Assembly: GCA_025839675.1 (NCBI GenBank)
Contig: CP104013.1
Coordinates: forward strand, 5,550,001-5,582,000
Direction: 5' to 3'
From: Candidatus Lokiarchaeum ossiferum
GTDB taxonomy: Archaea > Asgardarchaeota > Lokiarchaeia > Sigyniarchaeales > Promethearchaeaceae
Length of the DNA: 32,000 nt
Part shown: positions 1 to 32,000 of the stretch, piece by piece
Layout: the number at the start of each line of letters is the position of its first letter
Numbering within the stretch: position 1 is the stretch's first letter
Notes under the pieces: generated by a model
Databases searched by the model: none
Told to the model about the DNA's origin: nothing
The model's input: only the letters and a program-made list of their open reading frames with translations
Translations under genes and position numbers: made by a program

Positions 1-1389
1 GATTATACTAATTTCTACCATTTCATTTCAAAACGTTTTGACAATTATCGTCATGTTATCAATTATAAAGTTGAAGGACAGATCCAATTTCATTCTATAA
101 TCTACATTCCAGAAACTAAATCACAAGATTTAATGCGTCCAGAAGCCGAACATGGATTTGGTTTGTTTTCAAAAAATGTGATGATTATGGAAAAATGCCA
201 AGATTTGATGCCCCAATGGATGCGTTTTGCAGTTGGAATGGTAGATTCTGAAGATATTCCATTAAATGTTAGTCGGGACACTATCCAAAGTAATCGTAAA
301 ATGATGAAAATGGAAACCATGTTGGTGAAGAAGTTCATCAAAGAACTTGAATCCTTAGCAGAAAATGAAGAAGAAAAATATCTCAAAATTTGGAATGAAT
401 ATGGTACATTCTTCAAGGAAGGCGTTGTTTCCGATCAGATTCGCAAGGATAAACTACTTCCCCTCCTAAGATTCAAATCTTCAAAAACTCCACACGATAA
501 AATGATTGGTTTAGATACATACATCAAAAATATGGCTGAAGATCAAACAGAAATTTACTATCTTGTTGGGGAAAATATTGATACAATGCGGTTATCTCCT
601 CATTTAGGGTATTATAATCAAAAGGGATATGATGTATTATTGCTCAATGAAGTCATTGACAACTTTTTAATGATGAACGTTCCTGATTATACTACTACAA
701 TTGGCGAAGGAGACGATGCTGAGGATAAATTATTCAAATTTACTCCTATAGATGTGACCGAAAAAGATAAATCTGCCGATGGGGATAAAAAAGAAGGTGA
801 AGACAGCAAAGAAGAAGAAACAAAAGAAGAAGATATTGATTTACCTGAAGAATCTAAAAAATTCTTAGAATTTGTGAAGGAAACCTTAGGGTCTAAGATT
901 ATAGATTCAAAAATGTCTAAACGTTTATATTCCAATGCTTACCGATTAGCAAATCCTGCAGGTGGAATGACTTCTAGCATGCAACGAGCAATGCGTTATT
1001 GGACTCAATCGAACATGGGAAAAGATTTTCAAGTACCTCAAAAAATTCTCGAGTTCAATCCCGACCATCCAACTGTGCAAGGATTAGTGGAGTTATATTC
1101 CAAAGATCCCGAAAATGGTAAATTAAAGCCGATTATTAATCAATTATTTGAAAATTGTTTGCTTGCAGAAGGTGATTTGCCTAATCCATCATTAATGGTA
1201 CCCCGATTGAATCAATTAATTGAAATGATGATCACCGGGAAAGATGATGTCGAAAATATGGCTGAAACTATGGCTCCAAAAGAAGAACCTGCTGGAGAAA
1301 AACCTTCCAAAGAAGAACCAACCAAAGAAGAACCAACCAAAGAAGAACCAACCAAAGAAGAAGGGACAAAAACTGAACAAGAGAGTTAG
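1..1389 (+). CDS. htpG: Hsp90-family chaperone HtpG, middle and C-terminal domains; 5' end lies outside the window
   Basis: Frame 1 is open from nt 1 (DYTNFYHFISKRF..VEGQIQFHSIIYIPE) and continuous with track ORF 133..1389. Hsp90 hallmarks present: GMVDSEDIPLNVSRD, LLRFKSS, EIYYLVGEN, LEFNPDHP, LLAEGDLPNPSLMVPRLNQLI. Colinear with bacterial-type HtpG; no MEEVD terminus. Confidence 0.9.
   Translation, partial: DYTNFYHFISKRFDNYRHVINYKVEGQIQFHSIIYIPETKSQDLMRPEAEHGFGLFSKNVMIMEKCQDLMPQWMRFAVGMVDSEDIPLNVSRDTIQSNRKMMKMETMLVKKFIKELESLAENEEEKYLKIWNEYGTFFKEGVVSDQIRKDKLLPLLRFKSSKTPHDKMIGLDTYIKNMAEDQTEIYYLVGENIDTMRLSPHLGYYNQKGYDVLLLNEVIDNFLMMNVPDYTTTIGEGDDAEDKLFKFTPIDVTEKDKSADGDKKEGEDSKEEETKEEDIDLPEESKKFLEFVKETLGSKIIDSKMSKRLYSNAYRLANPAGGMTSSMQRAMRYWTQSNMGKDFQVPQKILEFNPDHPTVQGLVELYSKDPENGKLKPIINQLFENCLLAEGDLPNPSLMVPRLNQLIEMMITGKDDVENMAETMAPKEEPAGEKPSKEEPTKEEPTKEEPTKEEGTKTEQES
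1307..1362 (+). repeat. Perfect in-frame 15-bp tandem repeat CCAAAGAAGAACCAA x3 plus an 11-bp partial copy, encoding (KEEPT)n in the HtpG tail
   Basis: Read directly: units at 1307-1321, 1322-1336, 1337-1351, partial 1352-1362. A degenerate copy (ccaaaagaagaacct) lies at 1276-1290. Confidence 0.95.
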
Positions 1390-1400
1390 TTTCAGTTCTA

Positions 1401-1418
1401 TTTTTTTTATTTCTTTTT
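1401..1418 (+). terminator. Oligo-T tract (T8 then T5) just after the htpG stop; candidate archaeal intrinsic terminator
   Basis: Stop TAG at 1387-1389 is followed by ttcagttcta TTTTTTTT at ttc TTTTT. Archaeal RNAP terminates at oligo-T runs (established knowledge). Confidence 0.4.
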
Positions 1419-1478
1419 CACTCGCACCTCATAAAACGATATTCAAACATTTAAATTAGTTTAGTATAAAATCAAATC

Positions 1479-2873
1479 ATGAAGATATTATATTTGAATG
1501 GAAGTCCCAAAGGAGATAATAGTGTTACATTGCAGTATTTATTATATCTCAAGAAAAAATTTCCAGATCATGATTATAAAGTCTGGCATATTGCCCAAAA
1601 AATAAAATCGATTGAAAAACAGCCCGATTTATTCCAAGAAATTTTAAAGGATGTGAAATCTGCTGAAGGTATAATCTGGGGATTTCCACTCTATTGTCTT
1701 TTATTGCCCAGTCAGTTTAAGCGATTCATTGAACTTATTTTTGAAGGAGGGAAAGATGTTCAAGATAAATTCAAAGGAAAATACACTGTAGCGCTTAGTA
1801 CTAGCATTCATTTTTATGATCATACTTGTCACAATTATATGCAAGCAATTTGTGATGATTTAGACATGAAATATGTTGGGAAATTTTCTGCAGACACATG
1901 GGACATTTTAAATCGGAAAAATCGACCCACATGGTTAGCTTTTGGTAAAAAGTTTTTTTCTGCGATCCAAGATACAAAACCAACAATAAAAAGCTTTATG
2001 CCTCTTCTTTCGAGAGATTTTTCCTATATTCCAACTAATTCATCCAAAAAAATTCAATTGAATGGAAAAAAACTTGTTCTCATTGTAGATAATCAAGATT
2101 CAACTTCGAATATTGGAAAAATGATCGAACAATTTCAATCATCCTTTGGTACCTCAATCAGTATATACTCTCACGAAAATATCGATTTAAAATTTCCTTG
2201 CATTGGGTGCATGAAATGCGGGTATGATAATAGATGTTCCTATGATGGAAAAGATGGATTTAATGAATTCTGGAGAAATCACCTTATGGATGCAGATATT
2301 ATCGTGTTTGCGGGAGAAATGAAGGATCGTTATCTATCATCTCAATGGAAAAAATTTTTGGATCGAGCTTATTTCCGGAATCATACCCCTTCCTTTACGG
2401 GAAAACAATTTGGCATGCTCATTTCAGGACCTCTTTCCCAAAATCCAAATCTCAAAGAAATAATCCAAGGATTTGCAGAATTTCAACAAATGAATCTTTC
2501 AGGTATAATTACCGATGAGTTTGGAGATTCTACGGATATTGATGCCTTAATTCTAAATTTTGCAGAAGAATTGATCTATAATGTTAAACAAAAATTTATT
2601 GCTCCTCATTCCTTTCATGGAGTTGCAAGTCAAAAAATTTTTCGTGACGATGTTTATGGAAGACTTCGTTTTGTATGTCAAGCTGATCATAGGCATTATA
2701 AGACCAATGGTTATTATCAAAGTTTTCCCCAGAATAATAAAGTATTCAAAAAAATAAATCGAAAAATGATGTTTTTATCCCGTTTTAAAAAATTTCGGAC
2801 TCAACTCTATAAAAGGATAGCAGATGAACTAGTACGACCCTTCAAAAAATTAGTAGCTGCTCCTTATCGATAA
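1479..2873 (+). CDS. Two-domain flavodoxin-fold (NADPH-dependent FMN reductase-like) protein; second half resembles iron-sulfur flavoprotein (Isf)
   Basis: N-terminus MKILYLNGSPKGDNS plus EGIIWGFPLY is typical of FMN_red/flavodoxin_2 proteins. The second half repeats the fold (LVLIVDN..ADIIVFAGEM..KKFLDRAYF). It carries a compact C-x2-C-x2-C-x5-C motif (CIGCMKCGYDNRC, nt 2199-2237) like the Isf 4Fe-4S site. Confidence 0.65.
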   Translation: MKILYLNGSPKGDNSVTLQYLLYLKKKFPDHDYKVWHIAQKIKSIEKQPDLFQEILKDVKSAEGIIWGFPLYCLLLPSQFKRFIELIFEGGKDVQDKFKGKYTVALSTSIHFYDHTCHNYMQAICDDLDMKYVGKFSADTWDILNRKNRPTWLAFGKKFFSAIQDTKPTIKSFMPLLSRDFSYIPTNSSKKIQLNGKKLVLIVDNQDSTSNIGKMIEQFQSSFGTSISIYSHENIDLKFPCIGCMKCGYDNRCSYDGKDGFNEFWRNHLMDADIIVFAGEMKDRYLSSQWKKFLDRAYFRNHTPSFTGKQFGMLISGPLSQNPNLKEIIQGFAEFQQMNLSGIITDEFGDSTDIDALILNFAEELIYNVKQKFIAPHSFHGVASQKIFRDDVYGRLRFVCQADHRHYKTNGYYQSFPQNNKVFKKINRKMMFLSRFKKFRTQLYKRIADELVRPFKKLVAAPYR

Positions 2874-2906
2874 ATAAAACGTTTTTAATCTCAAAGAAAA
2901 TAGAAG

Positions 2907-2914
2907 AAAAAAAA
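2907..2914 (-). terminator. Minus-strand T8 run immediately after the stop of the 2915..5005 gene, in the 41-bp convergent gap
   Basis: Plus-strand A8 at 2907-2914 abuts the TAA stop (2915-2917 on the minus strand). Confidence 0.4.
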
Positions 2915-5005
2915 TTAAGGTGAATATAGCCCTAAACGGTATGCCGTTTTAAAACCTGCATGGATGGCATCGAGAATGGTGCCCACTTTTTTGGCATCTC
3001 CGATAATTTTAATATCTGGAATAGTTTTTAGCTTTTCTTTATGATCTTTGATATAATTTTTCAAAGCTTGGGACATATCTCGGTTTGGTTTGACACCTGT
3101 GGCGAGTATAAAAGTGTCCACATCTGAAATAGAAGATTCTTCAAGGTTGGCTTCATCATCAGGAAGATTTCGTTCTCTGAAATAAACCGTTCCATCTCGA
3201 AATTCTGTTATATCTATGAATGTTTTGACATTAATTTGGAGTTTCTTTAACTCATCTAAAAAGACCCACTTGGTAGATTTTCCAATAGAATTGCCAATCT
3301 TGGGTAGATATTCCAACAGATGAACTTCCCGATCTCCGCGAAATGTTCGTTGCATCGCATCCTTAGCAGATAAGCCTTCATAGAATGCTAAAAATTTGGC
3401 TACTTCTGGATCCATAGCTCCTTTTTTGGCTGCCCAGAGTGCTGTTTCAACACCTGTTGCTGCCCCTCCCACAACCACTACTTTTTTTCCCACTGGAAAA
3501 TCTCCTGCCAATGCCTCATCGGCAAAACATACTTGACAATTTTGGCTGCCATCAATTCCTTTGATTGGTGGAATATTAAAATGTACTCCCGTTGCACAGA
3601 TGATGGTGTGGGGGTTAAAATTGAGAATTTCTGCCGGGGTGGGTTCTTTTCCAAGATGAATTTCTACTTCCAATTGCTTGAGTTGGTGGTTATAATATTT
3701 GATAATATTAAACAAATCTTCACGCCCAGGAGGTACTCCTGCCACGTTTATTTGTCCTCCCAATTTCATCTCTTTTTCAAATAAAATGACTTTATGACCA
3801 TTCATTCCTGCAACGCGAGCTGCTTCCAATCCTGCAGGACCACTTCCAATGATAACAACATTCTTTCGAGATTCACTTGTTTTAGGGGATGCATATTTCA
3901 ATTCCAACATTGCAGTGGGGTTTACCATACAACGAAGTGTTTTTAGTTGAAAAATACCATCAAAACATCCTTGATTACATCCCACACATTTTCTAACGTT
4001 TTCTAGTTGATCGTTACGAATTTTTTGGGGTAGGTCGGGGTCTGCGATTGATGCTCTCCCAAAACAAATAGCATCTGCATAATCATCTTGCAATAAATTT
4101 TCCGCCAAAATTGGATCATTTATTCGATTACTTGCAAAAACGGGAATTTCAACCATGGATCGGATTTCTTTTGCCAAATACGTAAAAGCACCTTTAGGAG
4201 TATCCATGGGTATTTGAGGGACTCGTGTTTCGTGCCACCCGCCGGTAACATTAATATATTGGATCCCTGCTTTTGCATATTCCTCGGCAACTATCTTTTT
4301 CTCAACGTAAGTATTACTTCCCGGAACAAAATCATCTCCTGAAAGACGGCATCCAACGATAATTTTATCGCCAACAGCAGATTTCACTTTTTGGATTAAT
4401 TCTAATGGAAATTGAAGACGTTCTTGGATGGTATTTCCACCATATTTATCAGTGCGCTTATTTTTTAAAGGGCTTAAAAATTGATCAATTAAATATCCTG
4501 CACTGCTCAGTAATTCCACACTATCAAATCCCGCTTTTACAGCCCGTTCTGCTGCGGCAACAATATTATCCTGAACTTCACCTACTTCTTCAGTAGTTAA
4601 TTCCCTAGGGGTCTCGTGAGTGAACCTTGAGTATACTGCTGATGCTGAAACTGCCTGTTCTCCCGTGATTTTACTGAAAGAATAAGCTCCTGCATGATAT
4701 AGCTGCGCACAAACTTTAGCACCTTCTTGATGCACAGCATCAGTTAATTTTTTTAGTTCTGGAATATATGCATCCTTATCGATAGAAATCATTGCAGGGA
4801 CACCTTGTCCACGTTTTGATACACCAATTCCTCCAACTATTATAAATCCAAAACCTCCTTGAGCCCGTATTCGGTAGAATTCAATGATTTCATCTGTAAT
4901 ATGGCCTTCATTTGCATCTCCTAAATGCATAGCTGGGATAACCATTCGATTCCGAATTTCCAAATTCCCAATTTTTAGGGGTTTCCAAATGTTGAAAAAC
5001 TTCAT
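2915..5005 (-). CDS. NADH:flavin oxidoreductase / 2,4-dienoyl-CoA reductase family enzyme (OYE-like TIM barrel + 4Fe-4S + FAD/NAD(P)-binding domain)
   Basis: N-terminal OYE-type motifs NRMVIPAMH and QLYHAGAY. Cys cluster CVGCNQGC..x..C. Rossmann motif VVIIGSGPAGLEAARV..EKEMKLGGQ and a second GG motif VVVVGGAATGVE. 696 aa matches FadH/enoate-reductase architecture. Confidence 0.85.
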   Translation of the reverse strand: MKFFNIWKPLKIGNLEIRNRMVIPAMHLGDANEGHITDEIIEFYRIRAQGGFGFIIVGGIGVSKRGQGVPAMISIDKDAYIPELKKLTDAVHQEGAKVCAQLYHAGAYSFSKITGEQAVSASAVYSRFTHETPRELTTEEVGEVQDNIVAAAERAVKAGFDSVELLSSAGYLIDQFLSPLKNKRTDKYGGNTIQERLQFPLELIQKVKSAVGDKIIVGCRLSGDDFVPGSNTYVEKKIVAEEYAKAGIQYINVTGGWHETRVPQIPMDTPKGAFTYLAKEIRSMVEIPVFASNRINDPILAENLLQDDYADAICFGRASIADPDLPQKIRNDQLENVRKCVGCNQGCFDGIFQLKTLRCMVNPTAMLELKYASPKTSESRKNVVIIGSGPAGLEAARVAGMNGHKVILFEKEMKLGGQINVAGVPPGREDLFNIIKYYNHQLKQLEVEIHLGKEPTPAEILNFNPHTIICATGVHFNIPPIKGIDGSQNCQVCFADEALAGDFPVGKKVVVVGGAATGVETALWAAKKGAMDPEVAKFLAFYEGLSAKDAMQRTFRGDREVHLLEYLPKIGNSIGKSTKWVFLDELKKLQINVKTFIDITEFRDGTVYFRERNLPDDEANLEESSISDVDTFILATGVKPNRDMSQALKNYIKDHKEKLKTIPDIKIIGDAKKVGTILDAIHAGFKTAYRLGLYSP

Positions 5006-5147
5006 ATTAGCTTTCTATCCTTGTCCAAATATTAATCTTTTACTCAAATTTTTTTAAAAATCAAGTGAAATTGACAAAATAAATCACAAGATCAATTAAA
5101 ATTTTTGCTGGATAATCACTAAAAATTTCATCATAAGAAAAAAAGAA

Positions 5148-5972
5148 ATGCAATATTTTACTATTGTCCATGTGAGTTCGACAGAAAAATTAATTCAGAT
5201 TTATTACATAAACCCGATAACAAATAAACGCACTCCTCTCAAAATTAAAAGATCCTTAATAGATAATTCTCCCAAAACGCCTGTAGCCATTACCACAATG
5301 AGCGATGAGAACTCACTAACTCTATATGTTGATAAGCAATATAAAGTTCGAGGGGTAGAACAATCAATTTTCCTTGAAACCTCTGAAACTGAACAAAAAC
5401 CGTTAGAAAATATTAAAAAAGATACCGAATGTTATTCTGAGCCTGACAATTTTGGGAAAGTTCTTGTTCTGGGGTTATCAAAAGCTGGTAAAACTTCAAT
5501 CATAAACAGATTAACTAAAAATTTCTTTGCCAAGACAAATCCCACCTTAGGAGTAAATATCATGAAGGCGGTTCTAGATAAAACTAGATTTGTTTTCTAT
5601 GATGTGGGAGGTCAAAAAATGTTACGAAAGAAATGGACTACTACTGTGTCTAATCCTGATGCGATTGTATTTGTTTTTGACATAAATAGTGAGTCAGATC
5701 AAGTTGAAGAAACAAAAATAGAATTTCAACGTGTTATTCAACACTATTTCATTGATACCAATCGTTCCATCCCCGTACTTATATTAGGTAATAAAATAGA
5801 TATCATGGCAAAGCAAAATATCTCAAAACAATCGATAATGTCTGCTTTACTCAGTTTATTTGAGCCTGAATTATACAATTTTAACTATCGCGTTGGTTTG
5901 GTTTCTGCTTTAACTGGAGAAGGGATAAATTATAATTTTAAGTGGTTAATTGCTAAAAATATCATGATTTAA
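5148..5972 (+). CDS. Arf/Sar-like small GTPase with a ~105-aa N-terminal extension
   Basis: G1 GLSKAGKT, G2 NPTLGVN, G3/interswitch FYDVGGQKMLRKKW (Arf-type DVGGQ..R..W), G4 GNKID, G5 SALTGEGI. The extension has no motif I recognise. Alternative in-frame ATG at 5298. Confidence 0.8.
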   Translation: MQYFTIVHVSSTEKLIQIYYINPITNKRTPLKIKRSLIDNSPKTPVAITTMSDENSLTLYVDKQYKVRGVEQSIFLETSETEQKPLENIKKDTECYSEPDNFGKVLVLGLSKAGKTSIINRLTKNFFAKTNPTLGVNIMKAVLDKTRFVFYDVGGQKMLRKKWTTTVSNPDAIVFVFDINSESDQVEETKIEFQRVIQHYFIDTNRSIPVLILGNKIDIMAKQNISKQSIMSALLSLFEPELYNFNYRVGLVSALTGEGINYNFKWLIAKNIMI

Positions 5973-6014
5973 TATTAAAAAATAGTAATAAACGAGAATC
6001 ACTTTTCTTTTTGA

Positions 6015-7190
6015 TTACTCAATTGGATATATCCCAGTATGAGTAAGCTGAATTATTTTTCCATTCCGGACCATAAAATCATTTTCAATACGTAACCCGC
6101 CAAAATCCTCTTTATATGTTCCAGGTTCTATTGTAAATACATGTCCTTCTTCGAGAAGAACTTCCTTCCAGTATTTCTTCTGAAAATCGTCAGTAGGTTT
6201 TTTGGAAATAAATGGTGCATCATGTTCTGATAAACCCAATCCGTGACCAAGTGCATAGGGCATTGAAAAACCCGCTTCAGTTAATACGTCCATTGATGCT
6301 TTATTAATTTTCCATAGTGGTATTCCAATTTCCATTGTTTCTACTGCTGCATCATAGGCTTTTTGAGTGATATCGCGCATTCTTTGTTGTTCTTGATTAA
6401 TATCTCCGAAGGTGAACGATTGCGTAATATCTGAATTATATCCTTTGTATTTAGCTCCGAAATCTATTAGTGCTAATCCGGGAAGTGCAAATTGAGATTC
6501 TGTTGCATATGGGTGGCAATGAAGTGTGTGAGATCGATTAGTATTTGCAACTAAAGAAGGAAAGGCTAAATCCTCCGCACCTCTTTTTGCCATCTTGGTT
6601 TGAACTAAAAAGCTCAAATCTTGTTCCGATTCGGTAGTGGCATTTTTTGCAAAGTGAATTATATCTTGAAGGGTATCTTCTGCAATTTTGGTTGCTTCCA
6701 TTAAAAGATCCATTTCATGATTGCTCTTAGTGGCTCGTAATTCTTCAAAAAGTCGAGAAATTTTACTTGGTTCCTTTGTGAATTTTAATTCTGGAAACAT
6801 TGTTTCAAATCGAATAATCTCCCCATATAGCATTCCACGAGAAACTCCAATGGATGCATTTGGCTTTTTTAAGATATTTTCAAAATAATCCCTTGAAGTT
6901 TTTATGGTGCTATATTCATATTGAGTATGATCTAAAATACGATCAACATCCGCCTCCGTTTTTGCTAAAGCTGTATCCCAAGGTATTAAAGTTGTTTCTC
7001 CCCCAGCAGTTATAAAAAGAATACCATCAGTTGGATGTCCACAAATATATTGAAAATTTAAATCACGTGATTGTTCACTATCGGTTATCATGATGAGATC
7101 TAATTTCTCAGTTTCCATGAATTTTAACAAAAGTTCCAGTTTTTCATTGGTAATTGATTTCATTCTATCATGAAACAATGTGATTTCCAT
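6015..7190 (-). CDS. M24 family Xaa-Pro aminopeptidase/dipeptidase (creatinase-like N-domain + pita-bread fold)
   Basis: C-terminal half has M24B-type motifs LIDFGAKYKGYNSDITQSF, GHGLGLSEHD, FTIEPGTY, GLRIEND. Confidence 0.85.
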   Translation of the reverse strand: MEITLFHDRMKSITNEKLELLLKFMETEKLDLIMITDSEQSRDLNFQYICGHPTDGILFITAGGETTLIPWDTALAKTEADVDRILDHTQYEYSTIKTSRDYFENILKKPNASIGVSRGMLYGEIIRFETMFPELKFTKEPSKISRLFEELRATKSNHEMDLLMEATKIAEDTLQDIIHFAKNATTESEQDLSFLVQTKMAKRGAEDLAFPSLVANTNRSHTLHCHPYATESQFALPGLALIDFGAKYKGYNSDITQSFTFGDINQEQQRMRDITQKAYDAAVETMEIGIPLWKINKASMDVLTEAGFSMPYALGHGLGLSEHDAPFISKKPTDDFQKKYWKEVLLEEGHVFTIEPGTYKEDFGGLRIENDFMVRNGKIIQLTHTGIYPIE

Positions 7191-7284
7191 TATAAATCTT
7201 CAACTTTCATTAACCTAGGGGGTTTGCATATAAAGAGCTGCCTTTTTAGAATGAAAATATATAGATAAAAAATGTAATCTCTTG

Positions 7285-8412
7285 TTAAAAGAAAATATTG
7301 GTAAAATCAAATACATTTTTGAAGATATCCTCCAAATTACCAACCAAACGAGCACCTTTGTAATATTCCATGAAAGTGTGTTTATCTTCAATAACTCCTA
7401 AATTTGGTGCTAAAGAAAACCAATCCGCTTGCAATTTTTCTCCTTTGAATCGAAATTTTTGAATTAATTGCATCATTTCGTTATTAAGGCCCATAGCAGG
7501 GGCCCGTTCAACCACATTTTTCCTTATATGATCCGCTAATTCGGAATAAATTTCAAGCAAGGATTTGAAATATTGAATCAAAAAGTCCCGTAATGCGATT
7601 TCATTAAAAAACTCATTCATTTCAAAAAGTGTAGATGCAATTTCCTTGAGTGAATCTCCTACGTCCTCGATCAATTTGGCTAAAAGGCGCAAGTCTATAA
7701 GTTTTTTATGTGAATAGTTTAGAGGTTTAGATATTTGGGGATTTTCAAAAATTGTTCGAATCTGTCGCACTATGAAGAAATAGTATCGATCAATTTTTTG
7801 ATCTTGTTGCTCAATTTCTTGTAAATTGGAATAATCTTCGTTCTCCATCGCTGTTAGTATATCCTCTAACATCCATAATAAAATACTAAAACTTTCACGC
7901 AGATAACGGGGAATTTCTTCTTGAAAAATATTTTCAGGGGTTTCGGAGAATATATTTTTTATCAATAATTTACGGCTGGAAACTCGATTTAGATTCCAAT
8001 TAAATAACAAACGAGTTTGAGTCTTTTCTATCTGATCAATAAATTCTTTAGGGATTGGCTGTTTGCTTTGAATTTCAATACCCGATGCTCCATTCATATA
8101 ATAACTAATTAAAATAAGGCTGATACCTTTTTCATTTATAATATTTGGATTTTGTTTGAGTAGATCATCCAATTCCAGAAGAAAGATCTGCTCTTTGGAT
8201 TTAATTTTTTCTTTTAATGGAAAAATACCCAAACTACCATCGGGGTTTTCAAAGATATTAACTGCTGGATCCTTAGAAGAACCATTTTTTTCTTTTTTCT
8301 CTAAATGATTTTTTTTGATCCAGTGAATTGGGAGAGTTACAGCGTAGGAATATTTAGCAAAGCTTTGGATTTTCCGTTGGTGCATTTCCATTATTAATAA
8401 ATTATAGTACAT
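7285..8412 (-). CDS. AbrB/SpoVT-domain plus PhoU-like regulator (archaeal phosphate-uptake-regulator type)
   Basis: N-terminus YSYAVTLPIHWIKKNHL..DGSLGIFP looks like a SpoVT/AbrB swapped-hairpin domain. The rest is long helical repeats as in archaeal PhoU homologs. The real start may be the internal Met at 8391 or 8385. Confidence 0.5.
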   Translation of the reverse strand: MYYNLLIMEMHQRKIQSFAKYSYAVTLPIHWIKKNHLEKKEKNGSSKDPAVNIFENPDGSLGIFPLKEKIKSKEQIFLLELDDLLKQNPNIINEKGISLILISYYMNGASGIEIQSKQPIPKEFIDQIEKTQTRLLFNWNLNRVSSRKLLIKNIFSETPENIFQEEIPRYLRESFSILLWMLEDILTAMENEDYSNLQEIEQQDQKIDRYYFFIVRQIRTIFENPQISKPLNYSHKKLIDLRLLAKLIEDVGDSLKEIASTLFEMNEFFNEIALRDFLIQYFKSLLEIYSELADHIRKNVVERAPAMGLNNEMMQLIQKFRFKGEKLQADWFSLAPNLGVIEDKHTFMEYYKGARLVGNLEDIFKNVFDFTNIFF

Positions 8413-8504
8413 TCTTCCTAAAAAAAGTATATTCTAGATTAAAAGAAAATGACTAATTTGTAAGATCACTATCAAAATCTAATAATAAGAAAAAAAAGAG
8501 ATTT

Positions 8505-9416
8505 TTACTTCTTCAAAAGAATTTTGTGGAGTTTTTGGGCCATTTCTTTAGATTCTGCCCAAACCGAGCAAATCCAATCTGTTGTGTTTTGAGCTGGAAA
8601 AGTAATCATTTCTCCTAATGATTTATTATCTTTATAGGAAATTTCAATGATTGATTTAATTTCATTGTTTTGATCATTCAAGATACCATCAGAAATTTGT
8701 CCTGATTGTAAATCTCGATTTTTTGCATCAATAAAATGCTTTTTTTCTAATTTATACTGAAATTTTCTTCCATCAGCATTGTAGGAGTGGATACGGCTCA
8801 ATAATGATTTTTGAAATTGCTCCTGCTCCATTTGGCAATAGATTATTCCACCATAGATAATAGAATCTGCCTCTTTTTCTTCAAACTCGATGGCGTGAAA
8901 TCGAAAATTAATCTCTTCTTTTCGTAATGCAATTATCACATTTGTTTCTACCTTGAGTAAATTCCAAGCATATTGCCCTAATATTGAATTTACTAAGTTT
9001 TTTACAAATTGGGGTGCTTTTTGTGGAATTTGAAGGTTCTGTTGAGGTGTATCTCTCTCATTTGCATCTAGTTTTTTATAGATATCCAGAACTTCATAAA
9101 AATTTGCTTTCTGTTTCTGAAACTGGTCTTGGGACTGAATGATAATACGATCTAAATTTTGTTGAAAAATTCGCTTTGGTACCTTGGTATATATGAGGGG
9201 ATCTTTAGATTTACATTGTATCCAATTGTTAGACACGAGTTGTTTTAATTGTGAATAAATCCATGGTCCTTTTTTTCTTAATTGAGATGGAAGTTCTTTT
9301 AGTATTTCAGAAGCTTTCAATGGCCCTTTTTGCATGGTTATTAGAATTATTTCTGAATGAGTTGGAGAGAGATTATATGCTTGTAATAAAGTTCTGAAAT
9401 GATCTAGATTTTTCAT
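8505..9416 (-). CDS. TrmB-like winged-helix transcriptional regulator (putative)
   Basis: N-terminal LLQAYNLSPTHSEIILITMQKGPLKASEILKEL..IYSQLKQLVSNNWIQ matches the TrmB-type wHTH pattern. The C-terminal domain is unrecognised. The track start at 9437 is TTG, so I prefer the ATG at 9416. Confidence 0.45.
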   Translation of the reverse strand: MKNLDHFRTLLQAYNLSPTHSEIILITMQKGPLKASEILKELPSQLRKKGPWIYSQLKQLVSNNWIQCKSKDPLIYTKVPKRIFQQNLDRIIIQSQDQFQKQKANFYEVLDIYKKLDANERDTPQQNLQIPQKAPQFVKNLVNSILGQYAWNLLKVETNVIIALRKEEINFRFHAIEFEEKEADSIIYGGIIYCQMEQEQFQKSLLSRIHSYNADGRKFQYKLEKKHFIDAKNRDLQSGQISDGILNDQNNEIKSIIEISYKDNKSLGEMITFPAQNTTDWICSVWAESKEMAQKLHKILLKK

Positions 9417-9535
9417 AATTTCCAAAAGAATAATCAATTAATCTACCAAAAAACTTTATGAATTTAATAAAAAATACCTTCTTAGTTATTTTTTGCAAGA
9501 GAATCTATTTTAATTTTAGAAAAACTAAATATATC

Positions 9536-10096
9536 ATGAACATAAGTGAAGCTAAAGAAGTACTTGGGGAAGGTTTTCAACGTGACGCAGATTTTATCAC
9601 AAAAATCCTCGATACGTTGGTACTCTCACCAAAACAAAGAATATTGGATATAGGAACGGGACGCGGATTTATGGCAATCCATCTTGCATTAAAAGGGTTA
9701 AATGTTGAATCTGGGGAGCCAGAAAAAGATAATTGGGCCGATTGGCGGACAAATGCTAAAATGGTTAAGGTGCAAAACAAAATTCATTTTACGCCTTTTA
9801 GTGCTACTGCAATTCCATTTGAGAATGATTTCTTTGATTACGTCTTTCTAAGTAATTCATTTCATCATATTGACGAAAAACAAAAGGCTTTAAATGAAAT
9901 TAACCGGGTACTAAAAGATTCTGGAAAGATTGTGATTCTTGAATTCAATAAAAAAGGGGTAGAACGTGTTCGATCCCAAAGGCCAAACCATCCCGATGCT
10001 GTAGATCCTCTAACTATTCCTGTAGATTTTGAGGTTACAAGTGAAATTATCGAAGAAGAGTTCAGCAATGCATATATCTTTACTGTTCACAAGTAA
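9536..10096 (+). CDS. Class I SAM-dependent methyltransferase
   Basis: Motif I ILDIGTGRGFMAIHLA, post-I acidic residue, motif FDYVFLSNSFHH, GKIVILEF. I prefer the ATG at 9536 over the track start 9458, which would leave only 20 bp to the divergent gene. Confidence 0.75.
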   Translation: MNISEAKEVLGEGFQRDADFITKILDTLVLSPKQRILDIGTGRGFMAIHLALKGLNVESGEPEKDNWADWRTNAKMVKVQNKIHFTPFSATAIPFENDFFDYVFLSNSFHHIDEKQKALNEINRVLKDSGKIVILEFNKKGVERVRSQRPNHPDAVDPLTIPVDFEVTSEIIEEEFSNAYIFTVHK

Positions 10097-10097
10097 A

Positions 10098-11048
10098 TTA
10101 ATCCTTACACCATTCGCGCATTGAAAAACTCATTTTTTCCAACTCCGGATCAATTAACTGTCGAAATTTCCCATTGACCACATTGAAAATGGAAGGAGAT
10201 ATTTTTTCTAAATGGGCTCTCGCCTCTAAAACGTTTGCTTTAAAATTTTCTTCTCCTAAACCGAACACCATCATTACAGGAAAAACTTCCATTTGTCCGG
10301 GACCAATTGAAGGGATGTGCCATTGTAAACCAACTGCACATTCGGCAGGTCCTTTTCTATTGCAATCTTTTAAATTTAATCTCTCTGGTGTAATCAAAAG
10401 ATCTTGTGGGGCATTACACTCGAAATGTGTTGGGATGTTATCGTTTATTGTCCCAATACCGACAATGGGACTTAGTTGTTTCCCTTCCTGGGCATCATAT
10501 TGAAATGCAATATTCAATTTTTCATCGTACTCGGCGCTATCTGTTTTATATCCTTCTTCTCCATTAATATCAAAATCATAAAACTGATAGAAATTAAAAT
10601 TCCTAAGAGGATCATGAGTTGAATTCCTGAAAGAGTAGAACATTAGAATATATGGTTTATCATGATAACGATAAATATCAACGTATTCTAACACTCTGGG
10701 ATCAGGACGTTCTGGTTGAATTTTTTTTTTAACAATTTCGGGGTGATATTGAGGAGAATAGAGATAAGTAAAACGAGTTATTGTGCTATCATTGTTGCGC
10801 TTTGCATTAATCATTGTAAATAGAGGTGTTTTCTGAGCCACCCCCAAATGATGTGAGTTTTCTAAACTGCGAATTAAAATTGGAATTTCCTTATATTCAA
10901 AGGCGATACATGGACCATTCAAATATCTCGTAGGGATATCCATGACTGTTCGATTTTTGTATTTAATAGTTTTGAAAGTATATCCAAAAGAATAGCCTTT
11001 TTCCTTACAGTTAACGCAAACTGTTTCGTAATCAACAAGAACATCCAT
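10098..11048 (-). CDS. Hypothetical protein; weak resemblance to the non-catalytic N-terminal beta-sandwich domain of GH15 glucoamylase/trehalase-type proteins
   Basis: 316-aa ORF with ATG start, 64 bp downstream of the GTPase gene on the same strand. NFNFYQFYDFDINGEEGYKTDSAEYDEKLNIAFQY and ECAVGLQWHIPSIGPGQMEVFPVMMVFG recall the GH15 N-domain pattern as I remember it. There is no (alpha/alpha)6 catalytic domain. The functional call is low confidence. Confidence 0.7.
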   Translation of the reverse strand: MDVLVDYETVCVNCKEKGYSFGYTFKTIKYKNRTVMDIPTRYLNGPCIAFEYKEIPILIRSLENSHHLGVAQKTPLFTMINAKRNNDSTITRFTYLYSPQYHPEIVKKKIQPERPDPRVLEYVDIYRYHDKPYILMFYSFRNSTHDPLRNFNFYQFYDFDINGEEGYKTDSAEYDEKLNIAFQYDAQEGKQLSPIVGIGTINDNIPTHFECNAPQDLLITPERLNLKDCNRKGPAECAVGLQWHIPSIGPGQMEVFPVMMVFGLGEENFKANVLEARAHLEKISPSIFNVVNGKFRQLIDPELEKMSFSMREWCKD

Positions 11049-11112
11049 ATTCCTTCATATGCTATAATGGAAAATCCAATAAAAAGAAATGAGTTTTAAA
11101 AAAACGTGTTAT

Positions 11113-12090
11113 TTAAAGTGTTTCACAGAACTTGTAGCCAGCATATTGAAAAGCATCGTCTACATTGTCTCCGGTTTTAGCTGAAGTTAAAATATAACCG
11201 CATTTAAGTTCATCAGCTTTCAATTTTATTTCTTCTTCTGTAACTTCAATGTTTTGGAGATCTATTTTATTGCCTAAAATGAAATAATTAATATTCTTCT
11301 TCATAACGGATTTGGCATCTTCCACCCATTTATCAATATTCTCAAAGGTTTTTTTTCTCGTCATATCACAAACAAGGAAGCATTGATTTGCTCCAAAATA
11401 AAATCGTTTCGTGAAGGGTGCAGCCGATGCATGTTTCATCTGTCCCGCTATGTCCCAAATTGCCAGATTTATTTTACATTCTTTGTTTAATTCGACAAGT
11501 TTCCGAGAAATATCTACTCCAATTGTACTAATATATGAATCTGCAAACTTATTGTCGACGAATCTTCGAATCAAACTTGTTTTCCCTACGGCAGGATCTC
11601 CTAACACAATTATTTTTGAGTTATATTCTCCTTTTGGAAGTTTTCCGCCCCTCATCTTGGCTAAAACACTCACAATAGCTGGGATCGATATGTCGACTTC
11701 TTCTCCTTTCAAAATATGTTTTATTTTTCGAGCAACATGCTCACCATATACTTTTAGTTGATTATCATCTGCCTTCAAATCTGCTATCAATGTTAAAATA
11801 GCGTTCTCGCCTGCATCAGCAAAAACAAATTTTTTATTCTCCACAGACATAATACTTACAAAACTCTCTGTGGACCCAAAATCCTTTTTAACTCGATTTA
11901 TAAAAGTATCAAAAACCGCCGTAACAGTGCCAATAATGTCTTCTTCTGCTGCCGGATCCCTCAACATGCTTGCAATGATTAAACCATCATGATCCACAAT
12001 TGCTGCAGCTGTAATTTCTTCAATCGTTTGCATGATGTTAGAAATTAAACTGCTAAATAATTCATGGGTGCTCATTTTTCTTAAATCCAT
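11113..12090 (-). CDS. Roadblock/LC7 (MglB-like) domain fused to a Rab/Ras-like small GTPase
   Basis: Residues ~10-125 (ITAAAIVDHDGLIIASML..FVSIMSVENKKFVFADAGENAILTLIAD) fit Robl_LC7. The G domain starts at ~aa 158: G1 GDPAVGKT, G2 YISTIGVD, G3 WDIAGQ, G4 GNKIDL, G5 TSAKTG. Confidence 0.85.
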   Translation of the reverse strand: MDLRKMSTHELFSSLISNIMQTIEEITAAAIVDHDGLIIASMLRDPAAEEDIIGTVTAVFDTFINRVKKDFGSTESFVSIMSVENKKFVFADAGENAILTLIADLKADDNQLKVYGEHVARKIKHILKGEEVDISIPAIVSVLAKMRGGKLPKGEYNSKIIVLGDPAVGKTSLIRRFVDNKFADSYISTIGVDISRKLVELNKECKINLAIWDIAGQMKHASAAPFTKRFYFGANQCFLVCDMTRKKTFENIDKWVEDAKSVMKKNINYFILGNKIDLQNIEVTEEEIKLKADELKCGYILTSAKTGDNVDDAFQYAGYKFCETL

Positions 12091-12120
12091 TTATTTTAAT
12101 CCTTTGTATTGCTATAAACT

Positions 12121-14220
12121 TTATTCATTACTCCCTTGTGAATTCTTATAATAGAAATTTAAATTTTGCTTTTTTATTGAGTTTTCTCGATTAAAACGAC
12201 CAATTCTAACAAATGTTTCCAACCATATACCTAATTTTCCTACCATCATTCCCCAAAACCGACGATTGTGAAAACCATCATGCCTCGAAGCTATGGTACG
12301 GGGAAAATATTTGATTATTCTCTTTGGTCGATCAAACTGATCAAAAAGACCTCTGGTGTCATATAAATGTTTTGAATTTGCTTTCTCTTGAATTATTCGA
12401 TGATCTCGAAAATTGGCTAAAAACCAACCTGCAACAAAAGGCTTAGCGTTATAGAGTTGAATTTGCTTAAGCACATGTCTTAATGGATGCTCATTTGATT
12501 CATTCTTGTATGATAATCCAAATTCTGTAATTATTATGGGTTTTTGGTAAGAAGAATAAAACATGGTTTCCAAATACAAGTTAATGATTGAAGGTAATGA
12601 TTTTTGTCTATTTCTTGGAAAAACTATTCCTGTGCAGTCCGTATTCTTGCTTACGGTGTTTTTCGTTATTCGTTCAGTAGGGTTGATGATTAAACGCGTA
12701 GGATCGCTCTGTCTAATATAATCTATCAATTGATTCAAAAATTGATTACAATTTCGGTTTTCGATTGGTAATTTATATCCAATTGACCAACAAATTATGG
12801 AGGGATTATTGAAATCTCGCATTAAAATGGCGTCAATGGCTTGTTTTACTAAAATCTTGGAAGTTTTTAATGCAAAATTGATATTTCCATAAAACGGGAG
12901 TTCTTCAACTATTAACATGCCTTCTTCATCAGCTATCTCGCATAACGAAATATCGTGAGGATAATGTCCTGTCTTTATTGCATTGAACCCTAATGCTTTA
13001 ATGTTTAAAATATCTCGTCTTCTCACTTTTTTAGGAATTGCTCGTCCCCATTTATCACTTTCTTCATGGAGATTTATACCTCTTAGTGTAATTGGATGGT
13101 TATTCAGGTAAATATGTTCCTTAATTCGTTTGATCTCCCGTATTCCAAAGCGAATGAACTTATCTTCATCTATTCCATGAAGTTGAAGAACTAATTCATA
13201 TAAATCTGGATGATCAGGTGTCCAGAGAGCGGGTTTTTTCACATTTATTTGAAACGAGTTTGATAGTTTTTCTTCTTCTTGAAATTTAAATAATCCATCA
13301 TCTGTCTCAGAGAAATCTCCTTGTAATTTTGTTGGTTTCTCAGAAATTGACATCTTTGCATCCGAATATTCTTCCCGACCGGAGAAATATGTTTCCAAAT
13401 CAATGGGTTCATCAAAAGATTCTTCTGAAATTAATATATCCGAGAAATATCCCGATAGAGCTTGGGGATCATGAGCAATTTTTTCTAAGGGTTTTAAAGA
13501 TTCTGGATTAATATCTTGAATACCTGTTTGGATCAAAACTTTGTTAGATTGGCGAGCTCCCCCAAAAATTCTTCCTAAGTAAAATAGTTCGTACTCTATT
13601 TGAGGCTCTTTTTGTTCTGCATAACATCGATCTAAAAATTCTTGAGGATTTTTAAGTATATAATCTACTTTAATGGTTGCAAAATCAGCCGATCGATTTG
13701 GGATGGAAGATTGAATTTTAATTTGTTTCACTCGGGTTTTTTCCAAAACAAGAAGTTGCACTCTTCGATAAATACCACTCCAATTAAACCACGGTATATT
13801 GTTACTTGGAATCCCATTTGGGCTTAAGGATGTATCCACACGAACTGTTAGAAAATTGTCATGGGAAAAGGATAACATTTTTGGGGTAAAACCAAAGCGA
13901 AATGGAAAAAATCCTCCCTCATGTGAACCAATTTTGTATCCGTTCAACCAAACCTCTGCAAAATTATTCACTCCTTCAAATTCTATTGAATACTCGTGAG
14001 ATTTTGGGCGATAGGGCATTTCTGGAAGTTTTAAATAATACCAAATCACTCCTCCAAATTGTTCTAAGCCCTTGATTATGTTTATGTTGGATGGAATCGT
14101 TATTTTTCTTCCCTTGTTCATATTTTTTTCGATCCAAGTGGAAGAAAACCACCGTTGTTCATTTCCTTCATTGTTTTCATCAATGAAAAAGGTCCATGTT
14201 CCATCTAAGTTAATGTCCAA
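12121..14220 (-). CDS. Glycoside hydrolase family 2-like protein (beta-glucuronidase/galactosidase-type) with divergent acid/base motif
   Basis: GH2 sugar-binding domain: DGTWTF..IWYYLKL..FEGVNNFAEVWLNGYKIGSHEGGFFPF. Ig-like domain end: ALWTPDHPDLYEL. TIM barrel: GFNAIKTGHYPHD, PIIITEFG, TRGLFDQFDRPK. The start codon is TTG with a GAGG-like motif about 9 nt upstream and no in-frame ATG upstream. Confidence 0.8.
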   Translation of the reverse strand: MDINLDGTWTFFIDENNEGNEQRWFSSTWIEKNMNKGRKITIPSNINIIKGLEQFGGVIWYYLKLPEMPYRPKSHEYSIEFEGVNNFAEVWLNGYKIGSHEGGFFPFRFGFTPKMLSFSHDNFLTVRVDTSLSPNGIPSNNIPWFNWSGIYRRVQLLVLEKTRVKQIKIQSSIPNRSADFATIKVDYILKNPQEFLDRCYAEQKEPQIEYELFYLGRIFGGARQSNKVLIQTGIQDINPESLKPLEKIAHDPQALSGYFSDILISEESFDEPIDLETYFSGREEYSDAKMSISEKPTKLQGDFSETDDGLFKFQEEEKLSNSFQINVKKPALWTPDHPDLYELVLQLHGIDEDKFIRFGIREIKRIKEHIYLNNHPITLRGINLHEESDKWGRAIPKKVRRRDILNIKALGFNAIKTGHYPHDISLCEIADEEGMLIVEELPFYGNINFALKTSKILVKQAIDAILMRDFNNPSIICWSIGYKLPIENRNCNQFLNQLIDYIRQSDPTRLIINPTERITKNTVSKNTDCTGIVFPRNRQKSLPSIINLYLETMFYSSYQKPIIITEFGLSYKNESNEHPLRHVLKQIQLYNAKPFVAGWFLANFRDHRIIQEKANSKHLYDTRGLFDQFDRPKRIIKYFPRTIASRHDGFHNRRFWGMMVGKLGIWLETFVRIGRFNRENSIKKQNLNFYYKNSQGSNE

Positions 14221-14306
14221 AAAATCATCCCTCGTTATGCAAAATGTTTGTTGTTGTTCCTATTAAATTAGTAGGTAATGGTTTAAAAAAATTGAGCGAA
14301 AATGTG

Positions 14307-14315
14307 AAAAAAAAA
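14307..14315 (-). terminator. Minus-strand T9 run 13 nt after the ATPase stop (a further T7 at 14285-14291)
   Basis: Plus-strand A9 at 14307-14315 and A7 at 14285-14291 lie in the 108-bp gap between the ATPase stop (14329) and the GH2-like start (14220). Confidence 0.45.
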
Positions 14316-14328
14316 GCATCAGCATCTT

Positions 14329-16209
14329 TTAATCCGCTGAAGGTTGATCGGGAGATGGTTCGGATGGTGCATCTTCTGGATTGCCTTCCTCAGCTTCAGG
14401 GGCAGGCATCTCCCAAGGCGCCATTGGAGGTTCATAATCTGCCATCTCTCCAAGTATTTGTTCTGCAATGATTTTTCCTTCTTTGGAAGGTTGTTTTATG
14501 GCTTGTTGAATCAAAAATTTGGCCGATTCTTCATTAAATTCATATTTAAACATTTTTCCTTCATTCTGGGATAATAGGGATGTATATTTTGCCCCACCAG
14601 TCCCTTCAGGAACAATTAATAAGGCGACATCTACTGAATTTGTTGAGATTGCTTGGGTTAACCGTTTTGCGGCATAAAATGCTGCTACTCCTCCGCTTTT
14701 ATCAAAAGACTTGACTGCGGGGATTTCCAATCCGTATTTTTTCCCTTCAAACTCGATCACTCCTGCCAAACTATAGGATCGTTTTCCGACTTGAAATTTG
14801 AAATCCATATCAATATTGATCTTTTTATTAAACTTCTCGGCTAACACTTTAATGGATTTCAAGGCTGCTCCTGCTACAGATGCGGGATTCGCTTCGATGG
14901 TGTAATCCTCATCCTTCATCATTTCTTCGATCTTATCAATTATCGATTTCTCTTCTTTCGTGCTTGGCGCTGTAGCTGGCACGGCATCGGGAATTGCTGT
15001 GGTTGTTCCGACTGGCACTGCATCGGATTTGCCTGATTGAATGACCTCTTCCAACGTCATCTCATCATACACGATTTTATCGACAAATAATCGGATTAAT
15101 TTAATGATGGATCGTTGGTTGCCATCTGTTTTATCAAAAATGACTTTCAAGACCTGTTCATTCAACGGAAAGAGTGGATAAATTGGCGGGTTTAGGTTAT
15201 TTTTTGCCCAGAAATATTCCATCGCTTTAGCAAAATAGAGTTTTAAATCATCAAACTTGAAAAATTCCAATTCTCGTTCTTGTTCCATCCTAGATTTCAT
15301 GGCTTGATCGGCGGTTTCCAAAACTCGCGGCCAGATTTCTTTTAATACTGCAAGCACAATTACAACATTTTTAACATTATTATATACTTGTTTTAAGGTT
15401 TCTAAGAACTTCTGTTCTGCTTCTGGTCCGTGCATCCTGTAGGGACTCTCTAACTCATCAAAATAAAGAACTATTGAACGTCCTGCATTTTCGCAAATAA
15501 GTTTAATCATTGCTAGGCAGACATCATCGGATTCGATCACGGTGTTGATACCGAGGACATCGAGTTCATCTTCATCGAGGTCTTCGCCAAGCAACCATCG
15601 TTCCGCGAGGCCTTGTCGTTCTTTATCAAGGGCAAAAATACAAAGGGATTTAACGCAATCGGCGAAAATACCGGGGTATTCACGAATTCCGTTCTGGATG
15701 GTTTCTTCTAAATCTTGGCCACCGAAGATACCGAGTTTTTTCTTTTTATGACCTCCCCAGCGGGTAACAAGGTTATCCGAAACAACGGTGAGGATATCGG
15801 CGGTAAGTTCATCCAATAAACAGGTATAAACATGTAATAAGATACGGACAGCGGCAGGGGGGCTGGGGACATAGACAATAGTCCATTGTTCGGGATAATT
15901 ACCTGCGACATTGGCGTCTTCCTGATCTTCTTGCGTTAATCGGCGTTCAATACTTTTATAAGCCCAATAGGCGTGAGTTTTACCGGTACCGGCAGAACCA
16001 AGGATAGGAAGCATGCGGGCGGAGGAATCGGATTGAGTTTGTCGAATGGATCGGAATAAATAGCGATCGATATTAATCCGGGGGCCTGGAATGTCTACGG
16101 TATCTTCCATTTTTCCACGGGCGACAAATCTATCAAAGGGGGTGGTGCCATCCCGCAAAACATCAAGATATAATTCTTGCTCGTCTTCATTCATTTGAGA
16201 AAATGCCAT
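14329..16209 (-). CDS. P-loop (AAA+-like) ATPase with unclassified C-terminal domain and acidic Pro-rich tail
   Basis: Walker A GSAGTGKTH, Walker B IVLYFDELE. A lid-like segment, FDKTDGNQRSIIKLIRLF, resembles the GDAR sensor-2 region of Orc1/Cdc6-type AAA+ proteins. Then come a low-complexity linker (AVPVGTTTAIPDAVPATAPS), a ~170-aa C-terminal domain, and the tail EPPMAPWEMPAPEAEEGNPEDAPSEPSPDQPSAD. Confidence 0.75.
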   Translation of the reverse strand: MAFSQMNEDEQELYLDVLRDGTTPFDRFVARGKMEDTVDIPGPRINIDRYLFRSIRQTQSDSSARMLPILGSAGTGKTHAYWAYKSIERRLTQEDQEDANVAGNYPEQWTIVYVPSPPAAVRILLHVYTCLLDELTADILTVVSDNLVTRWGGHKKKKLGIFGGQDLEETIQNGIREYPGIFADCVKSLCIFALDKERQGLAERWLLGEDLDEDELDVLGINTVIESDDVCLAMIKLICENAGRSIVLYFDELESPYRMHGPEAEQKFLETLKQVYNNVKNVVIVLAVLKEIWPRVLETADQAMKSRMEQERELEFFKFDDLKLYFAKAMEYFWAKNNLNPPIYPLFPLNEQVLKVIFDKTDGNQRSIIKLIRLFVDKIVYDEMTLEEVIQSGKSDAVPVGTTTAIPDAVPATAPSTKEEKSIIDKIEEMMKDEDYTIEANPASVAGAALKSIKVLAEKFNKKINIDMDFKFQVGKRSYSLAGVIEFEGKKYGLEIPAVKSFDKSGGVAAFYAAKRLTQAISTNSVDVALLIVPEGTGGAKYTSLLSQNEGKMFKYEFNEESAKFLIQQAIKQPSKEGKIIAEQILGEMADYEPPMAPWEMPAPEAEEGNPEDAPSEPSPDQPSAD

Positions 16210-16588
16210 TTTTTTTTTTCACTTCACGTAATGTAAGTAACTTCTCTTTTACTATTATAAATATATTACCTTCCTTCCTCTATAATTGTTTTGGCCTAAA
16301 AGAAAAAGGATAAGCTTTGAAAGACAGTATTTTTTTTGGGGAACGATACAATTCAACGATGAACAATTTTTGATGTAGATGAAATGACAAGGAATTATTT
16401 TAAATTGAGTTTTTTTTATTTAGAAGAAAAAACATTTCCACCAATCCCTTAAAGAAATGAAATATAGGAAGAATTGGTGAGAGAAAGAATGAAATGCGGA
16501 GAGTACAAAAAGATCTGATGTAGGTGAAGACCAATAATTATAGAAGAATAAAAAAAAGAAATATTCATTTAAAGAATATTTTTTGGTA

Positions 16589-17311
16589 ATGAAGAACCAT
16601 TGTTCTATGAGTAAGTTCATGACACCTGATCACAAGAAAAAGAAAAAAAATGACGACGATGATATCGACGATAATGATCCCTTTGGCCTGGGTGAAGATT
16701 TCTACGAAATGATGAATGATCAGTTGAAGAAAGCCTTTTCACAATTTCCAGGTATGAATTTTGGGAACATGAACTTTAGTTCTGATTCAATGAAGAAAAT
16801 GTATGCAGATATTTTACGAAAAATGAATATCGATCCAAAAAAAATGCAAAATATGTCTCCCGAAGATATTCAGAAAATGATGGCCAATAGTAAAATGGGA
16901 TTTCAAGGACCTTTCGTTTTTGGTATGAATGTGGGAGTTGGTCCTGATGGAAAACCCATTGCAACTCCTTTTGGGAATGTTAGGTCTGAAACCCGTGGAG
17001 AGCCGGATCTAAGGGCAGAAAGAGATCCATTGATTGATATTTACGAAGAGGATGGTGAACTTGTTGTTGTAGGGGAAGTTCCTGGGGTTGATAAGAAAGA
17101 CATTGAACTTCGGGCTTCGGCTCACGAATTGGAAATCATTGCAGAATCTCCCGATACTGGTTCACATTCCCGGAAATATCATAAAATTGTTGCTCTTCCT
17201 GCAGAAATCAATCCCGATATTGCCAAAGCGCGATATAATAATGGAATTTTGGAAGTCCGTTTGGAAAAATTAGAAAAAGTAGCCTCCAAGAAGAAAATCC
17301 ATATCGATTAA
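16589..17311 (+). CDS. Small heat-shock protein (Hsp20/alpha-crystallin family) with long Met-rich N-terminal extension
   Basis: Alpha-crystallin domain: DIYEEDGELVVVGEVPGVDKKDIELRA..YHKIVALPAEINPDIAKARYNNGILEVRLEK. The track start 16583 is TTG. The first ATG is at 16589, and ATGs at 16607 or 16619 are also possible. Confidence 0.85.
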   Translation: MKNHCSMSKFMTPDHKKKKKNDDDDIDDNDPFGLGEDFYEMMNDQLKKAFSQFPGMNFGNMNFSSDSMKKMYADILRKMNIDPKKMQNMSPEDIQKMMANSKMGFQGPFVFGMNVGVGPDGKPIATPFGNVRSETRGEPDLRAERDPLIDIYEEDGELVVVGEVPGVDKKDIELRASAHELEIIAESPDTGSHSRKYHKIVALPAEINPDIAKARYNNGILEVRLEKLEKVASKKKIHID

Positions 17312-18249
17312 ACAAAGAAATAGATTATATACTGGAACATAACATGCCATAAGTAGATTTCGAGTGAGTATTTACCAATTGTGATAATTGGCCAGAAAAT
17401 TTTTCCTTTTTTATTCCATTTTCGTTTTAGAACAACTTTTGAGTCTTGTTGTTCGAGGATTTCGATATCAAAAAATTTAATAGATTCAAATTTTGGGATT
17501 AAAAACAAGATTAATGCAAAATTTAATATATAAAAATCTAAGGTTGTGATATAATTAGTTTGAGTAATTTGAAGGTAATCTGTGATCCGATAAAAACTCA
17601 AAGTAAATGCCCCCCATCCCACAACCTTTTTCAGAATTTCATCCTTTTGAGGTTCGAGTTCATTAAGAGAATATCCAAAAATGAAAAAAGTGAAATAGTG
17701 AAGCTTATACTTTAAAAAAATCAAATTAAGTGTTTCATTGCTCCAATCATAGCTAAAATCAAAGAAAAGGATCCAAATCAATGAAATAAATAGTGATATA
17801 ATGAAAATTACAGAATTTTTCAAATGAATTTTTTTTAATCCCCAAATGCATAGAATATATAGAAACATAGCGTAGACATACCATAGATGATAACTTGGGA
17901 GAAAAATAATTCTAAAAAGCGAAGAAATTGAGAAAGTTGTCCATCCATAGATCAAATCAAAGGTATAATAACAGAGACACGCGATTAACCAAGGTTTGAG
18001 CATGCGTTTGAAGTATTTTTTAAATACTTGAGATAATGTTGAGTTTTCAATGAAATGATGATTGACCAGATAACCGGATAAGCCTAAAAAGACAGGAACT
18101 ACAAAGCTATGAAGAATGTAGGAGTTTAAATTAATACGCCAATCTCCATTTACGGCATGAATACCTATCACACCTAAAATGAGTAACCCCTTCAGTAAAT
18201 CGATTCCATAATTAATTTGATTCTGAGGTGTGGTTACTTTGAAACCCAT
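17308..18249 (-). CDS. Acyltransferase family 3-type integral membrane protein (putative O-acyltransferase)
   Basis: About 10 hydrophobic segments. N-terminal GIDLLKGLLILGVIGIHA resembles the acyltransferase_3 signature region with its conserved His. Confidence 0.6.
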   Translation of the reverse strand: MGFKVTTPQNQINYGIDLLKGLLILGVIGIHAVNGDWRINLNSYILHSFVVPVFLGLSGYLVNHHFIENSTLSQVFKKYFKRMLKPWLIACLCYYTFDLIYGWTTFSISSLFRIIFLPSYHLWYVYAMFLYILCIWGLKKIHLKNSVIFIISLFISLIWILFFDFSYDWSNETLNLIFLKYKLHYFTFFIFGYSLNELEPQKDEILKKVVGWGAFTLSFYRITDYLQITQTNYITTLDFYILNFALILFLIPKFESIKFFDIEILEQQDSKVVLKRKWNKKGKIFWPIITIGKYSLEIYLWHVMFQYIIYFFV

Positions 18250-18429
18250 GGAATTAATAATCTTTAACTTATATCTTAATTTACCGATGTGTTATTGTGG
18301 TTTCAAAGATGTAATTGTTATTTCAAAATCAAAAACGTCGAGGATAAACAAAGTGAAAAGTTAACCTTCTTGAAAAAAATCACAAACTGCAAAAATTATT
18401 GTGAACTTAATTAATTTTGAAATCAAATT

Positions 18430-18528
18430 CTAAATTTGGGATGAATTATTTAAAACTATTCCCACATATGTTAATCCCGCAACAAAAATCACTACGCCCA
18501 CCAGTAAAACTATTTTCCAGTATTTCAT
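18430..18528 (-). CDS. Possible 32-aa single-pass membrane micropeptide (MKYWKIVLLVGVVIFVAGLTYVGIVLNNSSQI)
   Basis: Hand-translated from the minus strand: ATG at 18528, TAG at 18430-18432. It is below the ORF-track size cutoff. A hydrophobic core is flanked by K and polar residues. There is no other support. Confidence 0.25.
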   Translation of the reverse strand: MKYWKIVLLVGVVIFVAGLTYVGIVLNNSSQI

Positions 18529-18642
18529 TTATCCCATTCCCTTAAGTTCTTATTAAAAAATATAACACGTTTGAAAGAAGATAAAAAGCCTTAAAAAGAT
18601 ACTTGAACCAATGGTCCATAAAGATACTATTTTTTCAATATG

Positions 18643-19104
18643 TTATTCACATATTTCTAAAAATGGAAGGACTTTATCTTGATTTTTTGCTTTCGACAAA
18701 ATTTCATTATTTAAAATACGTTTTAATCGATAATACTCTGCAAGAGCTTCTTCATAGCTTTGATTTGGATATCGTCGGGCTAACGCGATATCTCGGCGTG
18801 TGCACCCGCCTTGTCGCATGCAGCAATAACTCAAAGATCCAAAGCAAGTTTCGCTATAATCCCATTGATGTTTTTGCGAAAAATCTTCTTTGATTTTAAT
18901 AAATTCTTGAGGGTCCATTCCAATTTCTTTTAACTTAGTATCACGCAGACATTTGTAGCCAAAAGTTAGAGAATGGCCTGGTTTGCAACAAAAAGTTAAA
19001 GATCGAACATCTCCGCCTAAACAAGCGGGTACTGGAGCCATTTCCCAGTTCGGAAGATCTCTTAAAAACTTCTTTGAAATCTTTGCGATTGTATCATTAC
19101 TCAC
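18643..19104 (-). CDS. Cysteine-rich hypothetical protein (probable metal or Fe-S binding)
   Basis: 153 aa with 9 Cys, including two CC pairs (C-x11-CC and C-x7-CC-x5-C). GTG start preceded by GAGGA 5 nt upstream. Family not recognised. Confidence 0.6.
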   Translation of the reverse strand: MSNDTIAKISKKFLRDLPNWEMAPVPACLGGDVRSLTFCCKPGHSLTFGYKCLRDTKLKEIGMDPQEFIKIKEDFSQKHQWDYSETCFGSLSYCCMRQGGCTRRDIALARRYPNQSYEEALAEYYRLKRILNNEILSKAKNQDKVLPFLEICE

Positions 19105-19150
19105 AAAATTCCTCAGTGTTAATCCCTAAAAAAATATTTTGGATATAAAT

Positions 19151-19166
19151 TTCGGGAATTCGGGAA
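19151..19166. repeat. Perfect tandem octamer TTCGGGAA TTCGGGAA just downstream of a TATA-like ATATAAAT in the divergent promoter region before pyrE
   Basis: Read directly at 19151-19158 and 19159-19166. ATATAAAT lies at 19143-19150. Confidence 0.6.
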
Positions 19167-19218
19167 AAAGAAACTAGGAAAATTGAAAAATTTCCCAAGC
19201 TTATTCGAAGTGATTTTA

Positions 19219-19896
19219 ATGGAAGATTACAAAAAAGAATTTATTGAATTTATGGTTCAATCAAAAGTGTTGATTTTTGGGGATTTTATGACCAAAAGTG
19301 GACGCAAAACACCCTATTTTGTTAATACAGGCAAGTATCGAACAGGTTCTCAGATGAAGAAACTAGGAAAGTTTTATGCTGAAGCCATTCGTAATAATTT
19401 TGAAGAAAATGTTGATGTTTTATTCGGTCCAGCCTATAAAGGGATTCCTTTAGTAGTGACGACTTCTATTGCTTTATCTGAACATTTTAATCAAGATGTA
19501 TCCATCTGTTTTAATCGAAAAGAAGCAAAGGATCATGGAGAAGGCGGAAATTTCATCGGGAAAAAATTGGAAGATGGGGACAAAGTAATCATTGTTGAGG
19601 ATGTAACTACTGCGGGGACTTCTATTCGTCAATCCGTCCCAATGTTAAATAAAGCCGCTTTTGTTCAGTTAAAGGGACTTGTAGTATCTGTTGATCGTAT
19701 GGAAAAAGGAAAAACTAAGAAAGGGGCATTAGTTGAACTTGCAGATCAATTCAACATGAAAACTTGTGCCATAGTAACTTTAGATGAAATTATTGAACAT
19801 TTACATAACAATCCAATCGAAGGTAAAGTAATTATTGATGATAATATGAAGCAAAGAATTGATGAATATCGTGCAATTTATGGCTGTCAAAACTAA
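19219..19896 (+). CDS. pyrE: Orotate phosphoribosyltransferase
   Basis: FGDFMTKSGRKTPYFVNTG, GPAYKGIPL, and PRPP-binding loop VIIVEDVTTAGTS. The track start 19183 is TTG, so I prefer ATG 19219 (MEDYKKEFIEF). Confidence 0.9.
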   Translation: MEDYKKEFIEFMVQSKVLIFGDFMTKSGRKTPYFVNTGKYRTGSQMKKLGKFYAEAIRNNFEENVDVLFGPAYKGIPLVVTTSIALSEHFNQDVSICFNRKEAKDHGEGGNFIGKKLEDGDKVIIVEDVTTAGTSIRQSVPMLNKAAFVQLKGLVVSVDRMEKGKTKKGALVELADQFNMKTCAIVTLDEIIEHLHNNPIEGKVIIDDNMKQRIDEYRAIYGCQN

Positions 19897-19905
19897 TAAC
19901 CTACC

Positions 19906-19913
19906 TATAAAAT
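19906..19913 (+). promoter_or_regulatory. TATA-like box (TATAAAAT) about 25-35 nt upstream of the first signal peptidase start codons
   Basis: Sequence and spacing only. This would imply a leaderless or very short-leader mRNA. Confidence 0.3.
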
Positions 19914-19943
19914 TTAAAATAATCAAACCATATAATGATTAAA

Positions 19944-20699
19944 ATGGCAACAAAGCCCGTCAAGAAAAAAAAAACTCCGTTAACTAAGAAGCAACAAATT
20001 ATCCGCGAAGTTATTTTTTTTGCGGTAGTTATTGCACTAACCTTTTCTTTCATGCCAATCATGAAAGCTTCTTTAAAAAGTGATTATCCCTTGGTAGTCG
20101 TTACTTCTGGATCGATGGAAACCACCATTTATCGAGGTGATTTATTAGTCATTGGAGGAAAAGATCCCGCCGATATATTAGTAGGTGATCATATAGATCA
20201 CGGTGGAGATATAATTCTTTATAATGCAACGGGATTGAATTGGGAAAGCAGAGGGTCTGATGAACCCATTGTTCATCGCTGTGTGGGAAAAGAATTAGGG
20301 GATGATGGAGTGCTTTATTTTACCGCTCAAGGTGATAATCTTGACACAAATACGCGTCCAGATACGGATGATGATGGAAATACCATTCGTATCCCTGAAG
20401 ATCATATTTTAGGGGTCGTTAAAAGTATCATTCCCAAAATAGGATATCCAAAATTATGGATGGCTGAAAATAATATATTCTCCACAATTCTCGTAATCGG
20501 ACTTGCAATCCTCTTAGTTGTAAGCATTGTAGATGATTACTTGCATCCTGAAAAAGAAGAGAAAAATGAAGCCAAAAACCGTGAGTCTGCAGAATCTGAA
20601 ATCGATGATTCTGAAAAAATTTCTCGTATAAATGATGGTCAAGTCAAAGAAGAAGAATCTAAAGATTCTGGTGATTCTGAGATAGACTTGGGCATCTAA
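19944..20699 (+). CDS. Archaeal/eukaryotic-type signal peptidase I (S26B, Sec11-like), paralog 1
   Basis: N-terminal TM, catalytic Ser box VVVTSGSMETTIYRGDLLVI, His box PIVHRCV, GDN box FTAQGDNLD, second TM (FSTILVIGLAILLVVSIV), acidic tail. The in-frame ATG at 19935 (MIKM..) is an alternative start. Confidence 0.85.
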   Translation: MATKPVKKKKTPLTKKQQIIREVIFFAVVIALTFSFMPIMKASLKSDYPLVVVTSGSMETTIYRGDLLVIGGKDPADILVGDHIDHGGDIILYNATGLNWESRGSDEPIVHRCVGKELGDDGVLYFTAQGDNLDTNTRPDTDDDGNTIRIPEDHILGVVKSIIPKIGYPKLWMAENNIFSTILVIGLAILLVVSIVDDYLHPEKEEKNEAKNRESAESEIDDSEKISRINDGQVKEEESKDSGDSEIDLGI

Positions 20700-20706
20700 T
20701 TTTTTT
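20700..20706 (+). terminator. T7 run directly after the paralog 1 stop
   Basis: TAA at 20697-20699 followed by TTTTTTT. Confidence 0.35.
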
Positions 20707-20719
20707 CCATTAATCCAAA

Positions 20720-20730
20720 TTTTTAAAAAA
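20720..20730 (+). promoter_or_regulatory. TATA-like TTTTTAAAAAA about 25 nt upstream of the paralog 2 ATG (20752)
   Basis: Sequence and spacing only. Confidence 0.3.
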
Positions 20731-20751
20731 TTCATTTCAAAATTGATAAAA

Positions 20752-21399
20752 ATGACAAAAAAACCCGAATCTGCAAAATCTCCTGCAAGTCGAAAAAAAG
20801 AAATCATACGCGATGTAATTTTTTTTGCTGTGATTATTGGATTCACCTTCGCATTCATGCCAATAATGAAAGCTTCTTTGAATACTGATTATCCCTTAGT
20901 TGTGGTTACTTCTGGATCTATGGAGCCTTTAATTTCAAGGGGGGATTTATTAGTGATTGAAGGGAAAGCTCCTGAAGATATTGAAGTAGGAGATCATACT
21001 ACTTTGGGAGGAGACATAATATTATATGATGCTGAAGGTCTTGGTTGGAGTCGTTCAAATAATGAACCTATTATTCATCGTTGCGTTAATAAAACTGAGA
21101 TCAATGGAACTTACTACTTCACAGCGTTTGGAGACAACAATAGTCAAGAAGATCCTGTGTTAATTCCTGAAGATCACATCCTTGGTGTTGAACGGCATAT
21201 CATTCCAGTTGTGGGATGGCCTAAAATATGGATGGCTGAAAATAGTCTCTTTTCGACCGTTCTTCTTATTGGATTGGCTATTTTACTTGTTGTAAGTGTT
21301 GCAAGTGATTATAAAAAATCTGAAGACGAAAAAACCACAGAAATTGAAGAAGCTAAAGTAGTGCCAACTTCTGATTCTGAAGTTGATTTAGGCGTTTAA
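20752..21399 (+). CDS. Archaeal/eukaryotic-type signal peptidase I (S26B, Sec11-like), paralog 2
   Basis: Same architecture as paralog 1: VVVTSGSMEPLISRGDLLVI, PIIHRCV, FTAFGDNN, C-terminal TM, acidic tail. The track start 20743 is TTG, so I prefer ATG 20752. Confidence 0.85.
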   Translation: MTKKPESAKSPASRKKEIIRDVIFFAVIIGFTFAFMPIMKASLNTDYPLVVVTSGSMEPLISRGDLLVIEGKAPEDIEVGDHTTLGGDIILYDAEGLGWSRSNNEPIIHRCVNKTEINGTYYFTAFGDNNSQEDPVLIPEDHILGVERHIIPVVGWPKIWMAENSLFSTVLLIGLAILLVVSVASDYKKSEDEKTTEIEEAKVVPTSDSEVDLGV

Positions 21400-21408
21400 T
21401 TTTTTTTT
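21400..21408 (+). terminator. T9 run directly after the paralog 2 stop
   Basis: TAA at 21397-21399 followed by TTTTTTTTT. Confidence 0.45.
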
Positions 21409-21443
21409 AAGACTGTTAAATAATATATAGGAACTAATCTGTC

Positions 21444-22358
21444 GTGGGCAAAGGAAATACTGAAAAAAAAACTAAGAGAAAATATATTCCAGGGCTTGCC
21501 CAATTGAAATTTGAATTGGAATATGATTGGACTGCTTCTGAAGCAAAAAAACTTTTTACTAAGACAAAATCTTCTCTTGCTCTTGATTCTATCAAATTTG
21601 AGGATTCCATTGCTGGTATGAAATCAATGCCTCCTTCTTCCGTTGATTTAATCATTGCAGATCCTCCATTCGGTATCGATTTCACTGGCAAAGGTTCTCA
21701 ATATAATCGAAAACGTGCTTTAGTGGAAGATGGCTATGTTGAAATTTCAAAAGACTATACGACTTTTACTAAGAACTGGATTGGATGCCTTTCCCATATC
21801 ATGAAGGAGAAGGCTTCTGCCTATATTATTTCTGGATGGACAAATCTGAACGCGGTTCTTTCTGCTATTGAATCTTCTGAATTGAAACTAATTAATCATA
21901 TTATTTGGAAATATCAATTTGGAGTTTTTACCAAACGTAAATTTGTGTCTTCTCATTATCACATCCTTTTTGTTGTAAAAGAAGATAATTATTTTTTTAA
22001 TAAATATGAATATTATCCAGAGGATGTTTGGGAAATTCCCCGAACTTATCATCCGGGCATGAAAAAAAATGGAACGAAACTACCGGAAGCATTAGTTTCT
22101 CGGTGTATTCAGTTTTCTTCGAAACCAGGGGATATCATTTTTGATCCTTTCATGGGAAATGCAACCACGGCTGTGTGTGCAAAAGGATTATATCGACACT
22201 ATTTTGGATTTGAGTTAAATCTCAACATGGAAGAAATCCACCAAAGTAATTTGGACAAAATCGCCCTTGGGGCTTTTTATCATCCTCTAAAGGAGTTTTT
22301 ACCTACCCAAGAAAAATTGCTGGAAAAATATCCCCACTTAAAAAAGCATATAGAATGA
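21444..22358 (+). CDS. Beta-class N6-adenine/N4-cytosine DNA methyltransferase (N6_N4_Mtase type), no adjacent endonuclease
   Basis: Motif IV DLIIADPPFG (DPPF at 21660-21671) precedes motif I IIFDPFMGNATTAVCA, which is the beta-class order. It ends with RHYFGFELN. GTG start. Confidence 0.8.
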   Translation: MGKGNTEKKTKRKYIPGLAQLKFELEYDWTASEAKKLFTKTKSSLALDSIKFEDSIAGMKSMPPSSVDLIIADPPFGIDFTGKGSQYNRKRALVEDGYVEISKDYTTFTKNWIGCLSHIMKEKASAYIISGWTNLNAVLSAIESSELKLINHIIWKYQFGVFTKRKFVSSHYHILFVVKEDNYFFNKYEYYPEDVWEIPRTYHPGMKKNGTKLPEALVSRCIQFSSKPGDIIFDPFMGNATTAVCAKGLYRHYFGFELNLNMEEIHQSNLDKIALGAFYHPLKEFLPTQEKLLEKYPHLKKHIE

Positions 22359-22380
22359 GAATTTATGCATTAAAGAAATT

Positions 22381-23586
22381 TCAAAAATCATTTGTTCTTT
22401 TCATGCTTTTTTTTTTGGAATAAATTGAGATTCCCACGATTATTACCAAACTTCCGGCGATTAAGGAGTATATGAGTATTTCTAAACTAGAATTACTTGA
22501 GAATTGAGGGGCTTCTTTATTCGATTTTGAATAATAATTTTGATACACGAATTGCAAAAGGGTTTTTCCCGTCAGATCTAAGCTTTCTGGAGAAATATTT
22601 TCTATGTTATCCTGGTGTGTATGATGATATGGCCATCCATTATCAAGATCCCAAAATTTAATAATTAAATCCACTGTTGGTATTCCTTTTTTAGCGAACG
22701 GAACATGATCATCAATAATAGAATATCTTGAACCATCTAAATTAAATTCACTTGTATATCCCAAAGAATTTCCTACTTGAAATACATTTTCCAGAAGATC
22801 TGTTGATGAATGGCTTTCTTTAATGAATTTAAGGTTTGTTCCTCCAACCATATCTAACAATATGAATGCTTGAATTGAATTGATGCTCTGATCTGGTTTA
22901 AAATAACTTGAAGGGTTGGTTTCCATATCTTCTGCTAGCCACTCACTCCCTTCACACCAGTTCCAGCCTTCAATTCCTGATAATCCATTACTTGATCCTT
23001 GATCTTCAGCATCGATAAACAGGAACCAAAAATCTGTATTCCATTTCATTTGGGCGGTTGCTAATACACGTGCCATTTCCATCATCACCGCTACCCCACT
23101 TGCTCCATCGTTAGCTCCTTGGATGGGCAAATTTTGAAGGGATTCATTATTATCTTTTTCTGCTACCGCCCGACTATCATAATGGGCCGCAAATATTACA
23201 ATATTGGATGAATTACTCTCCAATTTTGCAATTAAGTGTTGGCAATTAACCCCACTGATTGAAAAGTTAATAATATGGGTAGAGTTGAGAATAGACATTT
23301 CTTCCTTTATTGCCTTCAAACAATTGCGACTTTCATTTGATCCAGGTATACGATATCCAAAATTCAATTGTTGCTTGATATAATCATATGATTTTGATTT
23401 ATTGAACTCATCACTGAACGATGTATCAACTTGTGCACCAATTGGAATAGATGTTTGATTTTGAGTATTCAACTTACTATTTATTGGGTAAAAGTTCTTG
23501 TTTACAACAAAATTGGACAGAATAAGCAAAATAAGAAAATAAACAAGTTTCACTTTAGTTGATATGCCCAGCGAATAAAACCTCAA
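22381..23586 (-). CDS. M28 family metallopeptidase (aminopeptidase / glutaminyl-cyclase-like) with N-terminal signal anchor and C-terminal TM
   Basis: FAAHYDSR, GANDGASGVAVMMEMARVL, FLFIDAEDQG and DDHVPF fit the M28 zinc-ligand layout. N-terminal VKLVYFLILLILSNFVV and C-terminal ILIYSLIAGSLVIIVGISIY are hydrophobic helices. The start is non-ATG (TTG 23586 or GTG 23553). Confidence 0.8.
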   Translation of the reverse strand: MRFYSLGISTKVKLVYFLILLILSNFVVNKNFYPINSKLNTQNQTSIPIGAQVDTSFSDEFNKSKSYDYIKQQLNFGYRIPGSNESRNCLKAIKEEMSILNSTHIINFSISGVNCQHLIAKLESNSSNIVIFAAHYDSRAVAEKDNNESLQNLPIQGANDGASGVAVMMEMARVLATAQMKWNTDFWFLFIDAEDQGSSNGLSGIEGWNWCEGSEWLAEDMETNPSSYFKPDQSINSIQAFILLDMVGGTNLKFIKESHSSTDLLENVFQVGNSLGYTSEFNLDGSRYSIIDDHVPFAKKGIPTVDLIIKFWDLDNGWPYHHTHQDNIENISPESLDLTGKTLLQFVYQNYYSKSNKEAPQFSSNSSLEILIYSLIAGSLVIIVGISIYSKKKSMKRTNDF

Positions 23587-23706
23587 AAAATTAATGGAAG
23601 AAGCTAAACATAAATCTTATGGGCTTATCTTGAATAATTTATTAGAATTCAGAACAAAATAGAAATAAAAAAGAAAACATAGAGTAAGGGTAAAAATAAT
23701 AAAGAT

Positions 23707-23722
23707 GCCGACTTTCGTCGGC
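23707..23722. other. Perfect GC-rich hairpin/palindrome GCCGAC-TTTC-GTCGGC, followed by CGCGGAGG
   Basis: Read directly. It is the only all-GC-stem element in a ~0.9 kb region that is about 20-25% G+C by hand count of several lines. It overlaps the CGGCCG and CCGCGG palindromes. Confidence 0.6.
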
Positions 23723-24438
23723 CGCGGAGGATTATTATTTATTATGGCTAAATTAAAAACCCAAACTCTAATGTAACATAGACATTTTTACTATATAAAA
23801 TTATCTGTCATTTCCATTTAGTTGAAAGGGTATGGTGCAATAATCTCTGCTTATTGATTATCTTATCCGATAAAAATTGAAGGATATTTCAATTAGATTG
23901 TAAATTTTACTAAAATTTTAGATTGAATGCTGAAAATTCGAAATTTAATCTTACAATTCCTTCAAGCAACTAATTTAGTTAGGGGTTAATAATTCCAATA
24001 TGAACTATAGGGCGGTATTTTTTCATGGAAAAATAAATATAGAGAAAAATTTTCTTCGTTACTTATTGTCTTCCAAGTAAAATGAATTGGTTGGAAACGG
24101 GGCTTATCGCTCTCATCTTCAAAATTATCTGTCTTAATTAAGATATGGATTGGTAAATTCTATGAAAAATGTGAATCTCACTAAAATTTTCACATGAACA
24201 TTCGTTTCTCCATTTCTAACTTTTTCTCTTTTATCCGAGAAATTTGATGAAATCTATCCTATCCATATCACCCTTCCTTAATTTATAGCTATTTTTTTTG
24301 TCTACTTCAAAGAACTTTTGTTTTTATCGTATTTATTCGGACATCCAAAAAGTTGTTTTCTTTCTATCAAAAATGTTCACTTTTTTTTCTGTAAATTCAA
24401 AACATAAGTTTTTTTTAAGAAAATAAGTGATAGCTAAA

Positions 24439-24451
24439 ATGGAAATTCCAT
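24439..24451. promoter_or_regulatory. Palindrome ATGGAA-A-TTCCAT overlapping a TATA-like CCATAAATTT about 35 nt upstream of the Sir2 start
   Basis: Read directly. Position relative to ATG 24485 suggests an operator/promoter element. No other support. Confidence 0.3.
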
Positions 24452-24484
24452 AAATTTCTAAAACAAACTTAAAGTTAATTCATC

Positions 24485-25243
24485 ATGGCAGAATATTTTG
24501 ATCCCCAAGTTTCACTTGCGATAGACATGATCCGTTACGCAAAAAAAATCGTTGTTTTTACTGGGGCTGGAATATCTACCGATAGTGGTATCCCCGACTT
24601 TCGATCCCAAGGGGGTTTATGGGAAAAATATAATCCTTTAAAATATGCAAACTATAATGTTTTTTTAAAAAAACCGGAATTTTATTGGCAATTAGAGCAA
24701 GAATTACAACCCATATTTAGCAATGCCAAGCCGAATAAAAGCCATAAACTTTTAGTTACGCTTGAAAAGAAGGGAAAATTGACTGCAATTATCACCCAAA
24801 ATATGGATAATTTTCATCAAGATGCTGGGTCCAAAGTTCCTATAATTGAAATTCATGGTAATGCTCATAAAGCTCATTGTATGGATTGCGGTTTCATTAT
24901 AAAACGCTCTTATATCACTAAACGTTTAAAAGCGGGAATTTCTGTTCCGAAATGTTCGAAATGTGGTGGTCGGATCAAAACCGATGTGGTTCTTTTTAAT
25001 GAACCAATTGCTGAAGATTTATTGGAAGAAGCAACAAAATATGCTGAACAATGTGATATATTCATGGTTTTAGGTTCTTCTTTGTCGGTCTTTCCTGCAA
25101 ATCAAATTCCATTATTAGCCAGAAAAGCAGGTGCTAAACTTATTTTTATTAATCGGGATCCTACATATATGGACAAATATGCATCACTACGGCTTTTAGG
25201 TGAGCTAGGAACATATTTACCATTAGTTATCAATGAAATTTAG
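24485..25243 (+). CDS. cobB: Sir2-family NAD-dependent protein deacylase (sirtuin)
   Basis: GAGISTDSGIPDFRSQGGLW, ITQNMDNFHQDAGS, catalytic HGN, Zn ribbon CMDCG..CSKCGG, LGSSLSVFPA. Confidence 0.9.
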   Translation: MAEYFDPQVSLAIDMIRYAKKIVVFTGAGISTDSGIPDFRSQGGLWEKYNPLKYANYNVFLKKPEFYWQLEQELQPIFSNAKPNKSHKLLVTLEKKGKLTAIITQNMDNFHQDAGSKVPIIEIHGNAHKAHCMDCGFIIKRSYITKRLKAGISVPKCSKCGGRIKTDVVLFNEPIAEDLLEEATKYAEQCDIFMVLGSSLSVFPANQIPLLARKAGAKLIFINRDPTYMDKYASLRLLGELGTYLPLVINEI

Positions 25244-26075
25244 TAACATAATCGAGGGCAATTCTATGGAAAAAAAGAAAAAACAACCTCCCAAGGGAAA
25301 AGTTGAAAATTATTTCGGAAGTGCTTCTTATGATGTGCTTTCTGATGAAGATATTTATGAAATGGAGCCATCCAATTCTGATAAAGAAATAGAAAAATCG
25401 AAAGCAGCCCTCATGAAAGATGAAACAACTAAGGATTATGATTCCCAATTTCGAGGTAAATTGTTACGCATGTTTAATCGCGTCGATGCCAAAGAAATGA
25501 TGATTCAACAACAAACTTCTTCCACTTCCGTATCAGAAATTCCATCTACCCCCATATATGAAACAAAAGACTATGTCTATATTCAAATGAAGCAAAATAT
25601 TGAACACCTCTCCGAATCTTTTCAGGAAGAATTGGAAGAATACAGATTAAGTGGAATTAACGTTCGAAGAGCGGATGTTAATGATTTGGATATATTTGTT
25701 AAGCTTTATAACAGAGCATTTATGAGGGGATCTGATCCGTGGAGTCCTGCCACAAATGAGCAATTCTTGGAGATTTTAAATAGTAAAAATACTGTTGTTT
25801 TAATTGGTTCTTCTCATGGGGAAGATGTGGGATTTATTATTACTGATTTAGAAGGTGAAAGTCTTGAAATTGGTGTGATATGTGGATTAGGCACAGATCC
25901 AAGGTGGCAAAGAAAGGGGATTGCTCGCTATTTAGGAATTGCCTCTTGGGATTATTTTCGCGAACTGAATGTCAAGGAATTACGTTGTGAGGTGTATGAA
26001 AATAATATACCATCCTATAAACTAATAAAGAGTTGGCATTTTGAAGAATATGGAAAAAAAACTTATCAATTTTAA
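25233..26075 (+). CDS. GNAT-family N-acetyltransferase with ~135-aa low-complexity N-terminal extension
   Basis: The C-terminal ~140 aa has the GNAT core (VGFIITDLE..LGTDPRWQRKGIARYLG..YENNIPSYKLIKSWHFEEYG). ATG 25233 overlaps the sirtuin stop by 11 nt. Alternative ATG at 25266. Confidence 0.75.
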   Translation: MKFSNIIEGNSMEKKKKQPPKGKVENYFGSASYDVLSDEDIYEMEPSNSDKEIEKSKAALMKDETTKDYDSQFRGKLLRMFNRVDAKEMMIQQQTSSTSVSEIPSTPIYETKDYVYIQMKQNIEHLSESFQEELEEYRLSGINVRRADVNDLDIFVKLYNRAFMRGSDPWSPATNEQFLEILNSKNTVVLIGSSHGEDVGFIITDLEGESLEIGVICGLGTDPRWQRKGIARYLGIASWDYFRELNVKELRCEVYENNIPSYKLIKSWHFEEYGKKTYQF

Positions 26076-27148
26076 ATATTTATTTGTTCTTTTCTAAATT
26101 TTTTTACAACTTGGCTGGTTCGAGATAAAAGTTCTGTTGCGAGTTCAACTGGCGCCCAGGCATTTAAACCACAATCGGGACCTACATATTTCAAACGATC
26201 TCCATATTGTTTATGTGCAATGCGCAAGTTTTTTTCTATCCGTTCTGGGGAATCAATTAGTTTACGTAATCCTTCAAGTGAATTGAACTCTTGATATTCC
26301 ATTCCTGCATCTAATGCATCAGCCATAATTGCATTGAAATTCGTTCGACATACTCCCACGCGGATAAATTTATCAAAATCTTCTAAATATTTGCGATCTA
26401 TTACGTTTTGATTGTTGCTGGCAAATTCACAAGTCATTATGTTAATATGTTTCGTTTCCAAGGGTATCTTAAAACTATTCAAAGAATGAAGATGGATTTG
26501 AACATCACAATTTAGTCCTTCAACACTTTTGTCATAAATCTTGACGAGATCGTCATGCTCTGCTCCACTTATTGACACATATCCCAAAGATGGTTCATCT
26601 ATTGCTACAATTTCTGTTTTCATATATTTTGAATCTACAATCGAATTTTTTAAGAAACGATTTACACTTTTAGAAAAGTTCATGGCCATATCGGTATAAA
26701 CTGAAAATCCAATTTCTTTGAAATATAATTCTAATGGGCCTGTTACACAAACTTTCAAACGAATTTGTTCTCCTGATTCTTCATAATTACGCTTCGCCCA
26801 TTGTTGTAATATATCTACTTCTAACAATCTGGCAAATCTTGGCTCTATTAAGTGGGGTTCATTTTTAACTTCATATTCTTTCATAGGTGTAAGAAATTGG
26901 CTATACATGTCGACTATTTGGGGATAATTGATAACTTCCATACCGGTTTGTACCTTCAATTGAAAAGTATGTTCAATAGGATGAACAACATTAGTGTAAA
27001 GACCTTGATTCTTGTGAATATCATAGTTTTTAAGAATTGCTTTGAAAGCATCCCAATAATATTTATCAAATCTCTGATTGGATGTGTATGATGGAAGCGG
27101 AAAAGAGCCGACATCATCTAAAATAGGAAAATTGGTTATTGAAGCCAT
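26072..27148 (-). CDS. Cobalamin-independent methionine synthase (MetE C-terminal domain)-like protein
   Basis: N-terminal DDVGSFPLP, VAIDEPSLG, IHLHS, MTCEFAS, and YVGPDCGLNAW near the C-terminus follow the short archaeal MetE-like layout. Confidence 0.6.
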   Translation of the reverse strand: MASITNFPILDDVGSFPLPSYTSNQRFDKYYWDAFKAILKNYDIHKNQGLYTNVVHPIEHTFQLKVQTGMEVINYPQIVDMYSQFLTPMKEYEVKNEPHLIEPRFARLLEVDILQQWAKRNYEESGEQIRLKVCVTGPLELYFKEIGFSVYTDMAMNFSKSVNRFLKNSIVDSKYMKTEIVAIDEPSLGYVSISGAEHDDLVKIYDKSVEGLNCDVQIHLHSLNSFKIPLETKHINIMTCEFASNNQNVIDRKYLEDFDKFIRVGVCRTNFNAIMADALDAGMEYQEFNSLEGLRKLIDSPERIEKNLRIAHKQYGDRLKYVGPDCGLNAWAPVELATELLSRTSQVVKKFRKEQINI

Positions 27149-27283
27149 TCAAACTCATACTTATCAATCTTTTCAACCATTTCAATTTTCTGAAATACTT
27201 CCAATATTCTCAATTTTGGAATTGAAAAGTAAAAACAGAAAATATAAAGCAAAAAAATTGTTAATTAGTACTCGATATCTTTC

Positions 27284-29356
27284 ATGGTTAGTCCAAGTAA
27301 TACAATTTCAAGGTATTCCGATGCTTCACTTGTAGTCGCTCCTCAAATCGGTCATCCCACCATGATTAAAAGTTCCTATCAAAAAATTGCTAAAGAAAGA
27401 AGTTTCAGGGTGGAATTATGGATTGCTGCGGGAAAAACGAACACAATGAGAGGTTTAACTGAAGAAATTTCAAATAATCTAAATGTTTATCCCTTACTTG
27501 GATTAGAAAAAAAAACTTTACAATCAAAGCGCGGTAGGATACTCTCTGTCTGTCCATTAGAAATAACAGAAAAAAAATACAAGCGATTGAAAGATCCTAC
27601 CATTTTAGATGATTTTCTATCACCAAGTAGTGGTGATCAAATTTCTGGATTAGGTTCAGAGCCAATTCATAGGTTGATCTATGATTTAAATGTTTTTCCT
27701 GAAAGAGCATATTTGTATCGCTGTTTATGCAAAATTGATTTAAGTGATGAATGTATTGCGTATTTGGAGCATAATAATTTTCTTTTATTTGATTTAATCC
27801 AAACTTTTACTGATCTACCCCAAGAAATACGTGAGTTACCGCATTCTATTTGCTTAAATATGAGGAATTCTTGGAATGATCTAAATTTCATTCAGATTAG
27901 TGATCTACATATTTCTCGTAGAAATGATTATTTTTTAGGAATGATCAAACACAACTTACGCACCAGTGCTTTGAAATCCATAAATAATCTCTATGATAAA
28001 ACTTTGAAACCTTTGATTGATAAAATATCTTCGTCAGAAAAACCGCTTGCTCGGAAATTTAAAGAAAATTCTTTAGAAAACCGGTTAATTAATCCCAACA
28101 ATAATTTGAGGTTATTTATCAAGAAAGCAAATAAACTTGCTTGTGAAAAAAAATTAGACTTTATTGTGATGACTGGAGATTTAGTAGATTTTTGCACTAG
28201 TGCTGAAAATCACTTATCTTCATTACCCGAATATCGCTCCTTTATTAATTATGAAGACTCAAATTGGGTCCGATTTCTTGATATTCTATTAAATCGTCCA
28301 TTACCTCCACAAAATTTTAGTTATCTTGGAATAGAACCATCTGAAGAATTACTTGTGCCAATATTTACATTACCAGGAAATCACGATTGGCGCATTTCAC
28401 ATTATAATATTCAATCCATTGGTATTTTTAAAAAATTAGGACTCTCTCGCGTAGAAGCAATGAATTATCGTGAACCTCCTGCAACCTCCCCTCTTTCAGT
28501 GGGAAAAAAAGCTTTAATGCCTTATTTTCAGTATATTAATCCTTTTTTAGATTATTTTATCAAATTGGGAGATCATACATTTACATTTTTAGATTCTGGT
28601 CCAGAATCCATTGCTGAAATTAAATTTTTATTAATGGCAGATCCTTCTACAACGGGATTTTCAACAGAACAATTAGAATATCTCTCTTTAATTGCCAAGA
28701 AATTCATAAAAAACGAATCTTCTGAATTATCAGAATCGAATGGGATACATTTTTTGCTATCTCATGCCCCAATTGTGAATCCTTCAAAAAAAAAAGTGAT
28801 GAAAATCAAGTTCCTTCAATCACTAAACCTTCTTCCAAAATTCCGTTTGGATGATTTCAAAGCATCTAAACTATATGAGCTAGGAGAAAATGATCCTCGC
28901 TCTGATATAGATTTGGAATATCGAAGCGGGACCATTTCTCAGAATTGGGTAAATACAATGGGTGTATTAGAACGCAATAATCTTATTCATCTTGCAGGAC
29001 ATACCCATAAATGGCGTGAATTCCGCTTAAAACGAAGTGATCGTCCCACAAAAAGTACTACGGGTTATGGAAAAATGATTCTAAATCCTTTTGCTATATA
29101 TTGGGATGATTATACAAAATTATACGGTGAAACCAATCCTTCTTTTTTTGAAGAAAATCGTCCGTTTCTCTTGCAGGCACCTTCTTTAGGTATTCAAAAC
29201 AAAGAACTTGGGCTTCCTGCTGGAGGTTATCGAACTTTTTGCATACGAAACAATAAAATTCATCAAGTTCGCATGGATTTTGTGGGTAAAATTCTAAGTA
29301 TAGAAAATAGTTTGCTTAAGGATAGAACGAATTCCAATGATAATCAAAGCAACTAA
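27284..29356 (+). CDS. Large calcineurin-like metallophosphoesterase with long N-terminal region and insertions
   Basis: Ordered MPE motifs: FIQISDLHIS (DxH), FIVMTGDLVD (GD), LPGNHDW (GNHD), LLSHAP, LAGHTHKW (GHxH). Confidence 0.75.
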   Translation: MVSPSNTISRYSDASLVVAPQIGHPTMIKSSYQKIAKERSFRVELWIAAGKTNTMRGLTEEISNNLNVYPLLGLEKKTLQSKRGRILSVCPLEITEKKYKRLKDPTILDDFLSPSSGDQISGLGSEPIHRLIYDLNVFPERAYLYRCLCKIDLSDECIAYLEHNNFLLFDLIQTFTDLPQEIRELPHSICLNMRNSWNDLNFIQISDLHISRRNDYFLGMIKHNLRTSALKSINNLYDKTLKPLIDKISSSEKPLARKFKENSLENRLINPNNNLRLFIKKANKLACEKKLDFIVMTGDLVDFCTSAENHLSSLPEYRSFINYEDSNWVRFLDILLNRPLPPQNFSYLGIEPSEELLVPIFTLPGNHDWRISHYNIQSIGIFKKLGLSRVEAMNYREPPATSPLSVGKKALMPYFQYINPFLDYFIKLGDHTFTFLDSGPESIAEIKFLLMADPSTTGFSTEQLEYLSLIAKKFIKNESSELSESNGIHFLLSHAPIVNPSKKKVMKIKFLQSLNLLPKFRLDDFKASKLYELGENDPRSDIDLEYRSGTISQNWVNTMGVLERNNLIHLAGHTHKWREFRLKRSDRPTKSTTGYGKMILNPFAIYWDDYTKLYGETNPSFFEENRPFLLQAPSLGIQNKELGLPAGGYRTFCIRNNKIHQVRMDFVGKILSIENSLLKDRTNSNDNQSN

Positions 29357-30067
29357 GATAATTAGTCGGAATGTCTCCACAGGTATTTTAGGTGTTAATT
29401 TATGACCTAATTTAGATGCAAAGATAATTATTGGAAGACCAATCAAAAAAATGATTAATAAATTATCTTTGGGAAAACTATCTGTGGCAATATACAGAGA
29501 TATTTTTAATATTGTTAATGGAAATCCAATTGCTGCAAAATTCCCTATGAAATTTTCTTTGTAGTGTCCCGTTCCTTCCAGTAATGCTACATTAATGGGC
29601 CCTGATGCTCCAATCAATCCTCCAAACAACCCATAAGAAAAACCTCCAATAATAAGGATCGGTTCTGATATTTCTTTAGAGATAAAAATATCTTCCGTCT
29701 GGATTTCTTCTTTAGTTTTAAGAACTGATCGAATTTTTAAAATAGAATAAGTAAGAATGAAGCATCCTAAGAGTAACTCTACCCAACGTAAATTGATGGA
29801 TAATAACAATAATAATGAACCAATAACAGCGCCTGGAATTCCCGTTAATATGGCTCTTATAAGAAATTTCTTATCCATGAAGTGTCTATATTGAATTAAA
29901 TTTAGAACACTTGGTACGACTCCCCAAATAGTTACTAAAATTATTGCTGCTTGAATTCCAATTATAGGACTTGCTATGGGAATTAGGATAAGAGCATCCC
30001 CAAAGCCAATTAACCCATACACGAAACTTGACAGAAAAACAAAAATTAATATCCAATACTCATTCAA
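29294..30067 (-). CDS. TauE/SafE (TSUP) family anion exporter-like membrane protein
   Basis: About 8 TM segments in two similar halves. G-rich motifs LIGFGDALILIP and GGFSYGLFGGLIGASGP are typical of TSUP proteins. TTG start. Confidence 0.65.
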   Translation of the reverse strand: MNEYWILIFVFLSSFVYGLIGFGDALILIPIASPIIGIQAAIILVTIWGVVPSVLNLIQYRHFMDKKFLIRAILTGIPGAVIGSLLLLLSINLRWVELLLGCFILTYSILKIRSVLKTKEEIQTEDIFISKEISEPILIIGGFSYGLFGGLIGASGPINVALLEGTGHYKENFIGNFAAIGFPLTILKISLYIATDSFPKDNLLIIFLIGLPIIIFASKLGHKLTPKIPVETFRLIILVALIIIGIRSILKQTIFYT

Positions 30068-30081
30068 GATAAGGAAAAAAA

Positions 30082-30663
30082 TTAAACATGGTTAAAAAAA
30101 TCTTGTAATAATTCTGAGAAATTCGTTACGGGTAAAATTTGGGTAAATAATGATGGTTTATGGGCTAATATTAGATAGTTTGCATATATAGCGGGTTTGT
30201 TTTCTTGAATTGCCATATTCGTAAAATCCTTTTCGATTATTAAATGATCGGGAAAATCTTGTTTGAATTGGTTCAATCGCTCATTAATATCTGGATATGA
30301 TTTTATATCTTGTGAAAGACTACTTTTAGGGATGAGTTCATGGTTATTAACTAGTGTGATCCCATTTGGTCTTAGATATTGGAGATTTCGTAATAATTCT
30401 AACGGTTCCAAAGCGACCATTAGATCTATCTCTTGAATTGGAGGGGAAGGAGATAAAAAAGGTATGGTTTTAGAGGGATCTAGATTGTAACGAACTAAGC
30501 AAAAAACTGATCCTTCTCGTTGAGAGACTCCCCGTGATTCCATTGAGACTAATCCATGAATTTGAGATGATTTTAAGGCCATTTCTCGGAAAAATTTTCC
30601 TAAAGTCATGACACCTTGACCTCCGACTCCGACAATCATAATATTGAAAGAAAATTTGTTCAT
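30082..30663 (-). CDS. iorB: Indolepyruvate:ferredoxin oxidoreductase beta subunit (2-oxoacid:Fd oxidoreductase gamma-type domain)
   Basis: NIMIVGVGGQGVMTLGKF signature. The 4-nt ATGA overlap with the upstream iorA stop indicates coupling. Confidence 0.8.
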   Translation of the reverse strand: MNKFSFNIMIVGVGGQGVMTLGKFFREMALKSSQIHGLVSMESRGVSQREGSVFCLVRYNLDPSKTIPFLSPSPPIQEIDLMVALEPLELLRNLQYLRPNGITLVNNHELIPKSSLSQDIKSYPDINERLNQFKQDFPDHLIIEKDFTNMAIQENKPAIYANYLILAHKPSLFTQILPVTNFSELLQDFFNHV

Positions 30664-32000
30664 TTTGATGGATTCTCCTTTGATGGATTTGGTTGAGTAA
30701 AATGTAAATGGGGGTTGATTACTGTTTTATAAATTGCATGGTTTGGACAAACCTCCAAACAACTAAGACAGTCTTCTCCTAAACATCGGGATGTATCAAT
30801 CTTATATTTATCTTCACTCATTTGGATGGCAGTACATCCTAAGACTGAAAAGCATTCATCACACTTTGTGCAGTGATCCGCGATCTGTAAAAATGTACAT
30901 TGATTGTTGGCTTTTGTCTCCTTTTGTATTCTGCGTTTATAATTTAAAGCACATTCCGCCTCTACGAGAATAAATTTCAAACCATCTAGGGAGAAAAACT
31001 GCAAAAAGTCTCGAGTCATTTTCTTTATTGAATACCCATTTAAGGTTTTGATTGGATAAGTGCCTAAGGTTTCTAAAAATTGTTTAATCTTAAATGGTTG
31101 AATATTTACCTCAGAATTCTCTGTATTTAATTGTTTAGGTGTGGAGGGTGATATTTGATGGCCAGTCATAGAACAAAAATAATTATCTAGTATTACAACA
31201 GTGGCGGGGGTATTGTTTTTCGCTAAATTATAAATTGCTTGGATACCTGAGTGAAAAAAAGTGCTATCCCCAATTAAACTTACTACATGCTGCGTTTTTG
31301 GATTAACAAATCTTCCAACCCCATTAGTGATACCTACTCCAGCTCCCATGCATATTAACCAATCCATTACGGCGTAGGGTTCTGACATTCCAAGCGTATA
31401 ACATCCGATATCACCACCAAAAATGGCTCTTTTATTTTGTTTTTGATAGAATTTGTCCGTGGCTTTTCGGAGGGAATAAAAAACATTTCTATGTGAACAT
31501 CCTGGACAGAATGTTGGTTCACGGATAGGTAAACTCTGTTGGATATTTTTTATAGAGTTTGGAATTTTTTTTAAAACTTGATGAAATGCTTCGAAATATA
31601 CAAGGTTATCTTGCAAGAAAAGTGGTTTGGACAAGAGATCTATGATTTTTTGAGGAGATAAAGTTCCTTCCCTCGGAAATATGTTTTTCCCCAAAATTGG
31701 GACCATCATATCATAATCATAAAGAATATCTTTAATTTGCATTTCTAAGAAAGGTTCTTGTTCTTCAATAACTAAAAGTAACTCAATTTCATAGTCATCA
31801 ACAAAATCCACAATGATCTGTTTATTTATGGGGTATGTTTGAAGTAAACGTAGTCGAGGAATATCTTTTTCAATAATTGCACATATTTCATGGGAGTATG
31901 TCCAAGACAGACCACTAGTAATAATTCCAACGGAAACATCTTGTTTTTCAATAATGATTTGGTCTTCATCCTTTGATTTTTCTTGAGTTTCTTCTTTTTC
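30660..32000 (-). CDS. iorA: Indolepyruvate:ferredoxin oxidoreductase alpha subunit; 5' end outside the window
   Basis: TPP-binding region GDIGCYTLG..GDSTFFHSG. C-terminal two 4Fe-4S motifs: CTKCDEC..C and CLGEDCLSCLEVCP. The minus-strand frame stays open from 31811 to nt 32000 (..VGIITSGLSWTYSHE..), so the GTG at 31811 is not the real start. Confidence 0.85.
   Translation of the reverse strand, partial: EKEETQEKSKDEDQIIIEKQDVSVGIITSGLSWTYSHEICAIIEKDIPRLRLLQTYPINKQIIVDFVDDYEIELLLVIEEQEPFLEMQIKDILYDYDMMVPILGKNIFPREGTLSPQKIIDLLSKPLFLQDNLVYFEAFHQVLKKIPNSIKNIQQSLPIREPTFCPGCSHRNVFYSLRKATDKFYQKQNKRAIFGGDIGCYTLGMSEPYAVMDWLICMGAGVGITNGVGRFVNPKTQHVVSLIGDSTFFHSGIQAIYNLAKNNTPATVVILDNYFCSMTGHQISPSTPKQLNTENSEVNIQPFKIKQFLETLGTYPIKTLNGYSIKKMTRDFLQFFSLDGLKFILVEAECALNYKRRIQKETKANNQCTFLQIADHCTKCDECFSVLGCTAIQMSEDKYKIDTSRCLGEDCLSCLEVCPNHAIYKTVINPHLHFTQPNPSKENPSK

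Follow-up and report, generated by a model that had tools for sequence, protein, structure and literature searches.

Does a small GTPase gene lying between two genes derived from carbohydrate enzymes form a functional unit with them, or have the three merely remained neighbours? The window, by which we mean the whole 32,000-nucleotide stretch of Candidatus Lokiarchaeum ossiferum DNA analysed here, carries three minus-strand ORFs exactly where a preliminary description had put them: a gene for a GH2-derived protein (12121..14220, 699 aa, TTG start), a Roadblock-GTPase fusion (11113..12090, 325 aa) and a gene for a 316-aa protein (10098..11048). The ORF coordinates likewise bear out the short gaps of 30 and 64 bp between them. 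All three genes are real, and the dN/dS values of their orthologs range from 0.02 to 0.23. On balance, and with some reserve, we favour the reading that they make up a functional cassette conserved in, and specific to, Lokiarchaeales, in which the GTPase is accompanied by dedicated partners.

The middle gene encodes a Roadblock/LC7–Rab-like fusion, as had been described. Pfam recognises Robl_LC7 at residues 20–103 (3e-5; 24.1 bits, cut-off 23) and Ras at 159–316 (7e-41, compared with 1e-5 for Gtr1_RagA); a Roadblock/LC7 domain at the N-terminus (about 16–104) is joined by a linker to a Rab-like G domain at the C-terminus (155–316). The best PDB hits are Rab1, Rab14, Rab2, Sec4 and a Thorarchaeota Rab (1e-28 to 4e-30). 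The window GTPase retains motifs G1–G5 and the switch II Gln intact, and G1–G5 and the catalytic Gln are conserved across 13 orthologs, among which the C-terminal Cys of the window protein is not conserved. No other member of the trio is as constant or as well conserved as the GTPase, with identities of 51–58% compared with 39–43% for the GH2-derived protein. We infer that it acts as a nucleotide-dependent switch; it probably dimerises via its N-terminal Roadblock domain, which has also been put forward as a putative GAP-like domain acting in cis within the fusion.

The gene order GH2-derived protein, GTPase, 316-aa protein is the same and unbroken in 11 of 11 distinct loci of sufficient length (L002/L011, L003/L004, L005/L006, L008, L009, L012, L014–L017 and the window), including that of the cultured MK-D1 (L016). 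Three further loci (L007, L010 and L024) end at a contig edge and agree with this order up to the point where they break off. The gap between the GH2-derived and GTPase genes is 50–61 bp in the other loci, with one locus at 115 bp, and that between the GTPase and 316-aa genes is 14–108 bp across loci. Only Lokiarchaeia-type names occur in the 316-aa family (37 homolog clusters, for which an exhaustive HMM search was also made) and in the GH2-derived clade (about 23 clusters), and at least 10 pairs of hits to the two proteins lie on contigs of identical size. The anticipated recurrence in other Asgard genomes was thus found in Lokiarchaeales loci but not across Asgard archaea: the cassette is confined to Lokiarchaeales.

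Shared order could also be passive, with a slowly rearranging region holding the trio together while the GH2-derived protein was neofunctionalised for a role unrelated to the GTPase, a reading that we consider unlikely. Collinearity indeed extends over about 15 kb, from a 153-aa ORF (18643–19104) to an OxFMN gene, and is largely kept in these genomes, taking in the HSP20, AAA+ ATPase, TrmB-like, PhoU and OxFMN genes and often the 153-aa ORF and a 237-aa ORF (19183–19896), so that part of the trio adjacency may reflect slow rearrangement and not selection for linkage. It also accords with passive retention that the GTPase genes of MK-D1 do not, as a rule, share operons with their regulators (Tran et al, 2024; PMC10933270). 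However, insertions are found at the HSP20/ATPase, 316-aa/TrmB-like, TrmB-like/PhoU and PhoU/OxFMN junctions, every junction outside the trio being broken in at least one genome, whereas neither of the two internal junctions carries an insertion in any of the loci examined. The trio genes moreover share a narrow phyletic range, while homologs of the flanking AAA+ protein occur in many more lineages, and the intergenic gaps within the trio stay consistently between 14 and 115 bp.

The flanking genes delimit the cassette differently on its two sides. Upstream, an AAA+ ATPase (14329..16209, minus strand, 626 aa, Walker A motif GSAGTGKT, an additional alpha/beta domain at the C-terminus), whose AF2 model matches ORC/Cdc6/TnsC-like AAA+ proteins in Foldseek, always precedes the trio in the Lokiarchaeales loci examined. 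It is divergently transcribed from an HSP20/alpha-crystallin gene (16583..17311, plus strand; identified by Pfam HSP20 and gene contexts), and this pairing was seen in all loci examined. Homologs of the ATPase with more than 50% identity include some labelled Hermodarchaeota or Hodarchaeota, and in four other contigs (L018, L019, L020 and L023; one labelled Hodarchaeota) orthologs stand beside the HSP20 gene without the trio downstream; the ATPase is therefore probably a separate, older unit, as its earlier separation from the trio had implied. The oligo-T runs that had been invoked for this separation are present 3' of the ATPase stop codon, but the GTPase stop codon, too, is followed by such a run (T8), so that in this 33% GC genome they mark no boundary. 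T-runs, which are possible archaeal terminators, occur in both flanking intergenic regions, a point against the cassette.

Downstream, the opposite-strand gene previously taken as the other boundary is real (9458..10096, plus strand) and encodes a SAM-dependent methyltransferase (Pfam Methyltransf_11), but it has no match in any orthologous locus examined and is an insertion seen only in L. ossiferum between the 316-aa and TrmB-like genes, outside the module. Elsewhere the 316-aa gene is followed by the TrmB-like and then the PhoU gene. The TrmB-like protein (8505..9437, minus strand, 310 aa) combines a TrmB-type winged-helix N-terminus, with five of seven orthologs matching PF01978 (best E 1e-5), and an uncharacterised C-terminal part. 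Its gene lies directly 3' of the 316-aa gene in most Lokiarchaeales genomes (gap −16 to +161 bp in loci without insertion), and the two were replaced together between L002 and L003; the protein is probably an associated regulator. The PhoU-domain gene (7285..8412, minus strand, 375 aa, Pfam PhoU 3e-10) is downstream of the TrmB-like gene in all long loci, at 53–131 bp unless a transposase has inserted, and encodes a possible second regulator whose membership of the module is uncertain.

All three GH2 domains (sugar-binding, Ig-like and TIM-barrel) are present in the 699-aa GH2-derived protein (Pfam Glyco_hydro_2_N 9e-16, Glyco_hydro_2 5e-8, Glyco_hydro_2_C 2e-30). It also has an insert of about 90 aa peculiar to the clade and, at the C-terminus, a tail of roughly 75 aa that contains a hydrophobic or amphipathic helix. 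Alignment to solved GH2 enzymes in the PDB confirms the reported lack of the acid/base N-E pair, which is replaced by Y482-K483 (‘WSIGYK’ for ‘WSVGNE’). The nucleophile E566 is present in an intact ‘TEFG’ motif and the equivalents of LacZ H357, H391 and E416 are kept, so that residual or altered chemistry is possible in the window protein. Across orthologs and outgroups, we compared a nine-residue active-site signature (canonical HHEWNENEW), which reads HHEGYKVEA in the window protein and RSDSSDSKH in the MK-D1 clade, where all nine residues are lost and the nucleophile Glu has become Lys. P0050, P0054, P0056, P0058, P0059 and P0060 each show a decay pattern of their own. The active-site residues have been lost repeatedly, by several different paths, while fold-type residues are present in 21–23 of the 23 clade sequences and the protein is under purifying selection (dN/dS 0.11–0.16 for the fully degenerate clade). 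This combination is consistent with a pseudoenzyme retained for a role other than catalysis, and the protein would now act by binding and not by hydrolysis. The previous portrayal of it as non-catalytic agrees with the acid/base loss in the window protein and the complete loss in the MK-D1 clade, but does not apply uniformly: four orthologs (P0040, P0041, P0042 and P0057) retain the full signature; hydrolysis may accordingly matter in some lineages, and sugar catabolism may simply have been what the ancestral protein did. The nearest outgroup proteins, P0061 and P0062, also have intact active sites, and neither of their loci has an adjoining GTPase gene, so that the linkage is peculiar to the clade.

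These intact sites, together with the residues kept in the window protein, might be taken to indicate a sugar-utilisation operon, in which the GH2-derived protein would still act as a glycosidase, transglycosylase or phosphorylase through non-canonical residues, with the beta-sandwich protein as an accessory that binds carbohydrate, the TrmB-like protein as a sugar-responsive regulator (Pfam names TrmB-type winged-helix proteins sugar-specific regulators) and the GTPase present only incidentally. We regard this as quite improbable, because the MK-D1 clade has changed every signature residue and is still under purifying selection, the loci examined conserve neither a transporter gene nor any other gene of sugar catabolism in the cluster, the TrmB-like protein fails to match a TrmB sugar-binding C-domain, and the supposedly incidental GTPase is the best conserved of the three.

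Searches of Pfam, NCBIfam and PDB sequences gave no hit to the 316-aa protein. Its confident AF2 model (pLDDT 83.5, pTM 0.85) retrieves in Foldseek the N-terminal beta-sandwich domains of GH94, GH116, GH15 and GH149 enzymes (E about 1e-7, TMq up to 0.57), and the protein is thus modelled as a stand-alone beta-supersandwich, of the type flanking catalytic domains in GH15, GH94 and GH116 enzymes, with a long C-terminal helix. Its proposed likeness to the GH15 N-domain holds at the fold level only and extends equally to GH94, GH116 and GH149. Identity to the window copy is 43–54% across trio loci, and C11-x-N-C14 and W313-C314 are invariant in the family alignment. P0197, P0198 and P0201 are distant full-length homologs. 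The galactose-mutarotase-like supersandwich fold is common to LacZ domain 5 and the GH15 and GH94 N-domains, and lacL lies next to lacM; nevertheless, that the 316-aa protein, whose model does show this fold, is the small subunit (LacZ domain 5, Bgal_small_N) of a heterodimeric LacLM-type beta-galactosidase with a GTPase gene inserted between the large- and small-chain genes is very hard to credit, given the absence of any Pfam hit and hence of one to PF02929, an hhalign probability of 0.2% for the family profile against E. coli LacZ, in which Bgal_small_N is itself easily detected, and the absence of LacZ chains from the top 50 Foldseek hits.

In the favoured cassette, the two carbohydrate-enzyme-derived proteins would most likely be dedicated partners of the GTPase, either effectors or regulators (GEF or GAP), that assemble with it, complex formation or location being set by GTP or GDP. 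The GH2 pocket may sense a ligand (a glycoside), the C-terminal hydrophobic helix may provide a membrane or protein anchor, and the TrmB-like winged-helix and PhoU-domain genes usually found downstream may form a transcriptional arm. The glycan-sensing or membrane-remodelling switch suggested previously is speculation. For Lokiarchaeum and related archaea, the closest cultured relatives of eukaryotes, the cassette points to a conserved, testable set of GTPase and partners.

Reuse of a glycoside hydrolase fold has precedents in Klotho (GH1) and the chitinase-like lectins (GH18), in which the fold was kept under selection after catalytic loss and serves in binding or signalling; these are extracellular proteins of eukaryotes from other GH families, with no linkage to a GTPase. 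The module had been called undescribed, which is apt for the cassette, no description of which was found in full-text literature searches, but not for the Roadblock-GTPase architecture, already known in Asgard archaea: Roadblock or longin domains occur in 26 of 74 MK-D1 small GTPases (Tran et al, 2024, Commun Biol; PMC10933270). These proteins share the N-terminal Roadblock and small GTPase domain in one chain, but only the architecture is described in that work, the flanking GH2-derived and supersandwich pair being unmentioned there. Conserved GTPase operons are reported to be rare in Asgard archaea (PMC10933270; Liu et al, preprint 10.1101/2020.10.19.343400). One of the few such neighbourhoods joins a Rab-like GTPase with a Roadblock-superfamily protein and a putative regulator (Liu et al, 10.1101/2020.10.19.343400); its partners, DENN and LAMTOR1-like proteins, are GEF components of the eukaryotic type, and its conservation is reported for most Asgard archaea, whereas the cassette has a Roadblock domain fused to its GTPase, carbohydrate-enzyme-derived partners and a range limited to Lokiarchaeales. 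The MglA/MglB polarity switch of Myxococcus and Thermus likewise couples a Ras-superfamily GTPase genetically to a Roadblock-domain protein, but MglB is a separate protein acting as GAP, unlike the fused Roadblock of the window protein, whose G domain scores as Rab-like. Eukaryotic Rag/Gtr with Ragulator has G and Roadblock domains in one chain and Roadblock dimerisation; the order is reversed, with the G domain first in Rag proteins, and the cassette has no Ragulator-like or GATOR-like partners, yet the nutrient-sensing logic of Rag/Gtr would be the most attractive functional analogy for it.

The three minus-strand reading frames proposed as a module are present exactly where the preliminary description had placed them, encoding a GH2-like protein of 699 aa (12121-14220), a Roadblock-GTPase of 325 aa (11113-12090) and a protein of 316 aa (10098-11048; 100% identical to NEF87_004727), with gaps of 30 bp and 64 bp between them. 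We surveyed the neighbourhood by contig look-ups, a scan of species-representative genomes and a tblastn table. The trio order, whose recurrence in related genomes had been suggested as a check, is the same in every sufficiently long Lokiarchaeales locus: a divergent HSP20 gene is followed by the genes for an AAA+ ATPase, the GH2-like protein, the Roadblock-Ras GTPase, the 316-aa protein, a TrmB-like protein, a PhoU-domain protein and often OxFMN. Identity to the window proteins is 64-73% for the AAA+ ATPase, 51-58% for the GTPase, 43-54% for the 316-aa protein and 39-43% for the GH2-like protein, and the gaps within the trio measure 50-61 bp (115 bp in one locus) and 14-108 bp in the other loci. 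Among the loci examined, the trio is never interrupted, and insertions are confined to other junctions of the region. In one genome or another, an LRR gene separates HSP20 from the ATPase; TPR, GH76 or P-type ATPase genes, or in the window the methyltransferase gene, have entered the junction of the 316-aa gene with the TrmB-like gene; a transposase gene parts the TrmB-like gene from PhoU; and several genes stand between PhoU and OxFMN. What is directly seen is a compact, conserved three-gene cassette of narrow phyletic range. Passive synteny would likewise leave these genes side by side; set next to the uninterrupted trio we consider it an unlikely explanation, and functional coupling of the three products is, on balance, somewhat probable.

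Separation of the trio from the upstream AAA+ ATPase gene (14329-16209, minus strand), originally argued from oligo-T runs, holds on comparative grounds but not on that argument. Within the trio, the GTPase stop codon is likewise followed by a T8 run; because of this, oligo-T runs do not discriminate and were discarded as operon boundaries. The ATPase has more than 440 homologs at >50% identity, most of them labelled only Promethearchaeota and a few Hermodarchaeota or Hodarchaeota, the NCBI label of many contigs being phylum-level Promethearchaeota only. It lies beside HSP20 without the trio downstream in four other contigs (L018, labelled Hodarchaeota, and L019, L020 and L023, not classified more finely); thus, the trio is a separate unit, specific to Lokiarchaeales, that lies downstream of an older pairing of HSP20 with the AAA+ gene. 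The ATPase was accordingly rejected as a module member: its association with HSP20 is older and is found where the trio is missing, which makes it a neighbour only.

The HSP20 gene (16583-17311, plus strand) adjoins the AAA+ gene in every locus examined. The AAA+ protein (600-650 aa, with a P-loop) has no Pfam family or PDB sequence match; its AF2 model matches ORC/Cdc6/TnsC-type AAA+ proteins and carries an extra C-terminal alpha/beta domain. The pairing may represent an uncharacterised chaperone-linked AAA+ system. Elsewhere in the window, an ORF at 133-1389 (plus strand) covers just positions 156-510 of the Hsp90 profile (518 positions; 6e-75) and does not include the N-terminal ATPase domain; the Hsp90 gene may be split or frameshifted, or its remainder may lie beyond the window edge. 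Rfam and tRNA scans found no RNA genes in the window.

On the downstream side, the opposite-strand gene that had been read as the module boundary (the methyltransferase gene, 9458-10096, plus strand) proved specific to L. ossiferum; elsewhere, a TrmB-like and then a PhoU-domain gene follow (8505-9437 and 7285-8412 in the window, both minus strand). In genomes without an insertion at this junction, the distance from the 316-aa gene to the start of the TrmB-like gene is -16 to +161 bp, and the PhoU-domain gene comes next. Five of seven TrmB-like orthologs match the TrmB wHTH profile (best E 1e-5), the window copy reaching 16.8 bits against a cut-off of 25.6, and profile search gave no match to the C-terminal TrmB sugar-binding domain. 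Between two Harpocratesius genomes (L002 8001-9952 compared with L003 8001-9986), the 316-aa and TrmB-like proteins are 66% and 50% identical with dS of 1.5 and 1.3, respectively, whereas the flanks of the segment are 90-98% identical with dS of 0.2-0.5, which suggests that recombination replaced the two genes together. In two different genomes, the insertion between the 316-aa and TrmB-like genes (L007 2638-6120 and L009 7295-12147) contains a gene for a TPR protein of ~672 aa, possibly an optional accessory; a GH76 gene accompanies it in one of them and a P-type ATPase gene in the other. Between the PhoU and OxFMN genes, which are directly adjacent in several related genomes, the window has a PepQ-like peptidase gene (6015-7190, minus strand) and a gene for an Arf-like small GTPase (5148-5972, plus strand; Pfam Arf 3.5e-32) that is extended by ~100 aa at its N-terminus.

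The central protein of the trio combines a Roadblock/LC7 domain (Robl_LC7, PF03259; residues 20-103; 24.1 bits against a cut-off of 23, E 3e-5) with a C-terminal Ras-family G domain (residues 159-316; Pfam Ras 7e-41). Precomputed Robl_LC7 matches exist for the GTPase orthologs of all looked-up loci except one (L008). G1 (GDPAVGKTS), switch I (YISTIGVD), G3 (WDIAGQ, catalytic Gln present), G4 (GNKIDL) and G5 (TSAK) are intact and conserved in 13 orthologs, and the best solved relatives in a PDB search are Rab1, Rab14, Rab2, Sec4 and a Thorarchaeota Rab. The end of the window protein, FCETL, was considered as a CAAX box and rejected: its Cys is missing from all 12 of 12 orthologs, whose C-termini read KFLEQY, KFIERF or the like, and therefore no C-terminal prenylation Cys motif (CC, CXC or CAAX) is conserved in this GTPase.

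The GH2-like protein possesses the full GH2 domain set, with Glyco_hydro_2_N (PF02837, 9e-16), Glyco_hydro_2 (PF00703, 5e-8) and Glyco_hydro_2_C (PF02836, 2e-30) all above the Pfam cut-offs, corresponding to a three-domain core of sugar-binding jelly roll, Ig-like domain and (beta/alpha)8 barrel, and matches GH2 structures in the PDB down to E 4e-42. The missing N-E acid/base pair was borne out by alignment to solved GH2s and to E. coli LacZ: in HMMER alignments the acid/base motif WSVGNE of solved GH2s falls on WSIGYK of the window protein, placing Y482-K483 at LacZ N460-E461, a pair that is N-E in 15 of 15 outgroup GH2s and in LacZ. The nucleophile motif TEFG of solved GH2s lies opposite TEFG in the window protein, whose E566, within IIITEFG, corresponds to LacZ E537; with LacZ added and motif context considered, the equivalents of H357, H391, E416 and E537 are all kept. 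Across 23 clade members, the nucleophile position is Lys in 12 and Glu in only seven, the rest having Ser, Gln or another residue.

Homolog search places the GH2-like orthologs in a distinct clade of 35-45% identity, all labelled Promethearchaeota or Lokiarchaeota and including the cultured Lokiarchaeales relative MK-D1, beyond which scores fall sharply to ordinary GH2 enzymes. We listed every column with a conservation of 85% or more across 15 canonical outgroup GH2s and checked these in the 23 clade members. Most of these columns, of the fold type, are retained in 21-23 of the 23; nine at or near active-site motifs, forming the signature HHEWNENEW, are kept in only 4-11. This signature is intact in the outgroup GH2s P0061-P0064 and in the clade members P0040, P0041, P0042 and P0057. 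It reads HHEGYKVEA in the window protein and RSDSSDSKH in the MK-D1 subclade, where all nine positions are changed and the nucleophile Glu is Lys, and it has decayed in a distinct pattern in each of six further members (P0050, P0054, P0056, P0058, P0059 and P0060). Because the replacement residues differ between lineages, these patterns argue for several independent active-site losses, a reading for which the neighbour-joining tree is indicative only. Even where degeneration is complete, in the MK-D1 subclade, dN/dS stays at 0.11-0.16, a level like that of neighbouring genes, which argues that the protein is likely to be maintained for something other than canonical hydrolysis. Set beside these data, an ordinary sugar operon built around a non-canonical enzyme is quite improbable. 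No GTPase gene lies beside the nearest outgroup GH2s with intact active sites (P0061 and P0062), and the clade member P0057 has an intact signature yet stands in a full trio (L009); therefore, the trio association is independent of the loss of catalysis and probably older. The GH2-like clade is a clear case of an enzyme turned pseudoenzyme, with active-site decay that appears independent in several lineages and with ongoing purifying selection. Many eukaryotic signalling scaffolds arose by this route.

Two further features mark the GH2-like clade, an insert of ~90 aa that the outgroups P0061-P0064 do not have and a C-terminal tail of ~75 aa (residues ~625-699; 12121-12345, minus strand) present in all full-length members. 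The tail contains a helix that is hydrophobic or amphipathic (Kyte-Doolittle means of 1.0-2.1 over 19 residues in the orthologs); basic residues come after this helix, often together with a YY motif. A similar tail occurs in the nearest outgroup, P0061, and is missing from P0062, P0063 and P0064. It may act as a membrane or protein anchor. Reading the sequence by eye, we found no N-terminal signal-like sequence.

The 316-aa protein has no Pfam match (E <= 0.01) and none in NCBIfam, and searches of PDB sequences with the single sequence and the family profile gave only unrelated proteins (E 0.07-0.4). The 37 clusters of its family, with identities of 43-100%, come without exception from Lokiarchaeia. 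When 1.84 billion representatives were searched exhaustively with an HMM, only a handful of distant full-length relatives were added, and a ~170-aa core was seen to recur in uncharacterised or large multidomain proteins; a metagenome scan for contexts of three distant homologs (P0197, P0198 and P0201) returned solely an ordinary ortholog on a 1.6-kb contig. The AF2 model built from the family alignment is confident (pLDDT 83.5, pTM 0.85) and consists of a beta-sandwich and, C-terminal to it, a long helix. Foldseek matched this model to 95 PDB structures at E <= 1e-3, and nearly all of the best 50 of these are GH15/GH94/GH116-type enzymes. The top matches (E ~1e-7, TMq up to 0.57, ~10% identity) include GH94 phosphorylases (8bou, TMq 0.54), GH116, a GH15 dextran dextrinase (9ju0, 0.57), GH149 (6hq6, 0.57), cyclic glucan synthase and a GH174 endo-fucanase, and also YidC. 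The element common to the matched enzymes is their N-terminal beta-supersandwich domain, which the 316-aa protein represents as a stand-alone chain. The suggested resemblance to the GH15 N-domain therefore stands at the level of fold, but it is not specific to GH15 and has no counterpart in a sequence match to Glucodextran_N. A split LacLM-type enzyme, with the 316-aa protein as LacM or LacZ domain 5 (Bgal_small_N, PF02929), was rejected at sequence level and is highly improbable, as hhalign of the family profile against E. coli LacZ (relevant residues 754-1020) gave a probability of 0.2% and there is no Pfam match. Two motifs, C11-x-N-C14 and W313-C314, do not vary among the 36 family members aligned, and P0197, P0198 and P0201 share them; both lie within the low-pLDDT termini and might form a metal-binding or partner-binding site.

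If the three products are functionally coupled, the most likely arrangement would be a complex under GTP/GDP control, with the two proteins of carbohydrate-enzyme origin as effectors or regulators; a ligand may be bound in the GH2 pocket. A more specific version, which we put forward as a long shot, is a ligand-gated small-GTPase switch: the dead GH2, perhaps with the supersandwich protein, would bind a glycoside or glycan and thereby serve a dimeric Roadblock-Rab-like GTPase as its GEF, GAP or effector. If true, sugar sensing by this cassette would be the counterpart, in a prokaryote, of nutrient signalling through Rag-Ragulator. The cassette, which the two cultured species MK-D1 and L. ossiferum both have, would then also be the first Asgard GTPase-partner set to be defined by operon conservation. 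Because both cultured Lokiarchaeales carry the cassette, pull-downs, GTPase assays and localisation are feasible now.

Asgard archaea encode dozens to ~100 eukaryote-like small GTPases, almost none with an assignable regulator or effector, and conserved GTPase neighbourhoods are rare (PMC10933270; 10.1101/2020.10.19.343400); these GTPases are rarely matched to partners because their genes rarely lie in conserved operons. The cassette supplies one Rab-like Roadblock-GTPase with two candidate partners kept adjacent clade-wide. The full-text literature that we searched contains no mention of a GH2-plus-GTPase cassette. The module is not undescribed in every part: 26 of 74 MK-D1 small GTPases bear Roadblock or longin domains (Tran et al, 2024, PMC10933270), so that MK-D1 already offers a published example of the Roadblock-GTPase architecture; it is the glycosidase-derived partners that are unprecedented. 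The closest known cases are this Asgard architecture, the LAMTOR1-like/Rab-like/DENN operon predicted in Asgard archaea (Liu et al, 10.1101/2020.10.19.343400), MglA/MglB and Rag/Ragulator. In MglA/MglB, a separate gene for an MglB-type Roadblock GAP lies beside that of an MglA-type GTPase, whereas in the window the Roadblock domain is fused to a G domain that matches Rab best. In Rag/Gtr proteins, a Gtr1/RagA-type G domain is N-terminal and the Roadblock domain C-terminal; the window GTPase has the reverse order, and its match to the Gtr1/RagA profile (PF04670, 1e-5) is far below that to Ras (7e-41).
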